NCBI GenBank assembly: GCA_963706025.1
Contig: CAVPLM010000003.1
Location: 768,001 to 832,000 of the forward strand
DNA length: 64,000 nucleotides
Direction of reading: 5' to 3'
DNA from: an uncultured Actinomycetes bacterium
GTDB lineage: Bacteria; Actinomycetota; Thermoleophilia; RBG-16-64-13
The notes under the pieces were generated by a model. The model searched no databases. It had not been told where the DNA came from and worked only from the letters and a program-made list of their open reading frames with translations. This document shows, one piece after another, positions 1 through 64,000 of this stretch (its first letter is position 1; every line of letters starts with the position of its first letter). The position numbers and the translations under genes were made by a program.

Positions 1-173
1 ACTGGATCCCGACACGGCCCAAGTTTCGCCCCGGTGGTCGCAGCCTCGCCGCGAGTGTGGAGGTGCAGGACTCACGGCCTCGCTCCCGTTCGCGCTGGGA
101 AGGTGGGCCTACCCCCCGCGTCTCAACGTGGTTACAATGACAAGCAGCGCCCAACGTCCGCAAAGGGGAGGCG

Positions 174-2831
174 ATGGCGGGCCCGTTGAGCAATCCCGAC
201 GCGCGCTCGGCCGTGATCCGCACGCCGGACTACCGCCTGCGCGTCTTCGTCAGCTCCACGCTCGAGGAGCTCGCCGACGAACGCGACGCCGTGCGCCGCG
301 CCGTCATGCGGTTCCGGCTCGCCCCGGTGATGTTCGAGCTCGGGGCGCGGCCTCACCCGGCTGATGACGTCTATCAGGCCTACCTGGCCCAGAGCCACGT
401 CTTCGTCGGCATCTACTGGCAGTCATACGGATGGGTCGCGCCGGGGAAGACGCGCTCAGGGTTGGAGGACGAGTACGACCTGTCCGCCGGCCTGCCGCGC
501 CTGCTCTACATCAAGAGCCCGGCGCCCGAGCGGGAGCCGGCCCTTGACGATCTCCTGGCGCGGATCAGAGAGGAGAACGCGGGTTGCTACAAGTCGTTCG
601 CGTCGGCGGAGGAGCTCGGGGAGCTCGTCGAGAACGACCTCGCCCTCCTGCTGACCGAGCGCTTCGAGGCGACGCGCGGCCGCGAGCTGCCAAGCGAGGC
701 CGTCGATGAGCACCCGCTGACCAACGTTCCCTTCCCGCGCAACCCCCTCATCGACCGCGTGCAGGAGCTCAAGACGGGCTGCGACCTGCTCCTGCATGAC
801 GACGTGGCGCTGGTGACGCTCACCGGGCCGGGTGGCTCGGGCAAGTCGCGGCTGGGCATCGAGATCGCGCTCGAGGTGCGCGACCGCTTCGCCGACGGCG
901 TCTTCCTGGTCGGACTGGACGTGATCACCGATCCCGACCTCGTGATCCCGACCATCGCCAGGACCCTCGGCGTGCGCGAGCCGACCGACGGGACCACGGT
1001 CGACGATGCGCTTAAGGGGTCCGTCTGCGGCAAGCGGCTGCTCCTGCTCCTCGACAACTTCGAGCAGGTGATCGCCGCGGCTCCGCGCATCGCTCGCCTT
1101 CTGGAGGGATGTCCGCACACCAAGATGCTGGTGACGAGCCGCGCCCCGTTGCGTCTGCGTGCCGAAAGGGAGCTTCGCGTGTCTCCTCTGGCCCTGCCCC
1201 CGGCGGGTCCGATGCTCGAACTCGAGCCGCTCTCGCAGTACGCCGCCGTGCAGCTGTTCATCCAACGGGCGCAGGCGGCGAGGGCCGGCTTCGAGGTCAC
1301 CAACGAGAACGCGCCGGCGGTCGCGGAGATCTGCCACCGGCTCGACGGCCTGCCCCTGGCGATCGAACTGGCTGCCGCACGCATCAGGATGCTCTCGCCG
1401 CGAGCGCTGCTCGAGCGTATGGAGCACAGCTTCGACGTGCTCAGTAGCGTGATCAGGGACCTGCCCGAGAGACAGCGCACGCTCCACGCTACGATCGATT
1501 GGAGTTACAGCCTGCTGAGCGAGGAGCAGAAGCGGCTGTTTCGACGGCTGGGGACCTTCGTCGGAGGGTGGGCGTTCGAGGCCGCCGACGCGGTCTGCAA
1601 CGCGGAGGGCGAGACGCCCGTCGACGTCTTCCAGGCGCTGGAGAGGCTGGTCGACCTCAGTCTCGTCGTGCCGCCCGAGGAGGTGGGTGGTGAGCTCCGC
1701 TTCAGGAGCCTCGAGACGATCCGCGAGTTCGCCGTGAGGCACCTGGTCGAAGCCGGCGAGGCCGACCCGGCGCGGCGGTTGCACGCGGAGTTCTTCCTGA
1801 AGGTCGCGCAGCAGTTCGGCCGAAAGGCCGCGCAGCGACCCCTTGTCCGCCGAGACTACGACGCTGTCGAGGCCGAGCTCGACAACGTGCGCGCGGCGCG
1901 CGTCTGGCTACACGGCCGGCGCCGCGATATCGACGAGATCAGACTGCTATCGGCGCTTCGCCTGTTCTTCTATGTGCGGGGCTACCAGACGGAGGCGAGA
2001 ACGTTCCTGAACGAAGCGCTCGCCCGAGCGCGGGAGGTGCCTCCTGACGTTCGCGCAGATGCGGTGACCGCATGCATCTGGCTTGCCTATCGGGCCGGCG
2101 ACTACACTGCCGCAAGAGTCTCCTGCGGGGAGCTGCTCGCTCTCAGCGCGAGCCTTCCTGATCCGAGCGTGAGGGCCCGGGCACTCGGAGAGCTCGGCAA
2201 TGTCGCCGCCGCGGAGTCGGACTATGAGGGTGCGACAGAGCTGTATGAGGAGGCAGCTCGCATGTTCCGCGAGTCGGGGGAGAAGGGCCGGCTTTCTGCC
2301 GTCCTGGGCAACCTGGGCGAGGTAGTCCTCTGTCAAGGCAGGCTCGACCGCGCCGAGCAGCTCCTCGTCGAGAGCGTCGCGCTCGCGCGTGAGGCCGCTG
2401 ACCCGGACGGCGAGGCCGCCTCGCTCTTTGCGCTCGCGCGGACTCGCCTCGAGCGAGGAGATCGCGAAGCTGCCGGCGGAACGCTCGTCGCAGCGATCGG
2501 CATAGGTGCCGACCTCGGCTACCCGGAGGTCCTCGCGTACTGCGTCACGCTCGCGGCCGAGCTCGCGGCACCGTTTGCCCCCGAATCGGCTGCCCAGCTG
2601 GCCGGCGCGAGCGAGGCCGCCCTGGAAAGGCTAGGCATCCCCCTCCAGAAGCTGGAGCGTGAAGCCCACGAACGCACACTCGCTTCTCTGAGCGCCCGGC
2701 TCGGGCCCAGATCGGAGGAGCTGCGCGCACGCGGGCGTGAGCTCGATCTGGAAGATGCAGCTTCAAGCGCTCGCTCTCTGCTCGACCGTCTGAGGATCGA
2801 CTCCGGAGCGACTCCCGGCTGTCCAGCCTAG
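174..2831 (+). CDS. DUF4062-domain STAND/NB-ARC-type ATPase with C-terminal TPR repeats
   Basis: N-terminal RVFVSSTLEELADER...FVGIYWQSYG (DUF4062-like); Walker A GPGGSGKS; Walker B LLLLDNFEQV; LDGLPLAIELAA; TPR-like helical C-terminus; GGGAGG RBS upstream. Confidence 0.85.
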   Translation: MAGPLSNPDARSAVIRTPDYRLRVFVSSTLEELADERDAVRRAVMRFRLAPVMFELGARPHPADDVYQAYLAQSHVFVGIYWQSYGWVAPGKTRSGLEDEYDLSAGLPRLLYIKSPAPEREPALDDLLARIREENAGCYKSFASAEELGELVENDLALLLTERFEATRGRELPSEAVDEHPLTNVPFPRNPLIDRVQELKTGCDLLLHDDVALVTLTGPGGSGKSRLGIEIALEVRDRFADGVFLVGLDVITDPDLVIPTIARTLGVREPTDGTTVDDALKGSVCGKRLLLLLDNFEQVIAAAPRIARLLEGCPHTKMLVTSRAPLRLRAERELRVSPLALPPAGPMLELEPLSQYAAVQLFIQRAQAARAGFEVTNENAPAVAEICHRLDGLPLAIELAAARIRMLSPRALLERMEHSFDVLSSVIRDLPERQRTLHATIDWSYSLLSEEQKRLFRRLGTFVGGWAFEAADAVCNAEGETPVDVFQALERLVDLSLVVPPEEVGGELRFRSLETIREFAVRHLVEAGEADPARRLHAEFFLKVAQQFGRKAAQRPLVRRDYDAVEAELDNVRAARVWLHGRRRDIDEIRLLSALRLFFYVRGYQTEARTFLNEALARAREVPPDVRADAVTACIWLAYRAGDYTAARVSCGELLALSASLPDPSVRARALGELGNVAAAESDYEGATELYEEAARMFRESGEKGRLSAVLGNLGEVVLCQGRLDRAEQLLVESVALAREAADPDGEAASLFALARTRLERGDREAAGGTLVAAIGIGADLGYPEVLAYCVTLAAELAAPFAPESAAQLAGASEAALERLGIPLQKLEREAHERTLASLSARLGPRSEELRARGRELDLEDAASSARSLLDRLRIDSGATPGCPA

Positions 2832-3000
2832 CGTGCGCCCTGTGCCGGGAGCGTCGGGTCTCCTGCATGGCGCTCACGGCGGGCCGACTCGAGGCGCCGT
2901 CCGCCGACGCGCGCCGCGTCTTGCTCGCGGCGGTCTCGAGATCGGCGCAGCGCCCTTGTGCGCCGGCGGTACGCGGCTGTGGATCGCATCAGCCGACCGA

Positions 3001-3408
3001 CTAGCCGGCTATCCGCGAAACGACAAAGTCGACCGTGCGCCGGTCGTAGTCCACGCGGTGCTCGGTGCCGCTAATCTCGTGCCCGTCATCCGGGTAGACG
3101 ATCGCCCCGCACTCCACGCCGTAGGCGCACGCGCTGTGCGCGACCTCGTCGACCTGGCCGGGCGGGCAGCGAGGGTCGAGGGCCGCCGCCATGATCAGCA
3201 GGGGCGCCCTGATCCGGTCCAGATGGTTGATGGGCGAGTAGTACTCAAGGCGGGCGCGGTCCTGGGGCAGGCGGCCGCTGTTCTCGACGTCCCACCAGAC
3301 GAGGTCGGGGCGAACGGCCAGATCCTGTTCGCTCACCTGATCCTGCAGCCGCCGTACGTCGTTGAGCCGCTGTGCCCGGTGTCCCGGGAAAAGCGAATGA
3401 TCCTTCAC
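3001..3408 (-). pseudogene. C-terminal fragment of an S9 (prolyl oligopeptidase family) peptidase
   Basis: SPINHLDRIRAPLLIM, DPRCP (catalytic Asp) and YPDDGHE (catalytic His) present; no GxSxG nucleophile; only 13 nt separate it from the upstream gene's stop. Confidence 0.6.
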
Positions 3409-3421
3409 GGTAGACCCCTAG

Positions 3422-4663
3422 TCAGAACATCGTGACGCAGTAGGGGGCTGTGCCCGTTCTGAACATGGCATCAGCGCGTTCGAGCGCCCCTGTGCTTAGC
3501 TCACGTACCCGCCCGGCCATCGCCAGCGCCGCGAACGAGACTCCGCCAAGATAGGCTGCGCCCAGACTGTCCATTCCAAGGGCGAGATCGGGCGCGGCCG
3601 TTGTGGGCGCGCATTCGGCGCCTCCAGTGCCAGCCGGACCGCTGCTGAGGATGAAGCGGCTGGTGCTCGGAGTCGGAAAGGCGTCGGTCACCTCCAGGAC
3701 CAAGCGTCCCGGGTACCCATACGCTCGAGCCGCGAGCGCTCGGGGCACGTCGAGCAGTCGCAGCCACAGGTAGTCGGCAAGAGCGTCCACTCGGAAGCGC
3801 CGGGGATCGGCCAGGAGCCAGCGTAGCGGCTCGTCTGCCCGGCCGCTCGAAAAGGATATCGTCCGGCACAGGTCGGTATTCAGCGCGTAATCCCACAACG
3901 CTCTGTAGACGCCCGGGTCGCCGGCTATGAGTTCGACCACCAGGACGTGACTCAAAGAGATCGCGCCCTCCCATTGCTCTCTGATGCGGTAGCTCAGGTA
4001 ACCGTCGGCGACCCCCGGCACGGTCTCGTGCTTGGCGTGGAACATCCCGCCTCCGCCCTCGCGCTCCCGAGGGTGATCGTACAGGTGTTCGCTCCACCAG
4101 CCGGGTGAACGGCTGACCGCTCCGGGTTGCAGAAGGCGAAGGTCCTCGTAGATGAGGGGCAGTTCCGCGGCGGCTTCCTCGGCGTCGAGGAGAATGACGC
4201 GGCCCGGGTCCTCGACCGGGACCGCGAGAGCCGCATAAGGCTGCTCCACACTGAAGCTGATGACGCTGGTGGCCGGACCGTAGCCAAAGCGACCATAGAT
4301 GTTTCCCTCGGACGCGAGAAGCGTCGACACGGGCTCACCGCGATGGACCATGCCGGCGAATTGGGCCGCCACAAGTTGCCGGATGATGCCGCGCCGGCGA
4401 TGTGTGGGGAGAACACCCACCCAAGTGAGGCCTCCCGCGGGCACGGCCGACCCGCCGGGCAGGGTGAGCTCCATGGAGAGCACTGTGGACGTGGCCACCA
4501 TCTTGCCGCCTTCGAACGCGCACAGTGCTCGTTCCAAGGGGAAAGCCAGGCGGTAGATTCTCTCGTCCTCCTCCGTCGGTTGCTCACCGAACGCGGTGCA
4601 CACGACGCCGACCGCGGCGTGGAACTCCTCTTCCCTTGGGGGGCGTATCTCGATGCCGTCCAT
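3422..4663 (-). CDS. eis: Eis-family GNAT acetyltransferase with C-terminal SCP2-like domain
   Basis: VGVLPTHRRRG, LLASEGNIYGRFGYG, LWLRLLDVPRALAARAY, LGAAYLGG; start placed at ATG 4663, 7 nt after a TATCAT -10 box. Confidence 0.88.
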   Translation of the reverse strand: MDGIEIRPPREEEFHAAVGVVCTAFGEQPTEEDERIYRLAFPLERALCAFEGGKMVATSTVLSMELTLPGGSAVPAGGLTWVGVLPTHRRRGIIRQLVAAQFAGMVHRGEPVSTLLASEGNIYGRFGYGPATSVISFSVEQPYAALAVPVEDPGRVILLDAEEAAAELPLIYEDLRLLQPGAVSRSPGWWSEHLYDHPREREGGGGMFHAKHETVPGVADGYLSYRIREQWEGAISLSHVLVVELIAGDPGVYRALWDYALNTDLCRTISFSSGRADEPLRWLLADPRRFRVDALADYLWLRLLDVPRALAARAYGYPGRLVLEVTDAFPTPSTSRFILSSGPAGTGGAECAPTTAAPDLALGMDSLGAAYLGGVSFAALAMAGRVRELSTGALERADAMFRTGTAPYCVTMF

Positions 4664-4735
4664 AGTGGACATGATACATACGGGGAACGAGGAGGGCGAT
4701 GGCCGACTCATCACCTCTCATTGGGATGCCGATAC

Positions 4736-4793
4736 TTGACGATGTCGGCTCGTCTCTGTAAGCTTCCTCGGCCAGTGAATGAACGTTCATTCA
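4736..4793 (+). promoter_or_regulatory. sigma70-type promoter plus TetR-type operator
   Basis: TTGACG(4736)-17 nt-TAAGCT(4759); perfect 18-bp palindrome TGAATGAACGTTCATTCA at 4776-4793, upstream of tetR. Confidence 0.7.
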
Positions 4794-4838
4794 GGATTCT
4801 GGTGAGTCGGTAATCCGGGTGCCTGAAGGGCGGTCATA

Positions 4839-5510
4839 GTGGCAAGAATCACATGCGAGGAGTTCCAGACCCGCAGAGACGAGATACTCGCGTCCGCTAC
4901 CCGCGTGTTCGCCCGCCGGGGATGCGCTCAGGCGACCATGAACGATGTGGCCGCCGAGGCGGGCCTGAGCGTGGGGGCTATCTACCGCTACTATCCAAGT
5001 AAGGACGACCTTGTGCGGGCCGTGTTCGAGCATATCGGTGAGAGCACGCGCGCACTTTTTACCCGAGCCGCGGAGAGGGCCGACACGCCGGCCGACATAC
5101 TGAGAGGCGCGGGATGGGCGATAGAGCAGCGGTTCAGGGAGGCACCCGCGCGCGAGGAGACCATCTTGGTGCTGGAGGCCATTCTCGCAGACGCGCGACG
5201 GGAAGGGGATTCTCCGGCTCGCGGCCGTCAGCTCAGGGAGGCGTACGTCTTTCTGACCGAGCGTCTCTTCCGGGAGGCCCAAGAGCAGGGGGCGCTCGAT
5301 CCCGGAATAGATGCGCGCGGCCTGGCCTTGCTTTTCGTCTCTCTGATGGTGGGTATACATGTACTGAGCCTGGAATTCGGGGAGAGCTTTGACATGAAAC
5401 CGCTCCGCGAGATGGTGGATGAGTTGTTGGAGCGTTTCGCGCCCCGTCCGAGTCGAAGAATGGACGACATAGGCGACGACGCGTTGGTTTCTATCGGGGG
5501 TCAGCAGTGA
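4839..5510 (+). CDS. TetR/AcrR family transcriptional regulator
   Basis: RRDEILASATRVFARRG...TMNDVAAEAGLSVGAIYRYYPSKDDL helix-turn-helix. Confidence 0.92.
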   Translation: MARITCEEFQTRRDEILASATRVFARRGCAQATMNDVAAEAGLSVGAIYRYYPSKDDLVRAVFEHIGESTRALFTRAAERADTPADILRGAGWAIEQRFREAPAREETILVLEAILADARREGDSPARGRQLREAYVFLTERLFREAQEQGALDPGIDARGLALLFVSLMVGIHVLSLEFGESFDMKPLREMVDELLERFAPRPSRRMDDIGDDALVSIGGQQ

Positions 5511-7747
5511 AGTTCCCTTCCACGGAAAGACTGGCCGGTTTCAGCGCCCGCCACCCTTGGTGGGTGGTAGGTATATGGGTGCTCTTCCTGGTCCTGGCGC
5601 TCGCCGCGTCGCCCGGACTCAAGGGCGCGCTCACCGGCGACGAGATGAAGTTTCTCAACAACCCGGATTCGGTCAAAGGCCAGACCCTGCTCTCGCAGGA
5701 GATGATCGGGACCCCGGACATCACGGAGACCGTGATTGTTCACTCCGACACGGCTACCGTCGACGATCCTGTCTTCCAGCAGAGAGTCGAGGAGGTCACG
5801 GCGGCTCTGTTCGCGCAGCGCGGGACTGTCGCCCAGGCCTTCACGTATTACCAAGCCGCTCTCTTCGATCCGGAGGCGGCCGAGACGATGGTCTCGGCCG
5901 ACCGTCACACCACCCTCATCCCGGTCTCATTCGTCGGGGATGCTGCTGCGAATGGCGACTCTATAGACACATATCTGGAAACGGTCCGCTCTCAGAACGC
6001 CGAGGGCTTCGAGGTCGCGACAGTGGGCGGGGCCAGCATCGGGCGCGAGTTCACCACCGTCGCCGAGCGGGACCTGCTGAAAGCCGAGTTAATCGGCCTG
6101 CCCATCACCTTGCTCGTCCTCGTCTTCGTCTTCGGCGCGCTGATGGCCGCCGGCGTCTCCCTGGCGCTCGCTCTGGTGGCCATCTTTGTGAGCATGGGGG
6201 TGATAGCCGTCGTGGGACTTTTCGTCCCCCAGTCGTTCTTCATCGTGAACGTTATCATGATGATCGGTCTGGCCGTGGGCATCGACTACGCGCTCTTCAT
6301 CATCGAGCGCTTCCGAGAGGAAAGGCGGCAGGGTCTCAGTAAGATCGAGGCTATCACCGCAACCGGGGCGACGGCCAGCCGGGCGGTCCTCTTCTCCGGG
6401 GGCACGGTCATGCTCGCCCTGGCGGGACTCTTCATCATTCCCATCACCACGTTCCGCAGCCTGGGAGTGGGTGCGCTGTTGGTCGTGGCGGTCGCCATCC
6501 TGGCGATGCTCACTCTGGTTCCGGCGCTGCTCAGCCTCCTCGGGGACCGGGTCAACTGGCCTCTGGTCCGTTGGCACAGGAAGAAGCACGACGGTGAGCG
6601 CGTGCACAGTCACCTCACCGTATACAAGGGCTTCTGGGGCAAGTTCACCAAAGGCATCATGGCCAGGCCGATCGTGGGAGTGGTGCTGACGGTGGTCATA
6701 TTGCTGGCCATCACCGTACCTGCGTTCATGCTCAAGACCGGGGCGTCTGGAGGGCCGGAAGCGCTCCCCGCCGGGGAGCGTCGAGATGCCTATGAGTTGC
6801 TCGTTGACAACTTCCCCGCGGGCGTGTTGGCCCCTGTCCAGATCGTGGTGGACGCGGAACGGACCGCCACGATCGACGGGGCGATCGAGGCTCTGCGCGA
6901 GCGCATGAACACCTCGGGGGATTTCGCCGCCGTGGCCACGGTGAACTGGAACCAGGATGAGAATGTGGCCCTGATCAGCGCTCCCCTCGCCGTGGAGGGC
7001 AATTCCGAGGCTGCATATGCGGCGATCGACGACCTACGGGCCGGAATGATCCCCGAGGCTTTTGCCCGCCAGGACGCATCTGTGTTCGTAACGGGCCAAA
7101 CCGCCCTCGAATACGACTCTGTCAGCCTCGTCAACAAGCTCACGCCGGCGGTACTGGCGTTCGTCCTGGGGCTGACCTTCATCCTGCTCATGGTGGTCTT
7201 CCGCTCGATCGTGGTGCCGCTCAACGCCATCCTTATGAACCTGCTCTCGGTGGGAGCGGCCTACGGGATGCTGGTGCTGGTGTTCCAGAAGGGGATCGGG
7301 CATCAGCTCTTCGGTTTCCAGCAGACGCCGACCATAGAGTCGTGGGTGCCGATATTCCTATTCTGCATTCTGTTCGGGCTGAGCATGGACTACCACGTGT
7401 TCCTTCTCAGCCGCATCCAGGAGCATTACGATCGCACAGACAAGAGCAAAGAGGCGGTGGCCGTAGGGCTCAAAGCGACCAGTCGCATCATCACCGGAGC
7501 AGCTCTGATCATGGTGGTGGTGTTCTCGACTTTCGCCGCGGGCAACCTGGTGATGTTGCAGCAGGTGGGATTCGGCCTGGCTGTCGCGGTACTGCTCGAC
7601 GCCACCCTCATCCGCTCGATACTGGTGCCCGCCAGCATGGCGCTTCTAGGCAAGATCAGCTGGTACTTGCCGCGGGCGCTCCGGCGGGTCCTGCCTCGCA
7701 TCCGCATCGAGGGCCAGCGCACCAAGCCGGTCAGGCCTCCGGCCTAA
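5507..7747 (+). CDS. MMPL family (RND) transporter
   Basis: GLAVGIDYALFIIERFREE, FGLSMDYHVFLLSRIQE, RIITGAALIM, LDATLIRSILVPA; GTGA overlap with tetR. Confidence 0.93.
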   Translation: MKFPSTERLAGFSARHPWWVVGIWVLFLVLALAASPGLKGALTGDEMKFLNNPDSVKGQTLLSQEMIGTPDITETVIVHSDTATVDDPVFQQRVEEVTAALFAQRGTVAQAFTYYQAALFDPEAAETMVSADRHTTLIPVSFVGDAAANGDSIDTYLETVRSQNAEGFEVATVGGASIGREFTTVAERDLLKAELIGLPITLLVLVFVFGALMAAGVSLALALVAIFVSMGVIAVVGLFVPQSFFIVNVIMMIGLAVGIDYALFIIERFREERRQGLSKIEAITATGATASRAVLFSGGTVMLALAGLFIIPITTFRSLGVGALLVVAVAILAMLTLVPALLSLLGDRVNWPLVRWHRKKHDGERVHSHLTVYKGFWGKFTKGIMARPIVGVVLTVVILLAITVPAFMLKTGASGGPEALPAGERRDAYELLVDNFPAGVLAPVQIVVDAERTATIDGAIEALRERMNTSGDFAAVATVNWNQDENVALISAPLAVEGNSEAAYAAIDDLRAGMIPEAFARQDASVFVTGQTALEYDSVSLVNKLTPAVLAFVLGLTFILLMVVFRSIVVPLNAILMNLLSVGAAYGMLVLVFQKGIGHQLFGFQQTPTIESWVPIFLFCILFGLSMDYHVFLLSRIQEHYDRTDKSKEAVAVGLKATSRIITGAALIMVVVFSTFAAGNLVMLQQVGFGLAVAVLLDATLIRSILVPASMALLGKISWYLPRALRRVLPRIRIEGQRTKPVRPPA

Positions 7748-7899
7748 GAACTCGTTTCAGAATGGAGTCTTGGCCGTCTCGTCCGCGCTGGGCGGAGCGA
7801 TCCATCGTCCTCAGTCGCGCCCTTAGCGCTGCTACGACCGCCCCCTCCGCGTAAAGGGCTATAATGGCCCGCGGCTACCCCAGCGAAGGAGAGATCCAG

Positions 7900-10800
7900 A
7901 TGGTGAACAGCATCGCAATGATGGACGGCAACGAGGCCGTCGCCTACATTGCCCACAAGGTGAACGAAGTGATCGCTATCTACCCGATCACCCCCTCGAG
8001 CCCCATGGGGGAGCATTCCGACGCCTGGAGCGCCGCCGGCAAGAGGAACCTGTGGGGGACGGTCCCGCTGGTGGTCGAGATGCAGTCCGAGGCCGGCGCG
8101 GCCGCAGCCGTGCACGGGGCCTTGCAGGCCGGTTCGCTCAGCACGACTTTCACCGCGAGCCAGGGGCTGCTCCTCATGATCCCCACCATGTACAAGGTGG
8201 CGGGAGAACTCACGGCGTCCTGCTGGCACGTGTCCGCACGCTCCCTTGCCTGCCAGGCGCTGAGTATCTTCGGGGACCATCAGGACGTCATGGCCGTCCG
8301 GCAGACAGGTTTCGCCCTCCTAGCCTCCAATTCGGTGCAGGAAGCGCACGATCTAGCGCTGGTCGGCTCGGCAAGTACGCTGAAGGCCCGGGTCCCGTTC
8401 ATCCACTTCTTCGATGGCTTCCGCACTTCTCACGAAGTGCAGAAGGTCGAACTCCTGGCAGACGATATCCTTAGGGCCATGACCGATGAGGATCTGGTGT
8501 TGGCTCATCGCGAGCGGGCCATGAGCCCCGACCGTCCCGTTCTTCGGGGTACCAGCCAGAACCCGGACGTTTATTTCCAGGGGCGGGAGAGCGTCAACCC
8601 CTACTACCTGGCCTGCCCCGAGATCGTACAGGAATACATGGACCGACTGGCCGCCCTGACGGGCCGGTCGTATCACCTGTTCGACTACGCTGGGGCCCCC
8701 GATGCCGAGCGCGTGGTGGTACTCATGGGCTCTGGAGCCGATGCGGCCCACGAGACCGTGGACTACCTCACCGCCAGGGGAGAGAAAGTGGGGGTGCTCA
8801 AAGTCCGGCTCTACCGTCCCTTCAGCATCGAGCACTTCGTGGAGGCTCTGCCGGAGACGGTCAAGGCCGTAGCCGTTCTCGACCGCACCAAGGAGCCGGG
8901 ATCAAGCGGTGAGCCCCTGTATCTCGACGTGGTAGACGCCCTCGCCGCCTCAGGCCGTCCGGTCAAGGTCATCGGAGGGCGGTACGGTCTCTCGAGCAAG
9001 GAATTCACGCCGGCGATGGTCAAGGCGGTCCTCGATGAGTTGGCCAAACCCGATCCCAAGAAGCACTTCACGGTTGGCATCAACGACGATGTCACCCATA
9101 CCAGTCTGGAATACGACCCCCGATTCAGCACCGAGCCCGAGAGCGTGGTGAGGGCTCTGTTCTACGGCCTGGGTAGTGACGGCACCGTCGGGGCCAACAA
9201 GAACTCCATCAAGATCATCGGGGAAGACACGCCGAACTACGCCCAGGGGTACTTCGTCTACGACTCCAAGAAGGCCGGAGTCATGACGGTCAGCCATCTG
9301 CGCTTCGGCCCGCAGCCGATCAAATCGTCCTATCTGGTTGACAAAGCCACCTTTGTCGCCTGCCACGTGTGGGCGTTCTTGGAGAAGTTCGACCTGTTGG
9401 CCGCAGCTGTACCCGGCGCCACCTTCCTGCTGAATGCTCCCTTCCCGACGGAAGAGGTGTGGGACAAGATCCCGCGTGAGGTGCAGCAGAGGATCATCGA
9501 CATGGACATCAAGGTATATGCCATCAACGCCTATGAGGTCGCGAAAGAGACCGGTATGGGTGCCCGCATCAATACCATTATGCAGACCTGCTTCTTCTAT
9601 CTGTCGAGCATCCTGCCTCAAGACGAGGCTATCGCCGCGATCAAGACGACCATCAAGAAGACCTACGGCAAGCGCGGTGACAAGGTGGTGCAGATGAACT
9701 ACGACGCGGTCGATCAGGCCATCGCCAATCTGCATCAGCTCACGATCCCGAAATCTCCCACCAGCGCGGTAGAGAAGCCACCGGTGGTCCCCGACGAGGC
9801 GCCGGATTTCGTGAAGAAGGTCACCGCCATGATCATGGCCGGCCGAGGTGACGACGTGCCGGTGAGCTACATCCCGGCTGACGGCACCTGGCCCACGGGC
9901 ACGACCCAGTGGGAGAAGCGCAATATCGCGCTCGAGATCCCCGTGTGGGAGCCGGAACTGTGTATCCAGTGCGGAAAGTGCTCGTTCCACTGCCCTCACG
10001 CGACCATCCGCACCAAGCTCTACGACCCGGTGGCGCTCGCCGGCGCCCCTGCGAGCTTCAAGTCGGTCGATGCCAAGGGTAAGGAGTATGCCGGCCGGAA
10101 ATGGACCGTTCAAGTAGCTCCCGAGGACTGCACCGGCTGCGGAGCCTGCGTGCACATCTGCCCTGGGAAGGACAAGGCCGACCCGAGCCGCAAGGCGATC
10201 AACATGGCCTTCCAGCCGCCGCTTCGGGAGAGCGAACGGGACAACTACGAGTTCTTCCTCGGCCTGCCGGATGCGGACCGGTCGGAGGTGAGGGTGAGCA
10301 GCGTCAAAGGGAGCCAGCTCCTGCGGCCGCTGTTCGAGTACTCCGGTGCCTGTGCCGGGTGTGGCGAGACTCCGTATCTGAAGCTTCTCAGTCAACTGGT
10401 GGGCGACCGCCTGCTCATCGGCAACGCCACCGGCTGTTCGAGCATCTACGGCGGGAACCTGCCGACCACCCCCTACTCGACGAACGATGAGGGTCGTGGG
10501 CCCACGTGGAGCAATTCCCTGTTCGAAGACGCCGCGGAATTCAGTTTCGGCCTGCGTCTAACGGTGGACAAGCAGAGCGAGTTCGCCCGCGAGCTCGTGG
10601 CTTCGCTGCGCGACACCGTGGGGGCGGAACTGGCGGAGGCGCTGCTCGAATCGAAGCAGGCCGACGAGGCCGAGATCGCCGCGCAAAGAGAGCGGGTAGC
10701 CGCACTGAAGACCAAAGTGCGGGCGGCTATCAAGAACAACGGTTCCGACCCCCGCTACGGCCAGCTGCTCGCCCTCGCCGACTACCTGGTCAGGAAGAGC

Positions 10801-11586
10801 GTCTGGGGCGTCGGCGGCGACGGCTGGGGCTATGACATCGGCTACGGCGGGCTCGACCACGTGCTGGCGTCGAACCGGAACATCAACCTGCTCGTCCTCA
10901 ACACCCAGGTCTACTCGAACACCGGAGGTCAGTGCTCCAAGGCCACGCCCATGGGGGCCGTGGCGCTTTTCGCCGCCGGGGGCAAGCCGATAGCCAAGAA
11001 AGACCTGGCGGCCATCTCTATGACCTATGGCAACATCTACGTGGCTCAAGTGGCCATGGGCTACAGCGATTCGCAGACGGTCAGGGCGTTCACCGAGGCC
11101 GAATCCTACGAGGGACCGAGCCTCATCATCGCCTACAGCCACTGCATCAACATGGGTATCGACATGACCACCGGGTACGACCGGCAGAAGGCCGCTGTCC
11201 AGTCGGGTGTGTGGCCGCTGTTCCGGTTCGACCCGCGCCTCGCCGCTGAAGGCAAGAACCCTCTCCAGATCGATTCCAAAGAGCCGTCGATCCCATTCGA
11301 GGAATTCGCCTACGAGGAAAACCGCTTCAACATGCTCAAGAAATCGCACCCGGAGGCGGCCGGCCTGCTCGCAGATAAGGCGCAGAAACACGTGTGGACC
11401 CGCTGGGAGATACTGAAGCAACAGGCGGGGATGACCTACGACATCGAGTGCCCGTTCGACACCGGTGTGGTCGACGAGACGGCGCTGGCCTCGACCGGCG
11501 CCAAGGAGGTAACCGGCACCATGACCGGGGCCAACTGCCCGGTGGCCTGCGAGGTCGACGCCGCCAAAGAGAACGAAGACAAGTAG
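7900..11586 (+). CDS. nifJ: Pyruvate:ferredoxin (flavodoxin) oxidoreductase, single-chain type
   Basis: DGNEAVA, YPITPSS, EMQSEAGA, two ferredoxin motifs (CIQCGKC, CTGCGAC), GACAGCGE, GGDGWGYDIG TPP motif; AAGGAG RBS and TATAAT at 7860. Confidence 0.97.
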   Translation: MVNSIAMMDGNEAVAYIAHKVNEVIAIYPITPSSPMGEHSDAWSAAGKRNLWGTVPLVVEMQSEAGAAAAVHGALQAGSLSTTFTASQGLLLMIPTMYKVAGELTASCWHVSARSLACQALSIFGDHQDVMAVRQTGFALLASNSVQEAHDLALVGSASTLKARVPFIHFFDGFRTSHEVQKVELLADDILRAMTDEDLVLAHRERAMSPDRPVLRGTSQNPDVYFQGRESVNPYYLACPEIVQEYMDRLAALTGRSYHLFDYAGAPDAERVVVLMGSGADAAHETVDYLTARGEKVGVLKVRLYRPFSIEHFVEALPETVKAVAVLDRTKEPGSSGEPLYLDVVDALAASGRPVKVIGGRYGLSSKEFTPAMVKAVLDELAKPDPKKHFTVGINDDVTHTSLEYDPRFSTEPESVVRALFYGLGSDGTVGANKNSIKIIGEDTPNYAQGYFVYDSKKAGVMTVSHLRFGPQPIKSSYLVDKATFVACHVWAFLEKFDLLAAAVPGATFLLNAPFPTEEVWDKIPREVQQRIIDMDIKVYAINAYEVAKETGMGARINTIMQTCFFYLSSILPQDEAIAAIKTTIKKTYGKRGDKVVQMNYDAVDQAIANLHQLTIPKSPTSAVEKPPVVPDEAPDFVKKVTAMIMAGRGDDVPVSYIPADGTWPTGTTQWEKRNIALEIPVWEPELCIQCGKCSFHCPHATIRTKLYDPVALAGAPASFKSVDAKGKEYAGRKWTVQVAPEDCTGCGACVHICPGKDKADPSRKAINMAFQPPLRESERDNYEFFLGLPDADRSEVRVSSVKGSQLLRPLFEYSGACAGCGETPYLKLLSQLVGDRLLIGNATGCSSIYGGNLPTTPYSTNDEGRGPTWSNSLFEDAAEFSFGLRLTVDKQSEFARELVASLRDTVGAELAEALLESKQADEAEIAAQRERVAALKTKVRAAIKNNGSDPRYGQLLALADYLVRKSVWGVGGDGWGYDIGYGGLDHVLASNRNINLLVLNTQVYSNTGGQCSKATPMGAVALFAAGGKPIAKKDLAAISMTYGNIYVAQVAMGYSDSQTVRAFTEAESYEGPSLIIAYSHCINMGIDMTTGYDRQKAAVQSGVWPLFRFDPRLAAEGKNPLQIDSKEPSIPFEEFAYEENRFNMLKKSHPEAAGLLADKAQKHVWTRWEILKQQAGMTYDIECPFDTGVVDETALASTGAKEVTGTMTGANCPVACEVDAAKENEDK

Positions 11587-11650
11587 AACGGGAGGCGGTC
11601 GCCCCGGTCTCTGGGTCGCGGTGCTATAATCGCCCGGCATTCCGACATAC

Positions 11651-11735
11651 CTTGCTAGGGGAGCGTGTAGCTGAGAGTGTGGCTCTGCCACAGACCCTAC
11701 GAACCTGATCTGGGTAATACCAGCGAAGGGAAGTA
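11651..11735 (+). ncRNA. TPP riboswitch
   Basis: CTAGGGGAGC...GCTGAGA...GACCC..GAACCTGATC.GGGTAATACCAGCGAAGGGAAG consensus; extended -10 TGCTATAAT just upstream; precedes thiamine genes. Confidence 0.95.
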
Positions 11736-11831
11736 ACGGTGATCCGTTTCAGTCCGATCGCCTTCTGACGGCGCCGGCGTCCTTCGGCTCAAGCAGCTTC
11801 GCGTCCCCAGGCTCGAACTGGGAGCTGACCA

Positions 11832-12471
11832 ATGCGTGCTGCCGTCGTGGCAGGATCCAGTCTGGCCACCGAGTTGGACGCCGCTATGCTTGGCCTCCGC
11901 CGATCTGCTGGTGGCGGTGGACGGGGGGGCCGAAGCCCTTGCAAGAGTGGGTCTCGAGCCGGCCTTGCTGGTCGGTGATCTCGATTCCATCAGCGTCCGC
12001 ACCCGGGAAGCTCTCGAGGCCAAGGGAGTGGAGTTGGTGTTGTTGCCGACGGCCAAGGACGAGACCGACACGGAGGCTGCTCTGCGCCTGGTGGCCGATC
12101 GCGGCGCGGATGACATCACCGTGTACGGGGCACTCGGCGGGCCGCGGCTGGACCATCTGGTGGGGAATCTCCTGCTCCTCTCGTCACCCTGGTTGGCAAC
12201 GGTGCGGGTGCGGATGGTCGATGACTGGCACGAAGCCTTCTTGGTCAAGGGGGACAGCACGTTCGACGGCGAGCACGGCGATACCGTCTCTCTGCTTCCT
12301 CTGACCCCGGCGGTGAAGGACGTATGGACCGAGGGTCTGCTCTATCCCCTTCGTGGCGAGTCTCTGTCGCAGTCGACCACCCGGGGAGTCAGCAACGCCA
12401 TGACCGGCGCGGAAGCGAGGGTGATCCATGGTGACGGCGTCCTTCTTCTGATCCACTATCGAGGGAGGTAG
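11832..12471 (+). CDS. thiN: Thiamine diphosphokinase with an apparent +1 frameshift near 11889
   Basis: GGAG RBS and ATG 11832 give MRAAVVAG..., continuing in the +1 frame as ADLLVAVDGGA, VGDLDS, KDETDTEAAL, GALGGPRLDH, GVSN. Confidence 0.85.
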
Positions 12472-12477
12472 ATATCC

Positions 12478-12924
12478 ATGTCGGAGCGCGGGTACTTGAG
12501 CGCGGAGATCCTGGGCTGCCAGTTCGCCGTGTATCCCCTGAGGCAGCCGGACATCGACGGTCCCGTCCAGGCCGCGATCCAGGCGGCGGGCGCCGCTGGC
12601 TGCTCGGTGAGGGTCGGCAATCTCAGCACCCTCATCTCGGGCAGCGAAGACCAGGTGTTCGCGGCGCTGCGGGCGGCGTTCCGCGCCGCGCAGCGCCGCG
12701 GCCCCGCGGTCATGACCGCCACGTTGGCCGCAGGCATGCCTGCCGACGAGCTGGTCGGTGAGATCCAGCGCGACCTGGACGCACGCGGGGAGGCCTCGCC
12801 GGGAACCGCGCTCGTCGACGACTTATCGCCTAGCGGCGACGCACCACCCGCCGGCAGCGGCGCAGCGGGCAGCAGCGGCGCCTCGCCCGGGGGCAGCGGC
12901 GCATCCACCAGGACTGAGATCTAA
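12478..12924 (+). CDS. YkoF-like thiamine/HMP-binding protein
   Basis: CQFAVYPL...SVRVGNLSTLISGSEDQVFAALRAAF; lies in the TPP-riboswitch operon; Gly/Ser/Ala-rich tail. Confidence 0.75.
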   Translation: MSERGYLSAEILGCQFAVYPLRQPDIDGPVQAAIQAAGAAGCSVRVGNLSTLISGSEDQVFAALRAAFRAAQRRGPAVMTATLAAGMPADELVGEIQRDLDARGEASPGTALVDDLSPSGDAPPAGSGAAGSSGASPGGSGASTRTEI

Positions 12925-12947
12925 GCGGAGCCCCGAGGTTGGCTCTC

Positions 12948-13529
12948 ATGTCTACCAGAGACTGGACCACACGGGAGTTGGTAGTAGCGGCCGTTCTGGC
13001 TGTGGCCGTCGGGGTGGTCTTCTGGGGATGGGGCCTGCTCTGGTCGAGCGTGTTCCAGGTCATCCCTTTCCCCTTCTCCTACGCGTTCATCGGGGTGTGG
13101 ATGATCGGAGGCCTGCTCGTCCCCTACGTGATCCGCCGGCCGGGGGCGGCTCTGATGGGCGAGCTGGTGGCGGCCTTCGTCAGCATGGCTCTCGGGAATC
13201 AATGGGGGATCCTGACCATGGCGAGCGGTCTCGTGCAAGGAGCGGGAGCCGAACTTGTATTCGCCGGCTTTCGCTGGAAGCGCTTCGATCGCTCCACCCT
13301 CTACGGTGCAGCTGCGGTGGCCGGAGCCTTCAGCATCCTTCTCGATACCTTCTTGTACAGCTACTACCGCACTTACACGTGGGGCAGCATCCTGGTGGCA
13401 GCCGTTCTGGCCGTCATCAGCTCGGTGGTGCTGGGCGGGGTGGTGTCGCAGTTGCTGGGCGATGCCCTCGCAAGGACCGGCGTCCTCTCCGGTCTCGCGA
13501 TCTCCAAAGGAAAGGTGAGGAGGATCTGA
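12948..13529 (+). CDS. ECF transporter S component, YkoE type (thiamine/HMP)
   Basis: WTTRELVVAAVLAVAVGVVFWGW, IRRPGAALMGELVAA, GLVQGAGAELVF, LARTGVL. Confidence 0.88.
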   Translation: MSTRDWTTRELVVAAVLAVAVGVVFWGWGLLWSSVFQVIPFPFSYAFIGVWMIGGLLVPYVIRRPGAALMGELVAAFVSMALGNQWGILTMASGLVQGAGAELVFAGFRWKRFDRSTLYGAAAVAGAFSILLDTFLYSYYRTYTWGSILVAAVLAVISSVVLGGVVSQLLGDALARTGVLSGLAISKGKVRRI

Positions 13530-15370
13530 CCACACCTGCTCCTCGCTCGGCGATCGCGGCCAACGGGCTGTCTTTCACTTACTCCACCCGGATCGAGCCG
13601 GCACTGGTCGACCTGTCCTTCGCTGTGTCCCCAGGGGAGACCGTGCTGATGCTGGGGCCGAGCGGTTCGGGCAAGAGCACGCTGACCCTGTGTCTGGACG
13701 GGCTTATACCGCACTTGATCGAGGGTGACTACACGGGCGAGGTGGTGGTGGCCGGGCTGGTGGTCGGCGATAGTCCGGTCCACCTGCTGGCCCAGGAGGC
13801 CGGGCTGGTCTTCCAGGACCCCGACGCCCAGTTCTGCACGCTTACGGTGGAGGACGAGATCGCTTTCGGCCTGGAGAATCTGCGCCATCCTCCTGAAGAG
13901 ATCGAGGCGGCTATCGACCGGGCTCTGAGCTGGGTCGGCCTGGAGGGGTATCGTCCTCGCCATCTGGCCACCCTGTCGGGCGGAGAGAAGCAGCGAGTGG
14001 CGCTGGCCGCGGTCCTGGCCATGGGGCCGCGCGTGCTGGTACTGGACGAGCCTTCGGCGAACCTCGATCCCAAGGCCACCTCCGAGCTGTTCCGGCTCCT
14101 GCGGCGACTGGCGAGAGACGGACGACACTCCTTGGTCATCATCGAGCACAAGCTGGACGAGTTGATCGACTGGGTGGACAGCGTGCTGGCGCTCGCCCCC
14201 GGGGGCCGCCTGCTCTTTCGGGGAGATCCGGCTCAAGCCTTCTACGACGACGTAGGCAGGCTCTCCGAAGCCGGGGTGTGGCGGCCACAGACGACCGAAC
14301 TGGTCGCGGCACTGCGCGAGGTGGGCTGGGATGTACCGGGGAGCCCTCTCAGTATCGAAGACACGGCGGCTGCCCTGGCCGAGACCCCAGGCTTGATGGA
14401 TCGACTACGCCAGGTCGGGCAGCAGGGATCCGGGTGGGGGCAGGCCTCCCCGTCCGAGCAGAGGGAGATCCACCTTGAGACACAAGGCCTGAGTTTCCGG
14501 TATCCCGGCGGCCACCCGGCGCTGACCGATATCTCCGTCGCCCTCAGGCGAGGGGATTTCCTGGCTATCGCTGGAGCGAACGGGGCCGGCAAGAGCACCC
14601 TTGCCTCCTTGGTGACGGGAGTGCTGGAGCCGCCGCCGGCCACTGTTTTTCTGGACGGGAAAGACGTGGTGGGCATGTCCACACAGGCTTTGAGTGGCCA
14701 GGTAGGCTGTGTCTTTCAGAATCCAGAGCACCAGTTCGTGAGCAACACGGTATCGGGGGAGCTCGCGTTCAGTCTCTCGCCGAAGGCCGGTCGCAAGGGA
14801 GCCGGCCACCTCACGACCCAGCAGCGGGAACTGGTGGATGACTGGCTCACGCGCCTGGGGTTGCTCCGACTGGCGGAAGCCAACCCGTTCTCCCTCAGCC
14901 AAGGCCAGAAACGCAGGCTGAGTGTGGCGGCCATGCTCATCCGCGGTCAGTCCGCCCTCATCCTCGACGAGCCGACCCTGGGCCAGGACGAGCTCCAGGC
15001 GGCCCGCCTGATGGCGATGATGCAGGAGTTCCGCGCCGGGGGAGGCACAGTTGCCATGATCAGCCACGACATGCGTCTCGTTTCCGAGTACGCGGAATCG
15101 CTCCTCGTCCTGAGTCAGGGCCGGGCCGTCTACCTGGGCAGTCCGGAGAGATTCTTCTCTCAGCCCGGATTGGTGAAAGCCTCGGGTCTGGCCGTCCCGG
15201 CCCTGGGGCGCGTGTGTGCAGTGCTGCACGATCTGGGGGGGACGCCCGCGGGTCTTCACACCGTCGAGGCCTTCCTACGGGCGGCGGGAACCCCGGCCGC
15301 AAGGACCTCGGCTGCAGCTGCCCCGGCCGCAGGAGCCGCCCGAGCGTCTGCGCCGGATGGGGAGGTCTGA
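13526..15370 (+). CDS. ECF transporter tandem ATPase (YkoD type), probable CTG start
   Basis: Two ABC domains (GPSGSGKS/LSGGEKQR/LDEP and GANGAGKS/LSQGQKRR/LDEP); GAGGAGG RBS and CTGA overlap with the S-component stop; start position inferred. Confidence 0.88.
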   Translation: MTTPAPRSAIAANGLSFTYSTRIEPALVDLSFAVSPGETVLMLGPSGSGKSTLTLCLDGLIPHLIEGDYTGEVVVAGLVVGDSPVHLLAQEAGLVFQDPDAQFCTLTVEDEIAFGLENLRHPPEEIEAAIDRALSWVGLEGYRPRHLATLSGGEKQRVALAAVLAMGPRVLVLDEPSANLDPKATSELFRLLRRLARDGRHSLVIIEHKLDELIDWVDSVLALAPGGRLLFRGDPAQAFYDDVGRLSEAGVWRPQTTELVAALREVGWDVPGSPLSIEDTAAALAETPGLMDRLRQVGQQGSGWGQASPSEQREIHLETQGLSFRYPGGHPALTDISVALRRGDFLAIAGANGAGKSTLASLVTGVLEPPPATVFLDGKDVVGMSTQALSGQVGCVFQNPEHQFVSNTVSGELAFSLSPKAGRKGAGHLTTQQRELVDDWLTRLGLLRLAEANPFSLSQGQKRRLSVAAMLIRGQSALILDEPTLGQDELQAARLMAMMQEFRAGGGTVAMISHDMRLVSEYAESLLVLSQGRAVYLGSPERFFSQPGLVKASGLAVPALGRVCAVLHDLGGTPAGLHTVEAFLRAAGTPAARTSAAAAPAAGAARASAPDGEV

Positions 15371-16263
15371 TGCCGGCTCCGGCGACAGAGCGCTCGGCGA
15401 CAGACGGGCCGGCGACAGACCGCTCGGCGGCGCACCGTCCGCCGGCGCACAGCGCCGCAGGGCCTCCGGCGCGGGGGATCACGCCCCAGAGCCACCTGGC
15501 CCGGCGCAATCCGAGCATCAAGTTGCTTGCCGTCATCCTGATCGCTCTTGCGCTCACCTTCATCTTCGACCCCGTCACGCCGGCGGTGCTCTTCCTCCTC
15601 ACTTTCCTTTGCGGCCTGCTTCTCGGAGGCCTCAGCCTGCGGGCTCTGCTTCGTCCTCTTTGGGTGTTCGTACTCGCGGGAGTGGCGATCCTTCTGGCCA
15701 ATGTCTTCTTCAACAAAGAGAACGCCGTCTCTCCGGCCCTGGTCTACATCGGGCCGGTCAAGATCACCGGTCCGGCCCTGTGGGCTGCGGGCACTCTCTG
15801 GGTGCGGTTGCTGTGTTTCGCTCTTCTTTCTATCGTGTTTGTCAAGACCACAGAGCCGCAGCGCCTCATACTCAGCCTGGTGCATCAGGTGCGTCTGAAC
15901 TACCGGGTGGCTTACGGGACGATGGTGGGATATCGCATGCTTCCTACGTTCCAGAGGGACTACCAGACCATACGCGCAGCGCAGCGGGTCCGAGGGGTTG
16001 GGGAGAGGACAGGCTTTCTCCACCTATGGTCACGCGTGCGGCGCTATACGATCCCGTTGCTGGCCGGGGCAGTGCGCAAAGCCGGCCGTACAGCGGTGGC
16101 CATGGACGCCCGGGCCTTCGGCGCCCTGCCGAATCGCACCTACCGGGAGCGCATGGTCGTGCGGTCCTCCGATTGGCTGTTTCTTGCTGCCGCGGTGGCG
16201 GTCACGGCTGCGGTGGTAGTGGGGCTTTGGTACGCGGGCATCACGCGGTTCACGATCGAGTAG
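15370..16263 (+). CDS. ECF transporter T component (YkoC/CbiQ type)
   Basis: NPSIKLL, multiple TM segments, AQRVRG and AMDARAF motifs; TGATG overlap; 15-bp tandem repeats in the N-terminus. Confidence 0.88.
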   Translation: MPAPATERSATDGPATDRSAAHRPPAHSAAGPPARGITPQSHLARRNPSIKLLAVILIALALTFIFDPVTPAVLFLLTFLCGLLLGGLSLRALLRPLWVFVLAGVAILLANVFFNKENAVSPALVYIGPVKITGPALWAAGTLWVRLLCFALLSIVFVKTTEPQRLILSLVHQVRLNYRVAYGTMVGYRMLPTFQRDYQTIRAAQRVRGVGERTGFLHLWSRVRRYTIPLLAGAVRKAGRTAVAMDARAFGALPNRTYRERMVVRSSDWLFLAAAVAVTAAVVVGLWYAGITRFTIE

Positions 16264-16312
16264 CGCCTATGCAGGGGCCGCGTGCGGCCGCGTGCGCCAC
16301 GCGAGCCGTGTG

Positions 16313-18040
16313 CTAGCGGTAGAAGCGTATCTCCGAAAGCTCTACGCCCCACCGGTCCTCGGTGAGTGGCGTCAACTCTGTGAACCACATCCTCCCTGCG
16401 GTCAATGTCTCGCGCAGGGTAATGATCTGGTTCGCATCGCCATCGAGGGTAGCCAGCCGGGCGGCGGGACCGGACGAAATGCTCTGCAGCAGCTCACCCC
16501 TCCACCCTTCGACCGGGGATACGATCTCGACGATGGTAGCCTCCTCTTCGAGGGTGAAGTCGAAGCCGACGCCGCTCTTGAGCCCTCCGAAGGAGGCGGA
16601 CCGGTAGAGTTCGGTGGTCCAACTCGTGCTGTCCTTACCGTCGATCATGTTGGAGAGCGTATCCGGGTTTTCCGTCTCGTCGCCCTCGGGGTCATAGTCC
16701 TTGAGTTCGGTGACTGCCACCGGCGTGGGCTCTCTGCTGACGGTCAAACGGAGCACGTCGTCTTCGGCCTTGGCTTCGGGCGCCGGGTCTTGCGCCAGCA
16801 CGATGCCCGCCTGCTGGTCGAAGGACGGCACCTCGGAGGCGACCTCCACCGTCATCCCCGCATCTGCCGCCAGCTCTTTCGCCTGATCGAGGGTAAGGCC
16901 TTGGACGGCCGGGGCACCGCCGTCCGGCCAGAGGAATATGAGCGCTACCGCAACGATGACGGCGATGGCGGCCAGCGTCCCCAGGATCTTCCATCTGCGG
17001 GCCGCCCGTGACTTGCGCGCCCGGGCCCGCGCCCAGTCGCGGTCCCAGCGGCCTTCACCCGTCCCATCCCCGGCTCCAGAGTACGAATCGTCGGAGGCTC
17101 CCCCGGCAACGTGGCGCGGTCTTCGCTCGTCTTCAGCGCCGCGCCTCTGCTGGCGCTTGTGAGGTGGAGTCACCTCGGCCACGCCTTGGGGTACATACAG
17201 CCCCAGGCCGACGAGGGCGCCCAGCAGTTCGTCCATGGAGACGAACCTGTCTTCGGGCAGCTTCTCCAGACAGCGCATGACCACCTTCTCAAGCCCGGGC
17301 GGCAGGTCGTCTCGAACGGCGGAGAGTGGAGGGGGAGCATTGTTGAGATGCTGGCGGGCGATCTCCGGCATGTTGGTGCCGTCGAAGGGAGGATGGCCGA
17401 CGAGCATCTCGTACAGGACCACCCCGAGCGAATAGATGTCGGTGCGCGCATCCACCGGCTTGCTCCTGATCTGCTCGGGAGACATGTAGCGGGCGCTGCC
17501 GATGATCGAGCCCGCGCGCGTCACCCGTGTCCAATCCGGGCCTGTGGCGATGCCGAAGTCGCTGACCTTGGCGTGGCCGTTCCGGTCGATGAGGATGTTC
17601 TGAGGCTTGATATCCCTGTGCACTATCCCCGCTGCGTGGGCAGCCGCCAATCCCTCGGCTACCTGCCCCGCGATCTGGCCCGCTTCGGACGCGCCCAAAG
17701 GACCCTCGCGCGTCAGTTCTTTGAGCGAGCGACCTTCGACGTATTCGAAGACCAGATAGTCCTCACTATCCGTCGATCCTCGGTCGATGAGGGTCACCAG
17801 ATTGGGATGCGAGAGCTGGGCCAGCGCCCGGCCCTCGCGATCGAACCGGGCCCGGGTGCGGGGATCCTCGTTCAGGGGAGGTTCGAGACGTTTTACAGCC
17901 ACGTTGCGCTGCAACCGGGTGTCCCAGGCCTGGTACACGATGCACATGCCGCCGCGTCCCAAGACCCGTCCCAATCGGTATCGGTTCTTGAGGAGCGGTC
18001 CGGCCGCGCTTTCTTCGGTAGTATCAGGCGTATCAGCCAT
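16313..18040 (-). CDS. Hanks-type Ser/Thr kinase with TM, PASTA and C-terminal beta-sandwich-like domain
   Basis: LGRGGM, VAVK, HRDIKPQN, DFG, YMSPEQ, DIYSLG; TM segment; PAVQGLTLDQAK...VLAQDP PASTA. Confidence 0.92.
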   Translation of the reverse strand: MADTPDTTEESAAGPLLKNRYRLGRVLGRGGMCIVYQAWDTRLQRNVAVKRLEPPLNEDPRTRARFDREGRALAQLSHPNLVTLIDRGSTDSEDYLVFEYVEGRSLKELTREGPLGASEAGQIAGQVAEGLAAAHAAGIVHRDIKPQNILIDRNGHAKVSDFGIATGPDWTRVTRAGSIIGSARYMSPEQIRSKPVDARTDIYSLGVVLYEMLVGHPPFDGTNMPEIARQHLNNAPPPLSAVRDDLPPGLEKVVMRCLEKLPEDRFVSMDELLGALVGLGLYVPQGVAEVTPPHKRQQRRGAEDERRPRHVAGGASDDSYSGAGDGTGEGRWDRDWARARARKSRAARRWKILGTLAAIAVIVAVALIFLWPDGGAPAVQGLTLDQAKELAADAGMTVEVASEVPSFDQQAGIVLAQDPAPEAKAEDDVLRLTVSREPTPVAVTELKDYDPEGDETENPDTLSNMIDGKDSTSWTTELYRSASFGGLKSGVGFDFTLEEEATIVEIVSPVEGWRGELLQSISSGPAARLATLDGDANQIITLRETLTAGRMWFTELTPLTEDRWGVELSEIRFYR

Positions 18041-18126
18041 ACGCTAGTATGAAAGCTCGTGACTCTTGGACATGGAGACAGCAGACACTATCATAGAACT
18101 TATTGGAGCTTTGGAGGAGGCGCCGC

Positions 18127-18327
18127 GTGATCTACTACGTGATCCCCCGCGAACTCGCGGACAGATACTACGAAGAGTTCAAGAAGCGCTTCGAGGGCGT
18201 GGAGGGAGTCGAGGTCATCATCGACCGGCGCGAGGCTGAACGACGCGGGTTGACCGAAGGGGGAGGCAAGCGGGTTCTGCGCGACCGCAGGCGGCGGCGC
18301 ATCAGTGGTTCGTTCCCGGATGTGTGA
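18127..18327 (+). CDS. Small hypothetical protein with a DRRxxERR motif
   Basis: GGAGGAGG RBS, GTG start, coding-like composition, GTGA overlap with the PHP gene. Confidence 0.7.
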   Translation: MIYYVIPRELADRYYEEFKKRFEGVEGVEVIIDRREAERRGLTEGGGKRVLRDRRRRRISGSFPDV

Positions 18328-19067
18328 GGATGGGTGGCTCCGGCCTCAGGCTGGATCTTCACAATCACACGGTCTTCTCCAGTGACGGCCTGCTGTCTCC
18401 GCGCGAGCTCCTGGTAGAGGCCGCCGCCCGGGGGATTTCGTGCATCGCGATCACCGATCACGACACCGTCGAGGGTGCTCTCAAAGCCGCCGGTCTTGCC
18501 GAAGCCGATCCCTTTTTGCCTCGGGTCATCCCCGGCCTGGAACTCTCCACCCGAGCCGGTGAGGTCATCGGTCTCTACATCAGGGAGGACATCCCTGCCC
18601 GCCTCCCCATAGACGAAGCCATCAAACGCATAAGGGGCCAGGGAGGGCTGGTGTACCTGCCCCACCCCTTCGACTGGCTGCGCCGTGGGGCTATCGAACC
18701 GCGCGAGCGGGAGAGGATCGCGGCGCAGTCCGACATCATCGAGGTCGTCAACGGTCGCTCGTTAGGCCCCTGGTGCTCGCGGAGGGCCTATCGTCTGGCG
18801 CGGCAGTTGGGCAAGCCGTACGGCGCGGGAAGCGACGCCCATCGGGCGGCAGAGGTGGGTCTCACATATATCGTGGTCGACGCCGTGCCCACCCGAGACA
18901 CCCTGTTGTCTCTATTGGAGCAGGGCAGAGTGGAAAACGGGCTCAACCCCAAGGAATACACCCTGAATTGGGGTTTCCAGAGCCTGTCCCCGTTTACGCG
19001 GGTCCGGCGCAGACTGACTGCTGCCCGTTCGTCGATTGGCGCCCGTTCCTCACCTCCCGGTCTCTGA
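18324..19067 (+). CDS. PHP-domain metal-dependent phosphoesterase
   Basis: DLHNHTVFSSDG, AITDHD, GLELST, PHPF, GSDAH. Confidence 0.9.
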   Translation: MRMGGSGLRLDLHNHTVFSSDGLLSPRELLVEAAARGISCIAITDHDTVEGALKAAGLAEADPFLPRVIPGLELSTRAGEVIGLYIREDIPARLPIDEAIKRIRGQGGLVYLPHPFDWLRRGAIEPRERERIAAQSDIIEVVNGRSLGPWCSRRAYRLARQLGKPYGAGSDAHRAAEVGLTYIVVDAVPTRDTLLSLLEQGRVENGLNPKEYTLNWGFQSLSPFTRVRRRLTAARSSIGARSSPPGL

Positions 19068-19276
19068 CCTTCAACCCGTTACCCAGTTCCCGCCCGTTCC
19101 CAGACGGCCCTGGTCGAGCGATCTCGGGGGTGCTCCACGGCTGGAGTGAAGACCGGCGGTGAGGGTGTCTTGTTTGTCTCTTGCCATCCCGGGTATTACA
19201 GAGAGCAGAAGAAAACAGGGTAGACCCTCAGCCAGGACTGAGAGATCCGCTCATCGGGTCGAGGAGGGACCAACCG

Positions 19277-20314
19277 GTGGAAAGCCCTCAGGCGCCAGGT
19301 GTCACGCGGGCGGTGCTCTGGGAGGAGTGGCGCGGTGGTCCGCGGGTGCATTGCTTCCTTTGTGCCCATCACTGCCGTATCGCCCCGGGCGAAACGGGCC
19401 TCTGCGGGGTGCGCGAGAACCGGGAAGGCGTGCTCTACACCCTCGTATACGGCTGCCCGGTGTCCACGGCGGTCGACCCCATCGAGAAGAAACCCCTCTT
19501 TCATTTTCTGCCCGGTAGCCTGAGCTTCTCCCTGGCCACGGTGGGATGCAATTTCTCGTGCAGCTTCTGTCAGAATGCCGACGTCAGCCAGATGCCCCGC
19601 GACCAGGGCAGGATCGTCGGCCGGCCCCAGTCTCCCGAACAGGTCGTGGCTGCCGCCCAGGCGGCGGGCTGCCGGAGCATCTCGTACACGTATACGGAGC
19701 CGACGATTTTCTACGAGTATGCCCGCGACTGCGCCCGTCTGGCCACCGCCGCGGACCTCAAGAACGTGTTCGTCACCAACGGCTACATGACGGCCGAGAC
19801 CCTGGCCGACATAGACGGCGACCTGCACGCCGCCAACGTGGATCTCAAGTCTTTCTCGGACGAGTTCTACCGCTCCTTGGTGGGAGCGCGCTTGAAGCCG
19901 GTCCTCGACTCCATCCGCCGGATGTGGGCCATGGGGGTGTGGTTGGAGGTCACCACGCTCCTTATCCCCGGGCGCAACGACGGCGAGGAGGAGCTTCGCT
20001 CCATAGCCTCCTTTCTTGCTTCGATCTCTCCCGATATCCCGTGGCACGTCTCTCGTTTCTATCCCACCTATCGTCTGCTTGACGTGGCCCCCACTCCTCT
20101 CGAGTCGGTGGAGAGGGCCGTTCGCATCGGACGCGGTGAAGGACTTCACTATGTATATGGTGGCAACGTCCCGGGCCATTCATCTGAATCGACGGCATGT
20201 CCCGACTGCGGGGCATTGGTGATCGAACGCCGGGGTTTCGCGCTGCGTAGTAGTCTGGTCGGCGAGGGCCGCTGTCTCTCCTGCGGTCGACAGATCGCCG
20301 GATTGGACCGGTAA
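19277..20314 (+). CDS. amrS: AmmeMemoRadiSam system radical SAM enzyme
   Basis: CFLCAHHC..CGVR, DPIEKKPLFHF, GCNFSCSFCQN, YTYTEP, FVTNG, NVDLK, C-terminal CPDCG/CLSCG; AGGAGG RBS. Confidence 0.93.
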   Translation: MESPQAPGVTRAVLWEEWRGGPRVHCFLCAHHCRIAPGETGLCGVRENREGVLYTLVYGCPVSTAVDPIEKKPLFHFLPGSLSFSLATVGCNFSCSFCQNADVSQMPRDQGRIVGRPQSPEQVVAAAQAAGCRSISYTYTEPTIFYEYARDCARLATAADLKNVFVTNGYMTAETLADIDGDLHAANVDLKSFSDEFYRSLVGARLKPVLDSIRRMWAMGVWLEVTTLLIPGRNDGEEELRSIASFLASISPDIPWHVSRFYPTYRLLDVAPTPLESVERAVRIGRGEGLHYVYGGNVPGHSSESTACPDCGALVIERRGFALRSSLVGEGRCLSCGRQIAGLDR

Positions 20315-20322
20315 AGGGAGGT

Positions 20323-21186
20323 GTGAAGATGGCTCTTATCGGGTGTTTCGTTACGCCCCATCCGCCCATAATCGTGCCGGAGGTAGGGGGTGACAGCCTG
20401 GCGGAAGCGGACGCCACCGTGCGGGCGATGCGCACGGTGCGGGAGAAAGCGGCCTTGCTCGATCCCGAGACCATCGTCCTTATGTCTCCCCACAGCCCGC
20501 TGGCCCGAAGTCAGATGGGGGTGTCTCTCGCTTCCGCTTACAAGGGATCCTTGGCCTTCTTCCGGGCGCCGCACGTGCGCATCGAAGCGGCGGGCGACCA
20601 GGGCCTGGCGGAGGCCATCCTGGAAGAGGCTCTGGGTCATGGTGTCCCGGCGACGATCACCGCGTCGCACGGGGAAGTGGTCGACCTCGATCACGGAGCC
20701 ACGGTCCCGCTGTGGTATCTGATGGGTGCGTTGGCGAGACCCTGCGACTTGGTCGAGCTCGCCTTCTCCTATCTAAGCCTGGAAGAGCACGTGCGTTTCG
20801 GAGAGGCCGTCGGCCGGGCCATGATCGCCGCGCCTACGCGGGTCGTCTACGTGGCGAGCAGCGACCTCAGCCACCGGCTGCTTCCAGGAGCTCCGGCCGG
20901 TTACGATCCTCGCGGCGCCGAGTTCGACCGGGCGGTGGCGGACACCTTCGCGGCGGGAGACTGGGAAGCGCTCCTGTCCATCGATCCCGGGCTGGTGAGA
21001 GCGGCGGGAGAGTGCGGTTACCGGTCTCTGGCGACGCTCTCGGGGGTGGTCGGGGCGGTCGAGGCGGCCGGCGGCCATTTCCGCAACCATATGCTCTCGT
21101 ACGAGGGGCCCTTCGGGGTCGGCTACATGGTGGGAGAAGTGGAGATCACGGGGGAAACGCCGGCTGGGGAGGAGGGCGGCGGATGA
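20323..21186 (+). CDS. amrB: AmmeMemoRadiSam protein B (Memo/LigB-like)
   Basis: PHPPIIVPEVG, LDHG, ASSDLSHRL, AGECG, SYEGPFGVGY. Confidence 0.88.
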   Translation: MKMALIGCFVTPHPPIIVPEVGGDSLAEADATVRAMRTVREKAALLDPETIVLMSPHSPLARSQMGVSLASAYKGSLAFFRAPHVRIEAAGDQGLAEAILEEALGHGVPATITASHGEVVDLDHGATVPLWYLMGALARPCDLVELAFSYLSLEEHVRFGEAVGRAMIAAPTRVVYVASSDLSHRLLPGAPAGYDPRGAEFDRAVADTFAAGDWEALLSIDPGLVRAAGECGYRSLATLSGVVGAVEAAGGHFRNHMLSYEGPFGVGYMVGEVEITGETPAGEEGGG

Positions 21187-21719
21187 GCGGGGAAGCGCAG
21201 GAGCAGGGCGACCCCCTGGTCAGACTGGCCCGCGATGCCATCGAAGCTTACGTGCGGGATCAAATCGTCCTTGAGCCGGTGGAGTCACTGGGATCGGAGC
21301 CCGAGCGAGCGGGCGTGTTCGTATCGCTGCACCGAGGCGACGGGTCCTTGCGGGGATGCATCGGCACGATACGGCCCACACGGGATAGCATCGGGGAAGA
21401 GATCGTCGGCAACGCCATAAGCGCCGCCACCAGGGATCCACGCTTCTATCCTCTTGAGGCGGATGAACTGGACGACCTGGATATCTCGGTGGACGTGCTG
21501 GGGCCGCCGGAAGCCGTTGGCGGCCTGGACGACCTCGATCCCAAGGAGTACGGCCTCATCGTGCAGACGGCCGACGGTCGGCAGGCGCTGCTGCTGCCCG
21601 ACCTCGAAGGTGTGGAGACGCCCGAGCAGCAATTGAGCATCACTTGCCGCAAGGGAGGCATCGACCCCAGCCAAGATCAGTACCGTCTCTCCCGGTTCCG
21701 TGTGGAGCGTCATCATTAA
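21183..21719 (+). CDS. amrA: AmmeMemoRadiSam protein A (AMMECR1 domain)
   Basis: GVFVSL, LRGCIGT, NAISAATRDPRF, ISVDVL, LLLPDLEGV; ATGA overlap. Confidence 0.92.
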   Translation: MSGEAQEQGDPLVRLARDAIEAYVRDQIVLEPVESLGSEPERAGVFVSLHRGDGSLRGCIGTIRPTRDSIGEEIVGNAISAATRDPRFYPLEADELDDLDISVDVLGPPEAVGGLDDLDPKEYGLIVQTADGRQALLLPDLEGVETPEQQLSITCRKGGIDPSQDQYRLSRFRVERHH

Positions 21720-21805
21720 CGACACCGCGGATATGTCGAAGGGCCCTCTTGCCGGCCTCGGAGTCTTTTCAGTGGCCGTGTCCTGCGGTATCATCGAACT
21801 TACTT

Positions 21806-22345
21806 ATGGCTGCCATGAATAACAGAGGAATCCCCGTGCAGAGCAGTGGATCGGGCGCTGTGGTGGTCGGCCCCCGGTTTCGTCGCCGCAAGTACCGTCG
21901 TTTCACCACCGGGCACCTGATGTGGAGTGGACTTCTCCGCGTGATCCAACGGATCACGCGCTACAAGCGCAGCGACAAGCTCGAGTTCAAGATCAGCTTC
22001 TCCGTCCCCGACCTGCTGAGTGACAAGGGCAAGGCGGTCAAGGATCAGGTGGAGGCCTTGGTGCAAGCCGTGCAGAAGGCAGGGTCCTATCAGGCCAGGG
22101 AAGAGGCTACCAGGGCCGTGCATGCGGTCATGGACGTGCTCAAGGACAGGCTCCCACCCGACGTGCTGCTCAAGCTCAGTGAGTCGATGCCGGTCAGAGA
22201 GGCGGCTCGTTTGCGCCACGCGGCCGCGCAACGTCTGCAGAAGGGCGAGAACGGCGGCGGCGAAGCCGACGACAGCGCTGTCGTCGTGGGCGGGGAAGAC
22301 AAAGTCGCTGTTGGCATAGGCGAGGACGGCTCCCCTACCCTTTGA
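21806..22345 (+). CDS. Hypothetical protein with a C-terminal DUF2267-like helical segment
   Basis: AVQKAGSYQAREEATRAVHAVMDVLKDRLPPD resembles DUF2267; start uncertain; 3' end overlaps rtcB by 11 nt. Confidence 0.55.
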   Translation: MAAMNNRGIPVQSSGSGAVVVGPRFRRRKYRRFTTGHLMWSGLLRVIQRITRYKRSDKLEFKISFSVPDLLSDKGKAVKDQVEALVQAVQKAGSYQAREEATRAVHAVMDVLKDRLPPDVLLKLSESMPVREAARLRHAAAQRLQKGENGGGEADDSAVVVGGEDKVAVGIGEDGSPTL

Positions 22346-23780
22346 CCACCCCGAGCGGCCGGAGTCGGGCCACCCGGGGGGAGATCCCAGCCCGGTCCAT
22401 CACCGCCACCACGCGCTCCACATCCTTGTAGGCTTCGGGCATCTCCTCGCCCAGGGTCTTCGGTCCCTGCGAACGCACGAATACTCCGGCTTTCGCCAGT
22501 TCTCCAGCTATGGTCCTGCCCTTGGCTCGCTTCAGGGCCTGGGCTCTGCTCATCACCCGGCCCGCCCCGTGGCACGTGGAGCCGAAGGTCCGTCTCATGG
22601 CCTCTTCGGTCCCTTTGCAGACAAACGAAGCCGTGCCCATATCCCCGGGGATGAGCACAGGCTGTCCCACCGCTCTGTAATCGGGCGGTACTTCGGCCCG
22701 GCCCGGCCCGAATGCGCGGGTAGCCCCCTTCCGGTGCACACAGGTCTCCAACAGGACCCCGGCGACCTCGTGCGTCTCCAGCTTGGCGATGTTGTGCGCC
22801 ACGTCGTAGACCAGGCGCAAGTCGAGTTCCTTGGGGGAGATGCGCAGCGCGTGCAGGAGGGCCTGCTCGGTGAGGTGCATTATCATCTGGCGGTTGGCCC
22901 AGGCGTAGTTGGCCGCACAAGCCATGGCCGCGAGGTATCGACGCCCCTCCGGGGAATCCACCGGCGCGCATGACAGCTGGCGATCGGGAAGCTCGAGGTG
23001 ATACCGAGAGGTGGCGGCCGCCATCACACCAAGGTAGTCCTCACACACCTGGTACCCAAGACCGCGAGACCCGCAGTGCACCATGACGGTCATCTGTCCT
23101 TGGCGCAGGCCATAGGCCTGCGCGGCTTCGCGGTCGAAGACCTCGTCCACCACCTGGATCTCCAGGAAGTGGTTGCCCGAGCCCAACGTACCCACCTGGT
23201 CCTGCCCGCGGGCATAAGCGCGCTCGCTGACTGCAGCAGGGTCGGCGCCCGGCAACGCGCCGCGGTCCTCGGTGTGCTCCAGGTCGTCGGGGGAGCCGTA
23301 GCCCCGCTCCACGGCCCAAGCGGCTCCTTTGACCAGCACTCGCTCCAGTTCCGAACGCGGCAGCTTGGCGATGGCCCCACTGGAGCCCACCCCCGAAGGC
23401 ACATCCCGGAAAAGCTGGTCGACCATTCGCGGCACCTTCTCGCGTATGTCGGCCGCCTCCAATCCGGTCGCCAAGAGTCTGCAGCCACAGTTGACGTCGT
23501 ATCCCACCCCACCGGGCGACACCACTCCGCCATCGACGGCGAAGGCGGCCACTCCGCCGATGGGGAAGCCATAGCCGTAGTGGATGTCGGGCATGGCCAG
23601 CGAGAAACACAGGATGCCGGGAAGATGGGCCACATTGCCCACCTGCACGAGACTCTGATCCTCCGCTAACGCCGCCACCAACTCGCGATCGGCGTAGATG
23701 CGGCCGGGCACGCGCATACCGCCGGTCACCGGCAACTCCCAGACCACGTCGTCCACTTGTCGCAGTGACGGTGCTTTCAT
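22335..23780 (-). CDS. rtcB: RtcB RNA 2',3'-cyclic phosphate/5'-OH ligase
   Basis: MPDIHYGYGFPIGG, GVGYDVNCG, GTLGSGNHFLE, HCGSRG, DVAHN, HRKGAT, PGDMG, STCHGAGR, EEMPEAYK. Confidence 0.97.
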   Translation of the reverse strand: MKAPSLRQVDDVVWELPVTGGMRVPGRIYADRELVAALAEDQSLVQVGNVAHLPGILCFSLAMPDIHYGYGFPIGGVAAFAVDGGVVSPGGVGYDVNCGCRLLATGLEAADIREKVPRMVDQLFRDVPSGVGSSGAIAKLPRSELERVLVKGAAWAVERGYGSPDDLEHTEDRGALPGADPAAVSERAYARGQDQVGTLGSGNHFLEIQVVDEVFDREAAQAYGLRQGQMTVMVHCGSRGLGYQVCEDYLGVMAAATSRYHLELPDRQLSCAPVDSPEGRRYLAAMACAANYAWANRQMIMHLTEQALLHALRISPKELDLRLVYDVAHNIAKLETHEVAGVLLETCVHRKGATRAFGPGRAEVPPDYRAVGQPVLIPGDMGTASFVCKGTEEAMRRTFGSTCHGAGRVMSRAQALKRAKGRTIAGELAKAGVFVRSQGPKTLGEEMPEAYKDVERVVAVMDRAGISPRVARLRPLGVVKG

Positions 23781-23798
23781 CTCTGATCCCCTCGCCCC

Positions 23799-24419
23799 TC
23801 ACACGTCGAACAACACGGTGGCCCGGTAGGCTCCGTCGGGCATAAGGTCCAAAGCCAACCGGTGATAGGTCACCGCTTTGATCTCGGCGGTGAGGGTGTG
23901 ACGGTCTCCGGCGGCTTTGTCCCCCCACAACCGGGCCACGACCTTCACGCCGCCTGGTTCCGGACGGGCCTCTCCCGCCGGGAGTCCCGCCCCCTCAGGG
24001 GGTATGGCGGTCTCGACGGCGACCTGGGCGCCTACGGCCACGAAACCCTCCGTCTCGAACCGGTACAACGCCTCGTTCAGAAGCGCGCGCAGAGCGTCCG
24101 GTGGCGATGTCCCCGATGCGGTGATCACCATCTCCCGGCTTGCTCCGAATCCACCCAGCTCCGCTACCTGGTCGTAAAAGGCGAAGAGGGCGTTCTCGAA
24201 GAGCGTGGCAAGATCCCGGCCCGTGATCTCCAGTAACAGATCGGCGGGGTGCTCCAGCTCCCGGTAGACGCCCTCCCGGTCTCGCGACGCCCAGGTCGGC
24301 GACACCTCAGCCTTCGGCGCCCGACTCCCCGGCGCCCCAGCCTGCGGCGCCCCACTCTGCGGCGCCCGACTCTGCGGCGCCCGACTCTGCGGCGCCCGAC
24401 TATCTGCCTTGTTCACCAT
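23799..24419 (-). CDS. Archease (RtcB activator) with a repeat-expanded N-terminus
   Basis: YRELEHPADL, LFENA, EIKAVTYHRL, C-terminal VLFDV; adjacent to rtcB; start could also be 24473. Confidence 0.9.
   Translation of the reverse strand: MVNKADSRAPQSRAPQSRAPQSGAPQAGAPGSRAPKAEVSPTWASRDREGVYRELEHPADLLLEITGRDLATLFENALFAFYDQVAELGGFGASREMVITASGTSPPDALRALLNEALYRFETEGFVAVGAQVAVETAIPPEGAGLPAGEARPEPGGVKVVARLWGDKAAGDRHTLTAEIKAVTYHRLALDLMPDGAYRATVLFDV
24316..24402. repeat. 15-bp tandem repeat (~6 copies) encoding (S/A)(R/G)APQ-like units
   Basis: GGCGCCCGACTCTGC and variants read directly. Confidence 0.85.
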
Positions 24420-26973
24420 CTTTTCCGGCTCCGACCGGCTTCGGCCGAGCCTTTCTCGCGCTCGGCCGGTCATCGCTCGAGGGTTGTTGGGCGTTGGTCT
24501 TCGCGCTCATGGTCGTGCGCGGGCGGCGCGGCTTCTTCGGGGAGGCGAGGATCTGGTCAAGGACGGCACCCACATGGTCCACGTAAACGAACTCCAGACC
24601 CTGAAGCAGGTCATCGCCTCGGATCTCGCTCACGTCGGCTTCGTTGCGGTCCGGCAGAAACACGCGGGTGATCCCGGCCGCCCGGGCGGCCAGCACTTTT
24701 TCTTTGATGCCGCCGACCGGCAGCACCTGTCCGGTGAGGGTCACCTCGCCGGTCATGGCCACGCTGGAGTCGACCACCCGGCCGGACACCATGCTGGCGA
24801 GAGCGACGGCCATCGCTACGCCGGCCGAGGGGCCGTCCTTGGGCACGGCACCCGCGGGCACGTGCACGTGGATGTCGTGTTTTTGGAAGAACTTGCCGTC
24901 GATCCCGAGGCGCTCGGATACACTGCGCACGAAAGTCAGCGCAGCCTGGGCCGACTCCTTCATCACGTCTCCCAGTTGTCCGGTGAGGATCAGCCGCCCC
25001 GTGCCCGGCATCGCCCGGGCCTCGATGAACAGGATGTCGCCTCCCGTCGGAGTCCAGGCCAGCCCGGTCGAGACTCCAGGATCGGCCGTGCGGCGCTTGG
25101 TCTCGCGAAAGACCTTCTGCTTGCCCAGGAAGTCGGCCACCTGGTCACGATCGACGGTCAGGTTCTCTTTCCCCTCTTCGGCCACCATGCGGGCGAACTT
25201 GCGGGCGATGGTACCGATCTGCCGCTCCAATCCGCGTACGCCCGCCTCCCGGGTGTAGTTCTCGATCACCGTGCGCAGGGCATCGTCGGTCACGCCCAGC
25301 TGGTCTTCCCTCAGGCCGTTCCTCTCCAGCTGCCGGGGCACCAGGTACCGGCGGGCTATGTGGAGCTTGTCCCCTTCCGTGTAGCCGGCGATGGAGATGA
25401 TCTCCATGCGATCGCGCAAAGGGCCGGGGATCGTGTCGAGCATGTTGGCCGTGCAGATGAACATGACCCTTGAGAGGTCGAACGGCAGATCGAGGTAGTG
25501 ATCGCGGAAGGTGCCGTTCTGTTCCGGATCGAGCACTTCCAGCATGGCGCTGGAGGGATCGCCCCGCCAGTCGGAGCCCATCTTGTCGATCTCGTCGATC
25601 ATGAACACCGGGTTGCCGCTGGCGGCGTCGCGGATGGCGCGGATGATGGTGCCGGGCATGGCGCCGACGTAGGTGCGCCGGTGGCCGCGTATCTCGGACT
25701 CGTCGCGTACCCCGCCCACGCTTATGCGGATGAACTTCCGGCCCATGGCCCGGGCGATGCTCTTGCCCAGGCTGGTCTTGCCCACTCCAGGTGGACCGGC
25801 GAAGCACAGGATCGGCCCCGACACCTCGCTCTTGAGTTTCTGCACCGCCAGGAACTCGAGGATACGGTCCTTGACGTCTTCCAGATCGTAATGATCGTCG
25901 TCGAGCACCTTGCGGGCGTGCGCGATGTCCAGGTCGTCCTCGGTGACCACCGACCAGGGCAGTGACACGATCCAATCGAGGTAGGTGCGTATGACCCCAT
26001 ACTCGGCCGCGGCCGGAGGCAGCTTCGACAGCCGGTCCAACTCCCGCCTGGCCTGTTTTTCCACCTCCTCGGGGAGGCCGGCCTTTTCGATACGCTCCCG
26101 CAACTCATTGACCTCGGCCTGGGTCTCATCGGACTCGCCCAGCTCTTCTTGGATAGCCTTGAGCTGTTGCCGCAGGACGTACTCGCGCTGAGATTTGTCC
26201 ATCTCCGACTGGACCTGGTCCTGGATCTTCGAACCCAGTTCCAGGACCTCCAACTCTCGATTCATGAGCGCGGTCAGACGGCGCAGGCGCTTGGAGACGT
26301 CCACTTCCTCCAGAAGCTCCTGCTTCTCCTCGGTCTTGAGGCGCATGGTCGAAGCGATGAAATAGCCCAGGGCGGCCGGTTCGTCGATGTTGGCTGCCGC
26401 CATCTCCAGCTCGTCCGGCAGGTAAGGGACCAACTGTATGATCCTGGTGTAGACCGAGACCAGGTTTCGCTGCAAGGCCTCCAGCTCGGTGCCCTCCTCG
26501 ACGACGTCGGGAAGATCGTGTACGTGGGCGGTGAGGTACGGCTCTTCCGACGTGAAGCCGTCGATCTCGATCCGGCGGATGCCTTGAGCGATGATGCGGA
26601 GCGTCCCGTCGGGAGCCTTGATCATCTTCTGGATGCTGGCAAGAACCCCGACCGTGTGCACGTCCTCCGGGCCCGGGGTCTCGATCTCAGGATCCCTGGA
26701 TGCCAACAGGCCCACTTGTTTGTCTCCCCGTAGGATGTCGTCGATAAGACGCACGGAACGGGGCTGGCCGACGGCCAGGGGCATCATGGTGTCGGGGAAG
26801 ACCACCGTGTCCTTGAGCGGCAGGATGGGCAGACTGGTCGGGCTGGGGGCAAGGCCGTTGTCGGTCGGCTCCTGGGAGACGATGACGAAATCCTGGCCGG
26901 CGGCCTCCAGGGGACCATCGAGGTCGGGAAGCGGTTCCTTGATAGATCTCTTGCGCGTCTCTCTGGCGGTCAT
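24400..26973 (-). CDS. lon: ATP-dependent Lon protease
   Basis: LPILPLKDTVVFP, GPPGVGKTS, IRGHRRTYVGA, DEIDK, PKDGPSAG, VGGIKEK. Confidence 0.97.
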   Translation of the reverse strand: MTARETRKRSIKEPLPDLDGPLEAAGQDFVIVSQEPTDNGLAPSPTSLPILPLKDTVVFPDTMMPLAVGQPRSVRLIDDILRGDKQVGLLASRDPEIETPGPEDVHTVGVLASIQKMIKAPDGTLRIIAQGIRRIEIDGFTSEEPYLTAHVHDLPDVVEEGTELEALQRNLVSVYTRIIQLVPYLPDELEMAAANIDEPAALGYFIASTMRLKTEEKQELLEEVDVSKRLRRLTALMNRELEVLELGSKIQDQVQSEMDKSQREYVLRQQLKAIQEELGESDETQAEVNELRERIEKAGLPEEVEKQARRELDRLSKLPPAAAEYGVIRTYLDWIVSLPWSVVTEDDLDIAHARKVLDDDHYDLEDVKDRILEFLAVQKLKSEVSGPILCFAGPPGVGKTSLGKSIARAMGRKFIRISVGGVRDESEIRGHRRTYVGAMPGTIIRAIRDAASGNPVFMIDEIDKMGSDWRGDPSSAMLEVLDPEQNGTFRDHYLDLPFDLSRVMFICTANMLDTIPGPLRDRMEIISIAGYTEGDKLHIARRYLVPRQLERNGLREDQLGVTDDALRTVIENYTREAGVRGLERQIGTIARKFARMVAEEGKENLTVDRDQVADFLGKQKVFRETKRRTADPGVSTGLAWTPTGGDILFIEARAMPGTGRLILTGQLGDVMKESAQAALTFVRSVSERLGIDGKFFQKHDIHVHVPAGAVPKDGPSAGVAMAVALASMVSGRVVDSSVAMTGEVTLTGQVLPVGGIKEKVLAARAAGITRVFLPDRNEADVSEIRGDDLLQGLEFVYVDHVGAVLDQILASPKKPRRPRTTMSAKTNAQQPSSDDRPSARKARPKPVGAGKDGEQGR

Positions 26974-27437
26974 CGCTCCTGCCCGCCTTCTTCCTTCGTG
27001 TTGATGCTGATCCGCTTACCGGCCGACCGCGGGCTCATGGGGAGGATGATCGTAAGAAAGCCGGCGGCATAGCCGGCCGACGCCTTGCCGGCATCGACCC
27101 CGGGGGGCAGCATGATCGCACGCTCAAAACGGCCGTATACAATCTCCATCTGTTGGTACACCGCCTCGGGGTGCCGCTCGTCGGAGCGCGTGCCGCTCAC
27201 CCGCAGGACATTGTCGTTGACTTCCAGGTCGATCGCGTCCGGGTCGATGCCGGGCAGTTCCAGCCTGACCACGACCGCTCTCTCGCTCTTGTCGAAGTAG
27301 ACATCGGCGCTGGGACGGAAGGCGGCCTTGCCATATCGGGGCACCCGTTCTCCCCGGAGCAAGTCGAGGAACATCTTGTCGACCTCGCTCTGGAGCCGCC
27401 CGAAGCGGGCAGGATCGTCCTTGCGTTTCGGTTCCAC
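26970..27437 (-). CDS. Hsp20/alpha-crystallin small heat-shock protein
   Basis: PSADVY, ELPGID, LRVSGTR, YGRFERAIMLP, GFLTIILP; ATGA overlap with lon. Confidence 0.92.
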   Translation of the reverse strand: MEPKRKDDPARFGRLQSEVDKMFLDLLRGERVPRYGKAAFRPSADVYFDKSERAVVVRLELPGIDPDAIDLEVNDNVLRVSGTRSDERHPEAVYQQMEIVYGRFERAIMLPPGVDAGKASAGYAAGFLTIILPMSPRSAGKRISINTKEEGGQER

Positions 27438-27472
27438 GGCGTGACCTCATCTCGATGAGTTTGTCTTTCTAC

Positions 27473-27524
27473 AGAGTATTGCCGCAAAGTGCTCGGGGCA
27501 AACCGCGCCGGGCGGGTTTGCCCC
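27473..27524 (-). promoter_or_regulatory. Candidate hsp20-lon operon promoter overlapping an inverted repeat
   Basis: Minus strand TTGCCC-17 nt-TACTCT; hairpin GGGGCAAACC/GGTTTGCCCC at 27495-27524 may terminate UPF0182. Confidence 0.5.
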
Positions 27525-27615
27525 CTCCACCCGCGGAGAAAACCATGCTTACCGGAGGTGAAGCCTCAAGCGCGACCCCGCTCCCAGCGAGCCGATGTCT
27601 AACCAGGTGCCTGAG

Positions 27616-30384
27616 CTATTCTAGGGCGGCCAGCGCCTCCAGCACCGCCCCGAGTGCCTCGATCTGACGCCCATATTCGGCCCAGTCTCCCCGCTGCTGG
27701 GCCTCGATGGCCGCCTGGTAGTGTTGGTTGGCCTGCGCGATCAGCTTGGCTTGGTCGGTCGAAAGCGTGGTCGTCGTCCCGCCCGGTACCGTGGTGGTCG
27801 TGCCGCCGGTGGTGGTCGTGGTCGACGTCCCGCCCGGCACAGTGGTGGTCGTACCGCCGGTGGTGGTCGTGGTCGAAGACCCGGGTCCGACCGGCTCGCC
27901 GAAGAGCTTCGTCAGGGCCTCGCCCAGGGTGGGTTCCATGACCACGGAGTCCCCATAGCTGGCGATCACTCGCGTCAGTTCGGGTATAGGACTCTGCTCG
28001 GCCTGCAGGTAGAGCGGCTCGAAGTACATGACCGATTGATTGACGGGGATCACAAGCATGTTGCCACGGATCACTTGACTCCCAGACTGGCTCCAGAGGG
28101 TTATCTGTGCTGAGATCTCAGGATCGTTGGAGATCCGTGCTTCTACCTGGGCCGGGCCGAAGACCAGTTTGTCCTTGGGGTAGTCGATCAGGACGAGCTT
28201 ACCGTAGTTGTCGCCGTCCTGAAGCGCGACCAACTGAGAGGCCATGTTGTCCTTGCCCAGTGGAGAGAACGGCAGCAACAAGGCGAACTCGGGATCGGTG
28301 GAACCCGGCAAAGCCAGTGTCTCGTAGTAGGGCACCACGGGGATCTGCTCCGCCGCATAGACCTCTGTCGGGATCTCCCACGCATCTTCTTTGTTGTAGA
28401 AGATCTGGGGGTCCGTCATGTGATAAAGGGTCAGCGCCTCGGCCTGAATGCTGTACAGGTCTTCGGGGTAGCGCATGTGGCGGCGGAGGTCGTCCGGCAT
28501 CTGGTCGCCCGGGGTGAACAGACCTTCGAAGACCTTCCCCCAGGCGTTCGCCAGTGGATCATTGGGATCTATCTGGTAGAAGGTCACCTCGCCGTCGTAG
28601 GCGTTGATGACCACTTTGATGGGGTTACGCACGTAGTTGGTCCCATCGGCCCGAGGCTGGGAGTAGGGGAACCGGTCGGTCGCGGTATACGCGTCCCACA
28701 TCCAAGCCAGCGAGCCGTCGTCCCGGAGGACCAGATAGGGGTCCCTATCGTACTGGAGGAAGGGAGCGAGGGCCTGCACCCGCTCTGTGATGGTCCTCCG
28801 GTACATGACCCGGGAATCCTCAGTGTAGGAGCTCGAGAAGAACAGCTTGGCGTCTCCGAACCTGAAGGCGAAGGCGGCCTCCCGCACCTTGCTACCGACC
28901 GGTACCCCCCCTTGGCCCTGGTAGGTGGCTGAGACGTTGGTATCACCCTTGGGATAGTCGAATTCCGGGCTTGTGGTCTTCACAATAACGAAGTCGTTCC
29001 CCAGCTCCCCGTAGTAGATCTCAGGGCGAGTGATCACGAGGTCGGTGTCGGTCTTGGGCGGGATGTCGCTAATCAGAAGGATGGGCAGTCCGTCTCCTCC
29101 AGCCTCGTTCACCGGGCTCATGACCACCCCGTAGCCGTGGGTGTAGGTGAGGTGCTTGTTGACCCAGGTCTGGGATTGCTCCTGGAGCTGGGTCTGGTCG
29201 AGCTCTCGGCCGCTTATTAGCACCTGGCGGTACTCCCCGTCAATGAGATAGCGGTCCACGTCCACGTCGACGAACGAGTAGTAGAGGCGGATCTCCTGGA
29301 TCTGAGAGTAGGTATCGAGCGCCGGACGGGGCTCCCAGAGGCGTATGTTGGCGATTGTCCCGGCATTCGCCCTCACGTCGTCGGCGGTCAGGTCGGTGGT
29401 GGCGGCGGAAGACACTTTGGTGACCTTGTCTAGCCCGAAGGCCCAGCGGGTGGCCTCGATGTTGTTGGCGATGTAGGGCGTCTCGGCTGCGATCTCGTTC
29501 GGCGACACTCTGTACTGCTGAATGATGGCGGGGTAGGCCTTGCCGGCTATCGCCCAGGTCAGAAACATGATCGCGATGGCGATCATGGGCAGTCTCCAGC
29601 CTTTGTAGCGGATGTTCGCAAGGAAGATGGCTGCGGCGACCAGGGACACGATGGCGAGGAAATGAAGCACCGGGAGAGACGCGTTCACATCGGTGTAGCT
29701 CGCTCCAAAGGTGGCGCCTCGCTCGGAGTAGTCGAGCGCCCAGGTCTGGAGCATGTAGTCTCCGGCCTTGACCACCATTGCCAGCGCCAGGATGACCGAG
29801 AGATGCGCCTTGACGTGCGGAGCCAGCCTGATTCTGTTCTGGGCGTTCAAGACCATGGCCCGGTCGACCACATAGGTGAAGGCGGTGGCGATGAAGGTGA
29901 GCAGGAGGATCACGCCTGCGAAGTTCACCAACGTGTTCCACACGGGCAGGGTGAACACGAAGAAGGAGGCGTCCTTCTCGAATAGGGGATCGGTATACCC
30001 GAAGTCTCCCTGATTGAGAAAGACCAGCACCTGCTCCCAGCGCCCGCTGTAGATGATGCCGACAAGGACGGCTATTGCGATGGAGGCGATCAGCATCAAC
30101 CTCCCGGGCCAGCGGCGGCGCTCGGCCAGATCGAGGACCTCGCCGTCCTCCGCTCCCGGCACGGCCAGGAGTCGGGGAGAGATCTTGCGGGCCAGCCAGA
30201 GGCTCCCGTAGAAGACCAAGAAGAAGATGACCGCGAAGAAGAGCCCTACGCACAACTGGGCCACGATCGGAGTCCAGAACACGGTCGTGTACCCGACCTC
30301 CTCATACCAGAGGTACTCGGTCCAGATACGGGAGATGAATCCAAACACCCCGAGGACCACGACCAGGATGATGGCGATGACCAC
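27616..30384 (-). CDS. UPF0182 family membrane protein
   Basis: WYEEVGYTTVFW, DPLFEKDASFFVF, GASYTDV, NIRLW, YTHGYG, RPEIYYGE, NYVRN, QVIRGN; frame stays open upstream to ~30519. Confidence 0.95.
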   Translation of the reverse strand: MVIAIILVVVLGVFGFISRIWTEYLWYEEVGYTTVFWTPIVAQLCVGLFFAVIFFLVFYGSLWLARKISPRLLAVPGAEDGEVLDLAERRRWPGRLMLIASIAIAVLVGIIYSGRWEQVLVFLNQGDFGYTDPLFEKDASFFVFTLPVWNTLVNFAGVILLLTFIATAFTYVVDRAMVLNAQNRIRLAPHVKAHLSVILALAMVVKAGDYMLQTWALDYSERGATFGASYTDVNASLPVLHFLAIVSLVAAAIFLANIRYKGWRLPMIAIAIMFLTWAIAGKAYPAIIQQYRVSPNEIAAETPYIANNIEATRWAFGLDKVTKVSSAATTDLTADDVRANAGTIANIRLWEPRPALDTYSQIQEIRLYYSFVDVDVDRYLIDGEYRQVLISGRELDQTQLQEQSQTWVNKHLTYTHGYGVVMSPVNEAGGDGLPILLISDIPPKTDTDLVITRPEIYYGELGNDFVIVKTTSPEFDYPKGDTNVSATYQGQGGVPVGSKVREAAFAFRFGDAKLFFSSSYTEDSRVMYRRTITERVQALAPFLQYDRDPYLVLRDDGSLAWMWDAYTATDRFPYSQPRADGTNYVRNPIKVVINAYDGEVTFYQIDPNDPLANAWGKVFEGLFTPGDQMPDDLRRHMRYPEDLYSIQAEALTLYHMTDPQIFYNKEDAWEIPTEVYAAEQIPVVPYYETLALPGSTDPEFALLLPFSPLGKDNMASQLVALQDGDNYGKLVLIDYPKDKLVFGPAQVEARISNDPEISAQITLWSQSGSQVIRGNMLVIPVNQSVMYFEPLYLQAEQSPIPELTRVIASYGDSVVMEPTLGEALTKLFGEPVGPGSSTTTTTGGTTTTVPGGTSTTTTTGGTTTTVPGGTTTTLSTDQAKLIAQANQHYQAAIEAQQRGDWAEYGRQIEALGAVLEALAALE

Positions 30385-30691
30385 GGCCCGGCGCAGCGGC
30401 CCCGGCTTCAGGCGCAGGATACGTCCGAGCCTGTCGGGCTTGGCGGGCTTGGCGGCCTTGGCGGCCTTCTTGGCGTTTGCCGACGATTCATTCTCAGGCG
30501 AAATGACTACTGCCCTCCCTCATAGTGCCGACTCCGACTCCGGCCTCGCAGTGGCGACACTCTATCACCCAGGTTTCTCGACGATCTCTATGACGGGGCT
30601 CAGCCCGTAAACCGTTTCTCAGACGGTCCCCTCGTCCCGACGCAGGCGGGACGCGCCGATGCGTCGCCGACGACGAGGGGTCACCTGGATC

Positions 30692-31348
30692 TCACCGACA
30701 GCGAGTGAGCACGATCGTCACCCGTTCGTCGGGCAACGTATCACTCGTCACCTCGAGCATTGATCCCTCGTACCGCTCGACCTTGGCCTGCGTCGCCAGG
30801 AAGGGATCGACCGCGGCTATGGGGAAATCGACGCTGGTGGTCTTATAGTGCATCGGGACCACGATGCGTGGACTCAAAGATTCCACTACCTCGGCTGCCT
30901 GCAGTTGGTCGATGGTGAAGAAGCCTCCCACGGGCACCAGCAGGACGTCCACCCTACCCAGGGCCGCCACCGTAGCCGCGTCAAGAACGTGGCCTAGGTC
31001 GCCCAGGTGGACCAGACGTATGTCCCCATCGTCGAGGATCGCGATGGTGTTCTTCCCCCGATCGCGGCCACCGGCCTCGTCGTGAGCCACGTCGACCCCC
31101 GTGATCGTGAGCGATCCCACCGTCTCGGTGGTGGTGTGCAGGAGCACAAGAGGCTTCCCGGGGATGGTGTCGCAGGCCCCATGGTCATCGTGGTCATGAG
31201 AGGCCACCACCACGTCGGCCGGTTCACCGATCGGAGCATATCCGACCGCCCCACCAAAAGCCCCGTGCCGGTAGGGGTCCAGGATCACCCGGACGCCGTC
31301 CGCCGTCTCGACGAGAAAGGAAGAATGGGCGAAGTACGTGAGTCTCAT
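30692..31348 (-). CDS. MBL-fold metallo-hydrolase
   Basis: HSSFLV, DPY, SHDHDDHG, HLGDLG, PVGG, PMHY; GGAGG RBS. Confidence 0.9.
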   Translation of the reverse strand: MRLTYFAHSSFLVETADGVRVILDPYRHGAFGGAVGYAPIGEPADVVVASHDHDDHGACDTIPGKPLVLLHTTTETVGSLTITGVDVAHDEAGGRDRGKNTIAILDDGDIRLVHLGDLGHVLDAATVAALGRVDVLLVPVGGFFTIDQLQAAEVVESLSPRIVVPMHYKTTSVDFPIAAVDPFLATQAKVERYEGSMLEVTSDTLPDERVTIVLTRCR

Positions 31349-31504
31349 GGCGATCGCCTCCACTCGGTGCTGTGACATCCGCCGATAGGTTCCGTGGCAT
31401 CGGCTGATAGGTTAGCCGATGGGGGTACCGGGTAACAACTTGAACGAGACCTGGCCCGGCACGACATCCTTTCGCCTGATGGTACGGAGGCGACTTGTAT
31501 GCTA

Positions 31505-31524
31505 ATATACCCCCTTGGGTATAT
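31505..31524 (+). promoter_or_regulatory. CsoR/CstR-type operator upstream of trxA
   Basis: ATATACCC-CCTT-GGGTATAT palindrome (TACCC-N4-GGGTA) directly after a TATGCT -10 box. Confidence 0.7.
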
Positions 31525-31637
31525 GGACAGGACTCAAGAAGGATTTGGCGGGCCGGCGCGACGCGTCCTGGGGCCGCCTGGTCGGTTACCATAGCAGCAG
31601 GGCCGGTCGGCCGGCCCACGACAGCAAGGAGAATGAG

Positions 31638-31964
31638 ATGAGTGATGGCATCGTGCAGGAAGTGGACGCTAAGGGGTTCGACGAGGTGGTATCCACGTCC
31701 GCACTCCCTGTGGTGGTCGATTTCTGGGCACCCTGGTGCGGTCCCTGTCGTATGGTGGGCCCGGTCCTGGAGAAGCTGGCTTCCGACCACCCCGACAAGG
31801 TGACCGTCCTCAAAGTGAACGTCGATGTCAACCAAGAGCTGGCGGCGCGCTATGGGATCATGAGCATTCCCACGGTCATCATGTTCGAAGGGGGACAGCT
31901 CAAGACTCAGCTGATCGGGGCCCGCAACCAGAAAGACTACGAAAAGGAATTCGGGCTGGCATAA
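31638..31964 (+). CDS. trxA: Thioredoxin
   Basis: VVDFWAPWCGPC, YGIMSIPT; AAGGAG RBS. Confidence 0.96.
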   Translation: MSDGIVQEVDAKGFDEVVSTSALPVVVDFWAPWCGPCRMVGPVLEKLASDHPDKVTVLKVNVDVNQELAARYGIMSIPTVIMFEGGQLKTQLIGARNQKDYEKEFGLA

Positions 31965-32000
31965 GCCGCAGGCCTGAGCCGCGAAAGTGAGAGACGCTGG

Positions 32001-32357
32001 ATGAGTGATTCTGAAGCGCAACTGGTGTTGGTGGGCTCCAGGCGCATGGATGCCTTGCGGAGGGGCGGTGGCTGACGGCCCTCGCTATCTCTGGAAGAGG
32101 TAGTCGGTTATCTGAACCAGGATCTGGGAGCCCGGATGGGGAACGACGGGCCCCTGCTATACGTCGATGTCGATGACCCCGACCTCGAAGATTTCCCGGC
32201 TCTGGCCGGCGCGGTGGCCGAGGGTGACGGGGCTCCGCTGGTATTGGTGGGAGAAGAGATCAAGACTCCGGCCTCGATCAGTGTGTACTGGATCGAAGAC
32301 CAGCTTGCCGGTCTGGGTGTTGCACCCTTCGCCGACGAAGAGGGAGACGGTGGCTGA
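32001..32357 (+). CDS. Putative selenoprotein with thioredoxin-like (YuzD/DUF1462-like) fold; Sec at TGA 32073
   Basis: ATG 32001 reads MSDSEAQLVLVGSRRMDALRRGGG*RPSLSLEEVVGYLNQDL into the 32136 ORF in frame; hairpin CTATCTCT-GGA-AGAGGTAG at +10. Confidence 0.65.
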
Positions 32358-32587
32358 TGGCTTCGTATGATCTGAGGTGCCGCTCGTGCGGCAAGGACTT
32401 CGAGGTGTTCGTCCGCGGCTTCCTCAAGGACGATGAGAAGGTATGCCCGGACTGCGGCGGGCGCGAGGTGGAGCAGCGTTTCACGGGGTTCGGCGGCGTG
32501 TTGGGTCTGGGTCCGGCGGCTCCGTCGTGCGTCGACACCGGCAGGTGTGAGCCCCAGGGCTGTACACCCAGGTCGGGCTTCAGCTGA
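32357..32587 (+). CDS. FmdB-family zinc-ribbon protein, possibly extended to 32596 via a C-terminal Sec
   Basis: YDLRCRSCGKDFE..CPDCG; ends SGFS-TGA, followed by hairpin GGGGCC-CGTGT-GGCCCC at +11. Confidence 0.85.
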   Translation: MASYDLRCRSCGKDFEVFVRGFLKDDEKVCPDCGGREVEQRFTGFGGVLGLGPAAPSCVDTGRCEPQGCTPRSGFS

Positions 32588-32736
32588 GCGTCGTGACGGG
32601 GCCCGTGTGGCCCCAGATCCAGCCGGCCCGGGCCATGGTTCGAATGTGAGGCGGCCTAGGAGTGCGGGCCGGCGTGCGATAATCGGCACGCTGAGGCAGA
32701 GACCTGAGAGCTCTGTCGTCTACCCAAGGGAGTTGA

Positions 32737-33546
32737 ATGTACCCTGAGCTGTTCAATATCGGCGGGTTCACGATGAACTCGTTCGGGGTGATGATGGCGC
32801 TTTCGTTCATCTCCGCCGGTTTCGTCGCTCATTGGCAGTTCAAGCAGAGAGGCGTCAAGCCTGATTTCATCTACGGACTACTCATCGCGTGCGTCATCGG
32901 GGGTCTTCTCGGCGCCAAGATCCACTATCTGATCCTTCATCCCGCCGAATGGCCGGGAAACCTCCTGAGCGGCGGGGGTCTGGTGTGGTTCGGGGGACTC
33001 TTCGGCGCCATCGTGGCGGTGGTCATTGTCACCCTGCTTTCGAAAGAACGGCTGGCGGCCGTCATGGACTCCGGTGGCCCGGCAGTAGCCGTCGGCTACG
33101 CGGTGGGGCGGATCGGCTGCTTCCTCAGGGGTGACGACTACGGAGTGCCCACCGATCTACCTTGGGGCTTGTCTTTCCCGAAAGGTCTTCCCCCCACCAC
33201 GGTGCAAGTGCATCCTACCCAGCTGTACGAGTCTTTGGCCTCGCTGGTGATCTTCGCCCTCCTCGTGTGGGTCATCAGCCCCCGTTTCAAGCGAGAGGGC
33301 CCCTTGATCTTCGCCTATCTGCTGCTGGCCGGGATCGAGCGGTTCCTGGTGGAGTTCATCCGCACCAACGAGCCGGTGGCGCTGGGGCTCACGCAACAGC
33401 AGTGGATCAGCGTGGCGCTCTTCGCCATCGGCATCGCCGGGATGTGGTACTTCGAGACCTACGGACGGCTCCGTCCGGCGGTGGGCGACCAGGGGAACGT
33501 CGTGCCGGTCGTCGCCCCGGCCTCAAGCGGCCGTAAGGCCAGGTGA
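32737..33546 (+). CDS. lgt: Prolipoprotein diacylglyceryl transferase
   Basis: MYPELF, GGLVWFGG, GRIGCFL.GDDYG, HPTQLYE, RFLVEFIR; extended -10 TGCGATAAT upstream. Confidence 0.93.
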   Translation: MYPELFNIGGFTMNSFGVMMALSFISAGFVAHWQFKQRGVKPDFIYGLLIACVIGGLLGAKIHYLILHPAEWPGNLLSGGGLVWFGGLFGAIVAVVIVTLLSKERLAAVMDSGGPAVAVGYAVGRIGCFLRGDDYGVPTDLPWGLSFPKGLPPTTVQVHPTQLYESLASLVIFALLVWVISPRFKREGPLIFAYLLLAGIERFLVEFIRTNEPVALGLTQQQWISVALFAIGIAGMWYFETYGRLRPAVGDQGNVVPVVAPASSGRKAR

Positions 33547-33550
33547 GGCC

Positions 33551-34084
33551 ATGCGCCGCGCGCCGCGAAGAAACAACGCCCTGATGATCACCGCCGGAAT
33601 GGCGGCGTTCTTTGTGGCCTTGGTCGCGGTCTTGGCCGCCGGGTGCGGTTCCACCGGCACTTCCGCGACCGGCGCCACCGCCCAGGCCGAGGCCGGTTTC
33701 TCTGGCGTCACCCTCGACGGCACGGAGGTCTCTCTGAGCGAGTACCGGGGTAAGCCCCTGGTGTTGGCCTTCATGGCCAGCTGGTGAGGGGCCTGCGGGG
33801 CGGAGGCGCCCGAACTCGATAGGTTCTATCGAGACGAAGCAGAAAGAGCGGGGCTGTTGGTGATAGCCGTGAACGACGGCGAGGACGCCATGCGGGAGTT
33901 CGTTGACCAGGGCGGGTACACGTTCCCGGTGATGCTCGATCCGGACAACCTGGCCGCGGACTACGGGGTACGCGCCATCCCCACCATCGTGGTGCTCGAC
34001 TCCGAAGGCGAGGTCGCCAAGACTGTGGTCGGCGGCGTCACAGCCGAGGAACTGTCGAGCCTGGTGGATGACCTTACCCGCTGA
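33551..34084 (+). CDS. TlpA/ResA-family thiol-disulfide oxidoreductase lipoprotein, selenoprotein (UxxC)
   Basis: Lipobox LAAGC; SLSEYRGKPLVLAFMASW-TGA-GAC-GAEAPEL continues in frame to YGVRAIPT; hairpin GGGCG-GAGG-CGCCC at +11. Confidence 0.88.
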
Positions 34085-34790
34085 CCTCGGTATCACCGCC
34101 TTCCTCGTGGCGTTAGCGGGCGGGGCTGCCAGCTTCCTCAGCCCTTGTGTCCTCCCCCTCCTTCCGGCCTATCTCTCGTTCGTCTCCGGCCTGAGCGTCG
34201 AGGAGTTGCGGGAGGGGGATCGACGAGTGTTCTTGAGCACGCTCGCCTTCGTGCTCGGGTTCTCCGCCGTGTTCACCTTACTGGGGGCGGGTTTCTCCTT
34301 CGCCGGCGTGCTGGTCGCCAACCAACGCTTGCTCCAGATCGTCTCGGGAGCCCTGTTGGTCGTACTCGGGGCTATCATCGCCGGTCTGACAGCGCCCGGC
34401 TTCATGCAGAAGGACGTGCGGCCGCTCCTCGGCAAGGTGCCTCGGGGCCCGACGGGAGCCTTCATCATGGGCGTGGCTTTTGCCTTTGGCTGGACGCCCT
34501 GCGTCGGTCCGGTGCTGGCCTCGATACTGACCATGGCCGCCTCGGGAGGCGACCCGGCGGCTGGAGCAATGCTTCTGTTCGTGTATTCCTTGGGATTGGG
34601 GATACCTTTCTTGTTGGCGGGGTTCTTCGTGGGCCGAGCCTTGCGGGCGTTCTCGCGAGTGCGGAAGCATCTGCGGGTCATCCAGATAATCTGCGGAGTA
34701 ATCCTGGTGCTCTACGGGGCCCTCCTGATCGGAGGGCAGTTCGGCTGGCTGTCGGCGCGGTTGTCCGGCTTGGGTCTTCCCCTTTTCTGA
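34068..34790 (+). CDS. ccdA: Cytochrome c biogenesis/disulfide transporter CcdA
   Basis: SFLSPCVLPLLPAY, FGWTPCVGPVL, YSLGLGIPF. Confidence 0.93.
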   Translation: MTLPADLGITAFLVALAGGAASFLSPCVLPLLPAYLSFVSGLSVEELREGDRRVFLSTLAFVLGFSAVFTLLGAGFSFAGVLVANQRLLQIVSGALLVVLGAIIAGLTAPGFMQKDVRPLLGKVPRGPTGAFIMGVAFAFGWTPCVGPVLASILTMAASGGDPAAGAMLLFVYSLGLGIPFLLAGFFVGRALRAFSRVRKHLRVIQIICGVILVLYGALLIGGQFGWLSARLSGLGLPLF

Positions 34791-35090
34791 CCCATCTCTG
34801 ACCGGGGGGACGATGCCCACCGGCTGCGCCGCGGGCTCCTTCAGGCGGGTCTGACTTGGCGGAAGCTAGGAACTGACTTCCGTTCTTTGGCGTCGTAGGG
34901 GCGACAGGGTAGGGTCACAGCCGACCTGGCCGTGTCACCCTCCTGTCAGTCCGCCGGGGGGGCGTGAGGGCGCTGGTCGCACCTTGGTGCTCCCAGCGCC
35001 CTCGGTGTATACTCCGTTTTTCGCGTTGCCAGCAAGGGGCCGTGGCTTGCAGAAGTCCTGTCCGGCGGCGCGGGTACAATCCCATACTGC

Positions 35091-35139
35091 ACCCCTGCTC
35101 CGGCAGTGAGGCCGGGGCCGCTTGAGACCGTAGGAGGTG
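35091..35139 (+). promoter_or_regulatory. S6:S18 ribosomal protein leader (autoregulatory RNA)
   Basis: CCCCTGCTCCGGC...GCCGGGGCCGCTTGAGACCGTAGGAGGTG: hairpin followed by CCG, with a 5' pyrimidine tract able to pair with the SD; TACAAT -10 at 35075. Confidence 0.7.
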
Positions 35140-35146
35140 ATCTAAG

Positions 35147-35491
35147 CTGAACAGCTATGAGCTGGTTCTTATCCTGCGCGCCGACGTGGAGGATCAAGAA
35201 CGAACCGCGGTGCTCGATCGCACCAAAGAGATCATCACGGGCGACCAAGGCGTCGTCGTGAAGATCGACGAGTGGGGCAAGCGACGTCTTGCCTATGAGA
35301 TCAAGGATGTCTTCGATGGCGTCTACTACATCCTCTATTTCGAGGCGACGCCCAAGACTCTTGACGAGGTGACCCGGGTGCTCGGCATCACCGACAGCGT
35401 GCTGCGATTCATGCCGGTCCGCCACGAGAAGCCTTTCAGCCTCCAGCAGCCCGCGGCTGCGGCTGCTGCATCGGCTGCGGAAGAAGCCTAG
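35147..35491 (+). CDS. rpsF: 30S ribosomal protein S6, CTG start
   Basis: AGGAGGT RBS, then CTG-AAC-AGC-TAT-GAG (MNSYELVLIL); WGKRRLAYEI; in-frame TGA at 35138 excludes earlier starts. Confidence 0.93.
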   Translation: MNSYELVLILRADVEDQERTAVLDRTKEIITGDQGVVVKIDEWGKRRLAYEIKDVFDGVYYILYFEATPKTLDEVTRVLGITDSVLRFMPVRHEKPFSLQQPAAAAAASAAEEA

Positions 35492-35506
35492 TCCAAGGAG
35501 AAGAAG

Positions 35507-35950
35507 ATGGCTCGCGGCATCGCACATGTGACCCTGGTGGGCAACCTGACCCGCGACCCAGAGCTCCGTCAGACTCCGAGTGGTACCTCGGTGTGCCAGC
35601 TGGGAGTGGCGGTCAACTCCTCGTACAAAGACTCGTCCGGCCAATGGATCGAGAAACCCAACTACTTCGATGTGGTCGTCTGGGGGGCACAGGGCGACAA
35701 TTGCGCCAAGTACCTCAGCAAGGGCCGCCAGGTAGCGGTCGACGGCCGCTTGGACCAGCGCAGCTGGGAAGCCCAAGACGGCACGAAGCGCAGCAAGGTG
35801 GAGATCATTGCCGATACGGTCATGTTCATAGGCGGTCAGAACGAGACGCGCGAGCCGGCGTTCCGGGGAGGGGCTCAGCCCTCGCCCGACGCGGCGGCGC
35901 AAGACGACTTTCGTGACATCGATTTCGGGGGCGACGACATTCCCTTCTAG
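35507..35950 (+). CDS. ssb: Single-stranded DNA-binding protein
   Basis: LVGNLTRDPELR, YLSKGRQVAVDGRL, C-terminal DDIPF. Confidence 0.97.
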   Translation: MARGIAHVTLVGNLTRDPELRQTPSGTSVCQLGVAVNSSYKDSSGQWIEKPNYFDVVVWGAQGDNCAKYLSKGRQVAVDGRLDQRSWEAQDGTKRSKVEIIADTVMFIGGQNETREPAFRGGAQPSPDAAAQDDFRDIDFGGDDIPF

Positions 35951-35973
35951 TCGCTCCAAGGAGGTAGGACAAA

Positions 35974-36231
35974 GTGGCGAATCCCAAGAAGCCGCAGCGG
36001 CGCACGCGGCCCACGACCGGCTCGCGGCGGCGTAAGTACTGCTTCTTCTGCAAAGAGGGTGTGGTGGAAGTCGACTACAAAGACTACGGTACGCTCCGCC
36101 GGTTCATGTCTGAGCGAGGCAAGATCCGGTCCCGCCGCACCACCGGTGCGTGCCGGCGGCATCAGCGGCAGGTCGCCGTGGCGATCAAGCGGGCTCGTGA
36201 GGTCGCACTGCTTCCTTACAGTAGCCGGTAG
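35974..36231 (+). CDS. rpsR: 30S ribosomal protein S18 (Zn-binding C+ form)
   Basis: [36 protein letters not shown]. Confidence 0.97.
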
Positions 36232-36246
36232 AGGGATACTTGGGCC

Positions 36247-37218
36247 GTGAAGGCGCCCTCCCTTGCCCCCTTGGCCAAGGCGACGGCTGCGACCGTCGTC
36301 ATTGGTCTTTGCGTGCTACTTCTCCCGTTCGCGTCGGCGGTCCTGGCCCCCTTTCTGGTCCTCCCACTGGCCCATATTGTGGCCCGCCGGGGCGCGCTGA
36401 ACGGCGCGCTCGTCGCGGTGGTCACCGGGGGATTGGTCTACGTGGTCGGCGGCGTGAGCTCGGCGCTGCTGGTCTTCCTGCTCGTGCTCTGCGTGGGAAT
36501 GATCATGGGCCAGGCGGTGCGCCGGGGGTGGAGCTTCGGGCGGAGCCTGGCTTCTACGGCCGGCGCAGCGCTGGTCGCCTTCGTGCTCTGGGGGGCGGCT
36601 ACGTGGTTGGTTCTGGGTCTCAGCTTGACCCAGTTGCGCGAGAGCGCTTACGCATCCGTCGATGAGACGGCAGCGTTTTATGCTCAGATGGGCGTGGGAG
36701 CGGATACCGCCGATTCCGTCTCTGCACTGCTGCGACAGTTCGTGGACGTCATCCCCTATCTGACCCCGGGGCTCCTGGGCATGGGGGTGATCCTGCTGGC
36801 CGGCTCCTCGCTGGGCTTGGCGTACCTGATCTTCCCGCGGGTGAGGGACAAAGTGGCAGTCGATCTCTCGTTGTCCAAGTTCCGGATGCACTGGGCGGCT
36901 GCCTACGCGTCGATCGCGGGACTGGCTATGCTGGTGTTCGCCCGAGGCGACGGTGGCTGGCAGACCCCGGTGCTGTATGTTGGCATCAACGTCCTCTTGG
37001 TGTCGCAGACACTATTTTTCGTGCAGGGTTTGGCCGTGGTGAGGTGGTTCGTCGTCACCCGCCGGTTGAGCCCGGGCTCAGGGGTGGCCCTGTTCGTAGC
37101 GGCGGTCGTAGGGCAGGTGCTCGTCCACCTGACGGCACTGGCAGGCCTGTTCGACACCTGGTTGGACTATCGCAAGCGTTTTGCGCTCAAGAGCCCCGGT
37201 GCGGGTTCCTTGAGATGA
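36247..37218 (+). CDS. DUF2232 (YybS-like) membrane protein
   Basis: Multi-TM; FFVQGLAV, GLFDTWLDYRKR; canonical position between rpsR and rplI. Confidence 0.85.
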   Translation: MKAPSLAPLAKATAATVVIGLCVLLLPFASAVLAPFLVLPLAHIVARRGALNGALVAVVTGGLVYVVGGVSSALLVFLLVLCVGMIMGQAVRRGWSFGRSLASTAGAALVAFVLWGAATWLVLGLSLTQLRESAYASVDETAAFYAQMGVGADTADSVSALLRQFVDVIPYLTPGLLGMGVILLAGSSLGLAYLIFPRVRDKVAVDLSLSKFRMHWAAAYASIAGLAMLVFARGDGGWQTPVLYVGINVLLVSQTLFFVQGLAVVRWFVVTRRLSPGSGVALFVAAVVGQVLVHLTALAGLFDTWLDYRKRFALKSPGAGSLR

Positions 37219-37237
37219 CATCGACAAGGAGTGAGAT

Positions 37238-37699
37238 ATGGAGATAATCCTTTTGCAGGACGTTGAGAAGCTGGGCCAGAAGGGCGAAGTGGCGCACGTG
37301 TCGGACGGCTACGCCCGCAATTACCTTTTCCCCCGCAAGCTGGCGGAGATGGCGACCCCGGCTCGTATCGCCGTCGTGCGGCAGATCATGGAAGAGAAGG
37401 CAGCCCATGCCCGGCGCGAAGCCGAGAAGGCCGACGAGACGAGGGACCTCCTTTCCAAGACCGTTCTCACCATCCCCGCACCCGTGGGATCGGGCGAGCG
37501 GCTCTTCGGCTCGGTGACCAACCAGGACATCGCCAACGCGATATACACCGCCCGGAAGATCCGGGTGGACAAGCGCAACGTTGCTCTGGAAGAGCCCATC
37601 AAGACCGTGGGGACATTCATGGTGAAGGTAGACGTCCACAGCAGCGTGGAGCCGGCTGAAGTCAAGGTCATCGTGGTACCGGAGGAACACAAGGCCTAG
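37238..37699 (+). CDS. rplI: 50S ribosomal protein L9
   Basis: MEIILLQDVEKLGQKGE, GYARNYLFP, LFGSVT, PIKTVG. Confidence 0.97.
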   Translation: MEIILLQDVEKLGQKGEVAHVSDGYARNYLFPRKLAEMATPARIAVVRQIMEEKAAHARREAEKADETRDLLSKTVLTIPAPVGSGERLFGSVTNQDIANAIYTARKIRVDKRNVALEEPIKTVGTFMVKVDVHSSVEPAEVKVIVVPEEHKA

Positions 37700-37740
37700 T
37701 CGGGCATTCGTCCCCCGAAGGAAGAGGGGCACATGTGGAG

Positions 37741-39510
37741 ATGATGGCGGGCAGCGGAGGAGTCGAGGGTCAGAGTGGGGGCGACTATCTGCTCCCACAG
37801 AACCTGGACGCTGAGATATCCGTACTGGGCGCGAGCATGCTCACGCCCAACGTGATCCCCGGTGTCAGCGAGATCGTCCGTCCGCACCACTTCTACCGGC
37901 AGGCACACCAGCGCATCTTCGAGGTCATCGAAGAACTCTTCTCGCGAGGCGAGCCGGTGGACCCCATCACCGTCAGCGAAGAGCTGGCCAATCGCGCGAG
38001 CCTGGATTCGGTAGGGGGACGGGCGTTCATCCACAGTCTGGTCACCGCCGTTCCCGCGGCCACGAACGCCCGGCATTACGCCGAGATCGTCCGTGAGAAC
38101 TACTACCTCCGCTCGCTCATCAAGGTGGGTGGCGAGATCACCGAGATGGGCTACCGGCGGGAACAGCCGCCCATGGATCTCATCGACAAGGCCGAGCAGA
38201 TGGTCTTCGACATCTCGCAGACACGCGTGGCCGGCGAGTTCGAGCCCATCGGGGAGCTGATCAGCGAGAGCTTCGCCGAGCTGGAGCGGACCATGTCGGA
38301 GGGGCACCACACCGTGGGTTGCCAGACCGGCTTCCGCGACCTGGACGCCATCATCAGCGGGTTCCAGCCCTCCAACCTGGTGATCCTGGCCGCCCGTCCC
38401 TCCATGGGCAAGACCGCCCTCGCCCTCAATATCGCCCGCAATGTGGCCGTCGATCAAGGCAAAGGGGTGGCCGTCTTCAGCTTGGAGATGTCCAAGATGG
38501 AAGTGGTCAACCGGATGATGTGCTCGGAAGCCAGGGTGGACAGCTGGCGGGTGCGGCGGGGGATCCTGCAGCCCCAGGAGTGGAGCAAGCTTGCGGCTGC
38601 CTGCACTCCCCTGCATACCGCGCCCATCTTCGTCGACGATAGCGCCTCGCTCAACCTCATGGAGATCCGGGCCAAGGCCCGGCGCCTCAGAGCCAAGGAG
38701 AAGAACCTGGGCCTTGTCATCGTCGACTACCTACAGCTCATGATGGGCGACACCAGCGCCGAGAGCCGGCAACAGGAGATCTCCCGGATCTCGCGAGGGC
38801 TGAAGATACTGGCCCGCGAGCTGGAGGTGCCTGTGCTCGCGTTGTCGCAGTTATCGCGGCAGGTCGAGCAGCGGGCCGGCAACAAGCCGGTGCTATCGGA
38901 CCTGAGGGAGTGCGTAACGGGCGACACCATGGTGTGCTTGGCGGATGGACGTCGGATCCCGGTGCGAGATCTCGTGGGGCAACAGCCGGATGTGATCGCA
39001 GTGGATGCCGATGGGCGGCTCACTGAGGCCAGGAGCGACTGCGTTTGGTCGGTAGGAAAGAGACCGGTCTACGAGCTTCGCACGGCCAGCGGTCGCCGGC
39101 TTCGGGCGACGGGGCAACACCGAGTGCTGGGCGGTGACGGTTGGGTGTCTTTGGAGAGGCTCTCTCTGGGGGACAGGGTCGGTTTTGCTCAAGAAAGCAT
39201 GGACTGGGATAGGGTTGTCGACGTCGTGCCGGCGGGCGAAGAAGAGGTGTTCGATCTGACCGTTCCTGGACCCTCCTCCTGGCTCGCCGATGGGCTGGTC
39301 AGCCACAACTCCGGCGCCATCGAACAGGATGCGGACGTGGTGCTGTTCATCTATCGCGACGAAGTCTACAACCGCGACAGTCCGGACAAGGGCACGGCCG
39401 AGATCATCGTGGGCAAGCAGCGCAACGGTCCCATCGGCGACTGCAAGATGGTGTTCATCCAGAACTACACGCGATTCGCCGATCTGGCGGATAAGCGCCT
39501 GACGCCCTAG
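37741..39510 (+). CDS. dnaB: Replicative DNA helicase DnaB containing a mini-intein
   Basis: PQNLDAE, AARPSMGKT, FSLEMS, IVDYLQLM, LSQLSR, SDLRE|intein|SGAIEQDAD, KQRNGP. Confidence 0.97.
   Translation: MMAGSGGVEGQSGGDYLLPQNLDAEISVLGASMLTPNVIPGVSEIVRPHHFYRQAHQRIFEVIEELFSRGEPVDPITVSEELANRASLDSVGGRAFIHSLVTAVPAATNARHYAEIVRENYYLRSLIKVGGEITEMGYRREQPPMDLIDKAEQMVFDISQTRVAGEFEPIGELISESFAELERTMSEGHHTVGCQTGFRDLDAIISGFQPSNLVILAARPSMGKTALALNIARNVAVDQGKGVAVFSLEMSKMEVVNRMMCSEARVDSWRVRRGILQPQEWSKLAAACTPLHTAPIFVDDSASLNLMEIRAKARRLRAKEKNLGLVIVDYLQLMMGDTSAESRQQEISRISRGLKILARELEVPVLALSQLSRQVEQRAGNKPVLSDLRECVTGDTMVCLADGRRIPVRDLVGQQPDVIAVDADGRLTEARSDCVWSVGKRPVYELRTASGRRLRATGQHRVLGGDGWVSLERLSLGDRVGFAQESMDWDRVVDVVPAGEEEVFDLTVPGPSSWLADGLVSHNSGAIEQDADVVLFIYRDEVYNRDSPDKGTAEIIVGKQRNGPIGDCKMVFIQNYTRFADLADKRLTP
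38911..39309 (+). mobile_element. Endonuclease-free mini-intein (133 aa) in DnaB
   Basis: Starts CVTGDT, block B ATGQHRVL (TxxH), block F VFDLTV, ends SHN followed by extein Ser; no LAGLIDADG motifs. Confidence 0.95.
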
Positions 39511-39590
39511 GGCCGGCGCCCCGCAAGTGGCGTCGGACCGGGGCGGCGTCGGTGGGGCCCTGCAAGCGGCGCCGGGGCGATGGGAGATCG

Positions 39591-41006
39591 ATGATGGCAC
39601 GAAGCGACGACCAGTATGACGTGATCATCGTGGGCGGGGGGCCGGCCGGCATCTTCGCCGCCCTCGAATTGGCGCGGCACCCTGAGCTTCGAGTCCTCCT
39701 TCTCGAGAAAGGCGCCGACATCTCCGAGCGGAGCTGCCCGGCGCGCGTGACGGGTTCGTGCGCGCATTGCCCTACCTGCGACATCACCACGGGTTGGGGA
39801 GGGGCCGGGGCCTTCTCCGACGGCAAGCTCACACTGGGATCCGAGGTGGGCGGCTGGCTGGGTGAGTACGTGGACCCCGCCGGGCTGCCGGCGCTCATCG
39901 CGGATGTCGATCGGGTGTACCGGGAGTTCGGGGCTCCGGATCGACTCTACGGGGATGATCCCGAGAAGCTCGACCGCTGGGCCGATCTGGCGGCCCGGCA
40001 GGGGCTTCGCCTCGTGCGCTCGCCGGTGCGGCATCTGGGGACCGAGCGGGCGGCGGAAGTGCTGGCCGCCATGAGGGCCGAGCTTGAAGACAAGGTGCGT
40101 ATCGCCACTCACACCATGGTGACAGAGGTCGTGACCACCAAGTCCTCCGCGGGCTCCGCGACCGGCCGGGTCACCGGCGTAGCGACTGCATCGGGCGAGG
40201 CCTACGAGAGCCCGGTAGTGATCCTGGCTCCAGGGCGCGAGGGGTCCGCTTGGCTCACGGGGGAGGCGGGGCGCCTGGGGATCCCTTTGGCGAACAACGC
40301 GGTGGATATCGGGGTGCGGGTGGAGGTCTCCGCGGTGGTGACCGACGTGATCACCGAGGAATTGTACGAGCCCAAACTGTTGTACACGTCGCGGCACTTC
40401 GAGGATCAGGTGCGGACGTTCTGCATGAACCCGCACGGCGTGGTCTGCACCGAGAGCTGGGGCGATGCGGTGACCGTCAACGGCCACAGCTACGCCAATG
40501 CCGAGCGCAAGACCGAGAACACCAACTTCGCCCTGCTCGTCTCCACCCGCTTCACCGAGCCGTTCAAGGAGCCCATCGCTTACGGCAAGTCCATCGCCCA
40601 GCTTGCGAACATGCTGGGCAAGGACATCCTGGTACAGCGCTTGGGTGATCTGCGGGCCGGGCATCGCACCACTCCGGAGAGGTTGGCGCGCAGCGTGGTG
40701 GAACCGACGCTGCGCGCCGCCACCCCCGGCGATCTCAGCTTCGCCCTGCCCTATCGCCACCTCCGCGACCTGACCGACATGCTGGACGCCCTCGACGCGC
40801 TCCTGCCGGGCGTGGGGGGCCGTGACACGCTGCTGTATGGGGCCGAGGTGAAGTTCTACTCCTCCCGTTTGGCGCTGGGACCCGATCTGCAGACGCCGGT
40901 CTCGGGCCTCTACGCTGTCGGCGACGGAGCTGGAGTCACGCGTGGCTTGGTGCAGGCCTCGGCGTCTGGGATAGTGGCCGCTCGGGCGGTGATGGCCGGT
41001 CGCTGA
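39591..41006 (+). CDS. FAD-dependent oxidoreductase (COG2509-like)
   Basis: DVIIVGGGPAG, GWGGAGAFSDGKL, RHLGTE, VRTFCMNPHG, GDGAGVTRGL. Confidence 0.9.
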   Translation: MMARSDDQYDVIIVGGGPAGIFAALELARHPELRVLLLEKGADISERSCPARVTGSCAHCPTCDITTGWGGAGAFSDGKLTLGSEVGGWLGEYVDPAGLPALIADVDRVYREFGAPDRLYGDDPEKLDRWADLAARQGLRLVRSPVRHLGTERAAEVLAAMRAELEDKVRIATHTMVTEVVTTKSSAGSATGRVTGVATASGEAYESPVVILAPGREGSAWLTGEAGRLGIPLANNAVDIGVRVEVSAVVTDVITEELYEPKLLYTSRHFEDQVRTFCMNPHGVVCTESWGDAVTVNGHSYANAERKTENTNFALLVSTRFTEPFKEPIAYGKSIAQLANMLGKDILVQRLGDLRAGHRTTPERLARSVVEPTLRAATPGDLSFALPYRHLRDLTDMLDALDALLPGVGGRDTLLYGAEVKFYSSRLALGPDLQTPVSGLYAVGDGAGVTRGLVQASASGIVAARAVMAGR

Positions 41007-41089
41007 GGCAGTCCTGGCGGTGCCCAATCGCTGAGGGCCCGAGCCTGGGACTCCCGCGGTCCCTCGGTTGGCCGGCGGCCCTAGTGTAA

Positions 41090-42503
<1,414 letters not shown>

Positions 42504-42505
<2 letters not shown>

Positions 42506-42557
42506 TCGCGGGTATCGGCACGATCACGGGTACCAACGCGATCACGGATATCCGGGA
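42504..42557. repeat. 18-bp imperfect tandem repeat x3 (intergenic purA-purD)
   Basis: GATCGCGGGTATCGGCAC / GATCACGGGTACCAACGC / GATCACGGATATCCGGGA. Confidence 0.6.
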
Positions 42558-42571
42558 TAGAGGAGGGGATC

Positions 42572-43882
42572 ATGGCTTCTGACCGGTTGGACGTCCTGGT
42601 GGTCGGTGGAGGCGCTCGAGAGCACGCGCTCGTCCGCAGTCTGGCGAGAAGCCCCCGGATCGGGCGGCTGATCGGCGCCCCCGGCAACCCCGGCATCGAG
42701 GATGACGCCGTGACCGTCGCCGTGGGAGCCGAGGATATCCCTGCCCTCATCGCCTTTGTGGAGCGCGAGAGGATCGACCTCACCGTCGTCGGTCCGGAGG
42801 CCCCGCTGGTAGCCGGACTGGCGGATCAGTTGCGGGACCGTGGCTTCACGGTGTTCGGCCCCGGGGCAGTGGGAGCTCGTCTGGAGGGCTCCAAGGTCTT
42901 CGCCAAGGAAGTGATGGAGACCGCGGGTGTACCCACCGGCCGGGCGGCGACCTTCACTCGGTACGAGCAGGCCCTCGCCTATCTGCGCGAGCACGGAGCC
43001 CCGGTGGTGATCAAGGCCGACGGCTTGGCGGCCGGCAAAGGGGTGATCGTGGCTCAGACCCTCGCGGAAGCGGAGGCGGCCCTGGAGCAGTGCTTCGTGG
43101 AGCGGCGCTTCGGGGAGGCGGCGAGCACCGTCCTGATCGAGGAGTATCTGGAGGGAGAAGAGGTCTCGCTCCTATCGATCGTTAGCGGCCACCAGATCTT
43201 GCCCCTTGCCCCCGCTCAGGACTACAAACGTGCTCTCGATGGAGACAGGGGCCCGAACACGGGGGGGATGGGGTCGTATTCTCCGATCCCGGCGGTGGAC
43301 GATGCGCTCTACGACCGCTTGGTCGAGGAGGTGGTGCGTCCGACGGTAGCCGAGCTTGTCCGGCGGGGGATCGACTTCAGGGGCGTCCTCTACGCTGGGC
43401 TCATGCTGACCGCCGGCGGGCCGAAGGTGCTCGAGTTCAACTGCCGCTTCGGGGATCCCGAGACGCAGGCGCTGTTACCTCGCTTGGAGTCGGATCTGCT
43501 GGAGCTGCTCTGGGCGGCCGCACGGGGAGAGGCCTTGCCTGCGACGGCCCGTTGGCGCAACGGGGCGGCTGTGGGAGTGGTCATGGCCTCGCGGGGCTAC
43601 CCGGCCTCCAGCTCGAAAGGTGATGTGATCAGCGGATTGGACGCGGTCAAGGCTCTGGATGGGGTGGAGGTCTTCCACGCGGCCACGGGTGAGACAGCCG
43701 ACCGCCGGCTGATCACGGCGGGCGGTCGGGTGATCACGGTGACCGGCCTGGGCGACACGTTCGCGGCGGCCCGGGCCCGTGCGTACGCGGGCGTGGCGGC
43801 CATCGGCTTCGAGGGCGCGCAGTATCGCAGCGACATCGCCCTGCGGGCGGAGGAGTGGGAGGCGGGCCGCGGCAGTCGCTGA
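42572..43882 (+). CDS. purD: Phosphoribosylamine-glycine ligase
   Basis: GGGAREHAL, VGPEAPL, LEGSK, KADGLAAGKGV, GPNTGGMG, EFNCRFGDPE. Confidence 0.98.
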   Translation: MASDRLDVLVVGGGAREHALVRSLARSPRIGRLIGAPGNPGIEDDAVTVAVGAEDIPALIAFVERERIDLTVVGPEAPLVAGLADQLRDRGFTVFGPGAVGARLEGSKVFAKEVMETAGVPTGRAATFTRYEQALAYLREHGAPVVIKADGLAAGKGVIVAQTLAEAEAALEQCFVERRFGEAASTVLIEEYLEGEEVSLLSIVSGHQILPLAPAQDYKRALDGDRGPNTGGMGSYSPIPAVDDALYDRLVEEVVRPTVAELVRRGIDFRGVLYAGLMLTAGGPKVLEFNCRFGDPETQALLPRLESDLLELLWAAARGEALPATARWRNGAAVGVVMASRGYPASSSKGDVISGLDAVKALDGVEVFHAATGETADRRLITAGGRVITVTGLGDTFAAARARAYAGVAAIGFEGAQYRSDIALRAEEWEAGRGSR

Positions 43883-43902
43883 CCGGCTCGGCTGAGGGCG
43901 GG

Positions 43903-43967
43903 AGTGGCTGAATTTCAGCCACTCAGTGGTTGATGTTCAACCACGCAACGGTTGAATTTAAGCCCTT
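43903..43967. promoter_or_regulatory. Three phased (22-bp period) palindromic operator-like boxes
   Basis: AGTGGCTGAATTTCAGCCACT, AGTGGTTGATGTTCAACCACG, AACGGTTGAATTTAAGCCCTT, followed by a TATTCT -10 and ATG. Confidence 0.7.
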
Positions 43968-43986
43968 GAGCTTGTATTCTGTCGGT

Positions 43987-45267
43987 ATGATCGCCAGAAA
44001 CCTGATGCCACGTCTTGTCGAGGCGCTTGCCGACACTCCCGTGGTAGTGCTTCACGGGGCACGGCAGGCTGGGAAGAGCACGCTGGCAAGAATGGTCATC
44101 GAAGCCGGCTACCCCGGCCAATACCTCTCTCTGGACGACCCGGGTGTCTTCGCCGCCGCACAGGCTGACCCCGTAGGTTTTGTGCGCGCGTTTGAAGGCC
44201 CGATGGTGCTGGATGAGTGGCAGCGCGTGCCGGAACTGGCGCGGGCGATCAAGCTGGAGGTCGACCACAAACGCCTTCCAGGTCGGTTTTTGCTCACGGG
44301 CTCCGCGAGCGCTCTGATGCTTCCCCAAGCTTCTGACGCGCTGGTCGGCCGGATGGAGATCATGAACTTGTGGCCCCTTTCTCAGGGTGAGATCGAAGGT
44401 GTGCGGGACAACTTGGTGGATGTCCTCTTTCAGCCTGGCGTACCTTCGTTTCCCGCGACGGAGACCACTGGATCGTCTTTGGCGAGCCGATTGACACTGG
44501 GCGGCTATCCGGAGGCGGTCGGCCGGACGAATCCCAGCCGGCGCGGAGCTTGGTTCTCCTCCTATCTCACCTCGATCCTTCAGAGAGACGTGAGAGACCT
44601 TGCGAATATCGAGAGACTCGCCGATATGCCGCGTTTGTTGGGCCTCCTTGCTGCTCGCTCTGCGTCCCTGCTCAACTACGCTGAGCTTGCGAGCGCCCTG
44701 GCTATGCCCCAGAGTACGCTCAAGCGATACATCGGCATCCTGCAGGTCATCTTTCTGCTACGACTGCTGCCGGCATGGTCCCGCAGCCGGGGCAGACGGC
44801 TCGTCAAGGCCCCCAAGATCCTGATGACGGACCTTGGGCTGGCCACTCATTTACTAGGGGTGGACGTTGCGCGGCTCGCGGACGAACGAGTGCTCTTGGG
44901 GTCACTGGTCGAGGATTTCGTGAGCATGGAAATGATCAAACAGTTGGGTTGGAGCCAAACCGATGCCCAACCTCTGCATTTTCGCGATCATCTCGGCAAC
45001 GAGGTCGATCTGGTCTTGGAGGCGCGGGACGGCCGGCTTGTCGGGGTAGAGGTCAAAGCTGGAGTCACGGTGGGCAGCTCTGATTTCAAGGGGCTCAGGA
45101 TGCTTGCCAAGACGGCAGGTAGCGATTTCATCCGGGGAGTACTGCTCTACGGGGGTCGAGAAGTCATCCCCTTTGGAGACGCGATGCACGCCGTTCCCCT
45201 GGGAAGCCTCTGGTCGGATACCGGCCGGTGGAGCAGGCCGGAGGTCGCGGCCGCGCCCTTGTCATGA
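43987..45267 (+). CDS. AAA_14 ATPase with DUF4143 (wHTH plus PD-(D/E)XK-like) domain
   Basis: [36 protein letters not shown]...GVEVK. Confidence 0.9.
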
Positions 45268-45284
45268 CACAGAAAGGACCGGAG

Positions 45285-45783
45285 ATGGCAGGTCATCCTC
45301 TGATAGGCATTCTGATGGGTTCCGAGTCCGACGCCCCCGTGATGGACGAGGCGGTCAAGGAGCTGGAAGCCCGGGGGTTCTCCTACGAAGTCAACGTGCT
45401 CTCGGCCCATCGCGACCCCGAAGCGGTGCGGGAATACGCCTTGAGCGCGGAGTCCCGGGGCCTTAAGGTGATCATCGCCGGGGCCGGCAAGGCCGCGGCA
45501 CTGCCGGGCGTCGTCGCTTCCATGACCGACCTCCCGGTGATCGGGGTGCCGATACGCACGTCCGACCTCGGTGGGCTCGATTCGCTCCTTTCCATGGTGC
45601 AGATGCCGGCCGGCGTGCCGGTGGCCACCGTGGCCATCAACGGGGCGAGGAACGCCGCCATCCTGGCGGCCAAGATCCTGCGCGTGGCCGGGTTGGCGGC
45701 GGAGGGCGCGGCGGGGGCCACGGATGTCGAGGGAGGGGCGGATGTCGAGGGAGGGGCGGACTGGAGGGAGGGCGACGTCATGA
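45285..45783 (+). CDS. purE: N5-CAIR mutase/AIR carboxylase PurE (reads in frame into purB in this sequence)
   Basis: [49 protein letters not shown]; true stop uncertain. Confidence 0.92.
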
Positions 45784-47081
45784 TCCCGCGCTACTCCACC
45801 CCCGAGATGGCGGCCATCTGGACCGACCAGGCCCGTATGGCCGCTTGGCTCGACGTCGAGCTGGCCGTGTGCGAGGCCTGGGCTCATCTGGGGCAGATCC
45901 CTGAGGACGCCATGAGCGAGATCAGGGAGAAGGCCGCTTTCGACGTCGACCGGGTGGACGAGATCGAAGAAGTCACCCAGCACGACGTCATCGCCTTCGT
46001 GAGCTGCGTGGCCGAGAACGTAGGGGAGTGCTCCAAGTACATCCACTACGGGCTCACGTCGTCCGACGTGCTCGACACCGGGCTGGCTCTGCAGTTGCGG
46101 GCCGCAGGAGCCTTGCTCGAGGAGGAGACCAGAAGGCTGGGCCGGATCCTTCAGGGCCGAGCTCTGGAGCACCGAGACACGGTCATGATCGGGCGCACCC
46201 ACGGGGTGCACGCCGAGCCCATAACGTTCGGGATGGTGCTGGGGCTGTGGGCCTTCGAGGTACAGCGCGGCCTGCACCGGCTCGAGCGCGCGGTGCAGCA
46301 GGTCTCGGTGGGCAAGATATCCGGGGCCGTGGGCAGCTATGCCAATGTCGATCCGCAGGTGGAGCAGATCACGATGTCCATCCTGGACCTGGGCGTAGCC
46401 CCGATCTCTACCCAGATAGTGCAGCGTGACCGCCACGCCGAGTTCATGGCCGCCCTGGCGCTGCTCGCCACCACCATCGAGAAGATCGCCCTGCAGGTGC
46501 GCCACTATCAGCGCACCGAGGTCCTGGAGGCCGAGGAGTACTTCGCTCCCGGGCAGAAGGGCTCTTCGGCCATGCCGCACAAGCGCAACCCCATCATCTC
46601 CGAGCGTCTCTGCGGCCAGGCCCGGATCATCCGGGGGAACATGCTCGCCGCTTTCGAGAACGTCGCCCTGTGGCACGAGCGCGATATCAGTCACTCGAGC
46701 GCGGAGCGGATCATCCTACCCGACAGTACGATCCTCCTGCACTACATGCTCAAGAAGGCCTGCTGGTTGGTGGACAAGCTGAATGTCTACCCCGATAACA
46801 TGGCCGCCAACCTGGAGAAGAGCTTCGGCCTGGTCTACAGCCAGAGGGTGCTCCTCGCGCTGGTGGAAGCCGGCATGCTCCGCGACGACGCCTACAAGAT
46901 GGTGCAGCGGAGCGCAATGAAGGCCTGGGAAGAGAAGAGCTCCTTTCAGAGTCTGCTGAACGCCGATCCCGAGGTCGGCGAGCGGCTGTCGGAGGCCGAG
47001 ATCGAAGCCCTATTCGAGCCCGGCTACCAGCTCCGGAACATCGGCGTGATCTTCGACCGGGTGGCCGCCCTGGAGTGGTAG
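45780..47081 (+). CDS. purB: Adenylosuccinate lyase
   Basis: [50 protein letters not shown]; own GGAGG RBS. Confidence 0.96.
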
Positions 47082-47250
47082 GGGGGCTGTGTGGGGCGCC
47101 CACGGCAGCGAGACCGACAGGTCAGGTCTCCGTCTCCCTCCAAAGGTGTACCCGCGGTCTATGTTGCTCGGGGTATGTTGTGGTCATGGCTACGCAGGCG
47201 GGTATAATCCCATCGAATCGAACCCTGTCTGTGATCACGGAAGGTGGTAC

Positions 47251-47472
47251 GTGAAACTGGAGTTTACCGCCGTTTTTGAGGAAGTGTCTGAGGGCTTCAT
47301 CGGCTACGTCGAGGAGCTCCCCGGCGCCAACACTCAGGGCGCGACCCTCGACGAGGCGCGGACCAACCTGGCGGAGGCTGTGGAGCTTGTGCTGGAGAGC
47401 AACCGTTCGCTGGTTGAAAAGGGCCTTGGCACCCGGAAGATCATCCGCGAGCCGCTTCGCATCAGCGCGTGA
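47251..47472 (+). CDS. hicB: HicB-family antitoxin (short, no DNA-binding domain)
   Basis: FTAVFEE..GFIGYVEELPGANTQGATLDEARTNLAEAVEL; TATAAT at 47203. Confidence 0.88.
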   Translation: MKLEFTAVFEEVSEGFIGYVEELPGANTQGATLDEARTNLAEAVELVLESNRSLVEKGLGTRKIIREPLRISA

Positions 47473-47654
47473 GGCGGATCGACCTCATTCGACATCTGCG
47501 CACCTATGGCTGTGAACTCCTGCGGGAGGGTGGGAGCCACTCGGTATTCGTCAATCGATCTGTTGGCAAGGTGTCTACAGTGCCTCGGCACCGGCGAATC
47601 AACGATCTTCTCTCCCGGAAGATCTGCCGCGATCTTGAGATTCCGGAGCCGTGA
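47469..47654 (+). CDS. hicA: HicA-family mRNA interferase toxin
   Basis: GCELLREGGSH, STVPRH, ICRDLEIP; GTGA overlap with hicB. Confidence 0.9.
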   Translation: MRRIDLIRHLRTYGCELLREGGSHSVFVNRSVGKVSTVPRHRRINDLLSRKICRDLEIPEP

Positions 47655-47934
47655 CGCCTTCTAGCGAACTCGATTGGCCCCGCGTCTAGAACTGCGCGGG
47701 CTCTGAAGCTGATAGAATCGAACCCGGTTCAGTTCCCCGCCGCGAGGAGCACGATGACGCGTGTCGCAGTGCCCGAGTACGATCAGGAGAGAGCTCGAAG
47801 AGGGCTGTTTCCGTCGCGACCTCGGCGGGGTAGAGAAGGCGTGACCTTCCGGTCGAAGATCGACTATATGCTGGAGGGGCGCTCATGATGAGGCGTTTCC
47901 CGAGATGGGCTCAGAGGTCGAGGAGGGATGACTG

Positions 47935-48249
47935 ATGGCCGGCCAGACCGTATGTCCGCGCTGCGGAGCGCGTGACTCCTTCATGAAGGGCTATCTGCCG
48001 GAGACCTGCGTATGCCAGCGATGCCTGAGTCAACTCGACTGGCGCGAGATCCCCGGCTGTGGGCCGGACTGCAACCCGGTCGAGCCCGAGGCCGCACCGG
48101 AGCCCCCGGCCCCGATCTATGTGGCCGCGGCCGCTGCGCCCAATGGAGGCGCCGGCGAGGGAGACGCGGGGGACGAGGGCGCAAAACCCGCCGGGGAAGC
48201 GCCCGGAGAAGACCCCGCAGCGTGCCGCCCCGAGGATGGGGAGCGGTAG
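47935..48249 (+). CDS. Small Cys-rich (zinc-ribbon-like) hypothetical protein
   Basis: AGGAGG RBS; CPRC...CVCQRC...CGPDC; acidic Pro/Ala/Gly tail. Confidence 0.6.
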   Translation: MAGQTVCPRCGARDSFMKGYLPETCVCQRCLSQLDWREIPGCGPDCNPVEPEAAPEPPAPIYVAAAAAPNGGAGEGDAGDEGAKPAGEAPGEDPAACRPEDGER

Positions 48250-48273
48250 CGTTCATGTCCGAACTATGGGGGA

Positions 48274-49722
48274 GTGATGCGGGACTTCCGGCAGGATGAC
48301 TCGCCTCATGACGCCTGCGGGGTGTTCGCGATCTACGCCCCGGAGATGGATGTCGCCCGCCTCACCTTCTTCGCCCTCTTCGCGCTCCAACACCGGGGCC
48401 AGGAATCGGCCGGCATCGCCGTCACCGATGGCGCCCGGCTCATCGTCCACAAGGACATGGGTCTGGTCTCTCAGGTGTTCGAGGAGGAGATCCTCCAGAC
48501 TCTACCCGGGCAGTTGGCCATCGGTCACGTGCGCTACTCCACCACAGGATCGAGCGAGATGCGCAACGCGCAGCCCTTCGCCCGCACTCGCGACGGCTCC
48601 TTCATTGCCCTGGCTCACAACGGCAACCTGGTCAACACCGACGAGCTTCGGGCTCACCTAGTCCAGAACGGCCACATCTTCGAGAGCACCTCCGACACGG
48701 AGGTCATCGCCGCCCTGTTGGCCGAGCACCCCTCGCGCGACATCCGGGAGGCTTTGCGCGACATCATCCCCCAACTGCGGGGCGCCTTCAGCGCGGTGCT
48801 GCTCACCAAGGACGAGGTGATCGGCTTCCGCGATCCCTACGGTGTCCGCCCGCTGGTGCTGGGCAGATTGGAGAATCGCTACTGCCTGGCCAGCGAGTCG
48901 GCCGGCCTCGACATCGTGGGCGCTCGGCTGGTGCGCGAGATCGAGCCGGGGGAGATCTGCCTGATCGATAAGGACGGTTACCATATCGAGCAGGTGGTTG
49001 ACCGCAGGCGGGAAGCGCTGTGCGTCTTCGAGTTCATCTACTTCGCCCGCCCCGACTCGGTGATGAAGGGCCAGACCCTCTACAACGCCCGCAGCCGCAT
49101 GGGGGAGGAATTAGCCGCGGAGTCTCCGGCCGACGTCGATCTGGTCATCCCCGTGCCCGACACCGGCAACTCGGCCGCCATCGGTTACGCGGCCCGGAGT
49201 GGCATCACTTACGGCGAGGCGCTCATCAAGAACCGCTACATCGGCCGCACCTTCATCAATCCCGAAGACCGGGTACGCAAGCTCGGCATCAGGATGAAGT
49301 TCAACCCTCTGAGCTCGGCGATCCGGGGCAAACGGCTGGTGGTGGTGGACGACTCCATCGTGCGGGGCAACACCACCCGGGCTCTGGTGCGGGTATTGTT
49401 CGAGGCGGGGGCCTTGGAAGTGCACCTGCGCATCAGCTCTCCCCCGATCGTGTTCCCCTGCTTCTATGGCATCGACATGGCCGATCAGGACGAGTTCATC
49501 GCCTTCGGCAAGAGCATCGACGAGATCAGCCGGGAGCTAGGGGCGACCTCGGTCGCCTACCTGTCGCTTGAAGGTCTCATGCGGGCGACGAGAGTGAGGG
49601 ACGGGGAGAGCTGCTTCTGTACGGCCTGCTTCACCGGCGACTATCCCTGTGAGGTGCCGGAGCACCTGCGTTGCTCCAAGTTCCGCTACGAAGCGGAAGC
49701 CTGCGCGGCGCTACAGCGGTAG
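48274..49722 (+). CDS. purF: Amidophosphoribosyltransferase (Fe-S type with propeptide)
   Basis: Propeptide then CGVF, LQHRGQESAG, GHVRYST, HNGNL, CVFEFIYFARPDS, DDSIVRG, FCTACF. Confidence 0.98.
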   Translation: MMRDFRQDDSPHDACGVFAIYAPEMDVARLTFFALFALQHRGQESAGIAVTDGARLIVHKDMGLVSQVFEEEILQTLPGQLAIGHVRYSTTGSSEMRNAQPFARTRDGSFIALAHNGNLVNTDELRAHLVQNGHIFESTSDTEVIAALLAEHPSRDIREALRDIIPQLRGAFSAVLLTKDEVIGFRDPYGVRPLVLGRLENRYCLASESAGLDIVGARLVREIEPGEICLIDKDGYHIEQVVDRRREALCVFEFIYFARPDSVMKGQTLYNARSRMGEELAAESPADVDLVIPVPDTGNSAAIGYAARSGITYGEALIKNRYIGRTFINPEDRVRKLGIRMKFNPLSSAIRGKRLVVVDDSIVRGNTTRALVRVLFEAGALEVHLRISSPPIVFPCFYGIDMADQDEFIAFGKSIDEISRELGATSVAYLSLEGLMRATRVRDGESCFCTACFTGDYPCEVPEHLRCSKFRYEAEACAALQR

Positions 49723-49787
49723 ATGCGCGGCGCCAGGCCCGCGGCGCCAGGCCCGCGGGTGCGCGGCGCCAGGCCCGCGACGCCGGA
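49702..49787. repeat. Short GC-rich tandem repeats (GCGGCGCCAGGCCC-type)
   Basis: Three near-identical units between convergent purF and btuD. Confidence 0.6.
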
Positions 49788-49810
49788 TACGCCGGCGGTG
49801 GATCCGCGCG

Positions 49811-51149
49811 CTAGACCTTCTCCACGGCCTCGGTGCTGCCGGCGACCTCCACCGCTCCCGCGGCCAGCAACTCCCCGACCAGCGCAGTCGCCTCCCCGCC
49901 GCTGAGATCTCGTTCTTCGATGGGCGGCCGCCCCACGATCACCACTTTCTTGCCGCCCTGGGCCGCCCGGAGGGCCACCCGCAAAGGCTCCAGGTTACCC
50001 TGCCCGAAGAAGACCGGGGCCACCACCAGCACGTCCGTCTCCGCGACCAGGGACTCCATCTCGGCCACCGCCTCGGCCGGGAAGGGCTGGAACGGGGGCG
50101 CCGACACCACCTCCAGCTCGTAGCGCTGGGCCGTGGCGTAGTCGGTGTCGAAGACGCTCACGATGCCGATCGTGGGCGCGTATCCGCGCAGGACGAGCTC
50201 TTCCATCAGTTCCGAGGCCGCGCCTCCGCCTGCGATCACGTGCACCTTCGTGCCCTCGCCTTCGAGCCCGGCCTCGTGGGATCTGGACCATAGCGGGGTG
50301 AGATAGGGTCGCTGTCCCTGCCTGTGGACGGTCACCCGGACTTTGAACACTTCCAGGATCAATGTCGGGTCAAGGATGTCCGTTGCTGTCCCCCGGGCCG
50401 CTACCCGGCCTCTGTCGAGCAAGATCAGTTCCTCACAGTACTGGGCGGCGATGTTGAGGTCGTGCAGCACCACGGCGATGGTCCGGCCGGCGGCATGGAG
50501 GGAACCGAGGAGCTGCATGATCTCGAGCTGGTGGTTGAGGTCGAGGTTGTTGAGCGGCTCATCGAGGAGCAGGACCGGTGTCTCCTGCGCCAGTGTCTGG
50601 GCGATGAGGGCCCGCTGGCGCTCGCCCCCGGAAAGCTCGGTGACCGACCGCCCGGCAAGGGCGATCATACCGGTGGCTTCGAGCGCGGCGGCGACGGCTG
50701 CGCCGTCGGCCGCCGCGCCTGCGGTCGCGCGGCCTCGACCACCGTGGGCGTAGCGGCCCATGGCCACCATCTCCTCAACAGTAAAGTTAAAGTCGAGGTT
50801 GAACTGCTGGGGCACCACTCCTACCATGCGCGCGAGCTGCGCCGCCTGATACTGGTGGACCGGCCGGCCTTCGAAAAGGACCTCACCGGCCGAAGGACGT
50901 ACGCCCCCCGTGAGCGCGCGGAGCAGGGTGGTCTTGCCCGAGCCGTTCGGGCCGAGGATGCCCAGCGAAGGAGCCGCGCGCGACCTGGAGGTCGAGAGGA
51001 CCGAGTACCGGCTGCCCTCCTAGAGTCACCTCGAGCCCGCGGATGTCGTAGACCGGTGCGGTGCCGGCGGCTACAGGGCTGACGGTGCTGGGGGTGTCGG
51101 CGGGGCGGGTGCGGGCGCTCTCCTCCCGCTCAGGGGGCTGATCCATCGT
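49811..51149 (-). CDS. Cobalamin/iron-complex ABC ATPase (BtuD-like) with an apparent +1 frameshift at 50961-50963
   Basis: N-part ...GSFAG switches frame to ILGPNGSGKTT at a GGG run; LSGGERQR, LLLDEP, VLHDLN. Confidence 0.85.
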
Positions 51150-51165
51150 CATGTCCCGCGTCATG

Positions 51166-52206
51166 TCACGCCCCCTTCCGTACGCGCAGCAGATACAGGA
51201 AGAAGGGTCCGCCGACGGCTGCTGTGATGACCCCCACCGGGATCTCAGCCGGCGCGAGGGCGGTGCGGGCCACGGTGTCGGCGACGAGCAGCAGTAGAGC
51301 CCCGAAGAGAGCCGAGGCCGGAAGGAGGCGGCGGTGGTCCGGTCCTACCAAGAGCCGCATGATGTGCGGGACCATGAGTCCCACGAAGCCGATGAGGCCG
51401 GAGAACGCCACGGCGGCGGCGGTGGTGAGCGCGGCGACGATCATGAGGTTCCGTCGAGTGCGTTGGCTGTCCACTCCCAGCTCCTGGGCCCGTTCTTCGC
51501 CCATGAGGAGAAGGTTCATCCTCCGCGACATGAGCATCATGAAGACGAAGCCGGCCCCCACGACCGGCAGGGTGATGTAGACCTTGGTCCAGGTGGCGGT
51601 GGTGAGGCCGCCCATCAGCCAGACGACCACCGTGTGCAGGTCGCTCTCGGTGGCGACCATGAGGAACGACATCATCGCCGTGAGCGTGGAGCCGACGGCC
51701 ACCCCGGACAGCAGCAGTGAGGCGATCCCGGTACGCCCACCGAAGGTAGCGACTCGGTAGACGAGGAAGGCTGCCAGGGTTGCTCCGACGAAGGCGAGAA
51801 GGGGCACCGTATAGATCCCGAGGGAGGTGAGAGGCTTCGAGACGATGGCGATAGTCGCCCCCAGGCCGGCTCCCGCGGACACGCCCAGCAGGTAGGGCTC
51901 GGCCAAAGGATTGCGGAATATGCCTTGGAAGGAGGCGCCTGCGGTCGACAGCGCGGCGCCCGTGATAAGGGCCAGCATGATACGAGGCAAGCGCAGATCG
52001 AGGAGGAGGCGCGGCGCCCACTCGGGGAAATCACCCACGGCGTCGGTCCCATGACGGACGATACCGCCAAGGGCTCTGAGGGCCTCAGCGACGGAGAGAC
52101 CCGCCGCGCCGATCACTCCGGCCGCGAGCACGCCTGCCACCAGGGCGGCCACCAGTACCGCCATGACCAAGCGGTAGTTCCTGCGGCGATCGCTACTCGC
52201 AGCCAT
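51166..52206 (-). CDS. FecCD/BtuC-family ABC permease
   Basis: LRLPR, FQGIFRNPLAEPYLLGVSAGA, GEERAQELG, IGFVGLMVPH. Confidence 0.93.
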   Translation of the reverse strand: MAASSDRRRNYRLVMAVLVAALVAGVLAAGVIGAAGLSVAEALRALGGIVRHGTDAVGDFPEWAPRLLLDLRLPRIMLALITGAALSTAGASFQGIFRNPLAEPYLLGVSAGAGLGATIAIVSKPLTSLGIYTVPLLAFVGATLAAFLVYRVATFGGRTGIASLLLSGVAVGSTLTAMMSFLMVATESDLHTVVVWLMGGLTTATWTKVYITLPVVGAGFVFMMLMSRRMNLLLMGEERAQELGVDSQRTRRNLMIVAALTTAAAVAFSGLIGFVGLMVPHIMRLLVGPDHRRLLPASALFGALLLLVADTVARTALAPAEIPVGVITAAVGGPFFLYLLRVRKGA

Positions 52207-52327
52207 AGTCGCGACTCCTGTCTCGACCGTCTCGACCGGGGCGCGGGCCCTTCGCGGCCCGCGCCCACCCGGCGCCGGCTCCCCGAGCGCGGGGAGCCGG
52301 CGCCGAGACCGGTCGTGATCCCAGGGG

Positions 52328-53386
52328 CTAGAAGACCCCGGGATGAATGGCTTCCGCCAATACCTTGAGGCCTTCCCCGACGCGCGGTCCCGGCCGCGTG
52401 ATCAGCACGTCATCGACCACGAGGACGCGCCCTTCCTTGACCGCGGTGAGTCCGGCGAAACGTGGGTCGGCCGTGAACTCATCCGCCGTGGCATAGATGC
52501 TCCCGGGGAGGAGGATCACGTCCGGATCGGCCGCCACCAGCTGCTCGGGGGCGAACTGGTAGTAGGCCTGCGCGGCAGCGCTGTCGGCGCCGGGCATCGA
52601 AGCCACGTTGGTGGCGTTCACCAGGGTCAGCAACTCGTCCACGAAAGAACCGGGACCTGCGGTCCACAAGGTGTTGTCTAGGGCGTAGAAGACCGCGGGC
52701 GATTCTCCTGTCGCCGCCGCGGCTTCGGTGACCTCTTTGATCTGTGCTTTCATCGACTCCACCAGTTCCGCGGCTCTCCCTGTAGCCCCGGTGGCTGCGC
52801 CCACCATGGCGATATTGGCGTAGATCTGTTCCAGCGTCATGGGGTTGAGTATGAGCACAGGCGCCCCGGCAGCTTGGACCGGCGCGAGGGCTTCCTCATT
52901 GCCGGAGTAGCCCACTACCAGGTCGGGGCTGAGGGCCATCACCGCCTCGGTGTTGGCCTGGAAGTCACCGATCTTGGCGATAGCGGCCGCTTCGGGCGGG
53001 TAGTCGTCCAGCGAGCTGACGCCGACCACCCGGTCTCCCACCCCGAGGGCGAACAATATCTCGGTGTTCGCGGGAGCGGTGGACACGATGCGCATGGGCT
53101 TCGCCTCGATGGTCGCACCGGTTCCATTGTCGTCGGTCAGCGCCACCGGGAAGGTTCCCTCAGCCGGTTCGGCCGCGGTCGACGCGGCCGCGGTTGTCGC
53201 GGTCTGGTCGGCCGCTTCGGTGTCGTCTGACCCACAGCCGGAGATCAGCAGCGAGCCCGCGACCAGCATGAGGGCGGCGCACGTCAAGGCGGCCAGATAG
53301 AAGAGGATCACTGACGATGAGCGCTGCCAGGATGGCAGCAGGTGGGGCCCCGCCGATGCGCGGCGCGGCGTCCGGTGTCCGTTCAT
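52328..53386 (-). CDS. BtuF-like cobalamin-binding lipoprotein
   Basis: Lipobox ISGC; RIVSTAPANTEILFALG, PDLV, RPGPR; AAAGGAG RBS; downstream of the B12 riboswitch. Confidence 0.9.
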   Translation of the reverse strand: MNGHRTPRRASAGPHLLPSWQRSSSVILFYLAALTCAALMLVAGSLLISGCGSDDTEAADQTATTAAASTAAEPAEGTFPVALTDDNGTGATIEAKPMRIVSTAPANTEILFALGVGDRVVGVSSLDDYPPEAAAIAKIGDFQANTEAVMALSPDLVVGYSGNEEALAPVQAAGAPVLILNPMTLEQIYANIAMVGAATGATGRAAELVESMKAQIKEVTEAAAATGESPAVFYALDNTLWTAGPGSFVDELLTLVNATNVASMPGADSAAAQAYYQFAPEQLVAADPDVILLPGSIYATADEFTADPRFAGLTAVKEGRVLVVDDVLITRPGPRVGEGLKVLAEAIHPGVF

Positions 53387-53550
53387 GCGGACTCCTTTCG
53401 GTTCAACCTATATGGTCACTGGTCCGCAAGATGGTGGAGAGCAGGTTGGCTACTCCCCGGCCGGACCATGACGTGGTCGAACCGAGTCGGCGCCCCGCGA
53501 CATCAGGGCGGAGTGCGCTCTCTCCGCGGAAAGCGTCTGCTCCTCCTCTA

Positions 53551-53730
53551 CAGCAGGTATCTGACTCCCGAAGTCCGCCGCCCGAAGGCGCGACCAGGCG
53601 ACCGTCGGTCGGTCGCGTCGCTCGCTCGAGCGGAGCCTCGGTTACAGTGGCGGGACCGTGCCGGCATCTCACCGGCTTCCCTTTCGGCCTCGGGATGACC
53701 CGGGGCCTGACTGCGGAGGCACCATGCTTG
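53551..53730 (-). ncRNA. Cobalamin riboswitch
   Basis: Minus strand GGTGC...AAAGGGAAGCCGGTGAGATGCCGGCACGGTCCCGCCACTGTAA...GAGTCAGATACCTGC. Confidence 0.93.
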
Positions 53731-53889
53731 CTGGAGAGACTCTATCACCCGACGGCCCGAGGGGTCTACCGCGCCGGCCGGTGGGCTCCGCGGGCGGGTC
53801 CCCGGTGCGGGGTGCCGGCGGGCGCGTATCGGCCGCCGGATCTGGGCCGGCGGCTGTCGGCAACAGGCTCGTTTTGGTACGCTGGTCGG

Positions 53890-54252
53890 GTGAAGAGCTC
53901 CGTCAGCATAGTCCTCTTTTTTCTGCTCAGCGGCTTCTTCCTGAGCGCCCTGCTGGGTGCGGTCGAGCACAGCCGCAAGCTGCTGGCCGTGGCGGGGGGC
54001 TGTCTCGTGGCGGTGGTCTGCGTGATCGTCTTCCTTACCCCGGTACAACTACCGCCGTCCCTGCGCCTCAGATTCGGCGACGAGGAATCCGGTCCGACGT
54101 CCGTTTCGGGGACCACGGTTGCTACCGTCTCCCCGGTCACGACCTCAGTCACAGCCACCGTCCTCTCTCCGGACAGCATCTTCCCGGCCACTTCCACTTC
54201 CATCTCTCCGGTCACTTCAGTGTTCACGACGGAGACGTTTGATGTCCAATAA
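53890..54252 (+). CDS. Hypothetical two-TM protein with Thr/Ser-rich tail
   Basis: Two hydrophobic segments; TACGCT -10 six nt before GTG; overlaps the purM start. Confidence 0.55.
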   Translation: MKSSVSIVLFFLLSGFFLSALLGAVEHSRKLLAVAGGCLVAVVCVIVFLTPVQLPPSLRLRFGDEESGPTSVSGTTVATVSPVTTSVTATVLSPDSIFPATSTSISPVTSVFTTETFDVQ

Positions 54253-55294
54253 CCCTGAGGACGATCTCAGCTACCGCTCCGCGGGTGTGGACATCGAGGC
54301 CGGGGAGGAGGCGGTCCGGCGCATCAAGAAGGACGCCGAGAGCACCTACATCCCGGGAGTGCTGGGGTCGCTGGGGAGTTTCGCCGGCCTTTTCGAGTTG
54401 CCCAAGGACCTGGTGGATCCCGTGCTCGTCACCGCCACGGACGGTGTGGGCACCAAGGTGCTTCTGGCCCAAGAGACCGGCAGGCTCGACACCGTCGGCG
54501 TCGACCTGGTGGCCATGTCGGTCAACGACGTGCTCACCATCGGGGCTCGCCCCATCTTGTTCCTCGACTACGTGGCCATAGGCCGGTTGGTGCCGGCGGA
54601 GATGGCCCAGATCGTCGCCGGCGTGGCCGAGGGCTGCCGCCAGGCCGGATGCGCCTTGGTGGGAGGAGAGATGGCCGAGATGCCCGGCCTCTACGACCCG
54701 GGCGAGTTCGACCTGGCCGGCTTCTGTGTGGGCCTTGGCGAGCGGGAGAAGCTGATCGACGGGTCGAGCGTGAAAGAAGGCGACGTGGTCCTAGGGCTTG
54801 CTTCCAGCGGTTTCCACTCCAACGGCTACTCCCTGATCCGCAAAGTCCTCGAAATGAACGGCCGCGGGTTGGGCGATAGGTTCCCGGGTTTCGACGAGAC
54901 CATCGCCGACTCCCTGCTCAAGCCCACCCGCATCTACGTGCGGAGCGTGCTCGGACTGCTCGAGCGGGGGGTAGCGGTTGCGGCCATGGCCCATATAACC
55001 GGAGGGGGCATTATCGGCAACTTGTCCCGCGTGATCCCCGACGGGCTGTCGGCTCGATTGGACTTCACCGAGTGGAAGATACCGTCTATGTTCCGGGCCC
55101 TGCAGCGTCTGGGCGGCATTTCGGACCAAGAGATGTTCGGCACCTTCAACATGGGCATAGGGTACGTGCTTGTGGTGCCGGCGCCGATGGCGGAGCGCGC
55201 CGCCGGTCTATTGAGGGAGGCCGGGGAAGAGGCCGTCATCCTGGGCGGGATCGTTCGCGGGACGGAGAGGGTCGTATTGGACGGGCTGCCGTGA
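54242..55294 (+). CDS. purM: Phosphoribosylformylglycinamidine cyclo-ligase
   Basis: YRSAGVDI, TDGVGTK, DLVAMSVND, GGEMAEMPG, SSGFHSNGYSL, HITGGG, TFNMGIG. Confidence 0.98.
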   Translation: MSNNPEDDLSYRSAGVDIEAGEEAVRRIKKDAESTYIPGVLGSLGSFAGLFELPKDLVDPVLVTATDGVGTKVLLAQETGRLDTVGVDLVAMSVNDVLTIGARPILFLDYVAIGRLVPAEMAQIVAGVAEGCRQAGCALVGGEMAEMPGLYDPGEFDLAGFCVGLGEREKLIDGSSVKEGDVVLGLASSGFHSNGYSLIRKVLEMNGRGLGDRFPGFDETIADSLLKPTRIYVRSVLGLLERGVAVAAMAHITGGGIIGNLSRVIPDGLSARLDFTEWKIPSMFRALQRLGGISDQEMFGTFNMGIGYVLVVPAPMAERAAGLLREAGEEAVILGGIVRGTERVVLDGLP

Positions 55295-56157
55295 GCGTGG
55301 TGGGCGCGGAGCTCCCCGCGGGCGGCGGTCCCTCGGGCGGCGATGCCGGCCGAGCCGGGGATCCGCCGGTCTTCCGTTTGGCCGTCCTGGCTTCGGGGAG
55401 CGGCTCCAACCTGCAGGCCATCATCGATCAGCTGCACCGCCGCCCGGCGGCGGGCGCGCCCGCGGGGGCGCCGCCGGCCTCGACGGAAGCCGTCGCGACG
55501 TCCGCAGCGACGCCGGCTGCCGCGGCGCCGCCGGCCATCGAGGTCGCGTTGGTGATCAGCGACGTGCCCGGGGCGCGCGCCCTGGAACGGGCGCGCGCCG
55601 CCGGCATCCCCACAGTCGTCTTCCCGGCCGATCGCTATGCCACCCGCGAGGAGCACGACCTGGCCATGGCCGGCGCCATCCGCGACGCCCAGGCCGACCT
55701 GGTCGTCCTCGCCGGTTACATGCGCCTGGTTGCGCCCGCGTTCGTGCGGGCGTTCCCGTGGCGGGTCATCAACCTGCATCCGGCCCTGCTGCCGGCCTTT
55801 CCCGGGACCACCTCCATCGGCGACGCCGTGCGCTACGGCGTTAAGACGACCGGGGTCACCGTGCACTTCGTGGACGAGGGGCTGGACACCGGTCCCGTCA
55901 TTGCCCAGGAACCGGTGCGGGTGGAGGACGGCGATACGGCGGAGAGTCTGGCGACCCGCATCCATGCCGTGGAGCATCAGCTGCTGCCGGCCACGATCCG
56001 GCTCATCGCGGCGGCCAGGGTCAAGCCGCCTCTTCCGGGATCGCGGGTCGTCCAGGTAGACTTGGGCGACGTAGTGACGGCAGACGGCGGGACGGCGCCG
56101 AGCTGGGCGGCCGCGTCGAGCGACGGCATGACGCGAAGCGGCGACGCAGGGCCGTAA
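55291..56157 (+). CDS. purN: Phosphoribosylglycinamide formyltransferase with an Ala/Pro-rich internal insertion
   Basis: LASGSGSNLQAII, LAGYMR, INLHPALLPAFPG, GVTVHFVDEGLDTGPVIAQ. Confidence 0.95.
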   Translation: MSVVGAELPAGGGPSGGDAGRAGDPPVFRLAVLASGSGSNLQAIIDQLHRRPAAGAPAGAPPASTEAVATSAATPAAAAPPAIEVALVISDVPGARALERARAAGIPTVVFPADRYATREEHDLAMAGAIRDAQADLVVLAGYMRLVAPAFVRAFPWRVINLHPALLPAFPGTTSIGDAVRYGVKTTGVTVHFVDEGLDTGPVIAQEPVRVEDGDTAESLATRIHAVEHQLLPATIRLIAAARVKPPLPGSRVVQVDLGDVVTADGGTAPSWAAASSDGMTRSGDAGP

Positions 56158-56263
56158 GCGACCAAGTGGCGTCGAGCGACGTGATAGCGTGACCGAGGGA
56201 GACGCGAGCAGATGGGACCAACGCCCGGCCACACGGGACCGGGGAGCCGACGAGGAGGAGAGA

Positions 56264-57802
56264 GTGAAGGTCAAGCGAGCGCTGGTGTCGGTATCGGACA
56301 AGCAGGATCTCGAGCCCTTCGTCAGAGGGCTGGTGGATTTGGGTATCGAGATCATCTCCACAGGGGGGACCGCGCGTCACCTACGGGAGGCGGGGCTGCC
56401 CATCACCGGCATCTCAGAGGTCACCGGTTTCCCCGAGATCATGGACGGAAGGGTCAAGACGCTGCATCCGGCCATCCACGGCGGCATCCTGGCCGACCGC
56501 GACCGGCCCAGTCACCTGAAGGCCATCGCCGAGCTCGGCATCAAACCCATCGATCTGGTGGTCGTGAATCTCTATCCCTTCGAGGCGACCGTCGCCCAGC
56601 GGGGGGTCAGCGAAGCCGACGCGGTGGAGAACATCGACATCGGCGGACCCTGCATGGTGCGCGCCGCGGCCAAGAACTTCGAGGGGGTGGGCATCGTCAC
56701 CGATCCCGCCGACTACGATGCGGTACTGACGGAGCTGAATGAGAACGAAGGGGAGCTGTCGCGGGAGACACGGCGCCATCTGGCCACGAAGGCCTTCCAT
56801 CACACGGCTCACTACGACTCGGCCATCGCCACCTGGTTCGGGGAACAGGAACAAGATTTTCCCACGTACCTGATGCTCGACATGGTCAAGATCAAGGACC
56901 TTCGCTACGGGGAGAACCCGCACCAGCGGGCCGCCTGGTATTCCGAGGTGCGCCTTGCCGGGGAATTGGCGGCCGCTCTCGAGCAGCACCACGGGCAGCA
57001 ACTATCGTTCAACAACCTGCTGGACCTGGATTCCTGCCGCCGGGTCCTCGATGAGTTCGCCCTCCCCTGCTGTGTGATCGTCAAGCACAACAACCCCTGT
57101 GGGGTGGCGGTGGCGGAGACGGTGGCTGCCGCCTACGAGAAGGCCGTCTCCTGCGACCCGGTCTCGGCCTTCGGCGGCGTGATCGCGGTCAACCGGGTGG
57201 TCGACGACGCTCTGGCTCGGCTCCTCTCCACCAACTTCGTGGAGGTGCTGTGGGCTCCCGGCTATGCGGACGAGGCGATGGAGATCCTGACCCTCAAGAA
57301 GGACATCCGCATCCTCACCGGCCAGCAGAATCGCGACACCTGCGACGGCTTCGACATGAAGCGCATCGTCGGGGGCATGCTGGTACAGGATTGGGACTGT
57401 GAGGTCGACCAGCGGGAGAACATGGAGGTGATCAGCGATCGTGTCCCCACCGAGGCGGAGTGGGGCGACCTGTTGTTCGCCTGGCGGGTTGCGAAGCACA
57501 CGAAGTCGAACGCCATCATCCTGGTGAAGGACCTCATGACCGTGGGTGTGGGCGCGGGGCAGATGAGCCGGGTGGATTCGGCCAACCTGGCGGTGTCGCG
57601 GGCCCGGTTCCCGTTGGCGGGCTGCGCGGTGGCTTCCGACGCCTTCTTCCCGTTCCCGGACGCCCTCGAGGTGGCGGCCAACGCCGGCGCCACCTGCGTC
57701 ATCCATCCGGGTGGCTCGAAGCGGGACGACGAGTCTCTGGCCCTGGCGAACGCTCGCGGGATGGCCATGGTGGTGACGGGGCGGAGGCACTTCAGACACT
57801 AA
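56264..57802 (+). CDS. purH: Bifunctional AICAR transformylase/IMP cyclohydrolase
   Basis: RALVSVSDK, STGGT, GRVKTLHP, IDIGGP, LRYGENPHQ, KHNNPCG, ASDAFFPF, RHFRH. Confidence 0.98.
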   Translation: MKVKRALVSVSDKQDLEPFVRGLVDLGIEIISTGGTARHLREAGLPITGISEVTGFPEIMDGRVKTLHPAIHGGILADRDRPSHLKAIAELGIKPIDLVVVNLYPFEATVAQRGVSEADAVENIDIGGPCMVRAAAKNFEGVGIVTDPADYDAVLTELNENEGELSRETRRHLATKAFHHTAHYDSAIATWFGEQEQDFPTYLMLDMVKIKDLRYGENPHQRAAWYSEVRLAGELAAALEQHHGQQLSFNNLLDLDSCRRVLDEFALPCCVIVKHNNPCGVAVAETVAAAYEKAVSCDPVSAFGGVIAVNRVVDDALARLLSTNFVEVLWAPGYADEAMEILTLKKDIRILTGQQNRDTCDGFDMKRIVGGMLVQDWDCEVDQRENMEVISDRVPTEAEWGDLLFAWRVAKHTKSNAIILVKDLMTVGVGAGQMSRVDSANLAVSRARFPLAGCAVASDAFFPFPDALEVAANAGATCVIHPGGSKRDDESLALANARGMAMVVTGRRHFRH

Positions 57803-57813
57803 GCCAGGGCCAA

Positions 57814-58235
57814 GGGGTCAGACGGGTCCCCTTCCAGCTGCGCGCAAAAGCCTGTGCGACTCTTCCAGGGAACCCATCCGACCCCTCGGACCCAGCCACA
57901 GATGGCCCAAGCGCCGTCCGCCACGCTCTTGTTAGTTAAGGGTCGGGCTTCGTCGGCTGCGCGGGCGGCGACGGGGTCAGACGAGTCCCCCTCCAGCTGC
58001 GCGCAAAAGCCTGCGCGACTCTTCCAGGGAACCCGCCTGACCCCTTGGGACCGGCCACAGATGGCCCAAGCGCCGTCCGCTGGCGGCTGAGTATGGGCGG
58101 GGCTTCCTTCCAGCTGCGCGGGCGGCCAAGGGAGCATAAGGGCTTCCTTCCAGCTGCGCGGGCGGCCAAGGGGGCATAAGGGCTTCCTTCCAGCTGCGCG
58201 GGTGCGACTCTTCCAGGAAGCCCCTACGCCCCCTT
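57814..58235 (-). repeat. Composite structured repeat: two ~108-bp direct repeats (159-bp period), 40-bp tandem repeats and three long hairpins
   Basis: Hairpins at 57814-57885, 57973-58044 and 58168-58235 share the core TCCAGCTGCGCG...GCGACTCTTCCAGG; 40-bp units start at 58100, 58140 and 58180. Confidence 0.85.
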
Positions 58236-58297
58236 AGGGCCTGTGACAGAAGGGTCGATGGGCCGCCACCCGCACGCTGAGCGCTGGTGCGACTCTT

Positions 58298-59951
58298 CTA
58301 TAGGCTGATCATCCTCCCCGGCAGGTTGCCGTTCTGGACGCCTTGTTCGACGATGGGCGTTCCTGCGACGAAGACCCACTCCACTCCCGTGGCCGGCGCG
58401 CTCAGGTTTTCGTATGTGGCCTGCGGAGAGAACTGCGCTTCGTCGAATACCACGACGTCGCCCTTCAGCCCCTCTCTGAGGATCCCCCGGTCGAACAGGT
58501 TCATGGTCGACGCAGGCAGGCTGGTCATGTGGCGGACCGCCTCTTCCAGCCCCACCCCCCGACGGCGGCTTTCGCGGAAGAACTTGGGCATGGTGTTGTA
58601 GCCGACGGGCCAAGGGGTCATATCCGCCAGCCCTGGAGCCGATTCGTTGGGGGAGACATCTGTGGAGGGCATGCCGGCATCGTGGAGGGTCGCCTCGCCT
58701 ATGTAGTCATCGTTGCCGGCGAAGGACAGGCTCAGGATGGGACTCCGCCCGATCGGAATCAGCCCCGATTGACCGCAAATGAGAGCATAGGTGAGCTCCT
58801 CGGGATCGACCTCGTTCTCCCTGGCCAGGTCGCTGATGGTCCGTCCCTCGAGCTCGGGTGTCCCCGTGCGGGCCAGCTTCGCGCGTGGGGAGCAGCTCGA
58901 GATACTCGGGCAGAATGTCGGCCACCTTGCCGATATGCCGCTTCATGAGCCTCGCCAAACCTCTACGGAACTCGGGATCCATTACGTCTCGAGCAAAGCC
59001 TTCCGCGGTCCACGAACGGCCCCCGTACGTGTTCGCGACCCAGAGGAAGATCTGTTTCCATCCGTCCGCGTCGTAGACGAGGTGGGGATCTTGCATGACG
59101 TTGAAGGTGATGTCCAGACCCTCCTCGCGCGCCTGGCTTACAATTGACAGCATCTCCTCCGCTTCATGCCAGTAGCTCGGCAGAGCCTGGTAATGGGCGA
59201 TACTCAGCCTCACCTTTGCATCTCGAGCGAGGCGTACCGAGTATCTGGCCGCGGCGCTGTTGGCACAGTAGGGCGCGTGGAACTGGTAAGCGCGGCCGTG
59301 CTCACCGCATATCTTGGCGAGGGCAAGCACCTCTTCGTAACTGGCATATATGTTGGGGTCATAGCTGAGCCCGGCGGTGGCTCCGACCGCCCCATCCTCC
59401 AACGCGCCCCGGAGAAGGGTCTTCATCTCTTCGAGTTGTGCCTCGCCGGCCGGCTGCGGACCCCGCGCCCCCACCTGCCAGCGAAGCGTGCCGTGGCCGA
59501 TGTAGGGCGCGATATCGATCGCAGTACCCCCACGATTGACGGCAGCGGCGTACTCGCGCTGGGATTCCCAGCTTTCCTCCAACGGAAGCACGTTGCTCCA
59601 GAAGAGGCTCGTTCCGTAGGCACATATGGTGGTGATGTAGTCGAAGAAGGTGTGCGAATCTGGGCCGGCCGACATGCCGCATTGGCCGGACGTCGCGGTG
59701 GTCGTCCCCTGGGTGGCGAAGTTTCGCTCGTGCGGCCAGACGAGAGCTGTCATGTCGCAGTGGGTGTGTGGGTCCACGAAGCCAGGACTAACGACGAGCC
59801 CGGTGGCATCGATCACCCGGGCTGCATCCGCCTGGATGCGGGGTGCCACGGCAGCGATCTTGCCTGCGGCCAAGGCAAGGTCGCCCAAGAAGCAGGGATT
59901 GCCGGTGCCGTCGACGATTCTTCCGTTGCGGATGATCGTATCGAAGTCCAA
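58298..59951 (-). CDS. N-acyl-D-amino-acid deacylase-like amidohydrolase with an apparent +1 frameshift near 58885
   Basis: TTG start after GGAGG; IIRNGRIVDGTG, PGFVDPHTHCD, GQCGMS; after the shift GRTISDLARE...EEAVRHMTSLPA...RGILREG..GDVVVFD. Confidence 0.85.
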
Positions 59952-60076
59952 ATCGCCCTCCAGTCTGGTCGTCTTCGAGTTGCGCGCGCGCCCGTGCTCA
60001 GCTACGCGCCCTGGCCGGGGCCATGCCGGGTCAGGCGCCGGGCCGGCAGCTTGCCGCTGCACGCGGCCGTCCCCAG

Positions 60077-61096
60077 CTACGAGCCCATCCCCAGCGAGGC
60101 GGCCGTCTCCCAGTAGAGGCGGTTCTTCTCGGCGTCGTCCATCGGCTGACGGGCAAGGAAGTCCATGCAGACGGGCATATCCTCGAACGGATAGTCGGTG
60201 CCCAGAACCATCCTCTCCGTGCCCAGGGCGTCGCGCGTACAGGCGAAGGCCTGGGGAGAGTAGTTGCCGCTGGTGGACGAGACGACGTTGTCTCGGAGGT
60301 AATCGCTCGGCATCCGCTTCAGCTTGGGCGCCACAGCCGGTTCGACCGGCACGTGCCCCTGGACGTAGGGGCGGTCCACTCGGTCCAGCATGAACGGGAA
60401 CCCCTCGCCGAGATGGCCGAGGATGATCTTGAGCCTTGGGAAGGTGTCGAAGACCCCGGCGACGATCATCCGCATCACCACCATGGACGTCTCCATCCCG
60501 AACCCGAAGCTGGGCCCGGCCACTCCCAATCCATAGGTGGCCAACTGGGCCACGATGGGATAGCTGGGGTGGATGTAGATGGGAATGTTCAGCTCTTCCG
60601 CCTTGGCCAAGAGGGGCCAGTACCGTTTCTCGTCCAGGAAGGAATCCCCGAAGTTGGAGTGCGTGTTCCAGCCCTTGAACCCCAGCTCCTTGACGCTGCG
60701 CTCCAGCTCTTTGGTCGCCGAGTCCACGTCTTTGGGGGCGAGCGTAGCGTATCCCTGGAAACGATCGGGAAAGCGGTCGACGGCTTCGGCCAGAGTGTCG
60801 TTGGTCTCCTGGGCCACCCGGGTGCCCACGGCCGGGGGAAAGGGCTCGGTCCCCGGAGCGGCGAGCGAGAGCACGGCCACGTCGATGCCGGCTTCATCGA
60901 GCAGCTTGATGCGTCCTTCGCCCAGATCCAGGAGCCGGTCCAGCGGGCGGTAGGGCATGTTGACTCCTGGGACTGGATACAGCCGGTATTTCGTGTCCGG
61001 ATCGTCCGTGAGCCGGGGGTAGTAGTCGTTGACCTGGAGCGCGCGTACCCAGGATTCGGACGCGAAATGGTTCTCGAGGTCGATCTTGCGGATCAC
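60077..61096 (-). CDS. Amidohydrolase_2 family protein (aromatic carboxylate decarboxylase-like)
   Basis: IDLENHF, AGIDVAVLS, IYIHP, FPRLKIILGHLGE, GTDYPF; AAAGGAG RBS. Confidence 0.9.
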   Translation of the reverse strand: MIRKIDLENHFASESWVRALQVNDYYPRLTDDPDTKYRLYPVPGVNMPYRPLDRLLDLGEGRIKLLDEAGIDVAVLSLAAPGTEPFPPAVGTRVAQETNDTLAEAVDRFPDRFQGYATLAPKDVDSATKELERSVKELGFKGWNTHSNFGDSFLDEKRYWPLLAKAEELNIPIYIHPSYPIVAQLATYGLGVAGPSFGFGMETSMVVMRMIVAGVFDTFPRLKIILGHLGEGFPFMLDRVDRPYVQGHVPVEPAVAPKLKRMPSDYLRDNVVSSTSGNYSPQAFACTRDALGTERMVLGTDYPFEDMPVCMDFLARQPMDDAEKNRLYWETAASLGMGS

Positions 61097-61342
61097 GTCG
61101 GCTCCTTTCGGTGAGGGGCTACCTCATCGGGTGGACTCGCTATTGTCGGGTTACCACCATAGATTCACGCGGCCTGAACCGCAAGTCGGGGCGGGCGTTG
61201 GTCGGCAGCGGGGTGACGATGCGCGGCGGGGCGGCGGCGGGCCCGCCGCGGGCCCATTTTCCCGTAGCGTTGGAACCTTGGAACGACGTGCGCTCCGGGT
61301 GCGGACCCGCACGTCCGTTGCGGCCGCTACGTTTCGATCCGC

Positions 61343-62434
61343 CTAGTCCGTCTCCGGCTCCAGCCGGCCCGTGGGGGGCAGGTACGGGCGCGGGGTCTGA
61401 CTCTGACGCCAAGTCGGGTCGGGGCGCGGCACCGGATCGGGGCGCGGTACCGGATGACGTCGGGTGTCCCGTTCGGCGCGGCGCTGCGCACGTGCCTCCC
61501 AAACCAATTGCTGACCGCCGAGGGGCTGGGCCTGTTCCGCCGCGCGAGCGGCGCGCACCTTCTTCCGGCTACGCCTGAGCAGATTGCGGTAGTAGTTGAA
61601 GTGCCAGCTCACATGGAAGATGGAGATGAGCGTCATCGCTACCCCTGCCTCCACATGCCAGAACAGGAGGTCGAAGGGGATGGTGAAGGGCAATTCGTAA
61701 TCGAGCTGGATCGTAAGGATCAACCCGAAGATGCCCGTGATCAAGAAAGTGGCCAGAAGAAGCACGTTCCAGATCTTGCGGTGGGTGGTGACCTTGATCC
61801 TCTTGGTCTTGTGAAGGACGAAGCTGGCCGCGTAGATCAGGAAGAATCCGATGGCGATGGGGCTCACGTTGTAGCCGGTGAAGAGCGAGACCCCACCGGA
61901 GTCTTCGGCGCCGGTGGCGGAGACCGTGGCGACCGAGTCGCCTGACGCGCCCGTAGCTGTCGCGGAGCTGTCGCTCGGACCGCCGGATGACGGAGTGGTG
62001 GTCGAGGTGGTCGCGGAGCCGCTGGCGGCAGCCAGGGCGACGGCTCCGGCTGCGGTCTCGACCGAGACGAGCGAGCCGATGCTGAGGCAGGCGCCGCAGC
62101 CGGCGCAAGGGCCCAGAGGACAGTCACCGGTCGGCGGTTCTCCAGAGGTGGTGGTTGTCACCGCCAGGGTCGTGGTAGTCGTTTCGGACTTGGGTGCCGT
62201 GGTGGTGGTCGTGGTCGACTCGACCGGCTCGGACTGGGAGAGATCGCAGATGTCGTCGCCGTCGGTGTCGACGTACCGGCTGCATGCTCCCGGGTAGGGA
62301 TCGTTTACCAGCCCTTTGGGGCAGTTATCCCAGGCTAGAGCTTGGGAGGGAAAGGCCAATCCGAACGATATGCCAAAAGTCGCCAGGGAGGCGACCAGAG
62401 CGAATGTTGCCACTCTCTTCTTGACAGTTGCCAT
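61343..62434 (-). CDS. Exported Cys-rich membrane protein with DUF4405-like TM domain
   Basis: Signal peptide; CPKGLVNDPYPGACSRYVDTDGDDICD; CPLGPCAGCGAC; TM region HRKIWN...WHVEAG...FHVSWH. Confidence 0.75.
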   Translation of the reverse strand: MATVKKRVATFALVASLATFGISFGLAFPSQALAWDNCPKGLVNDPYPGACSRYVDTDGDDICDLSQSEPVESTTTTTTAPKSETTTTTLAVTTTTSGEPPTGDCPLGPCAGCGACLSIGSLVSVETAAGAVALAAASGSATTSTTTPSSGGPSDSSATATGASGDSVATVSATGAEDSGGVSLFTGYNVSPIAIGFFLIYAASFVLHKTKRIKVTTHRKIWNVLLLATFLITGIFGLILTIQLDYELPFTIPFDLLFWHVEAGVAMTLISIFHVSWHFNYYRNLLRRSRKKVRAARAAEQAQPLGGQQLVWEARAQRRAERDTRRHPVPRPDPVPRPDPTWRQSQTPRPYLPPTGRLEPETD

Positions 62435-62529
62435 CGCACCATACCTTTGTTGGGGGCTGACCGCCGGCCGGCTCGGTGCTGCGGGGTCGTGCGTCCGACG
62501 ATGCACCCTGGTTCGACCTGACTGCAGTG

Positions 62530-62543
62530 TACCCACGGGGGTA
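62530..62543 (-). promoter_or_regulatory. Second CsoR/CstR-type operator
   Basis: TACCC-ACGG-GGGTA overlapping a minus-strand TACACT -10 upstream of the Cys-rich membrane gene. Confidence 0.6.
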
Positions 62544-62631
62544 TAAAGCATTCATAAATCCTGGATTACAGTTTCGTAGTCCGGCTTGCCGGCCTGTCGG
62601 ACACGGCGCCCGGGAAGCCGTGCCCCGCGCG

Positions 62632-62660
62632 TTGACACCCACCGGGGCTGGGGCTACAAT
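62632..62660 (+). promoter_or_regulatory. sigma70 promoter of tRNA-Lys
   Basis: TTGACA-17 nt-TACAAT. Confidence 0.85.
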
Positions 62661-62673
62661 CGTCCCTCCATAC

Positions 62674-62746
62674 GGGCCGTTAGCTCAGTTGGTAGAGCAC
62701 CGGACTTTTAATCCGAGGGTCGCTGGTTCGAGTCCAGCACGGCTCA
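62674..62746 (+). tRNA. tRNA-Lys(UUU), CCA not encoded
   Basis: GGGCCGT acceptor pairing with ACGGCTC; D arm GCTCAGTTGGTAGAGC; anticodon arm CCGGA-CTTTTAA-TCCGA; T arm GCTGG-TTCGAGT-CCAGC. Confidence 0.97.
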
Positions 62747-62754
62747 TTCTCTAT

Positions 62755-62780
62755 GGCCCCGTTTTGCGGGGCTTTCTTGT
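62755..62780 (+). terminator. Intrinsic terminator after tRNA-Lys
   Basis: GGCCCCG-TTTTG-CGGGGCT followed by TTCTT. Confidence 0.7.
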
Positions 62781-62909
62781 GTGGCTGAGTGGGCCCAGGG
62801 ATGCTCTGAAGCCGGAGCCGGCCCGGAAGTTCACGGAATGTACACGCCGCAGATGGTCGCGGCTTGTCTAGGCTGGTCCCAACTGGTCGTTGATGGAGGT
62901 TTGGCGCAA

Positions 62910-63179
62910 GTGAGCACCCTGATCTACATCATCTACGCCGTAGCTGTGGTCTACAGCTTGCTCATCTTCGCCCGGGTGGTGCTGTCCTGGTTTCCGGCAC
63001 GCCCAGGCAGCCAGGTCTTCCTGATCAAAGGCGCGCTCTTCACGCTCACGGAACCATACCTCGGCTTGTTCCGCCGGTTGCTTCCTGTGGCACGCATCGG
63101 TTCCGTCGGCCTCGACCTGAGCGTCCTGGTGGGCCTGGTCATTCTCTTCATTGTCATTCAGGTGCTGGCCCGACTCTAG
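62910..63179 (+). CDS. YggT family membrane protein
   Basis: LIFARVVLSWFP, TEPYLGLFRRLLP, GLDLS; GGAGGT RBS. Confidence 0.9.
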   Translation: MSTLIYIIYAVAVVYSLLIFARVVLSWFPARPGSQVFLIKGALFTLTEPYLGLFRRLLPVARIGSVGLDLSVLVGLVILFIVIQVLARL

Positions 63180-63297
63180 ATCTACAGTACTAGAGCTTGG
63201 CGTGGTAGAAGAGGTGAGCTGGTGGCGTGAACCCCCCACGATGTTTGCGTAGCGAGCGTCACTGGTTCAAATCCACTGTGGAGCATATGGAGGCCTG

Positions 63298-63323
63298 GGA
63301 GTCCTCAACCGAGGACTCCTTTG
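63298..63323 (+). terminator. Hairpin, probable intrinsic terminator
   Basis: GGAGTCCTC-AACC-GAGGACTCC-TTT. Confidence 0.6.
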
Positions 63324-64000
63324 GCGTCTTTCCTCGGCAGAACAGCCGTTCACCATCACGGCTGCACTAGAATGGGCCCGCGAGCGCTTTCCCAGCAGAC
63401 ATCTACGGGCGCGCTGACGTCCAGCTTGCCGGCGTCTCCTTCCCTTCTAGTTTCACGACCTCGACCACTAGCAGCCCCGTTCCGCGGACTGTTTGCAGGC
63501 AACTGTGACCTGTCAAGCCATGGGTGCTCGCGTGACCGTCGGAGGAGAGATCCTCATGCGCGATCAACTGGAGGATATTTCTGGTGGGTGTAACAAAACG
63601 GCGAACGCCGGGCTCGGGCTTGGTTGCTACTTGGTGGTTTGGCTGACCCGTGCAAAGATGAGGGGTCGGCGTATCAGTGACTGAGTCGTTACGGCGTTAG
63701 GCGTGCGTGTCGCAAGACTGCACGAGTCTGTGATACGCACGCGTCTGTTCGGTTGTCCTCTACATAAGTCAATGGTCCACGGATCTGCTGGGAGGTGGTC
63801 CGGTCCATGTGTAGCCGTTCTCGGCGCGTTAGCTGCGAAGCTTGGTTGGCGGCATGTTTCTGATTGACGGAGAGGAAAACCGAACTATACTCAAGAAGCC
63901 GGGAGCGTAGCACCGTGAGATTGAGCAGTGAGGAGAGGAGGCTATAGCCTCACCGCTCTGCGGCCCTACCTGGTGATGACACTCCTCCCGGATCGCAAGC

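Follow-up and report, generated by a model that had tools for sequence, protein, structure and literature searches.

The 64,000-nucleotide stretch of DNA analysed here (the window) harbours a gene cluster, trxA - yuzD/arsD-like - fmdB - lgt - tlpA - ccdA, in which three genes contain in-frame TGA codons that, as judged from sequence comparison, very probably encode selenocysteine (Sec). We regard the cluster as an operon behind a candidate CsoR/CstR-type operator, and consider this explanation as a whole, including the regulation and the reductant relay proposed below, to be likely. The host would be an actinobacterium that uses Sec, and those of its relatives that are named carry the label Thermoleophilia; its genome is a metagenome bin (92% complete, 7.3% contamination). 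An initial annotation had proposed a hidden multi-selenoprotein redox module at this place, and this proposal is supported, with refinements concerning the YuzD-like identity of one protein, the U-x-x-stop end of FmdB, the status of lgt as a second copy and the type of regulator. The same annotation had stated that these genes are truncated or split in the track of open reading frames, which holds for all three in the table-11 list. Gene callers routinely shorten these selenoprotein genes, and recoding reveals a conserved, putatively stress-regulated selenium redox set with the following features:

31505-31524, no strand: candidate CsoR/CstR-type operator palindrome ATATACCCCCTTGGGTATAT (ATATACCC-CCTT-GGGTATAT), about 115 nt upstream of the trxA start
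31638-31964, plus strand: trxA, thioredoxin with WCGPC and without Sec (Pfam Thioredoxin 100.7 bits; TIGR01068 118 bits)
32001-32357, plus strand: yuzD-like gene, YuzD/DUF1462-ArsD-like thioredoxin-fold selenoprotein of 118 residues, motif GSR..D..(C)..GGG-U-RP.LSLEE
32073-32075, plus strand: UGA as predicted Sec (U25) of the yuzD-like gene, TGA column conserved in relatives
32085-32103, plus strand: predicted yuzD-like SECIS hairpin CTATCTCT-GGA-AGAGGTAG, 8 bp stem from the 10th base after the TGA
32357-32596, plus strand: fmdB, FmdB-family zinc ribbon of 79 residues with C-terminus GFS-U-A-S-stop (Pfam Zn_ribbon_8 48.6 bits; TIGR02605 45.3 bits)
32585-32587, plus strand: UGA as predicted Sec (U77) of fmdB, with the true stop TGA two codons later (32594-32596)
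32598-32614, plus strand: predicted fmdB SECIS hairpin GGGGCC-CGTGT-GGCCCC, 6 bp stem from the 11th base after the TGA, loop CGUGU
32737-33546, plus strand: lgt, prolipoprotein diacylglyceryl transferase (Pfam LGT 182.6 bits)
33551-34084, plus strand: tlpA/resA-like lipoprotein thiol:disulfide oxidoreductase, active site W-U-G-A-C (Pfam Redoxin 78.3 bits)
33785-33787, plus strand: UGA as predicted Sec (U79) of tlpA; exactly one TGA, at UxxC, in 17/17 syntenic orthologues
33798-33811, plus strand: TlpA hairpin 1, GGGCG-GAGG-CGCCC, stem from the 11th base after the TGA, likely SECIS
33815-33833, plus strand: TlpA hairpin 2, CTCGATAG-GTT-CTATCGAG (RNA CUCGAUAG-GUU-CUAUCGAG), nearly invariant
34068-34790, plus strand: ccdA, DsbD-type membrane thiol electron transporter, overlapping the end of tlpA (Pfam DsbD_TM 75.8 bits)

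Probable recoding of the in-frame UGA codons

The TGA codons at 32073, 32585 and 33785, to which the initial annotation had drawn attention, are all present in the sequence, and the complete set of Sec genes sought in the same genome (tRNA-Sec, selA, selB and selD) was found. The tRNA-Sec (79.1 bits, anticodon TCA), selA (449.7 bits) and selB (303.9 bits) lie on the contig that also holds the window (C3), while selD (388 bits) is located elsewhere and possesses a single in-frame TGA of its own, followed by a similar hairpin with the loop GGAC. All three UGAs of the operon would be decoded via the ordinary bacterial SelB/SECIS route. SelA is likewise present in 30 of the 33 genomes that bear the yuzD-like gene, the three genomes with no SelA match being 84, 76 and 66% complete.

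Both the TGA columns and the synteny are conserved in relatives, and homologues carry a Cys at each aligned Sec position. The yuzD-like gene was matched in 33 of 61 related genomes, 32 of which carry the TGA; it occupies the same column in 19/20 loci, flanked on both sides by invariant residues. The UxxC TGA column of tlpA is kept in 18/18 loci, and in an alignment with TrxA, U79 falls on the first Cys of WCGPC. Database protein records show W at the Sec column in 4 of 19 full-length yuzD-like homologues and in one FmdB homologue.

A hairpin had been described after each TGA, with a stem from +10 or +11 and a G at loop position 1 or 2, and all three were located accordingly, with loops that begin about 15-17 nt past the UGA. 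Single-sequence folds are unremarkable (z = -1.5 for yuzD-like, -0.6 for fmdB and -2.9 for tlpA, against 200 shuffles); that the hairpins exceed chance is supported by comparison, i.e. by covariation in relatives, rather than by these folds. Among 32 sequences, 99.6% of the 256 cells of the yuzD-like helix are paired and 3/8 pairs have changed on both sides, a covariation score matched by 0/500 shuffles. For the fmdB helix, aligned with 4/28 rows out of register (two of them appearing as gaps), 97.4% of 156 cells are paired, 5/6 pairs are compensatory, and again 0/500 shuffles reach the score; this hairpin lies 3' of the real stop because only two residues follow the Sec. Helix 1 of tlpA (82% paired, 3/6 pairs compensatory) is likely its SECIS, and helix 2 has 7/8 pairs invariant in 18/18 sequences despite differing proteins.

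That the TGAs instead reflect sequencing errors, gene decay by nonsense mutation or a different genetic code seems next to impossible. The contamination of the bin and the TGG found at the yuzD-like Sec column of a close relative (G001) would speak for such a reading, whereas dozens of independent assemblies show identical TGA columns and the Sec machinery shares the contig with the window. Moreover, the region is represented in DNA contigs of three studies, with no TGA affected among the 40 differences listed (72 further differences exist), and TGA is the ordinary stop of 5/6 operon genes, which excludes an altered code. For fmdB alone, the first TGA could be a plain stop and the hairpin a terminator or attenuator, leaving two selenoprotein genes in all. 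Read-through gains three residues only, a T-rich run follows the hairpin where lgt is not downstream (L038, L059, L060), and the fold itself has the low z already given. We nevertheless consider this very improbable, since a stop follows the TGA at exactly two codons in 29/29 loci (in the window it is a second TGA), with an intervening Ala codon that varies synonymously (GCG, GCC, GCA or GCT), and five Cys homologues end in C-A-[GRH]-stop. In addition, the spacing and the G-containing loop are those of the other SECIS elements of the genome, and the T run is absent after the window hairpin.

The two predicted cytoplasmic selenoproteins

The protein containing U25 had been described as thioredoxin-like; the thioredoxin fold stands, and structure matching and profile searches refine the assignment to a distant YuzD/DUF1462-ArsD relative. 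ArsD is the top match of the structural search (Z 7.1; 1XG8, Z 5.9), and in the match of a family profile to 1XG8 (E 3.8e-7) the Sec column falls on the second Cys of CASC. Cys homologues match DUF1462 (32.9 bits) and ArsD (24.7 bits); the window protein itself gave no match to either model. With YuzD/DUF1462 (PF07315; S. aureus SA0798, PDB 1XG8) and ArsD (PF06953; PDB 3KGK, 3KTB) it shares a small thioredoxin fold and a Cys motif before helix 1, but this motif is (C)-x4-U rather than CxxC or CC-x4-C, and its upstream Cys has been lost in the window's genus. Unlike in ArsD, an ars context is absent around the gene, and as the protein has no cysteine besides the Sec, the ArsD-type three-thiol site is absent. 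Public protein sets contain only tails of 73-85 residues of this protein (15/15 matches).

FmdB belongs to the same zinc-ribbon family (TIGR02605/PF09723) as selenoproteins predicted from GOS reads (PMC2398784), in which, according to the available texts, Sec lies within a CxxU/UxxU motif (UxxU in PMC13188914). In the window FmdB, by contrast, all four ribbon cysteines remain Cys and the predicted Sec is third from the C-terminus. Sec, two residues and a stop also characterize UXX-star families 1 and 2 (NF041114, NF041211; Table 1 of PMC13188914), and since exactly two residues and the stop follow the Sec, the SECIS falls outside the reading frame in both cases. These families are, however, glutaredoxin-like; NF041211 has no match at the locus up to E 1, and neither model appeared in the NCBIfam scan of the locus. 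In the available text of the 2026 selenoprotein catalogue (PMC13188914), the yuzD-like and C-terminal-Sec FmdB (sub)families are absent.

Operon layout and a proposed thiol relay

The conserved core consists of trxA (CGPC kept in 27/27 relatives) and the yuzD-like and fmdB selenoprotein genes, while further downstream tlpA occurs in only 17/28 and ccdA in only 12/28 related loci. The stop TGA of the yuzD-like gene overlaps the fmdB ATG. The junctions yuzD-like/fmdB, lgt/tlpA and tlpA/ccdA are spanned by contigs of an RNA library, although this is no more than a weak hint. The genes fmdB and lgt are separated by 140 nt, so that lgt-tlpA-ccdA may have a promoter of their own; a simple scan found no sigma-70 promoters. 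The lgt of the operon is the second copy in the genome (the other at G000:C3:104687-105415), and ccdA is the sole DsbD_TM match above cut-off genome-wide.

A reductant relay across the membrane, from TrxA via CcdA to ResA, StoA or TlpA, is known in Bacillus, Bradyrhizobium and mycobacteria. The window encodes all of its components together, namely a thioredoxin, a transporter of the DsbD_TM type and a Redoxin-fold oxidoreductase on the extracytoplasmic side. Unlike in the classical relay, Sec would replace the first active-site Cys of TlpA, and the neighbouring genes include an additional lgt and those of two predicted cytoplasmic selenoproteins. TlpA had been called lipobox-bearing, and a lipobox-like [GAS]-C-G after a hydrophobic stretch, read by eye, is indeed present in 18/18 sequences. 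From the Thioredoxin, DsbD_TM and Redoxin domains present we infer that thioredoxin would pass electrons to the two cytoplasmic selenoproteins and, across the membrane via CcdA, to a lipid-anchored TlpA outside, anchored by the extra Lgt copy; the set as a whole would act as a reductant of disulfides or persulfides on either side of the membrane.

UxxC selenoproteins of the thiol:disulfide interchange, Redoxin and TlpA types are already listed in Table 1 of PMC13188914, and the window TlpA has the Redoxin/AhpC-TSA fold and UxxC in common with them; its lipoprotein form and its operon with ccdA and lgt set it apart. It does not belong to the WAxxUGC family, for which NF041054 gives 45 bits where the cut-off is 300. 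Several Sec genes in one operon, together with DsbD-type and thioredoxin-fold parts, are likewise found in the three-selenoprotein operon (Tso) and the SAO system, as described in the available text of PMC13188914, and such an arrangement implies a shared pathway. The gene families (YuzD/ArsD-like, FmdB, TlpA), the lineage and the conserved CsoR/CstR-type operator of the window differ from these systems; no Tso or Sao NCBIfam model reaches its cut-off at the locus, TsoB matching CcdA and TlpA weakly (64 and 20 bits against 805).

Candidate operator, regulator and proposed inducing signal

A CsoR-type operator had been proposed, and a box of the form TACCC-N(2-9)-GGGTA, searched with at most one mismatch, was found 67-156 nt upstream of trxA in 27/27 relatives (28/28 loci). 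The core TACCC-N4-GGGTA occurs six times in the genome, against about four expected by chance as estimated from base composition. A similar box lies about 130 nt upstream of the only CsoR-family gene of the genome, and a box also precedes the orthologous regulator gene in 25/30 loci; another adjoins a type III sulfide:quinone reductase gene (NF049943, 610 bits), which it precedes in 8/14 loci only. The regulator has the signature x-C-R-C, with Arg at the canonical His position. According to the available text of PMC8643695, x-C-x-C is the signature of persulfide sensors (CstR), and the S. mitis cst operator printed there is similar to our box; judging by its sequence, the regulator seems closer to persulfide sensors than to copper sensors.

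The operon would be held off by this putative repressor, which seems also to control the sulfide:quinone reductase, and its release would come with reactive-sulfur stress or, less probably, with copper stress. Induction by either metal or reactive sulfur had been envisaged; as the boxes precede the sole, CstR-like CsoR-family gene and the type III reductase, reactive sulfur appears likelier than copper. Under the copper alternative, the same three selenoprotein genes would answer to copper through a CsoR that genuinely senses Cu(I); the Sec of the ArsD/YuzD-like protein and of the FmdB tail would bind metal or metalloid, and the task of TlpA and CcdA would be to maintain reduced cysteines in envelope copper proteins. 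Several points favour it: the box is of CsoR type, RicR scores best among NCBIfam models for the regulator (53 bits, below cut-off), His stands at the Y position in 5/30 orthologue rows (by eye), and ArsD heads the structural matches. Furthermore, a canonical C-H-C csoR lies 1.4-3.2 kb upstream of trxA in five relatives (with copZ beside it in the one examined), and metal binding is suggested for UXX-star Sec tails in the available text of the 2026 review (PMC13188914). We nonetheless judge it rather unlikely, given the Arg at the His position, the reductase in the putative regulon, the absence of any copA or copZ seen adjoining a box in this genome, and the missing three-thiol site of the YuzD-like protein. 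Far less probable still is that CcdA and TlpA serve cytochrome c maturation as its housekeeping thioreduction arm (ResA/CcdA type) and merely adjoin unrelated small genes. Among NCBIfam models, ResA fits TlpA best (82.8 bits, below the cut-off of 170), and in one relative (L061) a gene downstream of fmdB has a CcmH-like motif, as read from the sequence. ResB, CcmH and the CcsA/CcmF family were, however, not found in the 92% complete genome, which makes a different role of the CcdA-TlpA pair probable, and a stress-type operator is kept before the operon in all relatives.

Among known systems, the cst operon with the persulfide sensor CstR of the CsoR family (available text of PMC8643695) is close to the operon of the window and shares with it a palindromic ATATACCC...GGGTATAT operator (a predicted one in the window), a regulator with two Cys and without the canonical His, and a sulfide:quinone reductase in the apparent regulon. 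The genes under control differ, namely a thioredoxin and a putative selenoprotein relay in the window, and sulfurtransferases or a persulfide dioxygenase in the cst operon.

Gene layout and conservation of the operon

Positions 31498-34790 of the window hold six genes, all on the plus strand:

Genes of the operon (window coordinates, strand, identity)
31638-31964, +, trxA
32001-32357, +, YuzD-like gene (118-codon frame, without Pfam or NCBIfam match)
32357-32596, +, fmdB, encoding an FmdB-type zinc ribbon
32737-33546, +, lgt
33551-34084, +, tlpA/resA-like gene (Redoxin fold)
34068-34790, +, ccdA

Under translation table 11 the YuzD-like, fmdB and tlpA frames are split or shortened, as they are in the ORF track. 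They become continuous when TGA is read as selenocysteine (Sec, U), which yields ...RRGGG-U-RPSLSLEE... in the YuzD-like protein, ...PRSGFS-U-AS-stop in FmdB and ...MASW-U-GAC... in TlpA; the three in-frame TGA codons pointed out by the initial annotation are confirmed. The genes are closely packed, with the YuzD-like stop and the fmdB start overlapping as TGATG, 4 nt between the end of lgt and the start of tlpA, and an overlap of tlpA and ccdA. In one RNA library, contigs span three of the gene junctions and cover only 16 of 30 bins; such libraries can contain DNA, and neither expression nor transcript ends are shown thereby. A promoter scan revealed no sigma-70-like site, and four terminator-like sites are either located inside genes or no more than shuffles yield.

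A YuzD-like match is present in 33 of 61 related genomes (the window's own included), its own family accounting for 29 (the genome itself and 28 of 36 relatives) and all four genomes of one sister family for the others. The core of the operon is fixed: trxA lies immediately 5' in all 27 testable loci (the remaining contig ends too early) and fmdB immediately 3' of the YuzD-like gene in 28/28 loci. Downstream of this core, lgt was found in 19, tlpA in 17 and ccdA directly after tlpA in 12 of the 28 loci, counts that include contigs with early ends. At one related locus (L061), a gene with a CcmH-like motif, as read from the sequence, occurs after fmdB. In the window's own genome the operon lgt is a second copy (there are two), while ccdA represents the sole DsbD_TM match above the cut-off. 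No member of the ResB, CcmH or CcsA/CcmF families was found in this genome, which is 92% complete, and this argues against a role in cytochrome c maturation here.

Among public sequences, YuzD-like homologues were confirmed in 26 of the first 80 DNA-pattern matches listed, all on named public contigs labelled Thermoleophilia, Gaiellales, Actinomycetota or Actinomycetes, besides one Eubacteriales and one Bacillota. A back-translated pattern with Cys in place of Sec matched 15 stretches, none of which was confirmed. At four loci from other lineages with a stand-alone YuzD-like gene (L069 of the sister family f6, and named loci carrying the labels Gaiellales, Eubacteriales and Bacillota), the neighbours gave no clear functional hint.

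Selenocysteine machinery and recoding signals

The Sec machinery is present in the same genome (a 3.66 Mb bin with 7.3% contamination), comprising tRNA-Sec, selA, selB and selD. The tRNA-Sec scores 79 bits and is also called by ARAGORN as tRNA-SeC with anticodon TCA; selA and selB are adjacent, and all three genes reside on the window's own contig. The selD gene on another contig (G000:C5:742679-743602, L018) is a selenoprotein gene itself, with one in-frame TGA (...SGS-G-U-ACK...) and a hairpin of 7 bp with loop GGAC that starts 13 nt past the UGA, in the style of the operon's three hairpins. Of the 33 genomes possessing a YuzD-like gene, 30 gave a SelA match, and the remaining three are 84, 76 and 66% complete.

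A reassigned genetic code could likewise account for in-frame TGAs, and is excluded by the use of TGA as terminator in five of the six operon genes. As to errors in the assembly, DNA contigs from runs of three studies span the whole stretch (one covering run may be the source of the assembly), and among the 40 differences listed (72 more exist) none falls on the three TGAs; those listed beside Sec codons, at 32593 and 33781, are both synonymous. Within relatives, the TGA is retained in 32 of the 33 YuzD-like matches, at 29/29 fmdB loci and in 17/17 syntenic tlpA orthologues, and in all three genes the coding sequence is conserved on both sides of the UGA.

The hairpins that had been proposed downstream of the TGAs as candidate SECIS elements are located at 32085-32103, 32598-32614 and 33798-33811. 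Their single-sequence folds (z = -1.5, -0.6 and -2.9) are nothing unusual for this 64% G+C DNA, and an Rfam scan of 31300-35200 gave two chance matches and no SECIS family. Since the hairpins are unremarkable alone, the case depends on comparison with relatives, and here covariation backs them: just 3' of the UGA there is a stem-loop whose loop contains G and whose pairing is conserved. For the 8-bp stem of the YuzD-like gene, 99.6% of 256 cells are paired and three pairs vary on both sides, one case being a Val/Thr codon swap that, together with a synonymous Leu change, keeps the pairing; the covariation score, from an alignment omitting the related genome G001 as being without TGA, was reached by 0 of 500 shuffles. 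The fmdB hairpin is 97.4% paired in an alignment of which 4/28 rows are misaligned (two of them showing as gaps), with five of six pairs changed on both sides and, again, no shuffle out of 500 scoring as high. This hairpin lies 3' of the true stop, so that its conservation is not explicable by protein coding. The first helix of tlpA is 82% paired, with compensatory changes in three of six pairs, and its loop begins about 15-17 nt past the UGA, like those of the other two genes.

We consider it very likely that all three UGAs encode Sec, and the recoding mechanism is an ordinary one. The observation made in the initial annotation is confirmed and its interpretation supported.

In tlpA a second hairpin, CTCGATAG-GTT-CTATCGAG at 33815-33833, follows 27 nt past the UGA. 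Its nucleotides are near-identical in all 18 orthologues, synonymous sites too, despite differing proteins, and it might belong to an extended SECIS or to some other RNA signal. In some relatives without lgt downstream, a T-rich run occurs after the fmdB hairpin, which in such cases may double as a terminator.

The three predicted selenoproteins

In a 32-row alignment of YuzD-like proteins (omitting L059, where the aligned stretch crossed a TAG at its far end), G12, S13 and D17 are invariant before the Sec column and S30-L31-E32-E33 after it. The motif is (C)x4U, as opposed to the CxxC type that precedes helix 1 in the small thioredoxin fold of YuzD/DUF1462, and in the window's genus the upstream Cys of C-x4-U is replaced by Leu, so that Sec is the only redox residue. 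The one match lacking the TGA, in G001 (L044) of the same genus, has TGG (Trp) at this column and retains the TGAs of fmdB and tlpA. In public protein sets the family appears as tails of 73-85 residues annotated 'hypothetical protein' (15/15 matches). A profile search of 1.84 billion representatives returned 87 matches, 28 of which were retrieved at full length and 19 aligned; the Sec column of these holds Cys in 14, Trp in four and Ser in one. The database proteins P0023, P0043, P0068, P0092 and P0196, from the YuzD-like or the FmdB family, carry Trp where Sec is expected, which may reflect either a real TGG or a TGA called as Trp.

The affinities of this family emerge from several comparisons. 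Of the Cys forms, ten were run against Pfam: one scored 32.9 bits for DUF1462 (cut-off 25), with ArsD at 24.7 bits (cut-off 27), and five others matched DUF1462 weakly; among the 32 YuzD-like family members two match DUF1462, again weakly (best E 0.059). With a joint profile, S. aureus SA0798 (PDB 1XG8) is recovered at E 3.8e-7, the second Cys of its CASC motif being aligned to the Sec column; one of the YuzD-like profiles gave only spurious KRas matches among PDB sequences. The window protein has no Pfam match at E up to 10, PF07315 included; the link to YuzD/DUF1462 exists at profile level only. Its AlphaFold model shows a thioredoxin fold (pLDDT 81). In a structural search of 48,161 chains, ArsD 3KGK ranked first (Z 7.1), a mycoredoxin second (6.6), ArsD 3KTB third (6.5) and 1XG8 eighth (5.9); all matches are thioredoxin-fold proteins with Z of 5-7, not clear of one another or of ordinary thioredoxins, and Foldseek against the PDB gave no match at E <= 0.001, with weak Trx/Grx/CLIC rows only. 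ArsD is characterised by a three-cysteine As(III) site; the window protein does not match ArsD (PF06953) and has Sec but no Cys. We therefore call it a Sec-containing distant relative of YuzD/DUF1462 and ArsD that belongs to neither Pfam family, which retains the fold implied by the earlier description 'Trx-like' and refines its placement.

FmdB belongs to its zinc-ribbon family, with 48.6 bits for PF09723 (cut-off 34.4) and 45.3 bits for TIGR02605 (cut-off 31.3), and possesses both CxxC pairs (C8/C11 and C30/C33). Sec is residue 77 of 79, in the tail, and a Cys lies 6-8 residues N-terminal of it (by eye). At all 29 loci (the window and 28 family-level relatives) exactly two codons separate the TGA from the stop, which may be TGA, TAG or TAA. 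The two residues after U are A-S, A-G, A-H, G-H, A-Q, A-R, G-L or S-H, and the first of the two codons shows synonymous variation (GCG/GCC/GCA/GCT). Among the 120 database relatives listed, most have 74-77 residues and cover 96% of the query, i.e. they are cut at the TGA; five longer homologues end in C-A-G, C-A-R or C-A-H, which correspond to U-A-x with Cys for U, and one has W there.

In TlpA (Redoxin 78.3 bits, AhpC-TSA 76.1 bits) each of the 17 syntenic orthologues has exactly one TGA, followed by x-x-Cys. The motif W-U-G-A-C, in which U79 aligns with the first Cys of the TrxA motif WCGPC, identifies the protein as a UxxC form of the TlpA/ResA type, and Cys counterparts, which the initial annotation named as a check, exist for all three proteins. 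A hydrophobic stretch followed by [G/A/S]-C-G at the N-terminus of 18/18 sequences (by eye) fits a lipoprotein. At window position 33674, in the linker between lipobox and folded domain of TlpA, two other runs yielded contigs with an in-frame insertion of 12 bases, which looks like strain variation.

Table 1 of a 2026 review lists 119 selenoprotein families and subfamilies, including UxxC thiol:disulfide interchange, Redoxin and TlpA-type proteins (PMC13188914). Among these 119 there is no entry for YuzD, DUF1462 or ArsD, nor for the C-terminal U-x-x-stop form of FmdB; FmdB is listed there as 'UxxU' only, from the GOS study (PMC13188914). In the GOS text the Sec of FmdB selenoproteins resides in a CxxU motif (PMC2398784). 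The present FmdB differs from these proteins, whose Sec is part of a CxxU/UxxU motif, whereas here it is in the C-terminal tail (PMC2398784, PMC13188914). The UXX-star families 1 and 2 are described as glutaredoxin-like (PMC13188914), the only source in which a full-text search found the term. Neither NF041114 nor NF041211 occurred in an NCBIfam scan of the operon at E up to 0.01, and NF041211 searched against the whole genome gave no match at this locus at E up to 1. A search of freely accessible main texts returned no paper that ties selenocysteine to DUF1462, YuzD or ArsD. What is new is that three selenoprotein genes, two of which are absent from printed catalogues, come together in a single conserved, regulated and probable thiol/selenol relay.

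Putative operator and regulator, and proposed function

The CsoR-type operator had been proposed from the window alone, and comparison bears it out: in 27/27 relatives a box like the palindrome at 31505-31524 (TACCC-N(2-9)-GGGTA, at most 1 mismatch) precedes trxA by 67-156 nt. The genome contains a single CsoR-family gene (G000:C5:530797-531096, 91 bits), which itself has such a box about 130 nt upstream; the orthologous regulator is preceded by one at 25 of 30 loci. With a conserved palindromic operator and a CsoR-family repressor in the same genome, the operon fits the CsoR/CstR-controlled class, and control by a CsoR-family repressor appears likely.

The nature of the signal is less certain. 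Aligned with solved InrS, CsoR and CstR chains, the regulator keeps two Cys and has Arg in place of the canonical His, i.e. x-C-x-C in the W-X-Y-Z scheme; His at the canonical (Y) position is found in 5/30 orthologue rows. The x-C-x-C pattern is the signature of persulfide sensors, among them a large uncharacterised actinomycete cluster, and the cst operator printed in the same paper is closely like the operon's box (PMC8643695). A type III sulfide:quinone reductase (SQR) gene (G000:C3:348648-349874, L076/L228; 610 bits for NF049943, the 'selenoprotein subtype' of NCBIfam, without internal TGA) has a CsoR-type box 145 nt upstream, which recurs at 7/13 related loci. Copper is the alternative signal. 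In its favour, five relatives (L061, at 349-1130, and G006, G008, G010 and G014 at corresponding places) possess a second csoR with the canonical C-H-C set, which lies 1.4-3.2 kb upstream of trxA and, at L061, the one examined, is divergent from a copZ-like gene. In these five lineages lgt-tlpA-ccdA does not come after fmdB. On balance we lean slightly towards reactive sulfur rather than copper. A C-terminal Sec in the SQR gene was considered and rejected, as a Shine-Dalgarno sequence and the ATG of the next gene come after its TGA.

The fixed neighbourhood of a thioredoxin, two small selenoproteins, CcdA and TlpA, together with the CstR-like operator and the SQR box, makes possible a concrete hypothesis that is testable for two widespread families of unknown function and bears on why Thermoleophilia-type bacteria from sediments and fresh water use selenium to defend themselves against reactive sulfur. 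We tentatively propose, as a speculative scheme held with low confidence, that the operon might encode a selenium-dependent relay of depersulfidase and disulfide reductase, induced by persulfide stress and spanning both cytoplasm and envelope, in which FmdB would be a redox shuttle with a flexible C-terminal Cys...Sec arm. This arm, for which the GCUG tail in thioredoxin reductase of animals offers an analogy, would act on the translationally coupled YuzD-like selenoprotein. FmdB zinc-ribbon proteins would then not be the 'putative regulators' of long-standing annotation and, if the scheme is true, FmdB/COG2331 and YuzD/DUF1462, both widespread and of unknown function, would receive a first biochemical role. 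Since gene calling truncates all three proteins in public records, databases do not show the redox-active residue.

Further boxes in the genome are found near a ThiF/MoeB gene and a cysK-like gene, beside a fasciclin gene and at window position 62530. The box at C5:802904 lies upstream of the gene for a ThiF/MoeB-family adenylyltransferase and near a gene that, by sequence likeness, is presumably a cysteine synthase gene (cysK) (L077: G000:C5:801461-802687, 803777-804673); both might also belong to a sulfur-related regulon. The box in the window, GTACCCACGGGGGTAT at 62530-62543, is situated just upstream of a minus-strand gene at 61343-62551, whose Cys-rich and Thr-rich protein (361-402 residues, without Pfam or NCBIfam match) is probably secreted.
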